From the NCBI GenBank assembly GCA_965217895.1, contig CBDCJV010000002.1, positions 4,544,001 through 4,608,000 of the forward strand: 64,000 nucleotides of DNA, in the 5' to 3' direction. Within the stretch, counting starts at the first letter, position 1, and each line of letters begins with the position of its first letter. The notes beneath the pieces were generated by a model. The model was given only the letters and a program-made list of their open reading frames with translations, made no database searches and was not told the origin of the DNA. Of the stretch, positions 1-64,000 are shown piece by piece. The translations under genes and the position numbers were made by a program. This DNA comes from Waterburya sp. Lineage in GTDB: Bacteria; Cyanobacteriota; Cyanobacteriia; Cyanobacteriales; Xenococcaceae.

Positions 1-2
1 GA

Positions 3-3000
3 GTAAATGGTAACGATCTCGAATCGGTTACTGGCTATAATTTTCTATCTAATTTGCCAGAGTTATTACAAGATAATATTGAAGAAGCTGGGGTAAGTCC
101 TTCATTGACAGCACCTTTATTAGCAGAATCGGCAGAATTATCCACAATTGAGATTCCGAATACTACCGTCGGGCATAATAGTATCGCAAAAAATAGCACG
201 ATCAGTGTCAACATCCCATTCAACACCAGTCAAATCAGTCTTGATGAAAATAGCGTTGGTCAAGGTAACGTGTTCTATTCTGGCTCTACGCAAAGTAGCC
301 TTGGTGAAATTAACTCCGTGGAAAGTACACTCCATGATGACAGTATCGTCCATATTGGCTCTGTAAAAGATAGCTCCACGGACAAAAGACTCAGAGAAAT
401 GAGTTTCACTCAAGTCGGCATCGATGAAAATTCCTTCATAAATTTGAGTCCCGCTCAAGTCAGCCCTACTCAAATTAGCTCCAGTGAAGTTGACTTCTTC
501 GAGTTTAGCCCCACTGAGGTAGGCGTTGGTGAAATTGCTCCCACTCAGATTAGCGTTCCTAAAATCAGCCCCACTGAGGTAGGCGTTGGTGAAATTGCTC
601 CCACTCAGATTAGCGTTCCTAAAATCAGCCCGAATAATTCTAATCTCACTAAAATCTCTTTCGCCAGCAGCATATCTCCTGAGCAATTCTTCTCTGTCCA
701 TAATTCAACACCTAAAATTACTAATGTACTCAATAATAGCGCAACAAATATCTGGTCAGATTTACTCCAATCAGAAACACAGCTAGATATTGATTTCCAA
801 ATTACCGACTTACCCAAAGGACAACTAGCGTCAGCTACCATTACTGGCTTTGACGATGCTGGTAAACCCAACGCAGGAACAATCCTCATCGACCATGATG
901 CCAACGGGATCGGCTGGTTTATTGACGAAACACCACTAGATAATTCAGAATTTACTGCTCAAAATACAGACAGTTACCTACTCGCTGCCACCGAGTCTGA
1001 AGCTGATGGTAAGTACGATCTTCTAACTACCGTTCTCCACGAACTGGCTCACCTGTACGGTTTTATAGAAGGGTATTCAGGGTTTGACGATTTTGTGTCT
1101 GGGGAAAGGGAAAAGGTAAAAGGTGAAGGGAAAGAATCTGATACCTTTACCCCTGACCCCTTAACCTTTAACCAAGGCGAAACCTTATCTTTTGATGGCG
1201 AACACCTAGATAAATCCGTTCATCCTTACGATCTATTGAATACCCATCTCGCGCCAGGAATGCGTAAACTACCTTCCGAGCTAGACGTACAAATACTACA
1301 GGCTATTCTGGCTGAGTCAGACGGGGCGACTTTAAGACGGGGCGACGGGGAGAATTTGGAGGCATCTTTAACTTCAGATCCCTTGCTAGCTATCAATAAC
1401 GGCGACTTTGAGATATCTGACACCACTACCGATAGCTTTGCCTGGGATACTCGTGGTGCTAGCGGTATAGAAAACGGTCAAGCAGTACTGACAGAAAATT
1501 CTCCATTCTTAAGTAACTTCACCCAAACCTTTACCGTTCCTGAAGAGGCGAAAACAATTCAGTTTAAGTTAATCGAGACTCAACTAGGAGCGAGTGAATT
1601 AGCACCACCCGATGCTTTTGAGGTGGCTTTACTTGATGCCAACACCAATGAATCTCTAGTAACTGATACTGGCTTAACGGAAACAGATTCTCTACTCAAT
1701 ATCCAGAATGACGGCACGGCATACTTTAGCGATAAGGTAAGAATCGGCGGAGCAACATCGGGAGACATTATCGGACTCGATCGATCCCGCACCGTTACCG
1801 TAGATATCTCCGACCTTACTCCAGGTACAGAAGCCACACTCTACTTCGACCTGCTTGGCTTTGGTGATGTAGATAGCCGCGTGGTAATTGATGATGTACG
1901 CCTATCAGACCAAAATCTCTTACCGCCTACGGTAGTAGACGACACTGCTACGACTACTCAAGGACAATCTACCATTATTGATATCCTTGCCAATGATACA
2001 GACGATGATGGCGCGATCGCAACTGACTCAATTCAAATCGCCACCGAACCTACTAACGGTACAGTAACCGTTAATGATGACGGCACTGTCTCTTATACTC
2101 CAAGCGATCGCTTTGTTGGTACAGACAGCTTTACCTATACAGTCCAAGATAACGATACTCAATCCTCCGAAGCCGCTACGGTTAACATCACGGTAGAAAA
2201 TGCTGCGCCAGAGATTACCGAGGTTCAGATTCCCGATAACATTACTGAAGGAGATGAAGTTACACTGAAGGCGATCGCAACTGATGCAGGTAATGATGAA
2301 TTGACCTACACTTGGGAGTTTGGTGATGGCAGTCAAGCTGAGGGTCAAAGTGTAAATCGCACTTATGCAAACAACGGCACCTATGCAGGTTCGGTTACGG
2401 TAACAGATACCTTTGGCGGTAGCAATACCCAAACCTTTAAAGTAGTGGTTGAAAATGCTGCACCAGTAGTTGATGCAGGAGAAGATCGGACTGTTGATGA
2501 AGGAAGCAGTGTAGCCTTTACTGGCAGCTTTACCGATGCTGGCATCAACGATACCCACACAGTTACCTGGGACTTTGGCGATGGCTCTAATCAATTATCA
2601 ATAAACAATGAACAATTATCAATAGAACATACTTACACTGATGATGGGGAGTATATAGCGACTTATACAGTTACAGATAATGACGGTGCGGTAAGTAGCG
2701 ATGAGCTTACAGTTACCGTAAACAATGTAGCTCCTACCATTACTAATCTTACAGGTGATAGTTCAGTCAAAGAGGGCGATCGCGCCAACTTCTCTGCTTC
2801 TGCTACAGATCCAGGCTCTGACGAGCTATCTTACACTTGGGACTTCGGTGATGGAGAAACTGCTACAGGCACAGACGTTACTCACGCCTTTGCTCAAAAT
2901 GGCAACTATACCGTAACTGCTACAGTCACCGACGATGATGGAGCTTTTACAAATTCTACTCTTGAAGTAGTTGTCAATAATGTCGCTCCAGTAATTGAAA

Positions 3001-4721
3001 GCTTGACTGGTGATACAGAGGTTAATGAGGGCGATGTTGCTAACTTTAGCGCGATCGCCATTGATTCTGGCAACGATGAATTAACCTACAGTTGGGACTT
3101 CGGCGATGATAGCGAGGCTGTAACTGGTCGAGATGTAAATCATACCTTTTTTGATAACGGCGACTATATAGTAACCCTAACTGTTACAGATTCTGATGGA
3201 GCTTCCACTAGTCAAACATTAGATGTGGCAGTAAGTAATATAGCTCCTACTATTACCGAAGCCAGTGGCGATCGCATTATTAATGAAGGCGACACAGCTA
3301 GTTTTACTGCATCTGCGACCGACCCTGGCAATGACACCTTGACCTACACCTGGAATTTAGCTGACGGTACGGAATTAACGGGATCAAATGTATCTCATAC
3401 CTTCATCGAAGATGGGGAATATGATGTCAATCTCATCGTCACCGATGATGATGGTGCGACCGCCACACAGACTCTAACTATCACCGTCAATAACCTTGCT
3501 CCTGTAGTTAATGCAGGAGAAGATCGAGTTGGTGATGAGGGTAGCCCAGTCGCATTCAATGCCAGCTTTAGCGATCCTGGTATAGAAGATACTCATACAA
3601 TTGCCTGGGACTTCGGCGATGGTAATACAGTTACCGACACCTTGGATCCTACTCACGTTTATATCAACAATGGCGAATATGATGTCAGTCTGACTATTAC
3701 TGACGATGAAGGAGCAAGCACCACCAGTACTCTAAAGGTCACGGTAAATAACGTTACCCCGACGATTACATCTTTGACTGGTGATACAGAAATAAATGAA
3801 GGTGATGTGGCGAACTTTAGTGCCGTAGCTACTGACCCAGGAGCCGACGAACTTACATACACTTGGGACTTCGGCGATGGCACTACCCCAATAAACGGTC
3901 AAAACGCTACTTATCAATATCTGCAAGATGGGATATATAATACTACCCTTACCGTCTCAGATTCAGACGGTGCATCTACCAGCCAAACTACTCAAATTAC
4001 GGTCAATAATCTCCCTCCTACCGTCTCAGCTGGCAATAATCAAACGGTATACATCGGCGAAGCCGTCAACTTCAACGGCACCTTTGGCGATCGCGGTTCT
4101 CTCGATACCCACACCGTTACCTGGAACTTTGGTGACAACACCAGCACCAGCGCTACCAACAATCCCACCCATACCTATACGGCAGAGGGAATTTACACGG
4201 TTAATTACAGCGTCAGGGATGACAGGAATGCCAGTAGCAGCGATACCCTACAGCTAACGGTATTGAAGCTACCCACCCTATCGGTCAATGACATCAGCAT
4301 TGTCGAAGGGGATAGTGGCACGGCTAATGCCCTATTTACCGTTAGTCTAAATGAAGCCAGTACCCGTGCCGTGAAGGTTAATTACAGTACGGCTAACGGT
4401 ACGGCTACTGCTGGCTCTGACTATACAGCCACTTCAGGTACGCTGACCTTCAATCCAGGACAAACCAGTCAAACTGTAGCTGTTTCCGTCACAGGCGATC
4501 GCCTAGATGAAATCGATGAAAACTTCCGTCTCAATCTCACCAGTCCAGTTAATGCGACTATCGCCGATAACAGGGGCATGGCGACGATTATCGATAACGA
4601 TCCCGCTCCTAGCTTAACTATTAATGACTCCACTATTACCGAAGGCGACAATGGTACGAGCAATCTCACCTTTACCGTTAACCTCTCTGGGGCTAGTGGT
4701 AAAACCGTTACGGCTAATTAA
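3..4721 (+). CDS. Giant secreted/surface multidomain protein, 5'-partial and 3'-truncated by IS630: end of a DNA/RNA non-specific endonuclease-like domain, HExxH motif, cadherin-like domain, 8 PKD domains, Calx-beta
   Basis: Frame is open from base 3 (VNGNDLESVTGYNFLSNLPELLQDNIE, like the NucA-type C-terminus). It contains TTVLHELAHLYG, PPTVVDDTATT...DILANDTDDDG, eight W(D/E/N)FGD-type PKD motifs and Calx-beta (VNYSTANGTATAGSDY). The stop TAA is created by the IS630 end at 4719-4721. Confidence 0.9.
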   Translation, partial: VNGNDLESVTGYNFLSNLPELLQDNIEEAGVSPSLTAPLLAESAELSTIEIPNTTVGHNSIAKNSTISVNIPFNTSQISLDENSVGQGNVFYSGSTQSSLGEINSVESTLHDDSIVHIGSVKDSSTDKRLREMSFTQVGIDENSFINLSPAQVSPTQISSSEVDFFEFSPTEVGVGEIAPTQISVPKISPTEVGVGEIAPTQISVPKISPNNSNLTKISFASSISPEQFFSVHNSTPKITNVLNNSATNIWSDLLQSETQLDIDFQITDLPKGQLASATITGFDDAGKPNAGTILIDHDANGIGWFIDETPLDNSEFTAQNTDSYLLAATESEADGKYDLLTTVLHELAHLYGFIEGYSGFDDFVSGEREKVKGEGKESDTFTPDPLTFNQGETLSFDGEHLDKSVHPYDLLNTHLAPGMRKLPSELDVQILQAILAESDGATLRRGDGENLEASLTSDPLLAINNGDFEISDTTTDSFAWDTRGASGIENGQAVLTENSPFLSNFTQTFTVPEEAKTIQFKLIETQLGASELAPPDAFEVALLDANTNESLVTDTGLTETDSLLNIQNDGTAYFSDKVRIGGATSGDIIGLDRSRTVTVDISDLTPGTEATLYFDLLGFGDVDSRVVIDDVRLSDQNLLPPTVVDDTATTTQGQSTIIDILANDTDDDGAIATDSIQIATEPTNGTVTVNDDGTVSYTPSDRFVGTDSFTYTVQDNDTQSSEAATVNITVENAAPEITEVQIPDNITEGDEVTLKAIATDAGNDELTYTWEFGDGSQAEGQSVNRTYANNGTYAGSVTVTDTFGGSNTQTFKVVVENAAPVVDAGEDRTVDEGSSVAFTGSFTDAGINDTHTVTWDFGDGSNQLSINNEQLSIEHTYTDDGEYIATYTVTDNDGAVSSDELTVTVNNVAPTITNLTGDSSVKEGDRANFSASATDPGSDELSYTWDFGDGETATGTDVTHAFAQNGNYTVTATVTDDDGAFTNSTLEVVVNNVAPVIESLTGDTEVNEGDVANFSAIAIDSGNDELTYSWDFGDDSEAVTGRDVNHTFFDNGDYIVTLTVTDSDGASTSQTLDVAVSNIAPTITEASGDRIINEGDTASFTASATDPGNDTLTYTWNLADGTELTGSNVSHTFIEDGEYDVNLIVTDDDGATATQTLTITVNNLAPVVNAGEDRVGDEGSPVAFNASFSDPGIEDTHTIAWDFGDGNTVTDTLDPTHVYINNGEYDVSLTITDDEGASTTSTLKVTVNNVTPTITSLTGDTEINEGDVANFSAVATDPGADELTYTWDFGDGTTPINGQNATYQYLQDGIYNTTLTVSDSDGASTSQTTQITVNNLPPTVSAGNNQTVYIGEAVNFNGTFGDRGSLDTHTVTWNFGDNTSTSATNNPTHTYTAEGIYTVNYSVRDDRNASSSDTLQLTVLKLPTLSVNDISIVEGDSGTANALFTVSLNEASTRAVKVNYSTANGTATAGSDYTATSGTLTFNPGQTSQTVAVSVTGDRLDEIDENFRLNLTSPVNATIADNRGMATIIDNDPAPSLTINDSTITEGDNGTSNLTFTVNLSGASGKTVTAN
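138..701 (-). CDS. Pentapeptide repeat protein nested antisense within the giant gene
   Basis: Typical cyanobacterial N-cap MDREELLRRYAAGERDF, A(D/N)LSG-type pentapeptide repeats, typical C-terminus AIFCDTIMPDGSIRN. ATG start with AGGTG a few bases upstream. Confidence 0.85.
   Translation of the reverse strand: MDREELLRRYAAGERDFSEIRIIRADFRNANLSGSNFTNAYLSGADFRNANLSGSNFTNAYLSGAKLEEVNFTGANLSRADLSGTQIYEGIFIDADLSETHFSESFVRGAIFYRANMDDTVIMECTFHGVNFTKATLRRARIEHVTLTNAIFIKTDLTGVEWDVDTDRAIFCDTIMPDGSIRNLNCG
507..631. repeat. Exact 60-bp tandem duplication
   Basis: 507-566 is identical to 567-626, followed by a further AGCCC. Confidence 0.95.
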
Positions 4722-5815
4722 GTGGTCAAGCAAAATTAATTACACTGGTAAATAGAAAGTCAAAACGAGAGTGAAAAGAGTGCATTTAGAGGGAAAACTG
4801 AGTTCAGAAACAGTCAAAATATTATGGCGATTGTATCGTCAACACCGCGATTAGAGAGGCTTTCTGACCGAAAGCCTCTCTCGCGGCCAAAGTAAAAACT
4901 ATCAAGTAAGAGCTAGAGCGCACTGTATATTGCTGATCGACTCAAGATACGAGCTGGAAGAACTAATTGAAATCTTTGGAGTTAGCCGAAAAACAATATA
5001 CAACTGGAAAAATAACTGGTCAAAGTACAAATTAGTAGGTTTGTATAATCGGCTTGGAAGAGGAAGAAAAGAAATTTTTAGTACGCCACAAAAACAGCAG
5101 ATTAAAAAGTGGGTTACACAAAATCCGAAAAACCTTAAGCAGGTAATTGAAAAAATCAGAGAAGAATGGGGAATAGTTGCTAGCAAAGACACAGTTAAAA
5201 GAATTCTAAAATGTCTGGCAATGAAATGGAAGAGAGTGAGAAAAGTAACCAATGGGCAACCAGACAAAAAGATGTACGAAGTCAAAAAGCAAATTCTCAA
5301 AGCTTTACAAAGGTTATCACAGCAGGGAAGTATAGATTTAAGCTATTTGGACGAAACAGGATTCTGTCTCACTCCTTATGTTCCCTACGCTTGGCAAGAA
5401 ACAAAACAGCAAGTGGGAATAGATAGCAAACAAAGTAAACGACTAAATATTCTAGGTCTTTTAAATAGAGAAAACGAGTTATATTCTTACATTAGTGAAG
5501 TAGTAATTAAATTTTTGGATTTATATGTTCAACAAATCAACAAATCCACGGTAGTAGTTTTAGACAATGCCCCCATTCATCGCTCACTAGCATTTCGGAA
5601 AAAGATAGCACAATGGCGTAAGCAGAAAATGGAAATCTTTTGGTTGCCAACCTATTCTCCTCAACTGAACTTAATAGAAATTTTGTGGCGATTTATGAAA
5701 TATGAATGGATCGAAGCTCAAGCTTACACAAGCTGGAAGCATTTAACTCATCACGTCGAACATATTTTGCGAGATTTCGGCGATCGCTATGTAATTAATT
5801 TTGCATAGGTACTTA
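4719..5815 (+). mobile_element. IS630-family insertion sequence
   Basis: Imperfect terminal inverted repeats TAAGTGGTCAAGCAAAATTAATTACA / TGTAATTAATTTTGCATAGGTACTTA with TA at both ends, enclosing a transposase. Confidence 0.9.
4771..5808 (+). pseudogene. IS630 transposase interrupted by a 48-bp hairpin insertion
   Basis: Motifs LDETGF, LDNAPIH, YSPQLNLIE. The N-terminus from GTG 4771 (..SSETVKILWRLYRQ|SKNYQVRARAHCILL) is broken by an in-frame TAG at 4852 inside the insert. Confidence 0.8.
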
Positions 5816-7989
5816 TAGTAGGTAATCCCTCGACCACGATTAAAATATTTACTGTTTGCCCCTGCATTGAGAGTCTGTACGGGAACGACAAAGCGCCTTC
5901 CATCGGCGGAAGCTACTTCACCACCACCCCAGCTTTGGACGATGGAAATCTTAGTTTGGGCATCAACTAACCGCGCATTAGCTTTGGTGACAGTATCAGG
6001 GCGAAAATAATTTTGTTCCACCCAGGATAAGCGTCCTCTCGTAAGTGCAGGAATTCTTTTTCTCACCAAGGGCGACAGTCCAATATTACAACCTTGAGCA
6101 ATAAGCACCGCACAGATGCTAGTTGAAAGATCTTTAACCTTGGCAAAACTTTCATTAAGATGGGTAAATTCGTCCATAAAACCCGTCTTGGCATTGATTT
6201 CCAACAAGACTTCGGGAAGATCGACTTGAGGTAATAGAGATTCAACTTTATCCCTCAAATTTAGATAACTTTTTGGGTCATCTAACTTATCCAGATTTCT
6301 GATGGTAAGGGTTTCTTTACCCTTGAGGTCTACTTCGATTCTGACTTCTGAGTTTTGAGGTAGGTTTGACGCAGTTTTAGTATAGGCTTGGTTTAACTGC
6401 TCCTGTAATACTTTCAGTTCTGGTTCTGGCTTGGAATTGAGTTCTAAAGTCCGACAGACCGATGTTCGTGCTGATTCCCATGCTTTTCCTTTGAGGAGCT
6501 TGGCACGAGGATTACTCCATCTTTCTCCCTTGGAAACAAACAAGTCGCGACGGCGTAATCCTTCCAATAACTGTCCGAGAACGCAGAAAGTGTATGCCCG
6601 ACGATCAATATCACCATCAGAGTTGACTACCCAAACAGCCCATTTTTTATCAACTATCTTTAAAGGCGCAGCATCCATTTTAGGGTTTCTTTTACCTTCA
6701 ATAGATTGGAGGAATTGCCATGCTTCGAGGGTTTTTTGACCAGCCTGATTACCTTCAAAATCAATGATTGAAAGTAGTTTGGGAAGAAAGCGACGAACCG
6801 AACGCCATTGCTTCAATAACTCGTCATAATAATTATCTTCTGGGGGACGAGCTATATCTTCGACATCAGTAATAGCTGAACTCAACTGTTCTGGAGTTAG
6901 CCGCTGCCAAACCTCTTCTCTAACTTGAGTATCTTCGGTAGCAGGATTAAGAAGAACTCTACAGGCTGTGGCTAGCTGCAACGCAGCAGCGTCTAGATCC
7001 CTGAGAGTTCTTAGGCGGTTTTTTCTCCCATCTGCTTGAGACTTAGCTAAAATATCTTTGACTAATAAATTCAGAACATCAAGAGCATCATCAATGGCGA
7101 TCGCTTCCATAACGTAAGCCCAGGCTACTAAAGTGGCAATTCTTCTTTCGGTAGACATTCGAGCAATCGCTTGCGCTCTGAGGGTAAAAGCAGTTTTAGA
7201 AAGAGCCTTGAAACGAATTGGTGGTATTTTACCTACATCTAATTTGTTGATGCCCAAAGCGCGAACTGTAACTAGACGATTTAAGGCATTAACCAAACTG
7301 GGCGCACTTTTCCTAGTAGGTGATTTTCTTAATTGTTCGAGAGGAGTAGTTCTGACTTTTTCTCCCACCACAATCAATGCTTCTAAATTCTCTATTTGCT
7401 TGGAATTGGGAAGCTTGGAGAGGATTTTCCAAGTGCGGTTAGCTACTCTTTCTCTAACTGCTGATATTAGTCGAGATAATACCGTTACTCCTGGCAGGAA
7501 GATTTTCTGTTCGACTAATCTAGCAGTGGTCAAATCAAACATCATTGAAGGACTTTCTCCACCTATCCAAGCCCTTTGATATAACCAACGAACTAAACGC
7601 CAGTGTCCTGGCTGCTCACTGAAATCACGATAGCCATAATGCCTCTTGATTACTAAGATATGTTCCCAGTGGGTATTGGTACGAAGCAAATATTGTGGCA
7701 AACAACTTATATCCACAATTTCTAGCTGAGATGCCAAATAATCAATCACTCCTTGAGGGACATCAATGGGATCGAGCAAAAACGTTCCTAAAAAGCGAAC
7801 CGTACACAATTGAATAGCAAAACCGAGTCGATTGTAGTCACCACGACGTTTCTGGACTAATTGTTTGGCAGCATCGTCAAGATGAAAGTAATGAGCTAAT
7901 TGAACAGAGGTTGGTTCGCCAACATAACGCCCATAACTATGTTGTTGTTCCGATGTAAGAAACCGAGATGACAAGCCCGAAAAATCCAA
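5816..7989 (-). pseudogene. tnpA: Tn3-family transposase, C-terminally truncated by IS630
   Basis: FLTSEQQHSYGRY, NRLGFAIQLCTVRFLG, WGGGEVASADG..FVVPV. Native sequence ends at GITYY, where the frame runs into the IS630 end. Confidence 0.88.
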
Positions 7990-8079
7990 TAATGTATCAT
8001 TAAAACTATAGTCTATTTGGTACGCTTAAAAGTAATGACACCGTAAGGGTTTTAACCGCCTTGGGACAGGAGGGTTTAA
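7990..8079. promoter_or_regulatory. Probable res site / divergent promoters between tnpA and tnpR
   Basis: Position between divergent tnpA and resolvase genes, as in Tn3-type elements. Subsites not mapped. Confidence 0.45.
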
Positions 8080-8694
8080 ATGGTACAGAAAGTGGCTATT
8101 TACTGTCGGGTTTCAACTACAGATCAATCTTGTTCTCGTCAGGAACTAGATCTAAAAGCTTATGCCAAGAAAGCAGGTTATGAAGTCGTTGGTGTTTGGA
8201 AAGAAACTGCTTCAGGTAGTAAAAATAATCGCCTTGAAAGAAAACAAGTTATGATATTAGCCCAGACTCGCAAAATTGATGGAGTATTAGTTACAGAACT
8301 AACTCGCTGGGGTCGCTCAACTATCGACCTAATTAGCACTTTACAGGATTTAGCTCACTGGGGGGTTTCGGTGATAGCTACGACGGGAATTCAGTTCGAT
8401 TTAACTACCCCTCAAGGAAAATTAATTGCTTCGGTAATGGCTTCATTGGCTGAGTTTGAAAGGGATTTAGTCAGAGAAAGAGTTTGTTCTGGCTTGGCTG
8501 CTGCGAAGACTAAGGGTAAAAAATTAGGTCGAAAACCAGGACAGAGAGTTAAAGCCGATAAGTTTGCCCCTAAAGTTTTGCAGATGGTTACGGAGGGTCA
8601 TTCTTATCGACATATAGCTCAGTCACTTCATTTAAGTAAGACAACTGTGAATGAAATTGTCAAACGTCATAGACGCGCAAATGTAACCCTCTAG
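8080..8694 (+). CDS. tnpR: Serine recombinase (resolvase/invertase) with C-terminal HTH
   Basis: YCRVST catalytic motif, LAEFERDLVRERV, GKKLGR, HTH at the C-terminus. Confidence 0.9.
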   Translation: MVQKVAIYCRVSTTDQSCSRQELDLKAYAKKAGYEVVGVWKETASGSKNNRLERKQVMILAQTRKIDGVLVTELTRWGRSTIDLISTLQDLAHWGVSVIATTGIQFDLTTPQGKLIASVMASLAEFERDLVRERVCSGLAAAKTKGKKLGRKPGQRVKADKFAPKVLQMVTEGHSYRHIAQSLHLSKTTVNEIVKRHRRANVTL

Positions 8695-8758
8695 TTCATC
8701 CTCAACCATGACGAATTCAAAAACTATCTATCAACTGAAAATCAGTCTCAGAGATATT

Positions 8759-9921
8759 ATACTAAATCCGATTTATAAAGTATGTAAACAACAAGCGTTT
8801 TTTAGCCAATGATAGTTAGTCAATTTACGAACTTCATCTTTCATTTCACTGACTACACAACAACGCTCAACTAAAATGTCCTCTATCTCATTGATAGTTT
8901 CAAAATATTGATTTACCAGAGGTTCATCTACTAACTGCCATAACCTTTCGGCTGGCTGTAACTCTGGAGAATAAGGAGGTAAAAAATCAATCTTTATTCC
9001 CTCTGGAATAATCGCTTTTTTGCTGTGATGCCATCCTGCATTATCTTCTATCAAAAGAATTTTTTTTGATTATTAATTCCAGCATCAATAGCAAACTGTT
9101 GATAAACCAGATTCAGCCAATTTGTATTAACTCTGGGAATTAGATACCATAAAGTTTCTCCAGTTTTTGGCTTAACGAACCCATAAACATACAACCATTC
9201 GTATCGATGTTGTACTATTGCTTCTGGTCGATGACCAACTTTTGACCAAACCTTTTTTAGTATTGGTTTTAATCCTGCTCTATGCTCGTCGAAAAACCAC
9301 AGTTCTACCTCCACATCTGGATTTTCTTGTTCAAGTTGCTTAAGTTTCAATGGCAAGTTACTTTTGAACATCTCTTGCTCTAATTTATTGGCTTTTTTAT
9401 GTGTTGGTCTTGGACTTTGCCAAGAGTAACCGCACTTTTTTAAGTAGTCCCATCCTCTCTGATTCCCGACTTTTTCTCTGCCCGTTTCTTTTTCAATCCA
9501 GCGAGCTACCTTAGTTCCTGTCCAGATTTCTCCGTCTGGTAACTCTTTGGCGATCGCTTTTGTTAGTTTTTCTAATTGTGGTTGTGATAGTAACCTTTTT
9601 TTTCCTCTAACATGATTGCTGGTTTTATTTTGGCAATTTTTGACCCCTTCCTCTCCATAGAGGTTGTACCGACCGAGAATCTTTTGAGCATAAGAATAAG
9701 AACATCCCACAGCGAGCGCACTATTTTTAATCGTCCATCCCAAAGATATTTTCGCGATTCAGATGCCATCTTCTCACTTCCACTGAGTTTTGACTCTTCA
9801 GATACTTTTCTTTTAGTTCAGAAGAACTAAAATGTTTTGCTAAATAAGCTGTTTTTGGCATTTAACATTTTTAAGTTATTCCTCACTATTTTATACACAC
9901 TTTGGTAATCGGATTTAGTAT
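8759..9921 (-). mobile_element. Second IS630-family element
   Basis: Inverted repeat ATACTAAATCCGATT (8759) / AATCGGATTTAGTAT (9907-9921) enclosing split transposase ORFs. Confidence 0.88.
8773..9861 (-). pseudogene. IS630 transposase with two frameshifts
   Basis: MPKTAYLAKHF..RRWHL is out of frame with LGWTIKNSA near 9755. FFDEHR lies in the middle ORF, and a shift at an A-run near 9060 leads to EDNAGWH..PPYSPELQPAE. Confidence 0.8.
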
Positions 9922-10470
9922 TACATGAGCATTAGGGTTTTGACTAAAACGTAATGCACACCAACGAAGCATTTTTCTTCTGAGAGATTTAAATTCTTTA
10001 AGATTAGGTTTAACAGTAGTTATATCTACATATATTTCTTCACCATTTGGCTTAACAACAAAAACATCGACACGCTTATCTTGGTCTATGTTTGTTACTC
10101 CAGACTGAATACTATTCCTAATCAAAGTTATTTCATTTTGTTTATTAGGTTTTCTTCTTTTTGTTTCTATTTCTGAACAAATTTGATTTATTAAAGCTTC
10201 TGTCTTATTATCTATCTGACCAAATAAATCGTATTGCGTATTTACTTGATAGCCAGCCCCTTCAGCTAATATTTTAGCAATTTGCTCATACAATGACATT
10301 CCAAAAGAAGTATATAAAGACTGCATTATAGATGCAATTACTACCGTTTCCTTGGTGAAAATTGCCTCAAAAAAGGGTTTATAATCTGATTCAGAAGTAT
10401 ATTTTTTGATCTTGTCATTAATCTTACTAGCTATTAAATTTTTAATCTGAAGCCTAGTAGTTTCATTCAC
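9922..10470 (-). pseudogene. Type II restriction endonuclease (TdeIII-like), 3'-truncated by IS630
   Basis: YKPF, SLYTSFGMSLYEQIA, VDVF..YVDITTVKPN PD-(D/E)xK-like core. The last codons of the called ORF (ILNPITKVCIK) come from the IS end. Confidence 0.7.
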
Positions 10471-10570
10471 AGTTTAATTTTATAGAGTTTACACTTTTTG
10501 TAACCGTAAACTCATTAGATGTCGAGAGTTTGAGAAGATTTATACGAATTGGCGATTGCTTTTTTACAAC

Positions 10571-10600
10571 AAAAAGAGTAGGCTTAACTATCACCTACTC
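10571..10600 (-). terminator. Intrinsic terminator after thiC
   Basis: GAGTAGG..CCTACTC stem followed by a T-run on the minus strand. Confidence 0.6.
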
Positions 10601-10634
10601 ATAGTTGAATTTATTTGTAACTATTAGTTGTCAA

Positions 10635-12114
<1,480 letters not shown>

Positions 12115-12489
12115 ATTTGGAAATATATCATTTTTTCTGGCTACAATTTCTCCAGACCCTGATAAATTAATTATTTCTTACAATTTGCTCCTAACTTTTA
12201 ATACAGCTACGGCTCAAAATAAAAAAGATGCTCGACAGAACATCTCTAGTTAACAGTAATTGGTATATTTTATCTGCCAGCAGTTTTATAAATGATTTAG
12301 CTGGCAGTATTGATAATCATATTTATCAAATTAATCATAATTTGAACCCAGTGTCGAAGACAGTGATCTCTAGCACACGCATTAAAAATACCGAAGCGAT
12401 CGCACCTTTTAATAAATGGGTTTAAAGCCCCGCCACGATCAATTATTATTGTTAATTGTTAATTGATGAGAGCAACTGTTATTTAGTAT

Positions 12490-13464
12490 TTAATGTACCC
12501 GATCGCTGTCTTGTGGTTTAAATTCATTGCGTCTTAACCGTAGTTGAATATCTTCTAATAGCTGGCGGTTTACTCCCATCAAGTCAGCAACTAAACCAAA
12601 AATTAATAGCTGCACCCCAATTAAAATTAAGATTGCTGCCAAAATTAAGCTAGGAACACGAGGTTTGGCAGGATTATCACCAATAATGCCCCAAAACAGC
12701 AATAACCAACGGCAGCATAATAAGAATCCAACGCTTAAAGGTAAGCTTCCCAAAGCCATAAAGAATTGAAGTGGGCGATAGGTCATAAAGATCCGCACGA
12801 TAGTTAGGATCGAATGCTGTATATATGCCGAGATGCTTTTGACCAGCCGAGAAGGACGTAAATAAGCGTTGGTACGGATCGGCACAGAAGTAATTGCCAA
12901 ACCTCTTTGACCAGCCTGGATGATTGTCTCTAGGGTGTAGGTATATTCGTTGAAAACATTTAGCCTCAAAGCAGCCTCGCGACTAATTGCTCGAAACCCG
13001 CTGGGAGCATCTGGAATGTCGGTTTTGCTAGCGACGCGCACTACCAAACTACCTAACTTTTGTAAGAATTTTTTGAGCGGCGAAAAATGTTTGATATCTT
13101 GAATTTGTCTAGCACCGATAACTATTTCTGCCCTACCTTCAAGGATAGGCGCGATGAGCTTAGGAATATCCCCTGCACAATATTGATTATCAGCATCGGT
13201 ATTGACAATAATATCTGCTCCCGCCTTCAAACAAGCTTCAATTCCTGCCATAAAGCCCTTTGCTAGCCCTTGATTAGACTTAAAATCAACAATATGATCT
13301 ACACCACAGGCTTGAGCAACTTCCAGGGTGCGATCGCGACTACCATCATTGATAATCAACCATTCGACTCGATCTATACCTGGTAGCTGGCGGGGAAGTT
13401 CAGACAAAGCTAACCCCAAAGTTGCTTCCTCGTTATAACAAGGAATTTGAATAATCAGTTTCAT
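12490..13464 (-). CDS. Glycosyltransferase family 2 (DPM1-like) with C-terminal TM helices
   Basis: IPCYNEE, INDGSRD, TDADNQY, SGFRA. Confidence 0.9.
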   Translation of the reverse strand: MKLIIQIPCYNEEATLGLALSELPRQLPGIDRVEWLIINDGSRDRTLEVAQACGVDHIVDFKSNQGLAKGFMAGIEACLKAGADIIVNTDADNQYCAGDIPKLIAPILEGRAEIVIGARQIQDIKHFSPLKKFLQKLGSLVVRVASKTDIPDAPSGFRAISREAALRLNVFNEYTYTLETIIQAGQRGLAITSVPIRTNAYLRPSRLVKSISAYIQHSILTIVRIFMTYRPLQFFMALGSLPLSVGFLLCCRWLLLFWGIIGDNPAKPRVPSLILAAILILIGVQLLIFGLVADLMGVNRQLLEDIQLRLRRNEFKPQDSDRVH

Positions 13465-15129
13465 TTAGCTAGCAGAAGATGATGGTTGATTGTCGCGCTT
13501 AATTGTCCAGAAAGGAAAATTTTGGCTAGGGTTAATCGCTACGCCGTCGATTCCATTTTGGGCAAAAACATAGTCCTTGGTTTGCCAAAGAGGAATATAA
13601 GGAACATCCTGCGCCAGTAATTCCTGTAGTTCGACAAAAATAGCTTCTCGTTTGGTGGGATCTTGTTCTTGGCGAGATTGCTCGATTAACTGATTAGCGC
13701 GATCGCTATAGTAAAACGAACCTCTACTCTGTGCCGCACCTTCTTCGCAACCAACATTGGGCGAACCTTTGCTACAGCTAAGAAATGGCTGGATGTAGTT
13801 GTCAGGATCGAGAAAATCAGGATACCAATCAACTAAGGCAGTAGGATATATTCCTTGACTTAGGTTGCTAAAAAAGGAGGCAGATTCTACGCTATTGGGT
13901 ATAAATTGAATAATCCCCCCTAACTCTTGTTCTGCATAAGCTTTAATCGTATCAGCAACAATACCGCGAGTAATTGAACCAGAAGGATGCCAAATCTCGA
14001 TAATTGCGGGATTTTCAGTAGAGTAACCCGCTTTAGTCAGTAGCTCTTTTGCTTTAGCCGTATTGCCATCGCCGTAGAGCTTTTCAAAAGTAGGTTTATA
14101 GCTATCAAAAGCTGTGGGAATTAAGCTGTAAATTGGTTCTGCCTGACCTTTTAATACCCTGTCGTTAATTAAAGCACGTTTAATAGCTGAAGCGATCGCC
14201 TGACGTACTTCTGGCTGATTCAGAGGTTTTTGCTGGAGATTAAGAACCAGATAGTTAACTACTGTGCCTGAACCTTCAATTACCTGCCAATTGTTTTCCG
14301 CGCTATCGATCAATTTATCAATTTGTTGGGGATCGAGAGACTGGTAAGCTACGTCTATTGCTCCAGTTTTAAAACTATTATATAAATTGGCTGAGTTTCC
14401 ACCATAGACCTGTAGATCGATACCTTTGTTAGCTGGTTTGTCTCCCCAATAATTGTCATTAGAATTTAGGCTAATCGAATCGCTCTTAAATTGACCCAGC
14501 TTATATTTTCCCGTACCAATCATAATATTGGGCTTAAACTCACCTGCGCCAATTTTGTATGCTTGAGGAGATACTGCACAAGCACCAGGAAAAGCTAATA
14601 AAGCAGGAAAGGCTGCAAAAGGCTGTTTTAAACTAATCTTTAGTTCATATTCTGCCTTAGCTTCTACTTTACTTATAACATCCCCCAGTAAAAAGGCTGG
14701 TTGTCCGCCATTCTGCATAAAGCGTTGCAAAGAAAAAGCCATTGCTTCGGCGTTAAATTTAGCACCATCATGAAAGGTAACACCTTGGCGTAAAGGAATG
14801 GTATAAACTAAGCCATCTTCACTAATTTGTGGCACAGCCGTTGCCAACAATGGCTCGATTTCAGTTGTTCCCAGTTTGTAGGTATAGAGACTTTCACCAA
14901 CGTTGTAAATAATGTTTAATCCCGCTAACTCATAATTATCGGCTGGATCTAAGGTACGGGGTTTTAAAGTTGTGCCGACAGAAATGCGATCGCTATCGAC
15001 GGTATTTTTCCCAGAGGATTTATTACCATTACAGCCAACGGTTAAAGCCAAACATAAAGAAAATAAGATTATATATTTATAAATTTTGCATAACTGCTGC
15101 CACAGGCAAGAAAACTGGTTGTTGCTCAT
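13465..15129 (-). CDS. ABC transporter peptide-type substrate-binding lipoprotein (family 5)
   Basis: Lipobox LTVGC, LRQGVTFHDG, WYPDFLDPDNY. Confidence 0.92.
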   Translation of the reverse strand: MSNNQFSCLWQQLCKIYKYIILFSLCLALTVGCNGNKSSGKNTVDSDRISVGTTLKPRTLDPADNYELAGLNIIYNVGESLYTYKLGTTEIEPLLATAVPQISEDGLVYTIPLRQGVTFHDGAKFNAEAMAFSLQRFMQNGGQPAFLLGDVISKVEAKAEYELKISLKQPFAAFPALLAFPGACAVSPQAYKIGAGEFKPNIMIGTGKYKLGQFKSDSISLNSNDNYWGDKPANKGIDLQVYGGNSANLYNSFKTGAIDVAYQSLDPQQIDKLIDSAENNWQVIEGSGTVVNYLVLNLQQKPLNQPEVRQAIASAIKRALINDRVLKGQAEPIYSLIPTAFDSYKPTFEKLYGDGNTAKAKELLTKAGYSTENPAIIEIWHPSGSITRGIVADTIKAYAEQELGGIIQFIPNSVESASFFSNLSQGIYPTALVDWYPDFLDPDNYIQPFLSCSKGSPNVGCEEGAAQSRGSFYYSDRANQLIEQSRQEQDPTKREAIFVELQELLAQDVPYIPLWQTKDYVFAQNGIDGVAINPSQNFPFWTIKRDNQPSSSAS

Positions 15130-15273
15130 TACCAAGTATGATGCTCTAAAAGTCTATCTCGCATGATAAATGCTAATTCATCAGATCGTCCTTAAGAAGA
15201 TATAAACTGCAAAACTTATTCTTGCTTTAGAACATATTTGCCAAAAATAACTTTTTAAACTATTCTAAATTAC

Positions 15274-15287
15274 AGACCGAACGGTCT
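15274..15287. promoter_or_regulatory. Palindromic TetR-type operator 1
   Basis: AGACCGAACGGTCT immediately upstream of the tetR start. Confidence 0.65.
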
Positions 15288-15301
15288 TAAATATTATTTT
15301 A

Positions 15302-15892
15302 ATGTCTAAAGCTCAACAAACTAAAGCTCGTATAATTCATCAAGCAGCAGAGTTGTTTAACCTCAAGGGTTATGCAGGTTCTTCTATTGCCGACATTATG
15401 CAGGCAACGGGGTTAAAGAAAGGAGGAATCTATAACCATTTTCAAAGCAAAGATGAATTGGCTTTAGAGGCGTTTGATTATACTTCTAACCTACTTAGTC
15501 AAAGGATTTGGAGTGTGGTAAAAACTAAGCGTAATGCAATTAAACGATTACAGGCACTAGTATCTAGTTACTTGATTTATATTAACGATCCGCCCATTGT
15601 TGGAGGTTGTCCAATATTGAATACAGCGATCGAGACTGATGATACAGATTCGCCTCTGCGCGATCGCGCTTTGCAAGCAATGAACTCTAGCCGTAGCTTG
15701 ATTGTACGTATTTTGCAAAAAGGTATTAAAAAAGGAGAAGTGCGGTCAACTGTTGAACCCGATACCGTCGCCACAATTATTTTTTCTACTTTAGAAGGGG
15801 CGATTATGATGAGCAAACTTGAACGGAATCCTATCCATCTAGAAAGAGCCGTAGCTCACCTACAAAGTTATATTCAAAGTAATCTTACTTAA
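15302..15892 (+). CDS. TetR/AcrR family regulator (NemR-like)
   Basis: HTH GLKKGGIYNHFQSKDEL and GCP motif. Confidence 0.93.
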   Translation: MSKAQQTKARIIHQAAELFNLKGYAGSSIADIMQATGLKKGGIYNHFQSKDELALEAFDYTSNLLSQRIWSVVKTKRNAIKRLQALVSSYLIYINDPPIVGGCPILNTAIETDDTDSPLRDRALQAMNSSRSLIVRILQKGIKKGEVRSTVEPDTVATIIFSTLEGAIMMSKLERNPIHLERAVAHLQSYIQSNLT

Positions 15893-15929
15893 AGCCAACT
15901 TAAATTACTGCTTTTTTTTAGGTAAAAAA

Positions 15930-15943
15930 AGACCGATCGGTTT
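15930..15943. promoter_or_regulatory. Palindromic TetR-type operator 2
   Basis: AGACCGATCGGTTT, a near copy of operator 1, upstream of the next genes. Confidence 0.6.
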
Positions 15944-15966
15944 GTAAATGTAATTTTAAATCTCAG

Positions 15967-16074
15967 ATGAAAAAACCACTTGAAGTAAGCCTAGAATTTC
16001 CTGTTAAAACCTATGACATCGATTTTGCAGGAATTGTGAGAAATATTGTTTATAACAGGATGTGTATATGTTAA
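15967..16074 (+). pseudogene. N-terminal remnant of a 4HBT/YbgC-like acyl-CoA thioesterase
   Basis: MKKPLEVSLEFPVKTYDIDFAGIVRNIVY followed by a stop after 35 aa. Confidence 0.65.
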
Positions 16075-16925
16075 ACATTAACAAAGGAACGACAGCGATC
16101 GCCTGTGCATCGGGTGGTTTTAAGGCAATCTTCGTACATGGGGTATTAAGTGCTTTTGAATCAGCAAACTTTCGTGCGGATGCCTATAGTTCTGCTTCTG
16201 CTTCGGTAGTGGTTGCAGCTTTAGCAAGTGTGAATAAGGCTAGAAAAGCGGGGATAGATTATTGGTTAAAAGGGATGAAAATGTATGATTGCACTAAAAG
16301 TATGAGTCAAGTTTCCTTGGCAGGAATTGATTACTTTAATATTAATGTTGGCGAAGAACTTTTTAATCGCCAGTCTCAGTTTTATATTGCCGCTAGTAAA
16401 GTAATCACCAAAGAGGCTGCCGAACAAACCCAAAGCAAACAAGCAAGAAGATTGGGCAAAAAACTATTAATTGCTGCTGCAAAAAAAGAGCGCAGTTGGA
16501 TAGATCGACATTTGAAACTAGATCTTTTTAGCACTACCGCAAAAGATAATTTGGCTTTAAATCGAGATAACTTTGCCGAGGTTGCTTATGCTTCTAGCAG
16601 AATGCTGCATATCTATGATGTACCAGCGTGGATTGATCGCAAGCCATATATAGATGCTTGTTATACCTGTATTTGTCCAGCTTTAGAAATGGTCGATATA
16701 GGATATCAAAAGGTAATCGCGATCGCAACTGAGGCGGGAAAGTTTGATCGCGATTTATTTCAATCGGAAGTTATTCCCACACAGTACAAACAAGTACCCA
16801 TACACATTGTCCAGCCAGATATAAATCCTAAAGAGTTAGGTGTAGATGTTTTCCAAGCTACACCAGAAGGAATAGCCGCTGTCTATCAACATGGTTTAGA
16901 TAAAGGCAGAGAGTTTTTAACATAA
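16068..16925 (+). CDS. Patatin-like fold hypothetical protein
   Basis: ACASGGFKAIFVHGVL glycine-rich motif, SSASAS at the nucleophile position, YIDA motif. Confidence 0.6.
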   Translation: MLNINKGTTAIACASGGFKAIFVHGVLSAFESANFRADAYSSASASVVVAALASVNKARKAGIDYWLKGMKMYDCTKSMSQVSLAGIDYFNINVGEELFNRQSQFYIAASKVITKEAAEQTQSKQARRLGKKLLIAAAKKERSWIDRHLKLDLFSTTAKDNLALNRDNFAEVAYASSRMLHIYDVPAWIDRKPYIDACYTCICPALEMVDIGYQKVIAIATEAGKFDRDLFQSEVIPTQYKQVPIHIVQPDINPKELGVDVFQATPEGIAAVYQHGLDKGREFLT

Positions 16926-16954
16926 TTACACAATAACTACGGAGGATTTAACTG

Positions 16955-17368
16955 ATGAACAAGCAAAGTAAAACTTGGTTACTGTCAATTTTTATTTTTA
17001 GCATTGCTATTACCAGTCTTCACTATACCGATAACGCTATTTTTGTTCGTGAATATCCCGAACCAGAATGGATTACAACTTCTGGTGTATTTATAATCTG
17101 GGTAGTAATGACTGCGATCGCAATTGTCAGTTATTGGCTTTATAGCAAACAACAATTTTGGTTAAGTTATTTTCTTTTGGGTGCTTATGCTGGTACAGGT
17201 TTATCTAGTCCCGCCCATTACTTTTATGGTGAACTATCTCAGTTTTCTGTAAAAATGCACGTCCTCATTTGGACTGATGTAATTGCAGGTTTATCAGTAG
17301 TTGCATTTCTTGTTTGGTCAGCATTAATTACTCAAGAATGGCGCAATATCCAGGAGACAGAAAGATGA
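16955..17368 (+). CDS. Hypothetical membrane protein (4 TM)
   Basis: Hydrophobic helices, GGAG RBS upstream. Confidence 0.75.
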   Translation: MNKQSKTWLLSIFIFSIAITSLHYTDNAIFVREYPEPEWITTSGVFIIWVVMTAIAIVSYWLYSKQQFWLSYFLLGAYAGTGLSSPAHYFYGELSQFSVKMHVLIWTDVIAGLSVVAFLVWSALITQEWRNIQETER

Positions 17369-17378
17369 GTACAGAGTT

Positions 17379-17438
17379 GTAGGCGGGCAAAGTAGATAAT
17401 TCTACCTGCCATAGACTATAAGCTTCTATTGCCCGCCA
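17379..17438. repeat. REP-like palindrome pair (GTAG type)
   Basis: GTAGGCGGGCAA ... TTGCCCGCC. Confidence 0.55.
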
Positions 17439-17474
17439 AAAAGCGAATGATTGGTAATCAAATAATTAATATTC

Positions 17475-18155
17475 ATGCTCAAATTTTATTACAATCCCTT
17501 ATCTCCTTTAGCCCGTCGTGTCTGGATTGCCTTGTTAGAGAAAGAAATATCTTTCACGCCCATAATCGTCAATCTTAAAGAAGGAGAACAGTTTAAGCGA
17601 GACTTTTTAGCAATTAATCCTTTTCATCATGTACCTGTAATTATTGATGATGGTTTAAGGGTTTTAGAGTCTTTAGCAATTTTAGATTATTTAGAAAGTA
17701 AATATCCCCAGAATCCTTTACTACCGAGCGATTCTTCCAGATTAGCTAAAGTACGCATGGCGCAAATGGTAGCCAATAATGAGTTGTCATCTTTAGTAAT
17801 TCCCTTGATTAGTGAAGCAGCAGACTCGCCAAAGCTAGCAGGAATAAAACGTAAAATCACCAGAATACTTGATTTTTTGGGAGAGTTGTTAGATGAAGAT
17901 GTTTATTTTGGTGGAGATAGCCTTTCTCTAGGAGATATTGTTGCGGGAAATGCCGTTATCTTAGCTTCTAAATTAGGCTTCGATCTAAGTCAGGTAGAAA
18001 AAATTGAGCGGTGGTGCGATCGCCTGATGCAAAGAGAAGTTTGGCAACAAACTCAACCCAATGACGAACAGGTAGAGATATTTAAGCAAACCGTACAGAA
18101 GTTAATTGAATCTCAAGGTCAAGCCCAAGTTATTTATCAGGTTAAGCGATCCTAA
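17475..18155 (+). CDS. Glutathione S-transferase family protein
   Basis: SPLARRVWIALLEK, INPFHHVP, ESLAILDYL. Confidence 0.92.
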   Translation: MLKFYYNPLSPLARRVWIALLEKEISFTPIIVNLKEGEQFKRDFLAINPFHHVPVIIDDGLRVLESLAILDYLESKYPQNPLLPSDSSRLAKVRMAQMVANNELSSLVIPLISEAADSPKLAGIKRKITRILDFLGELLDEDVYFGGDSLSLGDIVAGNAVILASKLGFDLSQVEKIERWCDRLMQREVWQQTQPNDEQVEIFKQTVQKLIESQGQAQVIYQVKRS

Positions 18156-18229
18156 GTAAAAAAACGCTCTAACTACAACTTTCAGTAAGATAAAAGCCAG
18201 TAATTTACCATATCCATTACAATTCAAAC

Positions 18230-18790
18230 ATGGCTAATTTAAGCTTAAATTTAGGGTGCGGAACAAAACTTCTTGACGGATATATTAATGTTGACAAATT
18301 TGGCGATCCCGATCTTTGCCTCGATCTAGAAACGTTTCCCTATCCTTGGCAAGACAATACTGTAGCTAAAATTGAAATGCACCATGTTTTAGAACATCTA
18401 GGACAACAAACCCAGATTTATCTCAAAATAATCCAAGAACTTTATCGCATTTGTCAGCCAAGTGCCAAGATACATATAACTGTCCCTCATCATCGCAGCG
18501 ACAGATTTTTCCACGATCCTACTCATGTTCGTCCCATTACGCCTGTAGGATTAAGTATGTTCTCAAAACAAAATAATCGAGAATGGCAAGCAAAGGGAAA
18601 AGCATTTACTTTACTTGCCTTGTATTTAGACGTTGACTTTGAATTAACCCAGGCAAAATATACCCCTAGTGAAATTTGGTTTGATCGATATCCAGAGAGT
18701 GCAGCCGATAAAAACCTTTTGCTAAAAGAAAGTGAAATATACTGCAACTTAATCAAAGATGTAGAAATGATTTTGACGGTAATAAAATAG
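18230..18790 (+). CDS. Class I SAM-dependent methyltransferase
   Basis: LNLGCG, HVLEHL, DPTHVR. Confidence 0.85.
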   Translation: MANLSLNLGCGTKLLDGYINVDKFGDPDLCLDLETFPYPWQDNTVAKIEMHHVLEHLGQQTQIYLKIIQELYRICQPSAKIHITVPHHRSDRFFHDPTHVRPITPVGLSMFSKQNNREWQAKGKAFTLLALYLDVDFELTQAKYTPSEIWFDRYPESAADKNLLLKESEIYCNLIKDVEMILTVIK

Positions 18791-18820
18791 TTAAGTTAGC
18801 AGAAAAAATAACGAGGTTAT

Positions 18821-19369
18821 ATGATTTTAACTACTTACAAATGGTCTATTGAAGAATGGCACGAATTAGTTGACTTTGGATTGCTAGAAGGAAAACCAGT
18901 TGAGTTTCTAGAAGGAGAAATTGTAGAGGTGAGTCCAGAGGGAATTGAACATAGCTACACTAATCGTTCTATTGTTAAATATTTAAGACAATTACTTGCT
19001 CAAAAAGCAGAGATTATCCAAGCTCAACCCATCACACTAGACAATAGCGAACCTGAACCTGATGTTACTGTTGCCAAACTACCAGAAACTAGATATCTCA
19101 ATCATCACCCTTATTCTCAAGATATCTATTGGCTGATTGAAGTATCTAATAGGACATTAAACAAAGACTTAAATCAGAAAATTATTACCTATGCTCGTAA
19201 TGGTATACCTGAATATTGGGTAATCGATCTAGTTAATAAAAAACTAATTATTCATACTCAAGTACAAAACAATGGTTACGCTCAAATTACTGAATATACA
19301 ACAGGTACGGTTTCACCTTTAGCTTTTCCTAATATTGCGATCGCCTTGAATGAATTATTGCTTTATTAA
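18821..19369 (+). CDS. Uma2 family endonuclease-like protein
   Basis: SEPEPD, LIEVS, GIPEYWVIDL. Confidence 0.92.
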   Translation: MILTTYKWSIEEWHELVDFGLLEGKPVEFLEGEIVEVSPEGIEHSYTNRSIVKYLRQLLAQKAEIIQAQPITLDNSEPEPDVTVAKLPETRYLNHHPYSQDIYWLIEVSNRTLNKDLNQKIITYARNGIPEYWVIDLVNKKLIIHTQVQNNGYAQITEYTTGTVSPLAFPNIAIALNELLLY

Positions 19370-19405
19370 ACATCAATAAGGCGATCGCCGTTATATATTT
19401 GCTAT

Positions 19406-19670
19406 TTAATTACGCCCTGCGGTAACTCCCCCATCCACAGGTAATACAACCCCTGTAATCCAACCAGAGCGATCGCTATCGGCTAGAAATAAAACTGCTT
19501 CAGTAATATCTTGAGCTTGTCCATTACGACCAAGAGGATGAAAATCATTAAACGAAGCTAACTGTTCATTGGTTAACAACGAATCAAATAGAGGCGTTTC
19601 GACTACAGTAAGAGCGATCGCATTTACTCTAATTTTATCGGGCGCGAACTCAATTGCTAAATTTATGGTT
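19406..19670 (-). pseudogene. C-terminal remnant of an SDR oxidoreductase
   Basis: Minus frame reads NLAIEFAPDKIRVNAIA..HPLGRNGQAQDITEAVLFLA..WITGVVLPVDGGVTAGRN* with no N-terminal Rossmann part. Confidence 0.8.
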
Positions 19671-19802
19671 AATTTATGCTTAAATCTAGGGTGTGGTACT
19701 AAACGTCTCGACGGATATATTAACGTCGATAAATTTGGCGATCCCGATCTTTGTTTTGATTTAAAAACGTTCCCTTATCCCTGGGAAAATAACAGCAGTT
19801 AA
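19665..19802 (+). pseudogene. Truncated paralogous copy of the 18230 methyltransferase N-terminus
   Basis: MVNLCLNLGCGTKRLDGYINVDKFGDPDLCFDLKTFPYPW* closely matches the start of 18230-18790. Confidence 0.8.
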
Positions 19803-20020
19803 AAATCGTGAATTGAATAATTTATAGATTAAGCGTAATGCTGCAATATTCAAATTTTGAATTTTATTAAATTCTTGTTTGGCGATCGCTTATGCGCTGC
19901 CGAAGTAACCTTTGCTGCTAGCTACTTTTAAATTAGTAACCTTCTTGTACTTTCTAGGATAATAATATACAGTCTAATACCAAATCAATGAATGTTTGTA
20001 ACACCTGAAAATAATCTGAG

Positions 20021-20046
20021 GATAGAGCGGGCATTGCCCACTCTAC
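20021..20046. repeat. REP-like palindrome
   Basis: TAGAGCGGGCA-T-TGCCCACTCTAC. Confidence 0.55.
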
Positions 20047-20134
20047 AAGCGATCTGTTGCATTCTTTTTTCTATTTGGTATAAGTTCGGGTTAATTACCT
20101 AGCAATTATTTCTATTGACTGACAACCAAAAAAA

Positions 20135-20485
20135 ATGCCTATCTTGCCAGAGGCTGACTACCGTGAATTTTTATGGTGGCTTTTACGTCAAAGAAAACGC
20201 TTAAAAGTTACTGGAAAATCAATGCTGCCTTTGTTACAGCCAGGGGAAGAAATTCTCGTCAATCCCTATTCTTATCACAGAACTTTGCCCAAAATTAATG
20301 ATGTTGTAGTTACAACTCATCCTCTATATTCAGAGTTAACCATAATCAAAAGAGTTACAGCTATTGACAATGATGGCAACTGCTTTCTAATTGGCGATAA
20401 TCTTGCAGCCAGTACAGATAGTCGTCATTGGGGTGCAGTGAATTACAAAAACCTAATAGGAAAGGTTACTAGTCGTTTTGGCTAG
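20135..20485 (+). CDS. sodX: Nickel-type superoxide dismutase maturation protease (S26-like)
   Basis: VTGKSMLPLL, IIKRV, GDN..STDSRHWG. Confidence 0.8.
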   Translation: MPILPEADYREFLWWLLRQRKRLKVTGKSMLPLLQPGEEILVNPYSYHRTLPKINDVVVTTHPLYSELTIIKRVTAIDNDGNCFLIGDNLAASTDSRHWGAVNYKNLIGKVTSRFG

Positions 20486-20639
20486 AATAGACTAGTAACC
20501 ACAAATAATAATGTTAAATTGCAAATGCTCCAGGCAAAGAATAGCTATAAAAACAATTAAAGCTAAAAAAGCCAAGTTTTCACTGCCTTTTTAACTTCCT
20601 TTTCGCCAATAGCGTTTGAATAGATCGACCTAGTAAAGG

Positions 20640-20978
20640 CTATTGAGCGATCGCTCCTTGAAACGCATCTTGATTCTCAAATATTTCAAAAGCCTTATCC
20701 AATTGGGTAAGCTCAAACATAATACGTACAGAAGGCGCAAGAGAACAAATTCCAAACCGATGTCCTAGGCTTTGAGCCAGACGAAAAGCTTTGATTAAGA
20801 CCATTAATCCTGCGCTATCCATAAACTCTACTGCTTCCATATTTACAAGTAGAGCAGAGTTTACAGAAGATTTGATTTCTACAGTTAACTTCTCTAAAAA
20901 TTCTGAGGCATTAGCTGCACTTAAAAAACCTTCTGGTCTAAAAGTAGTGAATTCTGTTCGTAACTTTGTGCTGCTCAT
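20640..20978 (-). CDS. STAS domain anti-sigma factor antagonist
   Basis: VEFMDSAGL, FELTQLD. Confidence 0.9.
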   Translation of the reverse strand: MSSTKLRTEFTTFRPEGFLSAANASEFLEKLTVEIKSSVNSALLVNMEAVEFMDSAGLMVLIKAFRLAQSLGHRFGICSLAPSVRIMFELTQLDKAFEIFENQDAFQGAIAQ

Positions 20979-21614
20979 CTTTATTACTTTCCGCTTTAGA
21001 TATTACTTAAAAAAATAGTTCTGTGTCCCAACGATAATCCGTAACTTTACGGATTCAATCTACTTTACAGAATCTTGATAAGAAGATGAAGTATTACTAA
21101 AATCTGACTACAGGGAGGCTAAATACTGGCTGAATATATTGAGCCTATTCGCTTGTAAAAGCTTGATATTAAGCTAATCAGCTTAAGTCGGCTTTTATTA
21201 TGAGAAACACCCTACATTTATAATCAATTTTTAGCGGTTTCATATCGTGGTAATCACTGAATTTTCACCTTAACTTTACATAAACCAAACTGCTGTTAGT
21301 AATTGGTATAAATTATTATGATTTAATTTTTGTCAAAAGTTGGTATTAAAATTTACTAAATTTTAGTTTTCTTACAGACATACTTTTTTCTTTTTTTGTC
21401 CTTGCAGATAACCATAAGGCTAAATCATAAAAGTAAAAAACTCGAACAACATTGAGGATATATGATTTGTTGGTCAGCAATAATAACAGTAAAGTAATTT
21501 TCTATACTAGACTTCTTGCATGAATCAGGCGATCGCTAAATCTAGTCCGCTATTGTAGCAGCTACATCTATTACTACTACTTTATTCAACTCTCGATCAA
21601 ACGCAAAAAATATT

Positions 21615-22571
21615 TCAGCTTGGCTTAGTACCAATAATTGTCCGATGGCGAGGATCGCTAGCTACGGTAGTTTGATAATTAAAACCCGCTTTGGTGACTG
21701 CTGCTTCGACATCAAAAGTATAGTAGTCATCACTCCAAGGTTCGGTGCTTTTCATGAGGGTAAACAGTACTGGAGGTAAGCGTTGAATTACAGCAGAGGC
21801 AGGATTATTATCCACAATGCCTATTACACCTCCTGGTTTTAGAATGCGTAGCACTTCTGTGAAAATTTTTTGGGTTGCTTGGTGGGGTAACTCATGAATA
21901 ACGAATTGCAGGGTAACTAAATCCAGAGAATTATCCGCCAACTCGGTAGACTCTCCCATGCCATGCAGCCATTGAGCAATTTCTTGAGTATCGGTAGTTT
22001 TTGCCACTGCCAACATATAGGGAGATAAATCTAAACCAATGGTATTGATTGCACTTTCTTGTTTCTCGCAAAAGTAGCGATGTAATTCTCGAGTAGAAAT
22101 ACCTACAGAACAACCTAAATCTAAAATATCTGTAATTGTTTTTGGAGTATATTGTTCTAGTATCTGATAAAAACTATGGCGGAGTCTTTGCTGCGCTGTT
22201 TGCCAAGTAATATCTTCATCTTTCCAGATCCTTAACCCCATAGAATAAGTTGCAGAAGGAGCTTCAAAAGCTGCCTGCCAACATAGATTGCCTTCATCGT
22301 AGGCATGAAAAGGTACTTGATAGTAATCGGGATAAACTAAATCTTTATTGGTTAAGGAGTCTAACAAATCCTTTGCCCCAGACTGTTCTAATTCCTGATA
22401 ATTCTTGCGCCAGGGAATACCGTTTTTTTCAGCAGTTTTGATCAATACCTGTCGCGCTTGACGCTGCATCACTCTATATATTGGCTTGGTTTGAATTAGC
22501 AGGTTTACAAAGCGAGAAAGCAGATCTTTTCCTGCCCAATCTGGTTTTAATTTATCGGTGGAAATTGTCAC
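21615..22571 (-). CDS. Class I SAM-dependent methyltransferase
   Basis: YYQVPFHAYDEGNL, LDLGCSVG, GLDLSPYML. Confidence 0.9.
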   Translation of the reverse strand: MTISTDKLKPDWAGKDLLSRFVNLLIQTKPIYRVMQRQARQVLIKTAEKNGIPWRKNYQELEQSGAKDLLDSLTNKDLVYPDYYQVPFHAYDEGNLCWQAAFEAPSATYSMGLRIWKDEDITWQTAQQRLRHSFYQILEQYTPKTITDILDLGCSVGISTRELHRYFCEKQESAINTIGLDLSPYMLAVAKTTDTQEIAQWLHGMGESTELADNSLDLVTLQFVIHELPHQATQKIFTEVLRILKPGGVIGIVDNNPASAVIQRLPPVLFTLMKSTEPWSDDYYTFDVEAAVTKAGFNYQTTVASDPRHRTIIGTKPS

Positions 22572-22854
22572 AGTAGTTAGAATTTATGGAAGTTCATGAC
22601 GAGATAGAATTATAGGCGATCACGATCGCTTTTTTTAATTTAGATTTTATTAAACTACGGGATTTCTTAAAGGAGAATTCACTGCTACATCGAACTGTTT
22701 ATTTCCCCTTTGAGTCCTTTGTCACCCCGTGAGTCAAGCTTGTATAAAACAACAACTTGCCTAAACTAAACTTTGAATTAGCTATAATCGAAAATTCAGT
22801 TTTTTATGAGCAGTCTTTTTTAGGTTGTTCTAAAAAGCATTTTGCAATTGTGGA

Positions 22855-24369
22855 GTGAGTACAGAAGATTTGAGCAAGTTATTGAAATTTAAATACTTAC
22901 TGTGTTTTGGTCTCAGCTTGATTTTTTTTATATCTACTGCTGTTATATTCTTGACAACACAAGCTACCTCAGTAACTAATCCGCCGCCCAATATTGTATT
23001 TGTTTTGACCGATGATTTAGATAATGTTGAGGTTGACTATATGCCTCAGGTAAAGTCGTTTATGGCTGATGGGGGAGTTAGTTTTAGCAACTATTTTGTC
23101 AATATCTCTCTTTGCTGTCCCTCTAGGGCAACCATGCTACGTGGACAATACGCTCACAATACAGGAGTTTATACCAATAAAAAGCAAGATGGTAGCTTTA
23201 TTTATCTTTATCGACATGGTTTAGAGAAATCAACTATTGCCACTTGGCTACAGCAAAAAGGTTATCGTAATGCTTACTTAGGCAAATACTTTAACGGCTA
23301 TCCGCGACACGCACCGAAAAACTATGTGCCTCCAGGTTGGGATGAATGGGCTAGTCCAATCTACGATAGTGGTTATGTGGGATTTAACTATACTCTCAAT
23401 GAAAATGGTAATTTTGTTGAATATGGCGATCGCCCTGAAGACTATACTAGTGATGTCTACACAGCCAAAGCGAAAAAGTTTATCAATCAGGCAGCTAAAG
23501 ACAAACAACCCTTTTTTCTCTATATTTCTTATTTTCCACCCCATCAACCAGCAATTCCCGCACCCCGTCACAGCCAGCTATTTCCTGATGCTTTTCAACC
23601 TCGCACTCCTTCCTTTAACGAAGCAGACGTGAGTGATAAACCTGAATATATTCGTAATTTACCTTTGTTGAATCAGCAGGATAAAGATGAGATTGATTTT
23701 CTCTATCGAAAAAGATTGCGATCGCTTCAGTCCGTCGATGAAGGTTTAGTAACCTTGGTTGATACCCTTAGAGCCAATGGTCAGCTAGACAATACCTATT
23801 TTATTTTCACCTCAGATAACGGGTTTCATCTTGGTCAACATCGCTTACCTCCCGAAAAAGAGACGGCTTATGAAGAAGATATTCACTTACCTCTTTATGT
23901 CAGAGGACCAGATGTGCCTGCGGGCAAAGCTATGGATCAGATTGTTAGTAACCTCGATCTAGCACCTACCTTTGCCGAACTAGCAGGGGCGAATACTCCT
24001 GATTTTGTTGATGGTCGCTCTTTGGTTAGTTTATTTCGTCGCAATTCTGTTGTACCAAGTTCTTGGCGACAGGTCTTTTTTCTCCAGCATCGATTAAATC
24101 GAAAAACAACCCCTTTAATTCCTAGTTTTAGAGGTTTACGAACTGACCACTGTACTTATGTTAAATACATTACTGGCGAGGAAGAACTATACGACATTAC
24201 ACAAGACCCTTATCAACTACAAAATTTGGCCAGGGTAATTCAACCTCAAGTAATCAAAGAATATGCCAAACGTATGATCGATCTTAGTAAATGTAAAGGG
24301 GAAACTTGTCGAAAAAAAGAACTTAAACCTTTACCAGACTGTGCAATAGATAAAGAAAGAAGCGGTTAA
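22855..24369 (+). CDS. Sulfatase (Cys-type, GlcNAc-6-sulfatase-like) with N-terminal TM/signal
   Basis: PNIVFVLTDD, CCPSRATMLRG, GKYFNGY, TSDNGFHLGQH. Confidence 0.92.
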   Translation: MSTEDLSKLLKFKYLLCFGLSLIFFISTAVIFLTTQATSVTNPPPNIVFVLTDDLDNVEVDYMPQVKSFMADGGVSFSNYFVNISLCCPSRATMLRGQYAHNTGVYTNKKQDGSFIYLYRHGLEKSTIATWLQQKGYRNAYLGKYFNGYPRHAPKNYVPPGWDEWASPIYDSGYVGFNYTLNENGNFVEYGDRPEDYTSDVYTAKAKKFINQAAKDKQPFFLYISYFPPHQPAIPAPRHSQLFPDAFQPRTPSFNEADVSDKPEYIRNLPLLNQQDKDEIDFLYRKRLRSLQSVDEGLVTLVDTLRANGQLDNTYFIFTSDNGFHLGQHRLPPEKETAYEEDIHLPLYVRGPDVPAGKAMDQIVSNLDLAPTFAELAGANTPDFVDGRSLVSLFRRNSVVPSSWRQVFFLQHRLNRKTTPLIPSFRGLRTDHCTYVKYITGEEELYDITQDPYQLQNLARVIQPQVIKEYAKRMIDLSKCKGETCRKKELKPLPDCAIDKERSG

Positions 24370-24371
24370 TC

Positions 24372-24530
24372 ATACCAATTCTCAAGACGAGCGTGGAATA
24401 GCGATGTGACCCCGCGGATTTTTAATCCGCAAAATGAAGGCTTAAGCCGTATGTACGCGCATCAAGACAAGCTCCCTAAACGGGAGCATTTCCGCTCGTC
24501 TTAAACCCACGCGAAGCGCGTTCCACACCG
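24372..24530. repeat. Nested hairpin / MITE-like element
   Basis: AAGACGAGCG..CGCTCGTCTT outer inverted repeat with internal hairpins GCGGATT/AATCCGC and GCTCCC/GGGAGC. Confidence 0.65.
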
Positions 24531-24546
24531 TAGTCAATTAAAAAGC

Positions 24547-25083
24547 TTATTCTCTCATCCTTTTAAGCTTTTTGTCACCCCGTGAGGGGCTTTGCAGAAT
24601 AATAATTTGCTTGCTGTCTTGATATTCTGCTAGCTTTTCTACGATTTTGTGACGATGTAGCTTAGGAAAGTTCCAAACATATTGCAAAAATTCCCAGTTT
24701 AATCTTTCAGGACAACCAGCAGCCATATCTGGTCTTACCTTGTTAGGATACTCTAAATATCGTCTTATAACTCGCCACAAACATAAATAACGATTGAAAT
24801 CTAGCCAAATAATAGTGTCTGACGCAGTTAAACGAATATCCATTGTATTGTAATAATTACCATCAATAATCCAGCTATTCGCTTTAATTAATTCTTGCTG
24901 TATTTTTTGCCATTTGTTTTGATTGGTTTCTTGCCATCCTGATTGCCAATAATAAACATCCAAATGAATAACTGGCAAATTAAGCTGTTTTCCTAAATTT
25001 CTTGCCAAGGTAGATTTACCTGCACCACAAGAACCAATTATCAATATACGTTCTTGATTAGACTTTTGAAAAGCAACCATCAC
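24547..25083 (-). CDS. P-loop kinase, FlaR / DNA topology modulation protein-like
   Basis: GSCGAGKST, WIIDGNY, RPDMAAGCPER. Confidence 0.88.
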   Translation of the reverse strand: MMVAFQKSNQERILIIGSCGAGKSTLARNLGKQLNLPVIHLDVYYWQSGWQETNQNKWQKIQQELIKANSWIIDGNYYNTMDIRLTASDTIIWLDFNRYLCLWRVIRRYLEYPNKVRPDMAAGCPERLNWEFLQYVWNFPKLHRHKIVEKLAEYQDSKQIIILQSPSRGDKKLKRMRE

Positions 25084-25096
25084 TTTTAATCGAAAG

Positions 25097-25549
25097 TTAA
25101 ACTAATTTTGAGCGCAAAATTTGGTCTACCTGTAGTCGCTTTGCTTGAGGAACCCAAATTTTCCATCTTTTGTACCACCAATTCCGACGTTTAAACTTTA
25201 ACAATAACTCTTCAGAACTTTTCCATTCATAGGACTGAATTAGTGACCAGCGAATGAGATAACCATAGGTCATAATTCCATTTTCTCGCACCTCTTCAGG
25301 ACAAAAAAGATCTATTAAGTAACTTGAAGCTAAACCTACAGAACCGCCACTAATTAAAGGACTCTGAATATAAAGACCTAAAATAATTAGAATGGTGCTT
25401 AATCCAATCAGCATAAACCGCCGAAACCTAGACATTGGTATGACTAAGAGTTGTTCTCCCGCTTGACGATACTGTTGCTTTAATAATGTAACAAAGATCG
25501 CGAAAAGTAAGATTGGCAGAATTAATGCAGCAGCTAGCTTAATCAACAT
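25097..25549 (-). CDS. Hypothetical membrane protein (DUF5673-like)
   Basis: Three TM segments followed by ENGI..IRWSLIQSYEW. Confidence 0.65.
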   Translation of the reverse strand: MLIKLAAALILPILLFAIFVTLLKQQYRQAGEQLLVIPMSRFRRFMLIGLSTILIILGLYIQSPLISGGSVGLASSYLIDLFCPEEVRENGIMTYGYLIRWSLIQSYEWKSSEELLLKFKRRNWWYKRWKIWVPQAKRLQVDQILRSKLV

Positions 25550-25806
25550 GGCTTTTTACCTTTAAATGTTATTTATTAGCTTTTATAAGTCAGTTTTTTT
25601 AAACTAATTTATCACCTCACCTTTAAAAAAATCAGTCTAAACTATTGCTCAGTGAAATGTTATTTATTGCTTTTAAATCATATTTTTTTTAAAAAAACAT
25701 CTAAATATTGACACAAAGAGTACTTTAAATTAAGGTTAATTTATGCATAAGATACTTAATCTTATGATATTTCTTGTATGTATAATTACTGATTATTTAT
25801 AATAAA

Positions 25807-26490
25807 ATGAATATATTTGATTATTCAATTATTAGCTTTTTAAATCAATTTGCTCAACGATCGGTAGAGTTGGATGAACTAGTGTTACTTATTAGTGACA
25901 ATGTGCTGCTAAAAGGCGTTTTCATTCTTGCTTTATTTTGCTATGCCTGGTTTAAGGAAGATAGCCGTAAGATCGTCAAAAAAAATCGTGAACATATTTT
26001 GATCACAATTTTGGCTAGTGTAGCGGGAATTTTTGGTGCAAGACTGCTAGTTTTGTCGCTTCCTTTCCGATTAAGACCTTTACACAATCCTGAAATAGCA
26101 CTGGAATTTCCTCTAAAAAGAGAATTTCTGGAAGGATGGAGTTCTTTCCCCAGCGATCATGCTATTTTATTTTTTACCTTAGCTACGGGTTTATTTTTTG
26201 TCTCGCGTATTTTAGGCACAATTGCGATCGCTCACGCCATCTTCGTTATTTCTCTTCCGAGAATTTATCTCGGATTGCATTATCCAACTGATATTCTGGC
26301 AGGAGCTTTGATCGGCATCGGCGTAGCACTTTTAGTCAACAGAAGAAGAATCAGCAACACAATCGCTAAACTGCCGATGCGCTTATTAGACAAGAATCCT
26401 AGCTTGTTCTATAGCTGCTTCTTTGTTGGAGTCTTTGAAATTGCCGAAATGTTTAATAGTTTGCGAAACATAGCCAGGGTTGTCTTCTAG
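25807..26490 (+). CDS. PAP2 family phosphatase (undecaprenyl-diphosphatase-like)
   Basis: RLRP, SFPSDHA, PRIYLGLHYPTDILAG. Confidence 0.92.
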   Translation: MNIFDYSIISFLNQFAQRSVELDELVLLISDNVLLKGVFILALFCYAWFKEDSRKIVKKNREHILITILASVAGIFGARLLVLSLPFRLRPLHNPEIALEFPLKREFLEGWSSFPSDHAILFFTLATGLFFVSRILGTIAIAHAIFVISLPRIYLGLHYPTDILAGALIGIGVALLVNRRRISNTIAKLPMRLLDKNPSLFYSCFFVGVFEIAEMFNSLRNIARVVF

Positions 26491-26540
26491 CTCTTCTCTA
26501 GCTTTGCTTAAAATTAGGTAGAAGAATAAATGTAGAGTAT

Positions 26541-26993
26541 TTATCTTGAAGAGTCTAAATAACTAAAACTCCAACCGTGTTGCTCAAAACCCAAAGATTC
26601 ATAGAATTTGTGAGTGCGATCGCGTTTTAGATTAGAAGAAAGAGTGACTTTATAGCATCCTGCATCAAAACTAATTTCTAAAGCTTTTTGCATCATTTGT
26701 TTGCCAAAACCTTTTTGCCGATATGCAGTAGAAATAGTAACAGAATCGAGGATAGCCGCTCTATGAAAACCTTGGTGCATCATGGTTGGCATAAATAATA
26801 AGCTAAAAGTGCCTATCTCCTTATTTTCCAAACAAGCCAGATAAATATAATAATTTGGAACTTGCTCTATTTGATTCCAAATAGCTGTTATTTCTGCCTC
26901 AGACATCAACGGTTTTCCATCCATGTCAGCATAAAAACGATTGAGAATTGGTAAATCTTGTTTTGTTGCCAGGCGAATCTTAATCTCTTTCAT
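26541..26993 (-). CDS. GNAT family N-acetyltransferase
   Basis: YRQKGFGK, GCYKVTLSS, FYESLGF. Confidence 0.92.
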   Translation of the reverse strand: MKEIKIRLATKQDLPILNRFYADMDGKPLMSEAEITAIWNQIEQVPNYYIYLACLENKEIGTFSLLFMPTMMHQGFHRAAILDSVTISTAYRQKGFGKQMMQKALEISFDAGCYKVTLSSNLKRDRTHKFYESLGFEQHGWSFSYLDSSR

Positions 26994-27014
26994 TTTTAAT
27001 CATCGTTAAATATA

Positions 27015-27052
27015 AAAAAGCGTAAAACTCGGCTTCGTCACAAAAACCGAGT
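27015..27052 (-). terminator. Putative terminator after rplT
   Basis: ACTCGG..CCGAGT stem followed by a T-rich tract on the minus strand. Confidence 0.5.
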
Positions 27053-27116
27053 CTCTTACAATTTTTAGCCATTCAATTAAATTCAGTAATTTCTGAATAA
27101 CTAATCTATTTCAGAT

Positions 27117-27470
27117 TTAATCTGCTGATTTAGCTACTTCAACAACTTTTTCAAAAGCTTGAGGATCGACCATTGCTAACTGTGCCAACATTTTGCGATT
27201 TAAACCTACCTCAGCTTTCTTTAGCTGATGAGTAAACTTGCTGTAGCTTAAGCCGTGCATTCTGGCTGCTGCATTGATGCGGGTAATCCAAAGACGACGA
27301 AAATCACGTTTGCGTTTACGGCGATCGCGATAGGCATTACGCAATGCCTTCATTACCTGCTGATTGGCAATACGAAATAGCTTGGAATGTGAACCACGGA
27401 AGCCTTTTGCTAGCTTTAATATTTTCTTGCGACGTTTGCGGGCAACATTGCCCCGTTTGACTCTACTCAT
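27117..27470 (-). CDS. rplT: 50S ribosomal protein L20
   Basis: [26 protein letters not shown]. Confidence 0.99.
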
Positions 27471-27562
27471 AATTAATCTTTAGAACTTAGAACTTGTTTG
27501 ATGGGCGTTAACAACTAAATTTAGTAGTAACTTTTAGTTAAAAAAGACAGTATTAGCCTAAA

Positions 27563-27766
27563 TTAGCTATAGGGCATCATTGTGCGTACTGCTTTTTCGT
27601 CAGTCTCATGTACCACAGTCATGCTAGATAAACGACGGCGAGTACGTTCTTTGCTTTTACGTTCTAATAAGTGATTTTTGAACGCCTTGCGACGCATGAT
27701 TTTCTTGCCACTGCCAGTAATACGAAAACGCTTGGCAGCGGATTTTTTAGTTTTTAACTTAGGCAT
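27563..27766 (-). CDS. rpmI: 50S ribosomal protein L35
   Basis: [14 protein letters not shown]. Confidence 0.99.
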
Positions 27767-27983
27767 TGGCTACTAATAATTAGACACAATTTACAATTAT
27801 ACTATTCAGCTAATGTCAATTACAAATTTTTTAAAAGCTATAGGCATCGAAACCCCGCGTCGCCGTTAGGCGCAAGGGAATGCTCGACAAGACAGCTATA
27901 AGCTTTATGAAGACTAAAAATATTATTGCTGGCAAAAATTCTAATAATAAAAATATTAATTGAACGCGATGACGCGATTTACA

Positions 27984-28271
27984 TTAAGAAGCAGGAATAG
28001 TCCGTATAATTAAGGTAGTGATACTAGTAGTAACTGCAACAATGATCGGAACAATTAAAGATTTTGCTCCTATAAGACTAGATACGTCTGAAGTTAAAGT
28101 TTTTTGCTTGTCTTTTAGTTCTTTTACTGTCTCATCAATATTATTTACTTTTACTTTGATTTCAGCTTGACCTACCTTAAGATTACTAACTTCTTCTAGT
28201 AGCTTCTTTTGGTCGGATCTAATATCTTTTAATATTTCTGCTAAATCAGTTTCTATAGTTGGGTTGCTCAT
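27984..28271 (-). CDS. Small coiled-coil protein with C-terminal TM helix
   Basis: IETDLAEIL.. heptad pattern and hydrophobic C-terminus. Confidence 0.7.
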   Translation of the reverse strand: MSNPTIETDLAEILKDIRSDQKKLLEEVSNLKVGQAEIKVKVNNIDETVKELKDKQKTLTSDVSSLIGAKSLIVPIIVAVTTSITTLIIRTIPAS

Positions 28272-28327
28272 TTATTTAGCATTTTTATTGTTATTTTAAA
28301 CTAAATTTATTGAAGAGCGATCTAATA

Positions 28328-28507
28328 TTAGGTTCGGATGAAGAGTTAAATTTAGGTAGGTAAAGTAGCAAGTAGCGCGTTCTGGAGAACGCCGACATCG
28401 CTTCGCGATGGCGACACGCTCCAGCGTGTGCAGATAGCAAGTTTTTTAGACCCAGTTTTAATTATTTCATGGATACATATTGTATTAAAGCAATTATCCG
28501 AACTTGA
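28328..28507. repeat. MITE-like element with nested GC-rich hairpins
   Basis: GTTCGGAT ... ATCCGAAC ends. Internal GCGTTCT/AGAACGC, CATCGC/GCGATG and ACACGCT/AGCGTGT hairpins. Confidence 0.65.
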
Positions 28508-28589
28508 TCTAAAAGCGATCGCACAATCTCGCTGGCACAAAAGACAAGTCGCTTCACTGCTCTAACTGTCCTAACTGCCCTAACTGTTG

Positions 28590-29411
28590 TTAGCGATTTA
28601 ATGCCGACAGAAGTGCCTGCTGTCCTACTTTTTGATATACTTCAGCTAAATATTGTTGAACTGCTTCAGCATCGGCAGGAGGTAAAGGCATTTTGCCTAA
28701 AATATCTAAAGCTGTTTTTTGTTCTGTGGGTGGCGCGATCGCCACTAAACTTGATTCTAAGGGTTCTTCATATTGCCAAAAGCCCTTAACAACAGCAGAT
28801 GCGTCTTTTTCTGTATTGGTGAGCGAGCTAATTACCTTGGCTGATTCTGATTGCGCCGAGGGATTTATCCTAGCTGCTTTTTGACTACGTAGCTGACGCA
28901 AACGCTCAATAATTTGGTTTTTAGTGCGTCCTCGCAATTGAAAAATAATAAACGGATCTTCACTAAAGCGATCGCCCAATTGATAGTAAACTGCTGCAAT
29001 ATGCTTACAGGGATTGGCTTTGTCGGGACAGCTACAGCGAGAGCGAACTTCGTTAAGGGTAAAAGGAAATAGGCTTAATCCGCCAGCCGTAAATACAGCC
29101 TCAATAGTCTCTGGCATTTCCCCTGCTAGTAGCTGCGCTGAAAAAATTGCCTTCTCAGACATTTTTGAGATTACGTAATCCCAGTCTTCATTACTAAAAG
29201 ACTGTAAGGATAAAGATACTTTATAGGGTTCGGCATCACTACCCTGTACCGTAGCTTTAGCACGAGAGTCATTAAAGTCCATGCTTAGAACATTACCCTC
29301 CCTAGCATAGCTTCTTCCTCTTTCCAGGCGTTTTTTGAAGCGATAGGAACTAAGTAGCTCCAACCATCGCTCCACCCACCATTCTTGCTTTTCTACTTCA
29401 AAGTTGGTCAT
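28590..29411 (-). CDS. SWIM zinc finger protein
   Basis: RLERGRSYAREG, CSCPD..PCKH. Confidence 0.92.
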   Translation of the reverse strand: MTNFEVEKQEWWVERWLELLSSYRFKKRLERGRSYAREGNVLSMDFNDSRAKATVQGSDAEPYKVSLSLQSFSNEDWDYVISKMSEKAIFSAQLLAGEMPETIEAVFTAGGLSLFPFTLNEVRSRCSCPDKANPCKHIAAVYYQLGDRFSEDPFIIFQLRGRTKNQIIERLRQLRSQKAARINPSAQSESAKVISSLTNTEKDASAVVKGFWQYEEPLESSLVAIAPPTEQKTALDILGKMPLPPADAEAVQQYLAEVYQKVGQQALLSALNR

Positions 29412-29416
29412 TTTTT

Positions 29417-29449
29417 TAGCTCTTAGCTCTTAGCTCTTAGCTCTTAGCT
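29417..29449. repeat. Heptamer tandem repeat (TAGCTCT)n
   Basis: About 4.5 copies, read directly. Confidence 0.9.
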
Positions 29450-29510
29450 TCAGGAAAAAGCCAGTTACTATTTGCCAAATCATCATCTATCATTCTCTAA
29501 CAAAAAAGAA

Positions 29511-30344
29511 CTAATTTCTAGCTTTATAAAACGTTTCTAAGCTATCGCGATCGCCAACAAAACGCCAGTGCCAAGGTTCATAATTAACGCCTTGTTTATT
29601 ATTAAGCGGAAAAGATAGTTCAAAACTATATTTCAAAGCATTTTGTTTCAACCAGCGAAAAGCAGCAGTATTCACAAATGTTTCTTCTACGTTAGTCGCC
29701 GGGGCGTTGCCGTCGCCAATATCGAGGGCGTAACCTGTATGATGCTCACTATAGCCAGGAGGCGCGCTAACTTCGGCTCTGGTAGTAGCATTCTGTACTC
29801 TTTGCTCTTTAACTTTAAAGAACAGCTTTTCTTGCTCCTTTGCATTCCGAAAAGCGGAAATGGCAACCAAATTTACACCATCGGCTTTGGCAGCAGTCTG
29901 CATTTGCTGAAATTTAGCAGCAGCAGCAGGGCGCAACTTTAACCTACCGTCAACGGTAATTGGTACTAATTCGGATTCTGGAGCAACGTCATAGGGTAAA
30001 TGCCCTAATAAAGTTTCCTGACCAGGTTTTGCTGTTGTCAAAGTTTCCAAGGAATTTTGTAGCTCTGGTTGCTTATTTTTGGGTGAGATACCTTTTGCAA
30101 CAGGGGTTGATTGTTGCTCACTGTTTTTGACTTTAGGCGTTGATGATGATGGTTCAATAACAGGCTGTTGAACCGCCGTTTGAGTAGATTTATTGCTTAG
30201 AGAAATTAGAAACATTGATAATAACCCCGCCAATCCCAGGCAGGTAATCACCCCAAGAATTAAGGGTAAAGATAAAACAAAATTTGCTTTTTTAGGGAGA
30301 TCGTTCTCTTCTCTTATAGCCTCTGGAATTTCGATTTCATCCAT
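29511..30344 (-). CDS. D-alanyl-D-alanine carboxypeptidase (VanY / M15)
   Basis: SAFR, SEHHTGYALD, EPWHWRFVG. Confidence 0.92.
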   Translation of the reverse strand: MDEIEIPEAIREENDLPKKANFVLSLPLILGVITCLGLAGLLSMFLISLSNKSTQTAVQQPVIEPSSSTPKVKNSEQQSTPVAKGISPKNKQPELQNSLETLTTAKPGQETLLGHLPYDVAPESELVPITVDGRLKLRPAAAAKFQQMQTAAKADGVNLVAISAFRNAKEQEKLFFKVKEQRVQNATTRAEVSAPPGYSEHHTGYALDIGDGNAPATNVEETFVNTAAFRWLKQNALKYSFELSFPLNNKQGVNYEPWHWRFVGDRDSLETFYKARN

Positions 30345-30366
30345 AATTTGTTCAACAACTATTGTT

Positions 30367-31773
30367 TTATTTGCTAGTTATTGGTTTTTGGGCAACGTTA
30401 TCCTGTTGAGCAGCTTGGTAAACTGCCTGAGCCACTGCTTTTGATACTTTAGGGTTAAACACAGAAGGAATAATGTGTTCACGATCTAGCTCGGTATCCT
30501 CAACTAAAGCAGCGATCGCTTTGGCAGCTTCTAGATACATATTGCTAGTAATTGCCGAAGCCCGACAATCTAATGCGCCACGAAAAACTCCAGGAAAGGC
30601 TAACACATTATTGATCTGATTTGGGTAATCGCTACGCCCTGTTGCCATTACTGCCACGCTGTCGTAGACTAATTCAGGCTGAATTTCGGGAATAGGATTT
30701 GCCATCGCAAAGACAATCGGCTGTTCTGCCATTGTCTGCACCATTTCTGGAGTAATAACCCCTGGCGCACTTACCCCCAAAAAGATATCGGCATCTTGCA
30801 TAGCATCGACCAATTTACCACTATCTTTCACAGCAAATTCTTGCTTGTTAGAGTTTAAATCCTGGCGTTCGGAGGAAATAATGCCTTTTGAGTCGCAAAT
30901 CACAATTTTACTTGCCCCTGCTTGACGTAGCAACAGAGCGATCGCAATTCCTGCTGCCCCTGCACCATTAATCACAATCTTAACCTCGGCTAAATCTTTA
31001 CCGACTAATTTAAGCGCATTATATAAGGCTGCCAAAACCACAATAGCCGTACCGTGCTGATCGTCGTGAAAGACAGGAATATCAAGCTCTTGTCTTAATC
31101 TATGTTCAATTTCAAAACAACGGGGGGCAGCAATATCTTCTAAATTTATGCCTCCAAACACAGGGGCAATCTGTTTCACAGCCTTAATAATTTCTTCCGT
31201 ATCTTGGGTATCTAAGGCAATGGGAAAAGCATCAAGCCCAGCGAATTCTTTAAACAATAGAGCTTTGCCTTCCATGACGGGGAGTGATGCCCCTGCACCC
31301 AAGTTACCCAACCCTAAAACAGCACTGCCATCAGTAACCACGGCAACTGTATTACTTTTGATGGTTAGTTCATAAACTTTTTCAGGAGATTCGGCGATCG
31401 CTCGGCAGATTCTGCCCACTCCTGGAGTATAGGCCATAGCTAAATCTGACTGAGATTTAAGAGGCAACTTACTTTCAACCCTGATTTTGCCTCCCTGATG
31501 GATCGAAAAAGTGCGATCGCTAAAGCTAATAACTTTAACTTTAGGCAAATTTTTAATTGCCTCAATGATTTTGTCCCCTTGTTCGGTACTAGAAGCATCA
31601 ATCGTTAATTCTCGTTGAGTATATTTGAGATTGCGTTGCAGCAGCACAATATCTCCCAGACTACCGCCATGGTTAGCGATCGTACTCATAATCGAGGCTA
31701 ATGCACCAGGACGATTGGGAATTTCGATCTCGATCTTCAGGCTAAAGCTAGCACTAGGATATAAATCTACCAT
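30367..31773 (-). CDS. Malic enzyme with N-terminal ACT domain
   Basis: AYTPGV, MEGKA, FHDDQHGTA, GAGAAG, ATGRSDYPNQINN. Confidence 0.96.
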   Translation of the reverse strand: MVDLYPSASFSLKIEIEIPNRPGALASIMSTIANHGGSLGDIVLLQRNLKYTQRELTIDASSTEQGDKIIEAIKNLPKVKVISFSDRTFSIHQGGKIRVESKLPLKSQSDLAMAYTPGVGRICRAIAESPEKVYELTIKSNTVAVVTDGSAVLGLGNLGAGASLPVMEGKALLFKEFAGLDAFPIALDTQDTEEIIKAVKQIAPVFGGINLEDIAAPRCFEIEHRLRQELDIPVFHDDQHGTAIVVLAALYNALKLVGKDLAEVKIVINGAGAAGIAIALLLRQAGASKIVICDSKGIISSERQDLNSNKQEFAVKDSGKLVDAMQDADIFLGVSAPGVITPEMVQTMAEQPIVFAMANPIPEIQPELVYDSVAVMATGRSDYPNQINNVLAFPGVFRGALDCRASAITSNMYLEAAKAIAALVEDTELDREHIIPSVFNPKVSKAVAQAVYQAAQQDNVAQKPITSK

Positions 31774-31846
31774 TGTTTAGAATATATGTATTGCAGAATA
31801 AATTATTGTAAAACGTTTTCTGTTTCCAAAACTGTCAATTCATTTA

Positions 31847-31873
31847 GTAGGGGCGAAGGCCGTTCGCCCCTAC
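31847..31873. repeat. REP-like palindrome
   Basis: GTAGGGGCGAA-GGCCG-TTCGCCCCTAC. Confidence 0.75.
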
Positions 31874-32515
31874 TCATTTCGGCTGGGACTTTTGCAACAA
31901 AACTCGATATACGGGCAAATTTTTCTCCTGCACATATAACTCTCTTTCCGTGGGGACAGGTAAGGGATTAGTATCTAGCCAGACTGCTGTATGCTGTTGA
32001 ATTAATAAAGGATGGTTGGCAAAGCGATCGCGCATTTCCACCGCTACTTCCTCTATATCTGACTGAAGAAATATCTGCCCTCCCTCTGCTAGATAATCAA
32101 CCAAAATCTTGACTAATTCTGACTGTACTACCCGCCGTTTGTTATGTCGCTTTTTGAACCAAGGATCGGGGAATTGGATTGAGATAGTCTTTAAAACATT
32201 GCTGGGCAAAGATCTTAATAACCCTAATGCTGAACTATTCATATTGCCAAAAAGATAGTGCAGGTTTGTCAAACCCAATTCATCTTTAGTTTGATTAGCA
32301 GCACTCACCAAGCGATCGCGAATTTCAATCCCCAAAAAGTTTGTCTGGGGATTTAGCTGTGCCATTGACAACAAGAAACCACCCCGCCCACAGCCAATAT
32401 CCAGATGGAGAGGATAATCGCTTTGAGCGAATATATCTTGCCAATCTGGTATATCTATCGGCTGCTGAAATTTACGAGCGAGGGGATTAACGTGCTGACG
32501 AATACGAATGGGCAT
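31874..32515 (-). CDS. trmB: tRNA (guanine-N7)-methyltransferase
   Basis: RIRQHVNPL, DIGCGRG, FPDPWFKKRH. Confidence 0.96.
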   Translation of the reverse strand: MPIRIRQHVNPLARKFQQPIDIPDWQDIFAQSDYPLHLDIGCGRGGFLLSMAQLNPQTNFLGIEIRDRLVSAANQTKDELGLTNLHYLFGNMNSSALGLLRSLPSNVLKTISIQFPDPWFKKRHNKRRVVQSELVKILVDYLAEGGQIFLQSDIEEVAVEMRDRFANHPLLIQQHTAVWLDTNPLPVPTERELYVQEKNLPVYRVLLQKSQPK

Positions 32516-32563
32516 ACAAAAGAGGGCGTTACTGATTTAACTGTAGTAAAAAAACTCCAAGAT

Positions 32564-33100
32564 TTAAGAATTAGTATTTATCGAAACTACCGTACCGCTA
32601 AAGTCATAAAGATCGCCCTGTAATTGAATTGATGAGCCTATTTTTACTTTTTTACTTCCATCCAAAATAACGCCACTGTTGGTCACTTCAGCATTACTAT
32701 TGAGAGTCATGATTAAATCTCTAGTAATTCTAATTTCAGGGCGTGGATCTGGTAAAGCTTTTACAGAACCGTCTGGCTGGGGTACGGGAGTTGTTCGCGG
32801 TAAGGTTTCAGTATTTACAATTTCAACTTTTCCTGCTGGTTGATTGCGAATAACAATATCAGCTTTTTTTTCTCGCTTAAATTCTGCAACCAAGCCATCA
32901 AAATCAGCGACGTTCAAACCCTTGACAAAAACCTTTACTTCAACAGGTCTTTGCTTTGTTTGAGCAACAAGATTTGTAGTTAGGGGCGTACCTGGAAAAA
33001 AGAAAACACCGACAAAGACTAGTAAAATTACAGCAGCAGCAGCAAGATCGAGAATGCTCAATTTGCCAAATAGTCTTCCTTTAGAATCAATAATACTCAT
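32564..33100 (-). CDS. DUF4330 family protein
   Basis: IIDSKGRLFGKLSILD. Confidence 0.85.
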   Translation of the reverse strand: MSIIDSKGRLFGKLSILDLAAAAVILLVFVGVFFFPGTPLTTNLVAQTKQRPVEVKVFVKGLNVADFDGLVAEFKREKKADIVIRNQPAGKVEIVNTETLPRTTPVPQPDGSVKALPDPRPEIRITRDLIMTLNSNAEVTNSGVILDGSKKVKIGSSIQLQGDLYDFSGTVVSINTNS

Positions 33101-33320
33101 AAATCAACTGTCGGAAATTTCGATATCCTGAATAATTTCGCTTATATTATGTCACTTGTTAGCTGTTATTTGTTCAACTTAAATGTTCAAATACTCGCCA
33201 ATGTATGAAGAAAACAGTAGTTTATTAAATTTTGTCAAAGAAAGATATGCAGTTTAGTTGGCAAAATCATTTTCTTTTCTAAAATTTGAGCAAGAAACAC
33301 AATCAGGAAATCAAATAATT

Positions 33321-33743
33321 ATGACCCAATCAACAACAAACGATAACCAAGACTTATTTAAAATTTTGGTAGCAGTTGCTTGGATTGATGGAGAAATTCA
33401 AGCCCCAGAAAGAAAATTTCTGGAGAAAATAGCGGTAGAACAAAATATAAAATCAGCAACAGTACAAGATTTATTAACTACTCATCAGGCTACTTCTACC
33501 GAACAGTGCTATAAACTATTAAAAGCATATCTAGGCTCTAATCCTAATGCAGAGGACTATCAAGAACTACTATCCGCTGTTAGTACCTTGATTTATAGCG
33601 ACGATGACATTGCTACTGAAGAAGCCTCCTTATTGACTCAGATGCAAAATCTTGACCCAAATAACCCAGCCAACAATTCTACTTTTGATAAAGTGATTGG
33701 CAAAATTCAAAAATTATATCGAGCAGGATTATCAGCAGTTTAG
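33321..33743 (+). CDS. TerB-like (tellurite resistance fold) protein
   Basis: ILVAVAWIDGEIQAPE, LIYSDDDIATEE. Confidence 0.8.
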   Translation: MTQSTTNDNQDLFKILVAVAWIDGEIQAPERKFLEKIAVEQNIKSATVQDLLTTHQATSTEQCYKLLKAYLGSNPNAEDYQELLSAVSTLIYSDDDIATEEASLLTQMQNLDPNNPANNSTFDKVIGKIQKLYRAGLSAV

Positions 33744-33755
33744 ACAAGATTCTGG

Positions 33756-34640
33756 TTATTTTTCATTCCAGATACGTAAATAAAAATATACAAACACAAA
33801 GGCAATTATCAATAGAATAGTTGCTGCTGCTGCTGCATAGCCAAACTCGAAGCGGGAAAACGCCTGTTCGTAAATATAATAAACCAACAAATTAGTTGAG
33901 TTTAACGGGCCACCACCAGTAATAATATAAACCTGCTCAAAACTTTTCAAGGTAAAGATAGCTGTAGTCAAAACGGCAAAAACAATAGTCGGTTTTAAGC
34001 CAGGAATGGTAATATATCTAAACTTTGCCCAACCATCAGCACCATCTAATTCGGCCGCTTCATAGCGAGATTGAGGAATAGTCTGTAATCCAGCTAAAAA
34101 CACCACTAAGTTAAAGCCCAACTGTTTCCAGCTACTTAATAGAATTAAGACAGGCATTGCCCAAAAAGTACTGCTTAACCAAGCAATAGGCTCTAGTCCC
34201 CAGTCAATTAAAATATCGTTAACGGGGCCATCGGTTTGAAATAGCCAACGAAACGCTAAACCCACAGCAACTAAAGATGTAATCGAAGGTATAAAATATG
34301 CTGCTCTCAAAACTCCCCGTAAAGCTAAAGAGCGATTGAGTAAAACAGCTAATCCCAGAGGAATAATAATTGTTGGCATCAGGGTGGCAACTGTAAAATA
34401 TGCCGTATTGCCAATTACCTGCCAAAAGTCGGCATCGGTAAATAAACGCAGATAATTACGCACTCCTACCCACTCAATCCCTGATACTGTAAAGCTGCCA
34501 GTAGTAAAGCTAAGATACAGTAGGTAAACAATCGGATAAAACAGAAAAATACCTAGTAAGATTAGTGCAGGGGCAAGAAACAGCCCAGCAGCAACAGAAT
34601 CGCGATCAAGCCAAGTTGAGCTGGAGTTTGTTTTAGTCAT
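33756..34640 (-). CDS. Sugar ABC transporter permease
   Basis: EAAELDGA (EAA loop), TGGGP. Confidence 0.93.
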   Translation of the reverse strand: MTKTNSSSTWLDRDSVAAGLFLAPALILLGIFLFYPIVYLLYLSFTTGSFTVSGIEWVGVRNYLRLFTDADFWQVIGNTAYFTVATLMPTIIIPLGLAVLLNRSLALRGVLRAAYFIPSITSLVAVGLAFRWLFQTDGPVNDILIDWGLEPIAWLSSTFWAMPVLILLSSWKQLGFNLVVFLAGLQTIPQSRYEAAELDGADGWAKFRYITIPGLKPTIVFAVLTTAIFTLKSFEQVYIITGGGPLNSTNLLVYYIYEQAFSRFEFGYAAAAATILLIIAFVFVYFYLRIWNEK

Positions 34641-35806
34641 GTTTGATATTTGATTAATCTAGCAGCAATTGTTTTAACTGGATTGTCTGGAGATTTAAGC
34701 TTGACTCTTTCAATCTGAAAAGCTGAAGTAAGGTTTAAATCTAGATTTAATTGATTAGGCTCTTTTTTTTGCTGATTTTTAAAGGCTTGACTTAATAATT
34801 GTTCTTTAATTGCTGTAGCCAAAGCCCAACTAAAATTTACAGGGACAGCATTACCAATCATTTTGTAACCTGCATTCAGATTTTGATAGTAGAAAATAAA
34901 GTCATCAGGGAAAGTTTGAATTCTGGCACACTCTCTTACAGACAAACGATAGTAAGGATAAGGCGAATCAGGATCGAAGATAAATTTATCTCGCGCTACA
35001 TTAATCATTTTGTTGGCTTGAGGATGAATTGGCGCATGGCGACAACTTGCTTGTATTGTAAAAGATGGCTCTTGCCACGATCGCACTCGATTACGAGACA
35101 TATACATACTAGAGAAGCCACCAACTGCATACTCATGGTTGGCAATTAGACAAGTCTCGGCGTTAGTTTTATTTTTTGCTTTTGCTGCCAAAGCCAATTC
35201 TCTCAAATCCCAAATAGCATCTTTAAGAGTTAATTTCGGCTGCTGTTTTAATGCCTCAAAATTAAAAGCTCGTTGAATATATTGACGAAAACCGACGAGA
35301 ATAAACCGTTTTCTCTGTTGGGGAACATTAAAATTAACTGCATCAAGTAATTTAAATCTAACTTCATATCCTGCTTCTTCAAAAGCAGCAACAATATTTT
35401 TGAGAGCGCGATCGTGTTTTTGGTGTAGCATTCCTGAAACGTTTTCTGCCAAGAAAAATAAAGGCTGTTTATCTTGTAGAATCCGAATATATTCTAAGAA
35501 TAGGCGACCACGCTCATCCTCAATTCCTTTTTGTCTTCCTGCTTCACTCCAGCTTTGACAAGGAGGCCCACCTACAATACCAAGGCAATCAGGAATTTCC
35601 ACTGAAGCAATTTCGCGAATATCTCTATGGTCTAAATGAGTATTAGTGTGGTTTGCTTCGTAGGTGTGCCAAATTTCTTTGTCCCATTCGTTTGCCCAAA
35701 TAGTCTTAAATCCCGCTTGAGCAAAACCCAGATCTAAACCGCCACAACCAGCAAAAAGGGACACAATATTAAAACTGCTGTTTAAATTAGCTGATATTAA
35801 TTTCAT
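34637..35806 (-). CDS. C5 DNA cytosine methyltransferase, M.HaeIII-like (probably GGCC)
   Basis: SLFAGCGG, GGPPCQSWS, ENV, QQRKR, MSRNRVRSW, RECARIQTFPD, IGNAVP. Confidence 0.92.
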   Translation of the reverse strand: MKLISANLNSSFNIVSLFAGCGGLDLGFAQAGFKTIWANEWDKEIWHTYEANHTNTHLDHRDIREIASVEIPDCLGIVGGPPCQSWSEAGRQKGIEDERGRLFLEYIRILQDKQPLFFLAENVSGMLHQKHDRALKNIVAAFEEAGYEVRFKLLDAVNFNVPQQRKRFILVGFRQYIQRAFNFEALKQQPKLTLKDAIWDLRELALAAKAKNKTNAETCLIANHEYAVGGFSSMYMSRNRVRSWQEPSFTIQASCRHAPIHPQANKMINVARDKFIFDPDSPYPYYRLSVRECARIQTFPDDFIFYYQNLNAGYKMIGNAVPVNFSWALATAIKEQLLSQAFKNQQKKEPNQLNLDLNLTSAFQIERVKLKSPDNPVKTIAARLIKYQT

Positions 35807-36086
35807 TAATTATCAAAAATAAAGCGATCGCCTGTAAATATAAATATAAATTACTAAATTAATAAGTAACCAAATTTTATCTTGATTATTCAATAATAGC
35901 CATAAAAAAGATTAGAAATGTGACATAATAAACAAATCTTTTGTAATTAATTATTGATGATAGAAAATATAAATTATTGATATATATCAATGCTTTTAAT
36001 ATATTGTAACTATAATATTTAAACTAATCAAAGTAGAATGTTTTGTGACAATTAAACAACAATAAATTTGGGTGTGAGGTTCATAG

Positions 36087-37865
36087 ATGAAAAAGTTAGG
36101 TGCTTTATTTATCATAGGAATTTCTGGTTTTCTGCTGGCTACGCCTCAAGCTGATGCACAAGTAGTTGAATCTGGCAATAAATTCGCAGAAAACTTTAAA
36201 GCTAATAAGATTAATAACGATCTCGATCAAATTGACATACAAAACAACTCAGACAATTCTTTAGGTCAAGTAACAAATGTAGAAAGTTTACGAGATGTTG
36301 CCCCTACAGATTGGGCTTATCAAGCTCTCGCTAACCTAGTCAATCGCTATGGCTGTATTGCAGGTTTTCCTGATCGCACATTTAGAGGTAGCCAACCCTT
36401 AACGCGTTATGAATTTGCTGCTGGTTTAAATAGCTGTTTAAATCAAATTGAACGTTTAATTGCTAGCAATGCAAGTGTTAGCCCAGAAGATTTGGCAACC
36501 ATTCAAAGTTTGCAACAGAAGTTTGGATCGGAATTAAAGTTACTAGGTAACAGACTGGATAATCTTTCAGAACAAACGGCTTCACTTGAAGACAATCAAT
36601 TTTCTACTACCACCAAATTAAAAGGTGAAGTTATTTTCTCCTTGGCTGGTGCAACTGGAGGAGATCCAGTTGCAGGAAACAATCCTCAAATTGTTTTTAA
36701 CGATCGCCTCCGCCTGACTTTGAATACCAGCTTTTCTGGTAAAGACTTATTAATTACGGGTTTACAGGCTAATAATTTTGGCGGTGCAATAGATGGTTCT
36801 GGGAGCATTCAAAATAGTTTATTTCCTACAGAATCTTTACTAACTGCTGGCTCGACCAAACTCAGCTTTGAACCTCAGTTTCCTCGCTTCAATCCCCGAG
36901 ATACCTCCCAAGAGGTTGGAAGCAATTCCATCGATCTTTACAAACTACTTTACATCTTTCCTTCGGGTTTGGATAAACTTACTTTGTTCGCGGGAACGGC
37001 AGCCGAAGCTTCAGATGCTTTCCCAACTATTATCCCCTTTGCCGACGAAGGACAGGGAGCAGTTTCTCGATTTGCTGCTTTAAATCCAGTGCTACGCGTA
37101 TCGGGAGGAACTTCTCAAACTGGATTAGCCTCGGCAACGGGTTTTATTTGGAACGTTTCCGATAAAATAGACTGGCGGGCTTTATACGCTAGCGTTAACG
37201 CTGCCATTCCCCAAAAAGGAGATACTAATGCTTTAGGTGCAGGGCTATTTAGCGGCAGTATGTTAGCTTCAACTCAATTGACCTTGAAGCCGAGAGATAA
37301 TATTGATTTAGGCTTGAACTATGCCTATAGCTATCACGAACTAGATATATTAGCCACGGGACTAGATAGATTTTCGGCAACTGCCTTAGCAATTCCCAAT
37401 CAAACTATCAATCCAGATGGAACTGTTAATGTTGGCGGTATTTTGGACACGCCCGTACAAATTCATTCGGTCGGGGCTTCTTTAAACTGGAATATTTTGC
37501 CCAATCTGGCTTTGACAGGATATGGATCTTACTTTTTTGTTAATTCCGCATCTGGCCCAAAGGCTTCTTCAGAATTTCTCAGTTGGATGACGGGTATTTA
37601 TGTTAAAGATTTATTGAAAGAAGGAAATACGGCAGGACTCATTTTTGGACAACCCTTAAACCGAGTTGATGCAGGTGGTGTAGCACAACTAACAGAACCT
37701 AATGTTGATCGAGGAATACCTTATCATTTAGAAGCTTTCTATAACTACAAAGTCAGTGATAATATAAGCCTAACCCCTGGGGTGTTTGTTTTGTTTAATC
37801 CAGAAGGTAATAAGAATAACGACACTACTACAGTAGGTGTTTTGCGCACTACTTTTTCTTTTTAA
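36087..37865 (+). CDS. Cyanobacterial porin (SLH + OprB-like)
   Basis: DVAPTDWAYQAL, TRYEFAAGLN, QFSTTTKLKGE, terminal LRTTFSF. Confidence 0.95.
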   Translation: MKKLGALFIIGISGFLLATPQADAQVVESGNKFAENFKANKINNDLDQIDIQNNSDNSLGQVTNVESLRDVAPTDWAYQALANLVNRYGCIAGFPDRTFRGSQPLTRYEFAAGLNSCLNQIERLIASNASVSPEDLATIQSLQQKFGSELKLLGNRLDNLSEQTASLEDNQFSTTTKLKGEVIFSLAGATGGDPVAGNNPQIVFNDRLRLTLNTSFSGKDLLITGLQANNFGGAIDGSGSIQNSLFPTESLLTAGSTKLSFEPQFPRFNPRDTSQEVGSNSIDLYKLLYIFPSGLDKLTLFAGTAAEASDAFPTIIPFADEGQGAVSRFAALNPVLRVSGGTSQTGLASATGFIWNVSDKIDWRALYASVNAAIPQKGDTNALGAGLFSGSMLASTQLTLKPRDNIDLGLNYAYSYHELDILATGLDRFSATALAIPNQTINPDGTVNVGGILDTPVQIHSVGASLNWNILPNLALTGYGSYFFVNSASGPKASSEFLSWMTGIYVKDLLKEGNTAGLIFGQPLNRVDAGGVAQLTEPNVDRGIPYHLEAFYNYKVSDNISLTPGVFVLFNPEGNKNNDTTTVGVLRTTFSF

Positions 37866-37867
37866 CT

Positions 37868-38024
37868 AACGTGAGTTCGGGATAAGTTAAAAGCCTGGCG
37901 TAGCAAATAATTCAAAAGCTTTTTTTCCAATCAAATTTTAAAGAGCAACAAATCTTTCAACATCTTAAAGCCTAGAGCTTAGAGCTATCTTAACTAATTG
38001 ATTCTCTTAACCCGAACTGAGGTT
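37868..38024. mobile_element. MITE with IS982-like ends
   Basis: AACGTGAGTTCGGG ... CCCGAACTGAGGTT imperfect inverted repeats with no coding capacity. Confidence 0.65.
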
Positions 38025-38058
38025 AAATTAAATTGAGCTAGCAATGATGTTGAAAGAT

Positions 38059-39018
38059 TTAATTTCTGCCGTAGGTTTTGATTGGCTCTTTAATAAAGCG
38101 AATATAAAAGTTTTTAAAGGTTGATCGCAACACGCGAGGCAACCCAAAGTCAATCGGCATTAAAGCATCAGGCAATTTCCAGTCTGCTACCTGTAAGTCT
38201 GCTGGTTTGCAGTAAGGAAACTCTATTTCAGAGAGTTCAGAACAGTATCCCTGTTTGAATTGGGCAGCCAGAGTAGGTATAACTTTGGGGTCAACATTGA
38301 GAATATCAATCATGGCGCGATCTAAGGCAAACACGTCAGTAGACGCGCCCAAAACTCCTAATTGCTTGGGTTCACCGCTACTAGGGCCATTACCCTCATG
38401 ACCAATAATACCGTCAATTATGGTCAAATTAGGCGCGATCGCCTTGGCAGTTTCGACAATCATTTCTCCAAAGCGTTCGGCATCTTTACCTGCCTCCATG
38501 TGCCACCAAGCCTTCATCTTGCCAGGGACACAGCCAAAGAGATTTTTTACTCCTAAAGTCATCGTTAACTGCATATGAGATTTTACCTTTGGTAAATTAA
38601 TCACCACGTCTGCATCCATTGCTTCTTTAGACAGGCGGAGATGCTGAAAGTTTTCATTTTCGGTGGCGTAACGCTGTCCTTTAAATTCTACAATCGGTAA
38701 ATTTAATTCGGCACATAAAGGTAAATAACCATTAGCTTTTGCCACTCCTCTAGCACTTCCAAAGGCAGGACTATCCCCCAGGAAAGGTTTTCCCCCTGCT
38801 TCTTTTACCAGTTGGGCAACGCAGTAGACAATTTCAGGACGAGTAATACATTCTTTGGTAGGACGACTACCCGTAAGTAGATTAGGCTTTAACAAAACGC
38901 GATCGCCTTTTTTAATGATGGCTTCTATTCCCCCCAGGGGTTCGAGTAAATATTCAAGGCGCGATCGCAATTCCTGTAGCTCGTAAGACTCAGCGCGAAT
39001 TAGACTAACTGTATACAT
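38059..39018 (-). CDS. DUF362 family protein
   Basis: VLLKPN, INLPKVKSH, KNLFG, EGNGP. Confidence 0.9.
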   Translation of the reverse strand: MYTVSLIRAESYELQELRSRLEYLLEPLGGIEAIIKKGDRVLLKPNLLTGSRPTKECITRPEIVYCVAQLVKEAGGKPFLGDSPAFGSARGVAKANGYLPLCAELNLPIVEFKGQRYATENENFQHLRLSKEAMDADVVINLPKVKSHMQLTMTLGVKNLFGCVPGKMKAWWHMEAGKDAERFGEMIVETAKAIAPNLTIIDGIIGHEGNGPSSGEPKQLGVLGASTDVFALDRAMIDILNVDPKVIPTLAAQFKQGYCSELSEIEFPYCKPADLQVADWKLPDALMPIDFGLPRVLRSTFKNFYIRFIKEPIKTYGRN

Positions 39019-39111
39019 TTTTTTAGTTTATTTTTAAGCAAGTTATGCAAATTCTATCTCTTCTGCTTAAAATTTAAACCATAGTCGCCTCCACCGAAAA
39101 AAGAGTAAAAG

Positions 39112-40377
39112 CTATTCAGCAAAAGTTTTTACTCCACCCTCAGGATCTAATAGTAGACGAATTACTGATTTTTGAGATTTAGTAATAGGAGAAATAAATG
39201 ATTCTCCCTTCACGGGAATATTAGTTTGACTTAAATACAACTCTGAAGCTTTGCCTAAAGGAATTACTCGTTTGATTGAGCCATTAGGGTTAAGATATAA
39301 ACGATATTCAAGACTTTGTTTTAGGTCTGCTGGCGGTTGCCATTTAGCTTGAAAATAAACCTGAATTTCTTGTAATTGAGCAGATTGCGCAGGATTTTGG
39401 CTAGATGAAATTGAACCTAAATCTTCAGGCGATTCTGAGGGTGAATTATTAACTTTCGCGGACTTAGATTCATTGGATTCAGCAGAATTAATCTCGGTTT
39501 TTGACTGTGGATTCAATCTCGCTATTCTTTGATCTTTAGCTTCAGCAGGAGTTACAGTATTTAAGTGTGATCGCTCACCTACTCGATCTAGTGGATAGTC
39601 AGCAGGATCGGGAATATTTGGTTTGGGTTTTGGGGTATCTACTGCTGGGGGTGGTGGTAGTCTTTTGGTAGATGAAAGAGGTTCATTCGATTTTAGTTTA
39701 GCGGTTGTTCTATCTATCTTTGGTATTTGAGGAGGTACAATTTCATTAAATCGAGGAGTCTTTTCTATCTTTTGAGAATCTGATTTGGAGTCGGTGGCAA
39801 CATTTTGAGGAGCGGGAGATTTTAAAACGACACCAGCAATCCCTACCGCAGCTATAGTTGCAGCAGCCATAGTACCCCAAAGAGGAATTGTTTTGTTGAG
39901 TTGAGTTTGTTTTAGTTCAGGTAAGGCTGCAAATTGGGTTGTGTATGCTTCTAAAGCAGTGACCAAATCAAATAACTGTACTGTGCTTAGCTGAATATTG
40001 TCCGCAGCAGCGTCATGAGTTAGATTAGCCAAAAATAATTGATGAGCAACTAATCCTTTGGGTTTTAAACAAGGATAATTGTTATTTAGTTTATGGTCTA
40101 TTTTTAAATCTACGTTTGATTTAGTTGCAAGATTTAGACTAGCGTGTAAAAATTCTTGAACATATCTATCAACTACTATTTTCAACTGTTCTAAATCTGA
40201 TTGGCTGCCTTTGATTTTGACCTGCTTGCTGGTAGGTAATTGTGGATCATCAAAGCTTAAATGAAACTGAAGTTTTTTAAGCATTTCTCGATTTGTCCAG
40301 CGAGATAAAGGAGATTTATTACCTTTTATTTCTAAAGTACAGGTAGGAGGTGTAAAACGATGAAATGTAATAGACAT
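39112..40377 (-). CDS. DUF4335 domain protein (long form)
   Basis: FTPPTCTLEI, LSTVQLFDLVTALE, central TM helix, Pro-rich linker, TonB-C-like tail (WQPP..LEYRL). Confidence 0.8.
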   Translation of the reverse strand: MSITFHRFTPPTCTLEIKGNKSPLSRWTNREMLKKLQFHLSFDDPQLPTSKQVKIKGSQSDLEQLKIVVDRYVQEFLHASLNLATKSNVDLKIDHKLNNNYPCLKPKGLVAHQLFLANLTHDAAADNIQLSTVQLFDLVTALEAYTTQFAALPELKQTQLNKTIPLWGTMAAATIAAVGIAGVVLKSPAPQNVATDSKSDSQKIEKTPRFNEIVPPQIPKIDRTTAKLKSNEPLSSTKRLPPPPAVDTPKPKPNIPDPADYPLDRVGERSHLNTVTPAEAKDQRIARLNPQSKTEINSAESNESKSAKVNNSPSESPEDLGSISSSQNPAQSAQLQEIQVYFQAKWQPPADLKQSLEYRLYLNPNGSIKRVIPLGKASELYLSQTNIPVKGESFISPITKSQKSVIRLLLDPEGGVKTFAE

Positions 40378-40403
40378 GATAGATTATTGATTTTTATCAG
40401 GCA

Positions 40404-40991
40404 TTATAGAGTTGCATCAAAAATTGCGATCCAAAGTAAACGATGACCATTATTACTACTATAAAATAACAAGTTTATCAATAGCTTCCAGGCTAATTCT
40501 GACAGAGATTCTATCGAAAAATTAGCAGAATTATTAATTCTTTCGTGATAGTAATTAATGAATTTATCCAGGTAATTTCCCAGTAAAGCAGTCTGATGAG
40601 GTGTTTTATTTTGTTCTGTTGTCTGTTCTAACAAGCTAACGGCACGACGAAGCAATTCTTGATGTTGATTTGCCAAATAACAAATAATTAATACCAAGGA
40701 GCGTGCTTCTTCTACATCTAGTTTTTTTCTCCCCCCAGTACTTTTACGCAAGGGATTTGATGCTCTTAATCGCCATAAAGTTAAACGATCGCTGACGATA
40801 GATTCTAAGTTTAAATCTTTAGCGGCCTCCAGAATAGCTTCAGAGCTAATATTGGCGATCGCTTCTAGAGCTAATATTGCTAAATCTAAATGAGATTTTA
40901 TATTTTCTAATTGATCGTCACCAATCAGCTTTGGCGAAGCTAAGTCTTGCCATCTTGATGAATCAGCAGTGTTTTTAGTAGTGGATGGCAT
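40404..40991 (-). CDS. DUF3038 family protein
   Basis: LDLAILALEA, LWRLRASNPLRK, LLFYS..G. Confidence 0.85.
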   Translation of the reverse strand: MPSTTKNTADSSRWQDLASPKLIGDDQLENIKSHLDLAILALEAIANISSEAILEAAKDLNLESIVSDRLTLWRLRASNPLRKSTGGRKKLDVEEARSLVLIICYLANQHQELLRRAVSLLEQTTEQNKTPHQTALLGNYLDKFINYYHERINNSANFSIESLSELAWKLLINLLFYSSNNGHRLLWIAIFDATL

Positions 40992-41225
40992 AAGCCGTTA
41001 AGCATTCAATGTATTTATCAAGGTTAATGGGGTACGAGGGGATGGTTTAACTATTTGCTTTCTAACTAAATAATAGGCAATTTCAATGTACATTGGACTA
41101 AAAGCAACTGCTTCACTTGAACTAGGAAGCTACCAGGTTTTATTTGGACGAGGAAAAAGCAATAAATCTATCTTTAAAATTTGTCAATAAATTAAATATT
41201 TTCGGCAAAAATATACAGTTGTTCC

Positions 41226-41798
41226 TTAGTTAGAAGAATTATTATGAGGTTTTGTAGTGTGATCTTCTTTTGATTTAGTATAGCTCAAATGAAGTAAATA
41301 CTGGCTGATAGAAATAAGTAAAATAGCTAAAGCAACATAGATTATATCACTAAGTTGGCCGATTTCAATACTGAGCATTTGCTTAAATAAGCTAACAATT
41401 AGGGCAACAACAATTACATTAACCAATTTGCCTTTTAGTTCTTCTAAGCTGGCACTTTGCAGAATACTAGAATCATCTTGATGCTTAATTTCTATTTCTG
41501 AAATAAATAATTCGTAAATACCAAAAGCAAAAATTAATAAAACAATGCCGATGAGATAATAATCTACCCCTCCAATTATGTAGGTAATCGTCTTGATCGT
41601 CATTTCTCCCTCTGGATGTTGAGGATTTAATGCCAGAGTCAATCCTGCCCAGATATCTACAGTGCCAATTAAAATTAAGCGCAAAGCACTAAGTAAACTA
41701 AAAATAACTGGAATTAGAATGAAAAAACGAAAGTTCCAAATCAAGCTTTCAAAAGCTAACTCAAGCTTTCTAAATTTTCCTGTTGTCTTGTTTTTCAT
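41226..41798 (-). CDS. YqhA / UPF0114 membrane protein
   Basis: VDYYLIGIVLLIFAFGIYELFIS, SLEELKGKL. Confidence 0.88.
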   Translation of the reverse strand: MKNKTTGKFRKLELAFESLIWNFRFFILIPVIFSLLSALRLILIGTVDIWAGLTLALNPQHPEGEMTIKTITYIIGGVDYYLIGIVLLIFAFGIYELFISEIEIKHQDDSSILQSASLEELKGKLVNVIVVALIVSLFKQMLSIEIGQLSDIIYVALAILLISISQYLLHLSYTKSKEDHTTKPHNNSSN

Positions 41799-41829
41799 TA
41801 ATGCCCATTATGATTGCCAATCATTAAAT

Positions 41830-43038
41830 TTATACTGAATCTTTAACCCATTGTAGATGTTGAGGTAATAGTTTAGCTAAGTTATAGTTTTCTAAGATAG
41901 TTTCTCTAGCTTTGATGCGAATGCCTTCCATCCGCTCGGGATTATCTAAAGCTTCCATGACGCGATCGCTCGTTTGCTCAGGAGAAAAGAAATTAACTAG
42001 TAAGCCATTGACCCCATCTTCAATTACTTCGGTTACAGGGGCGGTATCAGAAGCCACAATCAAACAACCCGTAGATAAAGCTTCTAACATCGACCAAGAA
42101 AGCACAAAGGGACGGGTTAGATATATATGCGCGCAAGAGGCTTGTAACACCTGAAGATATTCGTTATAAGGTAATAGATCTGTAAAATGTACTCGCGACC
42201 TATCTAAAGAAAATTGCTCTAGCATCACCTTCTTGTAGGTTTTACCATCAGGTAGGCTTTTGCCGTAAGCGACGCGATCTTTGCCCACAATTATAAAATG
42301 ACATTGAGGTCGTTTTTTTTGCAGAATAGATATAGTTTCAATTAACTGAGGAAAACCGCGATAAGGCTCCATTCCTCTGGCGACATAAGTAACAATTTCT
42401 GCTGCCTGAGTTAAGTCAAGACCAATGCGAGGTAAAAACAACTTAGCATTTGGTGAGGGTTTGAAGTAATCGGTATCGATGCCATCGTGATGAACTTTAA
42501 TTTTGCTCAGAAACTCTGGGGGAAATTGCGATCGCTGCCACTCAGTCGGAGATAAAGCGCGATCGCAAGTAGCTAAATCTAGTAATATTGGCGCATTTTT
42601 AATTCTGATTCTTGCTTCATCATCAGCATTAACTGGCTCGCTTGGATCAAAGCTAGCATCTGAGCCATAAGCCTTATAAAACCATTCAAAGTAGCAAAGC
42701 AAAGTCGCCTTGGGAAAAATATCCTTCATAAACAAGGTTGGACCCCAGCCAGAATGTCCGTAAACAACATCAGGATAAAATCCCCGATCCTTTAGCTTTT
42801 GAGCGACACGATATGCCCCTTGAGCTTCTAAGACTGCATTTTCTAATGGTCGGACATAATGATGAGTCTCAGGATGAGCAGTGCGTGATTTTTCGTAAAC
42901 TACTTTGGTAACTCCCGCTATCTGACCCTCATGACGATTTGTAGCGTATACCACCGTATTGTCTGGATCTTGCCCTAAAACTGTAGCCAAATGGCGGAAT
43001 TGAGCAGGAAAATTAGGATGTAAAAATAAAATTTTCAT
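41830..43038 (-). CDS. Glycosyltransferase family 4
   Basis: HPNFPAQF, GHSGWG, FVLSWSMLEA. Confidence 0.92.
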   Translation of the reverse strand: MKILFLHPNFPAQFRHLATVLGQDPDNTVVYATNRHEGQIAGVTKVVYEKSRTAHPETHHYVRPLENAVLEAQGAYRVAQKLKDRGFYPDVVYGHSGWGPTLFMKDIFPKATLLCYFEWFYKAYGSDASFDPSEPVNADDEARIRIKNAPILLDLATCDRALSPTEWQRSQFPPEFLSKIKVHHDGIDTDYFKPSPNAKLFLPRIGLDLTQAAEIVTYVARGMEPYRGFPQLIETISILQKKRPQCHFIIVGKDRVAYGKSLPDGKTYKKVMLEQFSLDRSRVHFTDLLPYNEYLQVLQASCAHIYLTRPFVLSWSMLEALSTGCLIVASDTAPVTEVIEDGVNGLLVNFFSPEQTSDRVMEALDNPERMEGIRIKARETILENYNLAKLLPQHLQWVKDSV

Positions 43039-43253
43039 AACTAAAACTAATTGGTTAATCTAAAAGCTATTTAATTGCCCCAATTCTATCCTTTGTCTAG
43101 CAAACTCCAGGAAGTTAGTCCTTTTGATCGGAGAAGGAAGTTTGAAGAGTTAAGCAGCAAATTTGCTCTTTGATAAAAGATAGTAATCCTGTATAATTAT
43201 ATATTTGGAGATATTTTGTAAATATAGTGTCAATGTCAGAGGGGAAATAATAT

Positions 43254-43862
43254 ATGTCTCGCTATAGAGGTCCGCGTTTGCGGATCGTTCGCCGTTTAGG
43301 AGACTTACCAGGTTTAACTAGGAAAAGCGCACGTAAGGCTTATCCACCGGGACAGCATGGACAAAGCCGTCGCAAGCGTTCTGAATATGCTATACGTTTG
43401 GAAGAAAAGCAAAAACTTCGCTTTAACTACGGCATTACCGAAAAACAACTAGTGCGCTATGTCCGTAAAGCTCGTCGAGTTGCTGGTTCTACAGGACAGA
43501 CCTTACTAGAATTACTAGAAATGCGTTTGGATAACACCATTTTCCGCATGGGAATGGCTGGTACTATTCCTGCTGCACGTCAATTAGTCAACCACGGACA
43601 TATCTTGGTTAACGATCGCGTGGTTAACATTGCTAGCTATCAGTGTCGTCCTGGAGATGTGGTCAAAATTAGAGATCGCGATCGCTCACGCAAGCTAGTC
43701 GAAACTAACATGGAGTATCCAGGTTTAGCTAATCTACCTAGCCATTTGGAATTCAGTAAAGATACCTTTACAGGTAAGGTTAATGGCATAATTGAGCGAG
43801 AGTGGATTGCCCTTCAGGTGAATGAACTACTCGTTATTGAGTACTATTCACGGATGGCTTAG
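43254..43862 (+). CDS. rpsD: 30S ribosomal protein S4
   Basis: [23 protein letters not shown]. Confidence 0.99.
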
Positions 43863-43863
43863 G

Positions 43864-43906
43864 ACATTGAACATTGAACATTGAACATTGAACACATTCA
43901 ACATTA
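43864..43906. repeat. Heptamer tandem repeat (ACATTGA)n
   Basis: Four exact copies plus degenerate ones. Confidence 0.9.
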
Positions 43907-44003
43907 AGTAACTTCTAATAAATTTGAAAAATTAAAAGAAAAATACATTTACTTGATTGAGTAAAACGATGGTAAATGATAGATGTTCAATGATAAATGT
44001 TTT

Positions 44004-44993
44004 TTATCCTCCAATTTGGGACATGGTGCGAGTATAAGTTCCTGCTTCAGTACCAGAGTCCCTATCTTTAAAGTTAATCTCAGGCTTGATTAGCAATAGT
44101 TGACTAATTTTAGCCTGTAATTCTTTATTATCCACTCCGCTTCGTAAGGCAGTTTTTAAATCAATTTGACCCGTCTCGTTTAGTAGACAAGGGCGTAACC
44201 AACCATCGGCTGAAAGTCTGACTCGGTTACAGCGATCGCAGAAGCATTCAGACATCTGAGAAATAAATCCTAGTGTGCCTTTAGCATTGGGAATTTGAAA
44301 TACATCGGCAGGGCCGTTACCCTTAATATTTGATTCTATTAAACCCCATTTTTGACGGACTGACTGCCGTATCTCTTCGGAGTCTATCCAGGCTTTTTCG
44401 CCAAATAAATAAGAATTACCAATAGGCATAAACTCAATAAAACGAATATGCCATTGGCGATCAATGCTCAAGGCAGCTAAATCCAAAACTTCTCGGTCGT
44501 TTAAGCCTGGAATCACCACCACGTTAAGCTTTAAAGGATCGAATCCTACTTGATGAGCAGTTAAAATCCCTTCCCAGGTTTGTTGCCAGCGACTTTTACC
44601 GCGATTACCAATTATTTGATCGAATATCTGAGGATCTAAAGAATCGAGGCTGATGTTAATGCGCTTTAATCCTGCATCATAAAGTGGCTGTGCCAAATCT
44701 GCTAATAAAAAGCCGTTGGTAGTCAAGGCGAGATCTTCGCAGGCGGGCAATTGGGCAAGATCTCTAACTAAATCTACTAATCCAGGACGTAATAATGGCT
44801 CTCCTCCTGTTAAGCGAAACTTAGTAAAACCTAAAGGTATAAAAACATCTCGCACTAAAGCCAGAATTTCGTGATTGCTTAATAATTCTTGGTTAAGAAC
44901 ATAATTAAGCTTGGCCTCTTCTGGCATACAGTATTGGCAACGAAAGTTGCATTTATCAATCAAGCTGATGCGTAAATAGTCTATTTCAGGCAT
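44004..44993 (-). CDS. moaA: GTP 3',8-cyclase
   Basis: [26 protein letters not shown]. Confidence 0.97.
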
Positions 44994-45123
44994 TAAGCGG
45001 CTTAGTATAGTTAAAATATATTATTAATTAGGGAAGGCGATCGCTGTTCGCTACGCCAAAATAGCAATTAATTTCTTGATAGCTGTTTATTTTTCTATTA
45101 TTTAGCTTAATTGATGTCAGTCT

Positions 45124-45300
45124 TTAAACCAAGTGAAACTCTCTAAGAGCAGGAATAAAATTCCGATTTTCATGATTAGATCGACTCAGTTTAGTTAAGA
45201 CAAATCTTTGAATTTTTGTCAGCTTTTTCCATTGCTCCAAGGTAGGAAAAACTCCTAACTTTCTTTTAGCGATCGCCAGCCAAACTGGGAACTGTGCAAT
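45124..45300 (-). pseudogene. C-terminal remnant of nitrate-reductase-associated protein (NarM-like)
   Basis: QWKKLTKIQRFVLTKLSRSNHENRNFIPALREF, with the N-terminal part absent. Confidence 0.65.
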
Positions 45301-45367
45301 CATTATAATTTTCACTACTTACACAACATTCTATACTCAAAAGCCACCTAACTAACTCTTCAGTGGG

Positions 45368-45700
45368 TTAGCTATTTACAGGCTCAACTTCCACCAGAGA
45401 ATCACCGACTGCTGCTGCGTGTCCCATATCTGTATAAGTTGCAGCAGTTGCAGCATTTATTGTGTTGTTCGCGTGATTAATTTTTCGCCAATAACCCATT
45501 GGCGCAACCACAACTCCTTGTCGAGTTATATCACTGAGCATCGCTGGCACTTGAAAAGCTCCCCTATTGTTATATACCTTCACTATTTGTCCTTTAGAGA
45601 TACCGCGCTTAAGAGCATCATCGGGATGAATAATTACCTTTGATTCTCCCTCAAGCTTGGCGTGTTTGGAATTGCTTGGCACGGTATCCTTTAAGAAAAG
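45368..45700 (-). pseudogene. C-terminal remnant of a molybdopterin oxidoreductase (dinucleotide-binding domain only)
   Basis: IHPDDALKRGI..VKVYNNRG..GVVVAPMGYW. There is no room upstream for the catalytic domains. Confidence 0.75.
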
Positions 45701-45816
45701 CTGAACCCTATTTATCCCCATTCGAGGTTAAAGGAAAAAAGTAGCTAATTCCCATCAGACGTATGATTAAGAAGTAAGATAAATTGTTAAAAACAAGCAA
45801 TAAAATAAATTTCAGA

Positions 45817-47331
45817 ATGAGCTTCCAACAAGAGTTTAGCCTTCTATTACGTGCCTGTTACCCTTTGATTTATCTGCCTACCAACGAAGAAGAAAGGGCA
45901 GAAAAAGCGATCGCTGCTATTACTGAGAAAGTAGGCAAGCGTAATGTTTTTATTTGGGATTTTGTTAACGGCTATCAAGAAAACCCTAATAATGCAGGAT
46001 TCGGTAAGCGCAATCCTTTACAGGCATTGGAATTTATTACCAATATGCCAAAAAATGCAGGAGGAGTCTTTATACTGCGTGATTTTCAGCGTTTTTTAGA
46101 AGATATTGCTATTTCCCGCGAATTACGTAACCTAGCGCGGATATTAAAATCACAACCAAAAAATATTGTGATTATTGCTCCTCAAGTAAACATACCCGAA
46201 GAATTAGCCGAAGCAATTACTATAGTCGATTTCCCTTTACCCACTACCCCAGAAATCAAAACCGAAATTACTCGCTTAATTTCGGCAACGGGACAAACTC
46301 TATCTGATAAACTTTTAGCTGAATTTGTCAGGGCAGCCAAAGGACTTTCTACAGAAAGGATTAGAAGAGTTTTGACTAAAGCGATCGCCAGTACGGGTCA
46401 GCTAGAACCAGAAGACGTAGAGCTAATCCTCGAAGAAAAACGTCAGTCAATTCGTCAGACACAAATATTAGACTTCTATCCCGCCACCGAACAAATTTCC
46501 GATATAGGCGGTCTAGACAACCTTAAAAGCTGGCTATTGCGTCGAGGAGGTGCATTTAGCGAGCAAGCTAGAGCCTACGGCTTGCCTAATCCCAGAGGAC
46601 TATTATTGGTAGGGATACAGGGGACAGGAAAATCTTTGACGGCAAAAGCGATCGCTCATCATTGGCATTTACCTTTGTTACGGTTGGACGTAGGACGCTT
46701 GTTTGCAGGTTTAGTAGGAGAATCAGAATCTCGTACTCGCCAAACTATCGAATTAGCCGAAGCTCTTTCTCCTTGTATATTGTGGATCGACGAAATTGAC
46801 AAAGGTTTTTCAGGGGTTGACGGTAAAGGAGATTCAGGCACTACTAGCCGTGTTTTTGGTACGTTTATCACCTGGTTGGCAGAAAAAAAATCGCCAGTAT
46901 TTGTAGTGGCTACAGCCAATAATATTCGCTCCCTCCCTCCAGAGATGTTGCGCAAAGGCAGGTTTGATGAGATATTTTTTGTGGGTTTACCTAATCAAGA
47001 AGAGCGACAGGCTATTTTTAAAGTACATTTAGTTAAATTACGTCCCCATAACCTGGGCAATTATGATGTCAAGCGGTTAGCATATGAAACACCAGAATTT
47101 TCTGGGGCAGAAATTGAACAGACTATCATCGAAGCAATGCACATTGGCTTTAGTCAAAATCGTGATTTTACTACAGATGATATCCTAGAGGCTGCAAGCC
47201 AAATTGTTCCCCTGGCAAAAACAGCCCAAGAACAAATTGAATTTCTGCAAAAATGGGTGGCAGCGGGAAAAGCTCGTCTGGCATCTAAAAATAATGGTTT
47301 AAGCGATCGCATTCAAAGTCAACTTAATTAA
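45817..47331 (+). CDS. ycf46: AAA ATPase Ycf46
   Basis: GIQGTGKS, LWIDEIDK, LRKGRFDEIFF. Confidence 0.93.
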   Translation: MSFQQEFSLLLRACYPLIYLPTNEEERAEKAIAAITEKVGKRNVFIWDFVNGYQENPNNAGFGKRNPLQALEFITNMPKNAGGVFILRDFQRFLEDIAISRELRNLARILKSQPKNIVIIAPQVNIPEELAEAITIVDFPLPTTPEIKTEITRLISATGQTLSDKLLAEFVRAAKGLSTERIRRVLTKAIASTGQLEPEDVELILEEKRQSIRQTQILDFYPATEQISDIGGLDNLKSWLLRRGGAFSEQARAYGLPNPRGLLLVGIQGTGKSLTAKAIAHHWHLPLLRLDVGRLFAGLVGESESRTRQTIELAEALSPCILWIDEIDKGFSGVDGKGDSGTTSRVFGTFITWLAEKKSPVFVVATANNIRSLPPEMLRKGRFDEIFFVGLPNQEERQAIFKVHLVKLRPHNLGNYDVKRLAYETPEFSGAEIEQTIIEAMHIGFSQNRDFTTDDILEAASQIVPLAKTAQEQIEFLQKWVAAGKARLASKNNGLSDRIQSQLN

Positions 47332-47334
47332 TAG

Positions 47335-47853
47335 ATGACTAAATCTATCTTTGTTCAACGTTTATCATCCATTGTCCAATTTATCTTGGGCTTTGTTCTC
47401 GGCATTAGTTTAATTGCGGGATTATCAGGCACGGTAATATATGCTTACTATAAGAAAATGTCTACCTTGCCAAAAAAACCTGCTTTTCCTGAAGTCCCAG
47501 CACAACCATCAGCATCCAAAGACACTCAGCCATCCACCAGTATTGAACCTTTAGAGTCTGATATTACTAAAGAATCAAAGGAGTTAGATCAGGAGGCTAA
47601 AGCTGAACCCGAATCCAAACCCGAATCTGAGCTACCGCCCAATGCCTATCGTGCAGAGGTTACTTGGCCCCAAGGTCTAAGTTTAAGAGCCGAACCCGAT
47701 GTAAATGCTGACAGGATTGGCGGAGTAGGTTTTGAGGAAAAGATCATCATTCTCGAAGATTCTGCTGATGGCAAGTGGCAAAGAGTTAGAGTCCCTGGTA
47801 GTGAGCAGGAAGGTTGGGTAAAAGGAGGAAATACTAAGCGTACTTCTGAGTGA
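47335..47853 (+). CDS. Membrane-anchored SH3 domain protein
   Basis: VTWPQGLSLR..EGWVKGGN. Confidence 0.85.
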   Translation: MTKSIFVQRLSSIVQFILGFVLGISLIAGLSGTVIYAYYKKMSTLPKKPAFPEVPAQPSASKDTQPSTSIEPLESDITKESKELDQEAKAEPESKPESELPPNAYRAEVTWPQGLSLRAEPDVNADRIGGVGFEEKIIILEDSADGKWQRVRVPGSEQEGWVKGGNTKRTSE

Positions 47854-47921
47854 ACGTTAGTTCGATGGCTGCAAAATAGCGTAGTCTATCCAACCACGCT
47901 GTTGAAAACTGTCGTAAGTTT

Positions 47922-48827
47922 TTACTTATTAATTAGCGATCGCAAGTTACCTTGATTTTGATTTAATAATGCTTCTCCCGCCTGGGCATCCAAGCCCGTC
48001 CAGTGCATTAATAAAGCTAACTTAACTTTCTTCTGGCTTTTTTCAAGCAAATCTTGGGCTTCGGTACGGTTAAGCTCAGTTAAGTCGCTAATAATGCGCA
48101 AGGCGCGATCGTTTAGCTTATCGTTAGTTACTGCCACATCAATCATGCGGTTGCCGTAAACCTTGCCATAGCGAACCATTGCCCCCGTAGAGATAATATT
48201 TAACGCCATCTTAGTAACCGTACCCGCCTTGAGTCTAGTTGAACCTGCTAATATTTCTGCACCTACTAATAAGCGAATATCAATATCAGCATCAATGGGT
48301 ACTTGTTCGCTGCTGACGCAGCTTATTGCTACAGTTTTTGCTCCTTTCGCTTTGGCTGCCTTTAATGCACCATGAACAAAAGGAGTTGTGCCTCCTGCGG
48401 TGATGCCGATGACTATATCTAAATCAGTTATTTGATTTTGGGCGATCGCCCTTGCTCCATCTTCGGGGCGATCTTCTAAAGCCTCAGAACTCTTAACCAA
48501 GGCTGCTGCACCTCCTGCTAAAATTCCCTGAACTAATTCTGGAGGAGTACAAAAGGTAGGAGGACATTCGGCCGCGTCTAAAACTCCTAATCTGCCGCTA
48601 GTACCTGCACCAACATAGAATAGTCTGCCTCCTTGTCCAAATGCAGCAGCAGTCACATCAATAGTTTTAGCTAGAGTCACGCGAGCTTGGGCGATCGCCT
48701 CTATGGTTTTGATGTCTTCTTGATTAAATAAATCGACTATTTCTAAAGTGGATAAACTATCTAAATTTTGACTGTGGGGATTGATCTGTTCGGTCAACAA
48801 ATGTCCCCGTGACTGCAAGTTATCCAT
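47922..48827 (-). CDS. murQ: N-acetylmuramic acid 6-phosphate etherase
   Basis: GAGTSGRLG, ECPPTF, GSTRLKAGT. Confidence 0.97.
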   Translation of the reverse strand: MDNLQSRGHLLTEQINPHSQNLDSLSTLEIVDLFNQEDIKTIEAIAQARVTLAKTIDVTAAAFGQGGRLFYVGAGTSGRLGVLDAAECPPTFCTPPELVQGILAGGAAALVKSSEALEDRPEDGARAIAQNQITDLDIVIGITAGGTTPFVHGALKAAKAKGAKTVAISCVSSEQVPIDADIDIRLLVGAEILAGSTRLKAGTVTKMALNIISTGAMVRYGKVYGNRMIDVAVTNDKLNDRALRIISDLTELNRTEAQDLLEKSQKKVKLALLMHWTGLDAQAGEALLNQNQGNLRSLINK

Positions 48828-48880
48828 CTTAATAATTTACGCTTGATGTGGATCAGCTTTGTTTAAAATTTATCGGTTCG

Positions 48881-48915
48881 TAGCTTTTAGCTTTTAGCTC
48901 TTAGCTCTTAGCTTT
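48881..48915. repeat. Heptamer tandem repeat TAGCT(T/C)T
   Basis: Five copies, read directly. Confidence 0.85.
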
Positions 48916-49140
48916 AAGACACTACGCAGTATTTCAATTTAACTAATATGCTGAAACTTAGCTAGCGTAAAAGTAAAAAAACAATTGTTTGACATTTTCA
49001 ATTATGATTTTATCTAGCAAAAGCTTGATTATAAGTGATTTTTAATTCATATAAGGCATAATTTACTCAATTACTTACTTTCAATAAATATTCCTGGCTA
49101 ATCAATTTACCAGCACTCCTCACACTTCATACTTCACACT

Positions 49141-49527
49141 TCAAAGCAGCCCTTCCAATTGACGACGAATGCGATCTAAGTCTTCATTAGCCATCGATTC
49201 TTCTTCTAGGGGCGAAGTATCTGCATTTGTTAACTCTTCAGTTTCCCAGTTAAGCTCCTCTATGTTTTTTTCGGGGGGAATTTCCCACTGTCCTGGCTCG
49301 ACTATTTTCCAGTCATAGTCAGCCTGACGGCAAAACTGCTCTACTTCTTCAGAATCGATCGCCTCTACTTTAGCTTCAGGAAAATCTTGTGCCTCTAATA
49401 ATCCTGCATAGCGTATGGCATCGTCTTCTTCGTGAAACATCAAAATCGTGTTGCGATCGCCTACTTGAACAGTATGAATTCCTTCATTATCAGTTCCAGC
49501 ATTAAACAGCAAAATATGTACTAGCAT
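49141..49527 (-). CDS. DUF3110 family protein
   Basis: LLFNAGTDNEGIHT, YAGLLEAQDFP, IRRQLEGLL. Confidence 0.88.
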   Translation of the reverse strand: MLVHILLFNAGTDNEGIHTVQVGDRNTILMFHEEDDAIRYAGLLEAQDFPEAKVEAIDSEEVEQFCRQADYDWKIVEPGQWEIPPEKNIEELNWETEELTNADTSPLEEESMANEDLDRIRRQLEGLL

Positions 49528-49647
49528 AATAAACTCACGCCAACTCTCTATTTATGCCAATTACAACATAAAATCACTTCATTAAGTAAGACCTAATTAA
49601 TATTAAATAAATTTTTTGCTTTCACTGATGTCTAGAAGCTATTAATT

Positions 49648-49676
49648 AAAAAAAAAGGCGATATTTTAACCGCCTC
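49648..49676 (-). terminator. Intrinsic terminator
   Basis: Minus strand GAGGCGG..TCGCCT followed by a long T-run. Confidence 0.6.
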
Positions 49677-49735
49677 TTTAATCAACCATCAACTGAAGCA
49701 GAAGTATTAAATTCTGCGTTATGCAGTAAAGTTGC

Positions 49736-50215
49736 TTAATTTCTAGTTAACCATTTTTGGGCATTAAGACGCTGTACAGTATACATAACCAAAAGATCTA
49801 AGTTAACTCTTCTCTCATCAATCATAAAAGATTCAATGGTGCTGGGCTTGTTCCCATAGGTAGAGTAAGAGAAAGCTTTTTGACCTGAGATATCCTCATC
49901 AGGAAAATAAAGGTTGAAGGCGCGATCGCCATCTTGCCATTTTCCTACTACTTGCCAACAGGGTTCATTAGAATTGGCATCTTCAATTGGCACATTTTGC
50001 TCCACGAAGGTCAAATCTAGGTCTTCAATTCCCTCACTAGCCATTGCTTCTTTTAATGCTGGAAGATAGTGTTCTTGAATAAATTCACTAAACGGTTTGT
50101 CTTCTAATTTAGGTGGCTTTTCTTTCTTGGTTGCTGCCCCCGCAGCAGGTTTAGCAGTATCTTTTTCCTCTGCTGAAGATTTTGCCCGATCTTTTTTGTT
50201 TGTTTCCTCTGCCAT
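49736..50215 (-). CDS. ndhV: DUF2996 protein, NDH-1 subunit NdhV
   Basis: KKEKPPKLEDKPF, STIESFMIDE, QRLNAQKWL. Confidence 0.85.
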   Translation of the reverse strand: MAEETNKKDRAKSSAEEKDTAKPAAGAATKKEKPPKLEDKPFSEFIQEHYLPALKEAMASEGIEDLDLTFVEQNVPIEDANSNEPCWQVVGKWQDGDRAFNLYFPDEDISGQKAFSYSTYGNKPSTIESFMIDERRVNLDLLVMYTVQRLNAQKWLTRN

Positions 50216-50344
50216 GTTGCACCAATTTTACAGCTTGAGCTAGGGTTTTGCTTGACGAGCGACCCTGCGCGCGGTTAACGCGCAAGTCGTGAGTGTTATT
50301 CTATCACGACTGTTTTTAGGCAGATGATCAAAAAAAGTCAGCAG

Positions 50345-50677
50345 TTAAAGATATGATGCGATCGCTCCTCTAAAAAAGAAATAGGCATCCCAAATTATAT
50401 AGCTGTAAACTGCCATTACCCCAACGGTGATTGCTAGCTTTTTGGCGGTAGCTACTTCCTGGCTCACATAAGCTAGCCAGTAGATTATAAAAGGAGTGGT
50501 TAAATAACAAAAGAACCCATAGCCTAGACATTTAAAAATTATTTCAACCAACTTGTATTCAATACTGTTTGATATTTTTAAAATAATTAGTATAGATAAT
50601 ATCCCCGCAATAAACTGGACGATACTATTTTTGAGCAATAAGAATAAAATACCCTTGTTATCCTGAGAATTTTTCAT
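50345..50677 (-). CDS. Hypothetical membrane protein
   Basis: Three hydrophobic segments. Confidence 0.65.
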   Translation of the reverse strand: MKNSQDNKGILFLLLKNSIVQFIAGILSILIILKISNSIEYKLVEIIFKCLGYGFFCYLTTPFIIYWLAYVSQEVATAKKLAITVGVMAVYSYIIWDAYFFFRGAIASYL

Positions 50678-50906
50678 TATTTTGTAAATCAATCTTTTTT
50701 GTCAGATTCACAAAGAAGATTTGTATTATTAAAGAATTATGATTCTGTAATTATATCTAGGTAATTATTCGTATTTGTTAAAGAGTCTAAGAAGTTTTGC
50801 CGAGAAATATGTAGACAATATGTACTTCTCGTTTAAGCCCTGTTATTGATTGCAGCGGTTGAGGCAGTTAAGATAGTAAGGGCTAATATTTACAAAATGT
50901 GGTTCT

Positions 50907-51713
50907 ATGATGCACGGCTTTATTCCTCCTCAACGCTATTTTCCCTATTTATCCTGGACAGAAATAGAGCAGATGCCCAATAAAGAAAACGTAGTCATCA
51001 TTCAGCCTATTGGTGCGATTGAGCAACATGGACCCCATTTACCGATCGCCGTAGATTCTGCTATCAGTTTAGGAGTAGTTGGCAAAGCTTTAGAGCAATT
51101 AGAGTCAAATATTCCTGCTTATGCCCTTCCCTGTTTATATTACGGAAAATCTAATGAACACGATGGCTTTCCTGGCACAATTAGTCTTACAGCCACCACT
51201 CTACTGTTGGTAATTAAAGAAATGGCAGCCAGTATATACCACTCAGGGTTTCGTAAACTGGTGCTAATGAATTCTCACGGAGGACAACTGCAAATTATGG
51301 AAATAGCTGCTAGAGATTTGCATCAGGAAAATCCCGATTTTGCCGTATTTCCTTTGTTTACCTGGCGTGTCCCTCATATAGCAGGCGATCTGCTTACAGC
51401 CCAGGAGCAAGAATATGGTATTCATGCAGGAGATACAGAAACGAGTATTATGCTCTCGCTGTTGCCAAAACAGGTCAAAATGGCTCAGGCAGTGAAGGAA
51501 TATCCTCAAGGTTTACCCCAAGATAGTCTTTTAGGTATGGAGGGAAAGCTACCTTTTCCTTGGCTAACTAAAAAATTAAGCAAAAGTGGCGTTATGGGAG
51601 ATGCCACGGCTGCCACCAAAGAGAAAGGCGATCGCATTTTACAATCTGTTGCCGATGGTTGGGTACAGGTAATTAAAGATATTTATAAATTTCAACAGCC
51701 TAATATTGGTTAG
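50907..51713 (+). CDS. Creatininase family protein
   Basis: GAIEQHGPHLP, NSHGG, HAGDTETS. Confidence 0.93.
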   Translation: MMHGFIPPQRYFPYLSWTEIEQMPNKENVVIIQPIGAIEQHGPHLPIAVDSAISLGVVGKALEQLESNIPAYALPCLYYGKSNEHDGFPGTISLTATTLLLVIKEMAASIYHSGFRKLVLMNSHGGQLQIMEIAARDLHQENPDFAVFPLFTWRVPHIAGDLLTAQEQEYGIHAGDTETSIMLSLLPKQVKMAQAVKEYPQGLPQDSLLGMEGKLPFPWLTKKLSKSGVMGDATAATKEKGDRILQSVADGWVQVIKDIYKFQQPNIG

Positions 51714-52407
51714 CTATTAGTTTATCGCTGTCTGCATCGCAGTGCTGCTGAATCACTGCATAACATTCTTCTACCGTTGCTCTTTGCTTCATTGCCTCAA
51801 TTAAAGCCTCATAAGACTCTTGGTGTCTGGTTAAAAGATTGGTAGCCTGTAGCTGCGCCCAGCGTTCTTTTTGAGAGTGACCTACCTCTGGTAATCCCGC
51901 CATCATCAAAGCTTGTTTTAACTGTTGTCGATCTTCTGCACCACCTTGAGCATTCCCATAGGCGATTTTTTCGGCTGCTATTCCTGCCATCCAGACTGTA
52001 CATAGACGTTCCAAAGTTAAACGCATTTTTTCAAATTCAAATGGTTTGGCGGTCAAGCTTTTTGTATCAAAGCTCACTCCGCCTCTCCCTAACTGCCCCT
52101 GTTTTATTACTTCCCAGGCGGTTAGCGTATAGCCTGTGATGGGTATCCCTAAAAAATAAGCAGTCAGAAAATGACCTGCCTCATGGTAAATTATGCGCTG
52201 GCGTTGTTCAGTCGATGCAAACAAGTCCAAGAGCAAGGAAACTCCCCTGCTATTCCAGCTTAAAGTATCTACTGTAGCTAAGCTTAGAAGACCAAAGGTA
52301 ACCGCAGCAGGCACAACAGGAGGAATATGAAAAATTGGCCCAAGTAGCGATGTCATAGTCATCAGAAAAATGGCGATCGCAATTAAATTTAAGGCAGTTT
52401 GGGACAT
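51700..52407 (-). CDS. M41-like Zn-dependent protease domain membrane protein
   Basis: HEAGH, MAGIAAE, GGAED. Confidence 0.85.
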   Translation of the reverse strand: MSQTALNLIAIAIFLMTMTSLLGPIFHIPPVVPAAVTFGLLSLATVDTLSWNSRGVSLLLDLFASTEQRQRIIYHEAGHFLTAYFLGIPITGYTLTAWEVIKQGQLGRGGVSFDTKSLTAKPFEFEKMRLTLERLCTVWMAGIAAEKIAYGNAQGGAEDRQQLKQALMMAGLPEVGHSQKERWAQLQATNLLTRHQESYEALIEAMKQRATVEECYAVIQQHCDADSDKLIANQY

Positions 52408-52553
52408 TATTAATAAATATATGTATCTTAAAGTTTAGATTTAATAAGTATATTGATTTTAGCGGATAGACATAAAAAACAAAAAAATATCGCAACCGAC
52501 CACTAAAAAACTGATTAGTTGCCTTTAATATCAGACTTCTGACTTCCGCGTAG

Positions 52554-53249
52554 TTACTTACCTTGATTCGATTGAGGCGGCTGTGTATTTGTGGGGGAAT
52601 TTGGGGTTGATTCTGGTTTGGGAACAGGTTTAGTTTTTGTAGTTTGATTGAGAGTTGGTTTAGGCGTATTGATCTCAGGAGGTGGTATGACAAAGAATGC
52701 CCCTGCTGCCATCGCCAAGCTGGTAAAGCCAACTACTATAGGAGTTAACCTTTGTGCCAAAGGTTGTTCTGGTTGACGATAACGCTTACTTACAGACTGT
52801 AGTTCTAGACTCATATCTGGCAAGGCAGTCCGATCTGCATAAAATTGATCGATCGCATCTACCAAATCAAATAATTCTACCGTAGTTAAATTAACCTCTG
52901 TTCTAGTTTCTTCTCCTCCTGGTTTTGGCTCATAGGTCAAACGATGGCAATGTTGCTCGGCAACTTGTTCAATCGATATTCGGGGGTATTGGCTAGTTTC
53001 TTTATTGGGCTGAGACAGTCCACTCAAAAATCCTTGAGCGTAGTTACTGACAGCCTTAGACAGGTTTGCCAAGAAAACGCTACCACCACTCAACTGTTGA
53101 TTAGAATTAAAAAAGCTGCATTCGGCATTAATCAAAATAGACATAGGAGATTTTCCATCCAAAATATCAACGCTCTGGGGATCGACATTCTCCATGCCTT
53201 CTAAAACTAAATTGCAGTTGGGTAGGCTGTACTGTCGTTTAGTGTTCAT
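52554..53249 (-). CDS. DUF4335 domain protein (short form)
   Basis: YSLPNCNLVLEG, LTTVELFDLVDAIDQF. Confidence 0.82.
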   Translation of the reverse strand: MNTKRQYSLPNCNLVLEGMENVDPQSVDILDGKSPMSILINAECSFFNSNQQLSGGSVFLANLSKAVSNYAQGFLSGLSQPNKETSQYPRISIEQVAEQHCHRLTYEPKPGGEETRTEVNLTTVELFDLVDAIDQFYADRTALPDMSLELQSVSKRYRQPEQPLAQRLTPIVVGFTSLAMAAGAFFVIPPPEINTPKPTLNQTTKTKPVPKPESTPNSPTNTQPPQSNQGK

Positions 53250-53875
53250 GCCACTTCTCCATCAAATAAACTAAACCAAACTCGCTCTAGCCCTCTTGTT
53301 CCCGTACAAAACAGCAGCTTGTTTAATAGGGATAAAGCTAGTTCATTTAACTGCTCTTCCGAGGCAATGTATGCAGACACTTTGGCACGGCGAGAGTTCA
53401 TACGACTGCGAAAATGGGCGCGGAATCTTTCTAAATACTCTGAAAGACGAAAATGATTATCAACTGGCAGATTTTTTACTCGCATTTGCTGTTCGGCTAC
53501 GAGTAGTTGTCTAATAATTATCATTAGATCTTTGGCTCGATAACCTGCAATAATTACTAGTGCCTTAGCCTGTTCCAAACTTAGATAATCTCTTGTATAG
53601 GAACGTCTCCAAGGGTTACTACAGCGCAAACGCCAAAGGTTAACGCGATTCTTAACAATTTTATCTATGCCCAACTGTCTTGCCATCGCCAGCATCTGTT
53701 CTGATGCACCCAATTCTAAAGCCTCTAGAGCAAGCAACAGTAAGTCAATTTGCTGCTGGGTATGAGGAGAACAACCCTTAGAAGGAAGATATATATCTGG
53801 TAAGGTATTTAAGACTGAAGCCGATTGCTCCACTGGTACGGGAAAATCGGATTCTAAACTTGCAGATTGGCTCAT
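53246..53875 (-). CDS. DUF3038 family protein
   Basis: IDLLLLALEAL, LWRLRCSNPWRR, LLFCTGTRG, SLFDGEV. Confidence 0.87.
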   Translation of the reverse strand: MSQSASLESDFPVPVEQSASVLNTLPDIYLPSKGCSPHTQQQIDLLLLALEALELGASEQMLAMARQLGIDKIVKNRVNLWRLRCSNPWRRSYTRDYLSLEQAKALVIIAGYRAKDLMIIIRQLLVAEQQMRVKNLPVDNHFRLSEYLERFRAHFRSRMNSRRAKVSAYIASEEQLNELALSLLNKLLFCTGTRGLERVWFSLFDGEVA

Positions 53876-54006
53876 TATAAAATCAAATCCATATTCTTGT
53901 TATATATATTATTCTCTGTCGAGGATAACAAATTAATCTCTGGTGCTATGATGCCACAGCTATTGAAAACAAAGACTAATTTAACCTACTTTATTGACGT
54001 TTATTT

Positions 54007-54525
54007 ATGAAACTACAGTCTCTAATCCGCGACATTCCCGATTTTCCCCAGCCAGGGATTATTTTTCGAGACATTACTACTTTATTAAATAATCCTCAAG
54101 GCTTAAGATATACCATCGATTTGTTAACGCAAAAGTGCCGAGACGCAAATTTAGTACCAGACTACATTGTAGGTATGGAATCACGAGGCTTTATTTTTGC
54201 CACTCCTTTAGCTTATCAACTAAATGCTGGCTTTGTCCCTGTACGCAAACCTGACAAACTGCCAGCCTCAGTTTATTCAGTTACTTACGAACTCGAATAC
54301 GGCACTGATAGTCTAGAGATTCATCAAGATGCGATCGCTCCTGGAGCAAAAGTTTTAATTGTCGATGATTTATTGGCTACGGGAGGAACAGCCAAGGCTA
54401 CTTGCGAATTATTAACTAAAATAAAGGCAAAAACTATCGGCTGTGCCTTCGTCATCGAGCTAACAGCTTTAGGGGGCAGACAAAAGCTACCTAATCTGCC
54501 AATTATCAATTTAGTTGAGTATTAA
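54007..54525 (+). CDS. apt: Adenine phosphoribosyltransferase
   Basis: [28 protein letters not shown]. Confidence 0.98.
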
Positions 54526-54812
54526 AGCTGATTGATTAGGTGAGCGGTGGTTTACAATATTTCTCAGCTAAAGACACCGTAGCTTTTTAGCTATGTTGGC
54601 GATCGCTCTAATTGGTCAATTAGCTCATTTTAATGTTTATTTAAACCTACGTTGGGGTATAGTAATCATGAATTTTAATAGTTTCGCGATCGTCAAATCC
54701 TAGAGTGACTGTACTGTTTAAGAGTTGACAAAAACGGAGTCAAAGCCACAATAGCGAGTATAGAATTATCTATATTTTTGATTCAGGAATTATTGCAAAT
54801 AAGGAGTGAGGA

Positions 54813-56555
54813 GTGGGTAAGACAAATCAATTTATTAAAACTGTAGGTATAAGCTCAGTAATATTAGTTACCAACGCAGCTATAGCTAGTGCGCAAAATA
54901 TAGCCAGTCATGATTCTAGTAATTTAGTTGGCAAAAATCCAACTACTAATGAGAAAAAAAATATAGCATCTGATAATGGTAGTGGGTTGCCTCCATCGAT
55001 TTTACCAGACAGAAAAAATAGCCACTTATCTAATTCAGATGCTGTATTTCTAGAGCTAACATCGGGGAAAGTGGCTCAATCTTCAGGTTCAACTTCAGAT
55101 GCGACGGCAGATATTATGAAACCTGCACAAAAACCAATTATTAATCTAAATCGACTCAACCCTAGCCCCAATCCGCTTTCATTTCCTACTAAACCAAATG
55201 AGGTAAAAGTTGATACTCAAAAACCAATTACTCTAGAACAGGCGATTGAATTATCTCTCAAAAACAATAAACAGATAGAGGAAGCTAGGATTCAAATAGA
55301 GCGATCGCAAGCAGCAGTCAGACAAGCAAAGGCAGCACTATTTCCCACTGCTACTTTTAGTACTGGATTTAGTTATGGTAACTCTGTCTTCCTTGATAGT
55401 ATCAATGACCAAATAATCAATCAACGGGTAGATAATGCCCCACCAGGTACAACTAGACAACAGGTAGAAGACCAACTATCTCTAGGTAGCATCTCTGGTA
55501 GTAATTTTAGCAATCAAACATCTAGCTTTAATACAGATGTAAGCCTCAACTATAATATTTACGATGGTGGCAATAGAGGAGCTTCTATTCGTGCAGCCGA
55601 AAAACAACTACGTAGCACGGAGTTAAATTTAGAAGTCACTGTCGAGCAGGCTCGTTTTGAAACCGCAAGAGACTATTATAGTCTGCAAAACTCTGACGCT
55701 CAGGTAAAGATTGAAGAGGCTGCCGTGGCAGATGCCCGACAAACCCTAAAGGATGCCAGATTGCTAGAAAAAGCGGGTTTAGGCACAAAATTTGACGTAT
55801 TGCGTGCAGAAGTAGAATTGGCACAGGCACAACAAAGACTAACTACGGCTCAAGCCAATCAAAATATTGCTCGCAGACAGCTAGCAGAAACCCTCAGTGT
55901 TTCCCATAATACTGGTCTAGCCACGGCAGATCCCATCGCCGAAGCTGGAATTTGGAAGCTTTCTCTACCACAATCAATTGTTCAAGCATTTAAAAACCGT
56001 GCTGAATTAGAGCAATTATTGTTACAAAGAGAAATTAGTGCCGAACAACGTCAGGTTGCTTTATCTCAAATCAGACCAACGTTAGGAGCAACTGCTCAAT
56101 ATCAAATAAGAGATGACTTCGAGGATAGTTTTAATCCCAACGATGACTATGCAGTAGGTTTAAACATCCGGTGGTTATTTTTTGATGGTGGTGCTGCTCG
56201 TGCTGGCGCGCAACAATCAGAAAAAGATATTGAAATCGCCCAAACTCAGTTCGCCGATCAGCGCAATTTGATTCGTTTTGCCGTAGAACAAGCTTATTTT
56301 GGTCTAGAATCTAACAAGAGAAATATAGGGACGGCTACCAAAGAAGTGGAACTAGCAGTAGAAAGTCTGCGATTAGCTAGATTACGTTTTCAAGCTGGTG
56401 TAGGTACTCAGACAGATGTAATTGATGCTCAAACTCAGTTAACTACTGCTCGTGGAAACCTATTATCTTCAATTATTGACTACAATCAGTCTTACGCTCA
56501 ATTACAAAGAGGGGTTTCTAATACTCCTGACGATGGTTTACAAGATTTGCCATAA
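54813..56555 (+). CDS. tolC: TolC family outer membrane efflux protein
   Basis: ITLEQAIEL, GTKFDVLRAEV, RFQAGVGTQTDV. Confidence 0.93.
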   Translation: MGKTNQFIKTVGISSVILVTNAAIASAQNIASHDSSNLVGKNPTTNEKKNIASDNGSGLPPSILPDRKNSHLSNSDAVFLELTSGKVAQSSGSTSDATADIMKPAQKPIINLNRLNPSPNPLSFPTKPNEVKVDTQKPITLEQAIELSLKNNKQIEEARIQIERSQAAVRQAKAALFPTATFSTGFSYGNSVFLDSINDQIINQRVDNAPPGTTRQQVEDQLSLGSISGSNFSNQTSSFNTDVSLNYNIYDGGNRGASIRAAEKQLRSTELNLEVTVEQARFETARDYYSLQNSDAQVKIEEAAVADARQTLKDARLLEKAGLGTKFDVLRAEVELAQAQQRLTTAQANQNIARRQLAETLSVSHNTGLATADPIAEAGIWKLSLPQSIVQAFKNRAELEQLLLQREISAEQRQVALSQIRPTLGATAQYQIRDDFEDSFNPNDDYAVGLNIRWLFFDGGAARAGAQQSEKDIEIAQTQFADQRNLIRFAVEQAYFGLESNKRNIGTATKEVELAVESLRLARLRFQAGVGTQTDVIDAQTQLTTARGNLLSSIIDYNQSYAQLQRGVSNTPDDGLQDLP

Positions 56556-56564
56556 TATCTTTCT

Positions 56565-56710
56565 TGGCGTTGCTGATTAAGTAATATCGTACAAAAGATT
56601 ACTGTCCGTAGCTATAAGCCTTAAGCTCTTAGCTATAAGCTTTTTTAAATCAAACTCTATTTTTGAAGAGACAAAATAATGCTTCATAGCATTACAATTC
56701 AGCAACGCCA
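56565..56710. mobile_element. MITE with 12-bp perfect inverted ends and internal heptamer repeats
   Basis: TGGCGTTGCTGA ... TCAGCAACGCCA. Confidence 0.7.
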
Positions 56711-56733
56711 TTTTCTTTAGTTATTTATTTTGC

Positions 56734-58035
56734 ATGAAGGTCAATAAAATCAATGGCTTGTTAAATAACTATTCTCAACAAAGCTCAGATTGGACATGGT
56801 TATGTTTTAGTCTCAGTATTTTGCTTCTACCACTTTTTCCTATCTTAGGAACATTGGGGCTATTGATAATAATCATCAAGTCTGGACAAGATAATTTACC
56901 TAAAATCATAGCCAATCGCCATAACCAAGCCCTGGCTATATTGTCTATTTTATTTATTGTCAGTTCGGCTTTGGCAGAGCAACCAAAGGAAGCTTGGCTA
57001 GGGCTAGCTAATTTTCTGCCATTTTTTTTACTGTTTGCAGCTTTAAAACCTTTAATCAGGCATCCCATTCAGCTAAAGCAGCTATCTTGGTTGCTAATCC
57101 TTCCTTCCTTGCCAATTATAGTTTTAGGATTTGGTCAGCTATTTGCTGGCTGGCATACTCCTCCTTTGGTAAAGTTTATTTTAGGTTGGAAGCTAGTTGC
57201 CCAAGGAGTGCCGACAGGAAGAATGTCAGCAGTATTTAACTATACTAATTTTCTGGCTATTTATCTGGCGATCGCCTTTAGTTTAGCTTTAGGATTATGG
57301 TTAGATACTTGGCAAGCTTGGCGAAAAAATCCAGCTAATAAACAGCTTCAGATATTATCATTGCTTACCGTAATTTTGCTAGCAGATATTAGCGGGTTAG
57401 TTCTTACTAGTTCTCGCAACGCCTGGGGTCTAGCTGCGATTAGCTTTATGGCTTACGCTGCATATATGGGTTGGCGTTGGCTAATATATGGCGTGAGTAG
57501 TGCTGCAACAGCAATTCTTTGGGCATCTTTTGCCCCTAACCTAGGCGGCACTCAATTAAGAAAGGTTGTTCCGAGCTTTTTTTGGGCGAGACTATCAGAT
57601 CGAGATTATCAACGCCCTGTAGAAACTCTACGCATTACCCTATGGGAATTCTGCTGGGATCTAATCAAACAACGCCCTTTATTTGGTTGGGGTTTGAGAA
57701 ACTTTACTCCTCTCTACGAAGCCAAAACAAATTTTTGGTTCGGACATCCCCACAATTTATTTTTAATGCTCGGTGCAGAGACAGGAATTATTGCTGTTTT
57801 ATTAATTGTTTGTATTGTTGGCTCAATTATGGCTGGTGGGGTAAAATTGCTTCTCGATTGGTCTACAGATGATTTTAGGCTGATCTTTTTTAGCTATCTA
57901 GTCAGCTTTACGTGCTGCATTCTTTTTAATCTTTTTGATGTGACTATTTTCGATTTACGAGTAAATGTTATTGGCTGGGTACTTCTTTCTGCTATTAGTG
58001 GTGTAATTACGGCAGAACAATCAGCCAAAGCATAG
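56734..58035 (+). CDS. O-antigen ligase family protein
   Basis: TSSRNAW, RPLFGWG, HPHNLFL, many TM helices. Confidence 0.9.
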   Translation: MKVNKINGLLNNYSQQSSDWTWLCFSLSILLLPLFPILGTLGLLIIIIKSGQDNLPKIIANRHNQALAILSILFIVSSALAEQPKEAWLGLANFLPFFLLFAALKPLIRHPIQLKQLSWLLILPSLPIIVLGFGQLFAGWHTPPLVKFILGWKLVAQGVPTGRMSAVFNYTNFLAIYLAIAFSLALGLWLDTWQAWRKNPANKQLQILSLLTVILLADISGLVLTSSRNAWGLAAISFMAYAAYMGWRWLIYGVSSAATAILWASFAPNLGGTQLRKVVPSFFWARLSDRDYQRPVETLRITLWEFCWDLIKQRPLFGWGLRNFTPLYEAKTNFWFGHPHNLFLMLGAETGIIAVLLIVCIVGSIMAGGVKLLLDWSTDDFRLIFFSYLVSFTCCILFNLFDVTIFDLRVNVIGWVLLSAISGVITAEQSAKA

Positions 58036-58139
58036 TTTAATAAATTATGCACATCCAAACAATACTGTTTTAGTTATCGGCTTTTTTTGGGATAGTAAAT
58101 AAATGGTGAAGCAATTGATTGATTCACTGCTCATTGAAA

Positions 58140-58853
58140 ATGGAAATACTTATTGTTGAAGACGAACAAGAAATTGCTCAACTAATTGAACAAACTTTGA
58201 CCAGAGAAAGTTTTGCTTGTCGTGTTGCTCATGATGGATTGACTGCACTAGAGATATTTAGGCAGCAGCAGCCAGATTTAGTAATTCTCGATTTAATGCT
58301 TCCTGGTTTAGATGGATTGGAAGTGTGTACCCGCATTCGCCAGCAGCCATATAACAAAGATCCCTATATCTTAATGCTCACAGCTAGAGGAGAAGAAATA
58401 GATCGAGTCATTGGGCTTTCTACTGGAGCGGATGATTATTTAGTCAAGCCATTTAGCCCTAGAGAATTGGTTGCTAGGGTTCGAGCTTTATTAAGGCGTA
58501 GTTTGCGCCATGACGTACAGGAAACATCTCAGATTTATCGCACTAAACATTTTTCCGTCGATCTAGATCAACATTTAGCAACAAGACAGTTAGATACCCA
58601 AACTCCTGACGAACTAGACTTAACGACTTTAGAGTTTAATTTATTAGCCACCTTTTTAAGCTATCCTGGTCGAGTTTGGAGTCGTACCCAACTAATCGAT
58701 AAACTTTGGGGCAATGACTTTTTTGGCGATGAAAGGGTTGTTGATACCCATATTAGAAGACTGCGTAAAAAAATTGAGCCAGATTCAGCCAATCCTACAT
58801 TTGTCAAAACAGTGGTAGGAGTTGGCTATAAGTTTGAAGATGATAACGTTTAA
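58140..58853 (+). CDS. OmpR-family response regulator
   Basis: LDLMLPGLDG, GADDYLVKPF, VDTHIRRLRKK. Confidence 0.95.
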   Translation: MEILIVEDEQEIAQLIEQTLTRESFACRVAHDGLTALEIFRQQQPDLVILDLMLPGLDGLEVCTRIRQQPYNKDPYILMLTARGEEIDRVIGLSTGADDYLVKPFSPRELVARVRALLRRSLRHDVQETSQIYRTKHFSVDLDQHLATRQLDTQTPDELDLTTLEFNLLATFLSYPGRVWSRTQLIDKLWGNDFFGDERVVDTHIRRLRKKIEPDSANPTFVKTVVGVGYKFEDDNV

Positions 58854-58954
58854 TTAACCACAAAAAGAGAAATCTGAAGGCAGGACTAAATTCCTACATA
58901 CATTGTTTCAGATCCCTCTTTGAGATTAATTCTGTCTAGTTATTGGTAACTAAC

Positions 58955-59137
58955 TTATTTATCAGTTTCGGGTTTGGCTGTCCCAGCACAGGGATTAGCA
59001 GTTCCATCAGCAGGGGCAGTTTGAGTTGCATCATCACCAGTGTTAGTTCCACCAGAGTCAGGAGTAGCACAAGAAGTCACTAAACCTAAACTTAATACGG
59101 ATGCAGCAGCTAAACTTCCCAGATATTTAACTTTCAT
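58955..59137 (-). CDS. Small lipoprotein with ANPCAG motif
   Basis: AGGAG RBS, signal peptide ending VTSC, low-complexity mature part. Confidence 0.7.
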   Translation of the reverse strand: MKVKYLGSLAAASVLSLGLVTSCATPDSGGTNTGDDATQTAPADGTANPCAGTAKPETDK

Positions 59138-59705
59138 ATTTTTCTCCTATTGTAAATCTTTATTGCGACTATTTTCTTGAAACAATTCTAATATTGCCCA
59201 TAGTACATACAAGGTAATCTAACCAAACCTTTGAAAAATTCCTGATAAGGTTCGGCTAATTTAACCAAATTGTCGGTTTAAGCATAAAGTGAAATATTTA
59301 TGACGAAAACGCTAGGATTTCAGGTTACTCAAGTTAAACATATTAAGAATAACCTGAAATCTTAACTACTTTTTAAATAATAAGTTGAAATTTTATAAAG
59401 TAGTTATATTTACAAAACTCTTAAATGCTTATGGTATATACACTTTAGCCTCGAATAAACTACTGTTTAATATTTAATCGACAACCAAAAAATAAAACCT
59501 TAAATCATTCAGAGCAGAACTGAAGTTATAATAGCGTAAATTTTAGAAATCAGCTTTAATTGAGTTTGCTGGAGTAAAATCAAATCTGTCCGTATTAAGT
59601 ATGAGCTATAAATATTTACAAATCTAAATGTATTGAGAAAAAATTAATTATGCTAAATCTGTTTCTGATTTAAGAGTAAACTTTAACTGGCGATCGCAAT
59701 TGACC

Positions 59706-62700
59706 CTACTGCACCAATTCCGTAATTACAGTTATTAACTCAGGAATATTAATTGGTTTGGCAAGATGTCGATTAAATCCCGCATCCAAAGAAAGTTGCT
59801 GATTTACTTCTCCAGCATAAGCCGTAAGAGCGATCGCTGGAATATTTTTTCCTTGAGACAGGTTGCGAATTTGACTCATCAGAGTATAACCATCAGTTTT
59901 GGGCATACCAATATCACTAACAATTAAATCGGGTGTTGATTTATTTAGGGCTTCTAGGGCTGATGCTGCTGATGCTACCGATATTACTGATGCACCCTCT
60001 TGTTTTAGAACCAAAGTGAGTATATCCAGCGAGTCTACTTCGTCATCTACTACCAATATTTTGATACCGCTAAAGCGATTAGGCTTTACCGATAGATCGA
60101 TAGGATTAATATCTATTGCTTCTGTAGGTGTATTCATAAGTGGTAATTTGACGCTAAATATCGTCCCTTTTCCCTTTCCCTCACTGGCAACGGCAACTGT
60201 TCCGCCGTGTAGTTCGCTTAAGTGACGCACTATGGCTAAACCCAAACCCAATCCGCCAAACTGTCTAGTGTTCCCACCTTCTGCCTGACGAAAGCGATCG
60301 AATACATAAGGTAGAAATTCTGAATCAATTCCCTGTCCCGTATCTTGAACTTCTAGTGATGCCCGTTTACCTATTTTGCTTAACTTAACTAAAACTCGAC
60401 CACCTTCTGGAGTGAATTTAATAGCGTTAGAAACTAGATTCCAGATGATCTGCTGTAAACGACTCGCATCTCCCGCAACCTGTCCGATATTGGGTTCAAA
60501 TTCAGTTTCAATTTGAATTGATTTGGCATCGGCTGCTAATTGAACTGTAGTTAGTGCCGATTTAATAACCATTTCAAGATCGAGAGGAGTTTTATTTAAA
60601 TTTAGCTTACCCCGCAAGATTCTCGAAACATCTAGCAAATCGTCAATCAATTGTGCCTGAAGTTTGGCATTACGTTCAATTATAGTAATCCCCGCTGCCA
60701 TTTTTTCTGAGTCAAGTCTGCCAGAAGCCAGTAATTGTGACCAGCCGAGAATAGGATTAAGAGGAGTACGTAGTTCATGAGAAACAATTGCCAAAAACTC
60801 GTCTTTTAGCTGGTTGGCTTCGATCAAATCTTCCGTTTGCTGCCGTAGTCTTTGTTCTAATTCTTTAATTCGAGTAATGCTGGTATTTGTACCATACCAC
60901 TTAATAATTTCTCCCTGTTCGTTGCGCAATGGTCTGGCTTTGACTAAAAACCAGCGATATACTCCGTCTACACCGCGCAAGCGAACCTCTATATTATATT
61001 TCTTACCCGAACTTACTGATTCATTCCAACTTTTCAGAACTCTGGCTGAATCTTCGGGATGCAGAATAATTTTCCAACCGCTATTAATTGTATTCTCTAA
61101 AGGGATTCCCGTATAATCTATCCAGCGTTGATTAAAATAGTCTACTTCACCTTTTGCTGTTGCCGTCCAGATCTGCTGGGGAATGACTTCAGTTGTTAGC
61201 TTAAGCTCATGTTCCCTTTGCATTAGAGCCTGTTTACTGGCTTCGCGATCGCTAATATCAATACCAGAGGGAATCAGATACTCTACCTTGCCATTGTTAT
61301 CAAACAAGGGAATGAGAGAAAAGTCGATCACAATGTAGTTTTCTGCCCCTAAGCGAACTTGAACATCATAATGAACTGTTTCTCCTGCTGCTGCTCGTTT
61401 AATTGCTTCATTTAATTGTGCTTGGCTTTGGGTCGAATAAGACCACCAGTAAGCTTGGGTAAAGGGTTTCCCTAAAACATCCTCTGGTTGCAGATTGGCA
61501 GCGTCTAAAGCGGTACGATTGGCTTCAATCAAGATCCCATTAGGAGTCATTACGCCGACAAAGGTATATAGACTGTCTAGAACTCTTTTCAAATGCTGTT
61601 CGCTATCGCGAATTTTTAATTCTATCCGTTTGCGATCGCTAATATCTTGTACCGTACCCATCATGCGCACTGGTTGGCCTATCTGGTTATAAAAACCTCT
61701 ACCTTTAGCTACGATCCAGTGAACGCTACCATCTGACCAGACAACGCGATATTCGATATTGTAATCTGTTTGATTAGCTAAAGCCTCCTCAACTGCCTGA
61801 TTAGTGCGATCGCGATCTTCGGGATGGAGCGTCTGAATAAATCTTGCGTAGCTCAATTCGGCATCAGCAGTCAGTCCAAACAGAGCTTTACACTGAGAGG
61901 TAAACTCTAACTCATCCTCCACCAAATCCCAAAACCACATACCGATGCCAGATGCCACTGTAGCTAGCTTTAATCGTTCTTCGCTTTCTTTTAAAGCTAT
62001 TTCGACTTGTTGACGATTGGTGATATCCCTGGCAATACCCAATATCTGCTCTACCTTACCTTCAGCAGTACGGCTATATACTCTATCTTGGCTGCAAAAC
62101 CAACGCCATTCGCCATTTTGGTGACGCATTCGATATTCAAGTTTGCATACTTCTCCTGGTTGCGATCGCTCTAGCTTTTCTAGGTGAGGAGGAAAAAAAG
62201 CTCTATCTTGAGGGTGCATGACCTGAGTTATAAATTCTTGCCCCATTTCCAGAATTTCTTCTGGAGTATAGCCTAAAGAATTGTATGCCTGGGAATTAAT
62301 ATAAAGATTGCGTTGAGAAATTGCGTCGAATATGTATAGTACTCCAGGAATAGCATCGGCAAATAGCTTGAAATCCTTGCTTAACTCTAACTTTTGCGGA
62401 TTTTCCCCATCGCGATCGCTTTTGGTTGCGGTAATATCTCTAAAGGTTGTCACTACTCCTGATGGGCGATCGCAGTCTCCTGAAAATAAAGGCTGAGAAT
62501 TTAGTGAAAGCCATACCAAGCTACCATCTGGCTGATAAAATTCCATCTCCTCATCAGCAAACTGCCCTGTTTCTAGAGCAGTTACCACGCTTTTAGAGTT
62601 ACCAAAGGCGATCGCTATATTTGAAGCAGCAAACCCAATCATTTCCCGAGCCGAATAACCTAATATCCTTTCTGCATCTCTATTACAGCTTTGAATACTA

Positions 62701-62771
62701 CCATCAGCTAGCTGAAACAAAATTCCTACTGCTGTAGCCGTATGAGAAATGCTGTTTGAATCTACTTTCAT
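59706..62771 (-). CDS. Multi-PAS hybrid sensor histidine kinase (5 PAS, HisKA, HATPase, receiver)
   Basis: HPQDR/HPEDR PAS motifs, SHELRTPL, NAIKFT, GLGLGL, SDIGMP. Confidence 0.95.
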   Translation of the reverse strand: MKVDSNSISHTATAVGILFQLADGSIQSCNRDAERILGYSAREMIGFAASNIAIAFGNSKSVVTALETGQFADEEMEFYQPDGSLVWLSLNSQPLFSGDCDRPSGVVTTFRDITATKSDRDGENPQKLELSKDFKLFADAIPGVLYIFDAISQRNLYINSQAYNSLGYTPEEILEMGQEFITQVMHPQDRAFFPPHLEKLERSQPGEVCKLEYRMRHQNGEWRWFCSQDRVYSRTAEGKVEQILGIARDITNRQQVEIALKESEERLKLATVASGIGMWFWDLVEDELEFTSQCKALFGLTADAELSYARFIQTLHPEDRDRTNQAVEEALANQTDYNIEYRVVWSDGSVHWIVAKGRGFYNQIGQPVRMMGTVQDISDRKRIELKIRDSEQHLKRVLDSLYTFVGVMTPNGILIEANRTALDAANLQPEDVLGKPFTQAYWWSYSTQSQAQLNEAIKRAAAGETVHYDVQVRLGAENYIVIDFSLIPLFDNNGKVEYLIPSGIDISDREASKQALMQREHELKLTTEVIPQQIWTATAKGEVDYFNQRWIDYTGIPLENTINSGWKIILHPEDSARVLKSWNESVSSGKKYNIEVRLRGVDGVYRWFLVKARPLRNEQGEIIKWYGTNTSITRIKELEQRLRQQTEDLIEANQLKDEFLAIVSHELRTPLNPILGWSQLLASGRLDSEKMAAGITIIERNAKLQAQLIDDLLDVSRILRGKLNLNKTPLDLEMVIKSALTTVQLAADAKSIQIETEFEPNIGQVAGDASRLQQIIWNLVSNAIKFTPEGGRVLVKLSKIGKRASLEVQDTGQGIDSEFLPYVFDRFRQAEGGNTRQFGGLGLGLAIVRHLSELHGGTVAVASEGKGKGTIFSVKLPLMNTPTEAIDINPIDLSVKPNRFSGIKILVVDDEVDSLDILTLVLKQEGASVISVASAASALEALNKSTPDLIVSDIGMPKTDGYTLMSQIRNLSQGKNIPAIALTAYAGEVNQQLSLDAGFNRHLAKPINIPELITVITELVQ

Positions 62772-63035
62772 GTTGATACTTCGATTACACTGCCAGTAAC
62801 GCTAAATCGATTTTATCTTCATAATCAAATTACTGTTTGATAGCACTTTTACCTAACTGTAAAGAACTAAAAAGAATATTTTAAAACTGTTCTGATAATC
62901 ATTATAAAAATAATATAGCTTTTAGACTATCTAAATTTCTATCTTTGGAAAGATTTTATCTGTTAGGTGATGCCCAATCGTGACAAGCTAAACCGCATCC
63001 AGTTTAAAACCAGGAGTTTTTAAGTTGACTGTTCG

Positions 63036-63070
63036 TAAGTAGCAAGTAGCAAGTAGCAAGTAGCAAGTAG
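63036..63070. repeat. Heptamer tandem repeat (AAGTAGC)n
   Basis: Five copies, read directly. Confidence 0.9.
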
Positions 63071-63097
63071 AAATTATATCCTGCTGTTTGACCAACG

Positions 63098-63185
63098 GTC
63101 ACAGCAGGCTCCGTCCGTTTAGAAGTCCCCGTGCTGTTCCGTTTAGGAACAGCTTCATGCGGGACGTGGCGGAGTAATCTGTGAC
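63098..63185. repeat. GC-rich extended hairpin element
   Basis: Nested stems GTCACAG/CTGTGAC, CTCCG/CGGAG, GTCCC/GGGAC, GCTGTTCC/GGAACAGC. Confidence 0.65.
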
Positions 63186-63235
63186 TAGCTCAATCTCCGA
63201 TTCAAAAACTACGGTTTTCGTTTGACAGACGGGGT

Positions 63236-63342
63236 TTAAGTAGGTGGGCGAAATCATTTATAAGATAGCAACATTAACTTTTTGCTCTGACCTCTGACCT
63301 CTATCAAATCCATTTTATATTTAATTACACTTACCCACTTAA
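63236..63342. mobile_element. MITE with IS630-like ends
   Basis: TTAAGTAGGTGGGCG ... CACTTACCCACTTAA imperfect inverted repeats resembling the 4719-5815 ends, with internal CTCTGAC repeats. Confidence 0.6.
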
Positions 63343-63440
63343 GACAAAATCAATATACGCTTGGAATAAGAAGGTTAGCTAAAAAACATCTCTGAGGCTA
63401 AGAGCTAATAGCTGATAGCTAATAGCTAGGGCGAAGCCCT

Positions 63441-64000
63441 TTATTTTTGACCAAAAACATCTCTAATGCGATAAATTGGTCTTCTTTGAGATTCGTGATA
63501 GGTACGCATCAGTAGTTCAGTCACTAAACCAAAGCAAAACAAATTAACCCCAGTTATGACTAGCAACACGGCTAAAATTAATAAAGGGCGATCGCCAATA
63601 TTTTGATTAAAAAACAGTTTTACAATGGTAAGATAAGCACCCATTGCTATGCCCGCAGCCAAAGAAATTACGCCTCCTAAACCAAAGACGTGCATGGGAC
63701 GAGTCAGGAATTTCTTCATAAAGAAGACGGTCAACAAGTCCATTACTACCCGAATTGTTCTACCCAAGCCATATTTACTCTGTCCAAAGCGTCGAGCATG
63801 ATGGCGCACGGGTACTTCTGCTATTCTTGCCCCTTCGATGTATGCTAATGCTGGTAAAAAGCGATGCAGTTCTCCATAAAGGTTCATATCTGCCACTAAT
63901 TCAGAGCGATATGCCTTGAGAGAGCAGCCATAATCATGTAGTCTGACGCCTGTTACCTTAGCAATAATTAGGTTGGCAATTTTGGAAGGAAGCAGTCTGG
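63441..64000 (-). CDS. Glycosyltransferase family 2 (ArnC-like), 5'-partial
   Basis: Frame open to the window edge: LHDYGCSLKAYR, LYGELHRFLP, SKYGLGR, RTYHESQ. Confidence 0.92.
   Translation of the reverse strand, partial: RLLPSKIANLIIAKVTGVRLHDYGCSLKAYRSELVADMNLYGELHRFLPALAYIEGARIAEVPVRHHARRFGQSKYGLGRTIRVVMDLLTVFFMKKFLTRPMHVFGLGGVISLAAGIAMGAYLTIVKLFFNQNIGDRPLLILAVLLVITGVNLFCFGLVTELLMRTYHESQRRPIYRIRDVFGQK

Follow-up and report, generated by a model that had tools for sequence, protein, structure and literature searches.

Results

The Giant Gene and Its Nuclease Domain

The window, i.e., the whole stretch of DNA analyzed here, comprises 64,000 nucleotides from Waterburya sp., and the genome holding it is denoted G000. 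On its plus strand lies part of a giant multidomain gene (3..4721), which accounts for 1572 codons of a 3185-codon open frame. On the whole-genome contig this frame opens at G000:C2:4539164 and runs on without any stop. Pfam analysis led to a domain order of Big_2 and, further on, Endonuclease_NS, a linker, an HExxH domain, Big_9, eight PKD domains and Calx-beta. The Endonuclease_NS domain (PF01223) is located at residues 1345-1633 of the giant protein (E-value = 3.1e-38), and only its C-terminal end falls within the window (3..86, plus strand), with the Pfam match ending at about base 62 and a conserved tail, TGYNFLSNLPELLQDNIEE, extending to base 86. An earlier note, made from the window alone, had expected this domain upstream, and it is indeed there. 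In a comparison of 34 nuclease domains, G111 and H112 did not vary, and N134 and E153 were kept in at least 90%. The features of the family are present, namely the model match and the conserved RGH histidine, Mg-binding Asn and Glu, and the domain is assigned to the NucA-type nucleases with predicted activity. More than 1500 codons of the giant frame follow it in the window, and therefore the nuclease is internal and not C-terminal.

Beyond the linker, a metalloprotease-like HExxH domain (702..1925, plus strand) carries the HELAH motif at 1038-1052. It showed a weak, sub-threshold match with the NCBIfam model NF038122 (metallo_LGF), and no sequence relative of this region was found in the PDB (best E-value = 0.95). 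The giant ORF of G000 lacks approximately 1800 residues at the N-terminus, as well as the C-terminal end, that are present in a 6632-aa relative. A clear start codon was not found in it, its 3' end abuts transposase ORFs, no export signal was evident and no trafficking domain was identified. The gene looks truncated at both ends relative to its 6632-aa homologue and, since neither a start codon nor an export signal is evident, it may not be expressed in G000.

The Pentapeptide-Repeat Gene on the Opposite Strand

Nested within the giant gene, on the minus strand, is a gene for a pentapeptide-repeat protein (PRP) of 187 aa (138..701), with its ATG at 699-701 and its stop at 138-140. The protein has an N-cap (MDREELLRRYAAGERDF) and a C-cap (FCDTIMPDGS). 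It matched the Pfam Pentapeptide family (PF00805) with an E-value of 1.1e-38 and 130.8 bits (cut-off 20.2), and all families matched were of the pentapeptide type, the NuiA family (PF07924) not being among them. The NCBIfam models of Qnr (68.7 bits, cut-off 240) and MfpA (40.9 bits, cut-off 360) both scored below their cut-offs. AlphaFold2 predicted a right-handed quadrilateral beta-helix (pLDDT 96.6, pTM 0.90), and the top Foldseek matches of this model were Np275/276 (2j8k, TM 0.76), HetL, MfpA, Qnr and AlbG. The product is acidic, with 27 D/E against 19 K/R (net charge -8, pI 4.88). Additionally, a perfect 60-bp tandem duplication (507..631, 2.1 copies, 100% match) corresponds to exactly one extra 20-residue coil of the PRP and keeps the frame on both strands. 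The window's own PRP was absent from the listing of the protein search.

Concerning expression signals, a Shine-Dalgarno (SD)-like AGGTG (709..713, minus strand) is located 8-12 nt 5' of the ATG, and an SD-like 4-mer occurs at -18 to -5 of 15 of the 22 nested PRP starts inspected vs. 16% of background positions. Further 5' there is a promoter-like element on the minus strand (733..759), consisting of CTGACC (754-759), a 15-nt spacer and TATTAT (733-738). The pattern TTGACC/CTGACC-N15-TATTAT is common to the loci of six relatives (L021, L023, L024, L027, L028, and L030), but it cannot count as independent evidence, because the same DNA encodes NNSATNIW, a conserved motif of the giant protein. 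A consensus scan called no minus-strand promoter 5' of the PRP gene; the promoter and terminator scan gave one terminator-like hairpin within it (583-570), with a number of hits as expected by chance.

Two Codon-Aligned Open Frames

Codons of the PRP and giant frames are aligned with each other. Opposite the PRP ORF, the plus strand has no stop in the aligned frame, and 6 and 32 stops in the other two. The other 24 PRP ORFs of G000 carry 1.4-15.8 antisense stops per 100 codons (median about 9), at which rate approximately 16 would be expected over 187 codons, and none was found. Similarly, the codons TTA, CTA, and TCA make up 94 of the 1563 codons in the flanks of the giant ORF (6.0%) and 0 of the 188 giant-frame codons over the PRP, a flank rate that would have led to about 11 minus-strand stops. 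By these counts, the openness of both strands is not due to chance. In the giant frame, the overlap (141..701, plus strand) encodes a 187-residue linker, rich in S/P/T/I/V/Q, that joins the nuclease to the HExxH domain and shows a 5-residue periodicity of its own. Single-sequence AlphaFold2 gave it no confident fold (pLDDT 32), which is compatible with disorder but was given little weight, since such runs are often poor.

The earlier note had described most of this correctly. A pentapeptide protein with both caps is encoded at 138-701, its acidic and basic residues had been counted accurately, and AGGTG and TATTAT are both present upstream of its ATG. Its reading of the overlap was borne out as well: both strands are open for 564 nt with aligned codons, the plus frame is real on either side (Endonuclease_NS before, HExxH and eight PKD domains after, with no stop), and in between it encodes a linker, which evolves nearly neutrally.

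Selection on Each Frame

Strand-specific dN/dS, a check that the earlier note had suggested, was calculated on alignments built on the PRP protein. In four pairs of nested relatives, omega was 0.15-0.39 in the PRP frame and 0.66-1.14 in the giant frame inside the overlap. Specifically, the pair L023/L028 differs at 16, 12, and 46 of the first, second and third PRP codon positions, respectively, with an omega of 0.15 for the PRP and 1.14 for the giant frame; the other three pairs gave 0.23/0.95, 0.39/0.66, and 0.23/0.85. In the HExxH flank just outside the overlap, the omega of the giant frame is 0.12-0.17. According to these ratios, the strand under constraint changes at the overlap: inside it the PRP frame is under purifying selection and the giant frame near-neutral, and outside it purifying selection falls on the giant frame.

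Two other origins of the minus-strand frame were considered. The idea of the PRP as a mirror by-product of a selected plus-strand repeat was rejected on the omega values, on the caps, which are common to free-standing PRPs, and on free homologues with a closed antisense frame. An inversion switch, in which the PRP segment would flip into the sense direction, was rejected because stops bound the minus ORF one codon before its ATG and directly after its last codon.

Conservation of the Nested Layout

A search of 401 genomes of the same order gave a match in 104 of them, and the 30 best loci were examined. The nested layout is present in 25 of these 30, i.e., in the window and in 24 further loci whose antisense PRP ORF is likewise intact and in the corresponding position, as the earlier note's proposed survey of homologues had sought. 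They come from seven GTDB families. The layout is also present in a named record, Tolypothrix tenuis PCC 7101 plasmid1. The antisense ORFs of the 25 loci span 129-359 codons without any stop in the giant frame, which reaches 10,783 codons in the longest cases. The PRPs share 25-41% identity with that of the window; the Met start and the N-cap are kept, and the C-cap mostly so. Continuous giant frames across the PRP were found in G031 (6632 codons), G190 (10,641), G384 (10,783) and the Tolypothrix plasmid, a set that includes complete or near-complete genomes. While 4.6-17.5 minus-strand stops would be expected per nested locus, none was observed in 26 ORFs; these were chosen as open, and the weight therefore rests on the 25 of 30 loci possessing one. 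Comparison of these genomes indicates that the nesting is a real protein-coding arrangement, both frames being open and kept open in many lineages.

Free Relatives and the Link to the Nuclease

In another set of 24 homologues, here called free, the nuclease is C-terminal throughout, the protein stopping 0-32 residues past it. A PRP gene is located downstream in all 24 loci. The nearest one runs convergently in 22 of them, and in 19 it is no more than 250 nt away from the stop; nine of the loci have 2-4 PRP genes. There are close kin among the 24 free and the 25 nested loci, so that these do not count as independent. Both forms interleave on the nuclease tree, where at least five changes are forced, and their history is not a simple one. 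A small gene beside the toxin domain is conserved in the relatives, but its convergent orientation is atypical. The earlier note had placed the partner antisense because the nuclease lies mid-protein; this did not hold, as the PRP gene is also convergent where the nuclease is C-terminal and there is no overlap. Nor is the pair inseparable, as had been claimed, because free forms exist, as do orphan PRPs that outlive the giant frame.

Every one of the 47 PRPs linked to a nuclease is acidic (median pI 4.58) vs. 14 of 25 PRP ORFs of G000. In the reverse direction, when 78 loci were selected by the similarity of their PRP, a nuclease lay within 3 kb in only five, and thus PRP sequence alone is no marker of a nuclease-linked function. 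The similarity of nucleases correlates with that of their neighboring PRPs (Spearman 0.47, 528 non-independent pairs), a value that was set aside as evidence of co-evolution, being confounded by shared descent. G000 also has a NuiA homologue at C2:719112-719495, which is the sole PF07924 match in the genome.

Predicted Nuclease-PRP Complex

Modeling of the complex, also put forward in the earlier note, gave an ipSAE of 0.78 (0.81, 0.64, and 0.78 in single runs), while the best of three controls reached 0.00. Of 157 solved complexes, 116 reach this mark, as do two of 215 mismatched pairs; our complex was modeled with custom alignments, to which this calibration applies only roughly. Both partners have a pLDDT of at least 91, and the runs have at least 69% of contacts in common. 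The predicted contacts on the nuclease include N109, R110, and G111 of NRGH, N143-G146 and E154, those on the PRP face include residues 84-86, 104-106, and 124-126, and the PRP is therefore predicted to lie over the catalytic NRGH motif, on the active site.

Discussion

A Candidate Immunity Protein

Cyanobacterial pentapeptide proteins are very numerous and mostly without assigned function. In bacteria, protein genes that lie wholly antisense within another gene are uncommon and often contested. We know of no PRP inhibiting a nuclease, and the literature searches turned up neither a PRP with this role nor such antisense nesting. The reading that we favor, with moderate confidence, is that 138-701 on the minus strand is a real PRP gene nested antisense in the linker of the giant gene, and that its product binds the active-site face of the nuclease as an immunity protein or inhibitor. 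The built-in nuclease inhibitor put forward in the earlier note is supported by the homologues, the dN/dS values, the free loci and the model. The giant proteins would be exported carriers of a toxin-type (Tox-NucA-like) nuclease. The acidic PRP would be made from its own promoter within the HExxH-coding DNA and would neutralize nuclease folded in the cytoplasm, using one face of its beta-helix to cover the NRGH/Mg-site cleft. Nesting would represent the convergent arrangement of toxin and immunity genes with the toxin frame extended, across the complement of the immunity gene, into further domains; the overlapping stretch would then be only a spacer, with the avoidance of stops as its sole constraint. 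In G000 the giant gene has lost both ends, and the PRP may for that reason be an orphan immunity gene by now.

Alternative Explanations

A PRP gene that is real and selected may still serve the giant gene otherwise than by inhibiting the nuclease: its product could, for example, assist the giant protein as an export adaptor or chaperone or pair with the HExxH domain, or the gene could act mainly through its convergent transcription, throttling the giant mRNA through antisense pairing or polymerase collision. We consider this family of explanations unlikely, although several observations speak for it. In nested loci the PRP start always abuts HExxH-coding DNA, and several loci (L073 among those cited) keep PRP and HExxH without the catalytic part of the nuclease; the short plus ORFs of such loci, however, look like 5'-truncated nuclease remnants, because the tail of the nuclease domain is present in them. 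A partnership with HExxH is also at odds with the free loci, where a PRP follows the nuclease in 24 of 24 cases entirely without an HExxH domain, and with the reverse situation, HExxH without nuclease, which has no PRP in three of the four loci checked. A convergent partner gene, as 22 of the 24 free loci have it, departs from what the colicin literature presents as usual for the immunity genes of nucleases (PMC4436062), but a role at the RNA level only would need no purifying selection on the protein. The NuiA homologue of G000 could inhibit the nuclease instead, and PRP genes beside GH-E His-Me finger toxins are on record with no role assigned in that account (PMC5714182); against this stands the modeled interface on the nuclease active site, which passed its controls.

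It is far less probable that the captured PRP is a passenger, no longer expressed in nested loci, whose ORF persists through youth or through the composition of the linker. This would fit the absence of a called consensus promoter and the 5-residue periodicity of the giant-frame linker. Against it stand nested PRPs at 25-41% identity that still keep the ORF, the Met start, the caps and the SD-like motif, and an omega of 0.15-0.39 for the PRP in four nested pairs where the giant frame is near neutral. The lack of minus-strand stops in the 26 ORFs, of which 4.6-17.5 would be expected in each, points the same way, its weight lying in the 25 of 30 loci. An artifact, i.e., two separate plus-strand genes or a misassembly mimicking one frame across a normal PRP gene, is hardly credible. 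The giant ORF of G000 does have transposase ORFs on its flanks and no clear start, but it runs for 3185 codons without a stop, stop-causing codons are purged from the PRP, and the frame is continuous across the PRP in other assemblies (G031, G190, G384, and the Tolypothrix plasmid). Moreover, 85-90% of sampled words of window positions 1-2400 were present in two public DNA runs from a single study, which are not independent since they may stem from the source sample.

Comparison with Known Systems

The proposed PRP immunity protein can be set beside several characterized arrangements. The NucA/NuiA pair of Anabaena sp. PCC 7120 is described as a secreted sugar-non-specific nuclease with a constitutive cytoplasmic inhibitor (PMC13522737). 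The nuclease here belongs to the same Endonuclease_NS family, and an intracellular protein would likewise neutralize nuclease not yet exported. The partner differs, being a pentapeptide beta-helix and not of the NuiA fold (the NuiA homologue of G000 lies elsewhere), and so does the arrangement, with the nuclease as a domain of a giant protein and the partner gene convergent or fully nested.

Pentapeptide proteins such as MfpA, Qnr, AlbG, and McbG protect against agents acting on DNA enzymes. The net acidic PRP has the same predicted fold as the DNA mimics MfpA, Qnr, and AlbG; those, unlike the proposed inhibitor, act on DNA gyrase, and the NCBIfam cut-offs of Qnr and MfpA are far from being reached here. 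In colicin operons, the transcript of the toxin passes across the complement of the immunity gene to downstream coding sequence, and this antisense stretch is not translated into the toxin, whereas in our loci the toxin frame itself continues through all 187 codons. Pore-forming colicins are reported to have their immunity gene on the strand opposite to the toxin gene and under its own promoter, which our loci resemble, while nuclease toxins usually have co-directional immunity genes, the reverse of that layout (PMC4436062).

In polymorphic toxin systems, Tox-NucA domains are listed with Imm36 or SUKH immunity proteins (Zhang et al., 2012, PMC3482391). Several traits outlined there recur in our loci: the proteins are large and multidomain, with a NucA-type nuclease at the C-terminus in the free homologues, small immunity-like genes lie next to them and form tandem arrays, and orphan copies exist. 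Our loci depart from those systems in that the candidate immunity genes encode PRPs and are convergent, and in that the nuclease is internal when nested; the word "pentapeptide" is absent from the text of Zhang et al. (2012). Another parallel is the report of YjbI-like pentapeptide genes adjoining GH-E His-Me finger toxins (Jablonska et al., 2017, PMC5714182), where a PRP gene likewise lies directly beside a His-Me finger nuclease toxin without another annotated immunity gene. Those toxins are, according to that report, of another nuclease group and from other bacteria (T6SS-linked Rhs), with no overlap of the genes and no function proposed for the PRP. Finally, embedded antisense protein-coding genes are known from E. 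coli, e.g., pop inside ompA (PMC7103648), which as described there is also a long ORF wholly embedded antisense in an annotated gene. Unlike pop, the PRP ORF belongs to a large known family, occurs in seven GTDB families with an omega of 0.15-0.39 and has free-standing homologues, and its host frame acts as no more than a spacer where the two overlap.

Implications

If the proposed inhibition is true, the PRP would be the third inhibitor fold for the Endonuclease_NS family, after NuiA and EndoGI, and one group of cyanobacterial pentapeptide proteins would gain a testable job, as inhibitors of or immunity proteins against Endonuclease_NS. In filamentous cyanobacteria, the loci would also indicate a conflict or exoprotein system based on nucleases, polymorphic-toxin-like but with its immunity genes on the opposite strand. 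In a wider and more tentative reading, which we regard as possible but lean against, the cyanobacterial PRPs of this group would form a new class of DNA-mimic immunity proteins against NucA-type toxin domains of giant exoproteins; nesting would be a selected design that holds toxin and antidote in the same DNA, with convergent transcription of the antidote gating the full-length toxin. Two dozen diverged loci and the switch of omega between strands at the borders give unusually clean comparative support for a nested antisense gene, and annotation pipelines that forbid such overlaps would overlook these genes.

Arrangement of the Two Frames

The window covers C2:4544001-4608000 of the source genome. 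Its pentapeptide-repeat protein (PRP) gene occupies 138..701 of the minus strand, encodes 187 aa from an ATG start, and lies within a giant plus-strand frame of 3185 codons, which begins in the genome at C2:4539164 and is open throughout its window part (3-4721). The two are codon-aligned, with 0 stops over the PRP ORF in the aligned plus frame versus 6 and 32 in the other two. The earlier note had described a PRP gene nested antisense in a nuclease gene and this observation was confirmed; the AGGTG (709-713) and TATTAT (733-738) that it placed on the minus strand are both present, and its residue count (27 D/E versus 19 K/R) is right. Along the giant frame, Big_2 precedes Endonuclease_NS (giant aa 1345-1633, ending at about window base 62, E-value = 3.1e-38), which is followed by the 187 codons of overlap and the HExxH region (HELAH, 1038-1052), for which the NCBIfam model 'metallo_LGF' matched only weakly; Big_9, eight PKD domains and Calx-beta come after it.

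The PRP belongs to Pfam PF00805 (E-value = 1.1e-38). In the NCBIfam scan the closest models (HetL, Alr5209, Qnr, and MfpA) each stayed under their cut-off. AlphaFold2 predicted a beta-helix with a pLDDT of 96.6 from an alignment of 47 relatives, and the top PDB matches of this model are the solved PRPs Np275/276, HetL, MfpA, Qnr, and AlbG. A perfect 60-bp tandem duplication at 507-631 (2.1 copies, 100% match) provides one extra 20-residue coil (NANLSGSNFTNAYLSGADFR) and, being in frame on both strands, points to a very recent length change of the helix.

Constraint and Stop Avoidance in the Overlap

Substitutions were compared in four pairs of loci. Between L023 and L028, both nested and with a PRP identity of 85%, differences at PRP codon positions 1, 2, and 3 number 16, 12, and 46, with an omega of 0.15 for the PRP and 1.14 for the giant frame. 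The respective values are 22, 12, and 46 (0.23 and 0.95) for genome G019 and the source genome, 54, 44, and 72 (0.39 and 0.66) for L025 and L039, and 49, 42, and 78 (0.23 and 0.85) for L022 and L033. Directly past the overlap, plus-strand third-position changes dominate and the giant-frame omega falls to 0.12-0.17 in 278-292 codons; constraint therefore switches strand at the overlap border. On this substitution pattern the PRP is a selected protein, and the giant frame within the overlap is a spacer whose sole need is to remain open. The predicted fold of this spacer had a pLDDT of 32 (weak evidence, from a single-sequence run).

A stop in the aligned antisense frame corresponds to a TTA, CTA, or TCA codon. 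Per 100 codons, 1.4-15.8 of these (median about 9) occur in the source genome's 24 remaining PRP ORFs, versus 0 in 187 codons for the nested PRP. In the flanks of the giant ORF these codons make up 94 of 1563 (6.0%), a rate at which the minus strand should show about 11 stops over the PRP; it shows 0. Both frames have thus been purged of one another's stops.

Nested Relatives

A PRP search of 61 genomes gave 81-82% identical copies in G019 and G020; the former lies inside a 319-codon remnant of the HExxH-side frame, and the latter is a free-standing 211-aa gene without a long plus ORF across it. Genome G031 has a giant frame of 6632 codons with the same domain order and, at the equivalent site, a different antisense PRP that is intact, about 164 aa long (Pfam E-value = 8.5e-24), and only 27% identical to the window PRP. 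When giant aa 1300-2050 were searched against 401 genomes of the order, 104 had matches, and the best 30 loci (L020-L049, the source genome's own L020 included) were scanned with an HMM built from six PRPs. This gave 33 PRP ORFs in 29 of these 30 loci and none in L049. Nested PRP ORFs number 26, in 25 loci, with 0 stops in the aligned plus frame and 1-8 and 9-32 in the other two, while the seven non-nested ORFs have 1-14 stops in the aligned frame. The nested loci span seven GTDB families (f1, f5, f7, f17, f21, f34, and f35), with plus frames of up to 10,783 codons, and nesting is also found in plasmid1 of Tolypothrix tenuis PCC 7101 and in an Acaryochloris MAG. All nested PRPs have a Met start near the ORF top and the cap (T)AEELLxRYAAGERDF, and most end in a TIMPDGS-like cap. 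An SD-like 4-mer precedes the ATG by 5-18 nt at 15 of 22 nested starts, versus 16% of same-strand background positions. The consensus promoter scan called none on the minus strand before the PRP; TTGACC/CTGACC-N15-TATTAT is common to the window and six relatives' loci (L021, L023, L024, L027, L028, and L030), but the same DNA also codes for a conserved stretch of giant-protein sequence.

Linkage to the Nuclease and Modeled Complex

Four of the 30 best loci (L038, L044, L046, and L047) match the nuclease part only; their ORF ends about 10 residues past the conserved tail TGYNFLSxLPExxQxxIE and is followed by a non-overlapping, convergent PRP gene. Twenty further nuclease-only matches were picked from the 401-genome search by query range (about 1-340), and every one of the 20 has at least one downstream PRP ORF. 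In these 24 free loci, a count that overstates independence because close kin are among them (e.g., L054/L055, L063/L064, and L046/L047), the ORF ends 0-32 aa beyond the nuclease domain. The closest PRP gene is convergent in 22 loci and runs in the same direction in the other two (L057 and L060); in 19 loci it lies at most 250 nt from the nuclease stop. Nine of the 24 (L051, L056, L058, and L067 among them) carry two to four convergent PRP genes in tandem after the C-terminal nuclease domain, reminiscent of poly-immunity loci. Where HExxH occurs without an upstream nuclease, three of the four loci checked have no PRP (L074, L075, and L076) and one does (L073); short plus ORFs with PRP and HExxH open with the nuclease-domain tail and so look like 5'-truncated remnants. 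In the reverse test, a nuclease was present within 3 kb in only five of 78 loci chosen by PRP similarity. The PRP family is wide and its nuclease-linked job would be confined to a subset. Every one of the 47 PRPs linked to a nuclease is acidic, with a median pI of 4.58, versus 14 of the 25 PRP ORFs of the source genome (median 6.16).

The nuclease domain (331 aa; 34-row alignment) was co-folded with the PRP (47 rows). The median ipSAE was 0.78 (runs 0.81, 0.64, and 0.78), versus 0.00 for the highest-scoring of three controls. Among solved complexes 116 of 157 attain this mark, and among mismatched pairs two of 215, a calibration that counts only roughly since our own alignments were used in the co-fold. 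Partner pLDDT does not fall below 91, and the runs have 69% or more of their contacts in common. Contacts on the nuclease include N109, R110, and G111 of the NRGH motif, whose H112 is the catalytic His, together with N116, R117, N143-G146, F150, E154, and R157, and those on the PRP are spaced 20 residues apart (23, 43, 63 ... 163), forming one helix face. No solved complex of a PRP with a nuclease is known to us that might have been memorized by the model. The predicted complex supports, but does not show, nuclease-PRP binding.

Functional Reading

The locus is best read as a toxin-type nuclease with an immunity or inhibitor gene on the opposite strand, an immunity or inhibitor role having been proposed in the earlier note. 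In the free form the giant protein ends in its NucA-type domain with convergent PRP genes behind it, and its arrays and orphans resemble those of polymorphic toxin loci. The frame of the nested form instead runs on via the PRP antisense into the HExxH, PKD, and Calx-beta domains. On the nuclease-domain tree the 13 nested and 21 free forms interleave, and well-supported branches force at least five changes; conversions or module exchange therefore occurred repeatedly, and nested to free, by loss of read-through, would be the easier direction. Against an inhibitor role for the PRP stand the NuiA homologue in the same genome, NuiA being the constitutive inhibitor of NucA (PMC13522737), the negative consensus promoter scan, and the convergent orientation, which is the rule in pore-forming colicins, not in nuclease colicins (PMC4436062). 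In the other sources, Tox-NucA partners are Imm36/SUKH, with no 'pentapeptide' in that text (PMC3482391), and YjbI-like PRP genes adjoin GH-E His-Me finger toxins without known immunity (PMC5714182). A full-text literature search, with subscription journals outside its scope, returned no PRP nuclease inhibitor and no such nesting. The nesting is genuine, under selection and widespread, and the PRP likely serves as inhibitor or immunity protein. The locus is a strong example of antisense gene overlap in bacteria and would represent a new variant of toxin-immunity organization.

State of the Locus and Other Copies

Compared with G031, the giant ORF of the source genome is missing about 1800 residues at the N-terminus as well as the C-terminal part; it shows no clear start and stops at 4721 inside the Calx-beta array. 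Beyond its 3' end lie an IS630-like transposase ORF (4930-5808, plus strand) and a Tn3-like one (5743-7989, minus strand, 748 aa). The gene looks cut at both ends, though without an internal stop in its 3185 codons. Given this truncation and the adjoining transposases, the nested PRP may now act as an orphan.

A second PRP of this genome (C2:2355501-2355968, within C2:2355408-2356010, minus strand) is intact, has 156 aa and resembles the nested PRP of genome G222. Its aligned antisense frame has only two stops and has decayed to two plus ORFs of 99 and 91 aa; it is an orphan remaining after decay of a giant gene. The genome's NuiA homologue lies at C2:719112-719495, and a free-standing NucA-like nuclease of 280 aa with a hydrophobic, signal-peptide-like N-terminus at C2:4027640-4028479; the two are linked neither to one another nor to a PRP neighbor. 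Upstream of the 6632-codon gene of G031, L019 1-3588 (G031:C1:3862001-3865588) holds a second, broken nuclease piece and a PRP-antisense remnant, and between them a 460-aa ORF that we take to resemble a TnpB-type transposon protein. In L156 (a Cronbergia sp. record) an antisense PRP also precedes the nuclease domain. The giant strand there reads anti-PRP, nuclease, about 1 kb, and HExxH, which suggests either PRPs flanking the nuclease or a repetition of modules. Finally, free-standing PRPs in five named cyanobacterial records (L080, L084, L088, L096, and L116) have 0 aligned antisense stops over 177-201 codons, far commoner than would be predicted from the sample median, 3.75 per 100 codons. 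The antisense frame closes 3-207 nt past the gene in the first four and is cut by the locus end in L116; these may be formerly nested PRPs.
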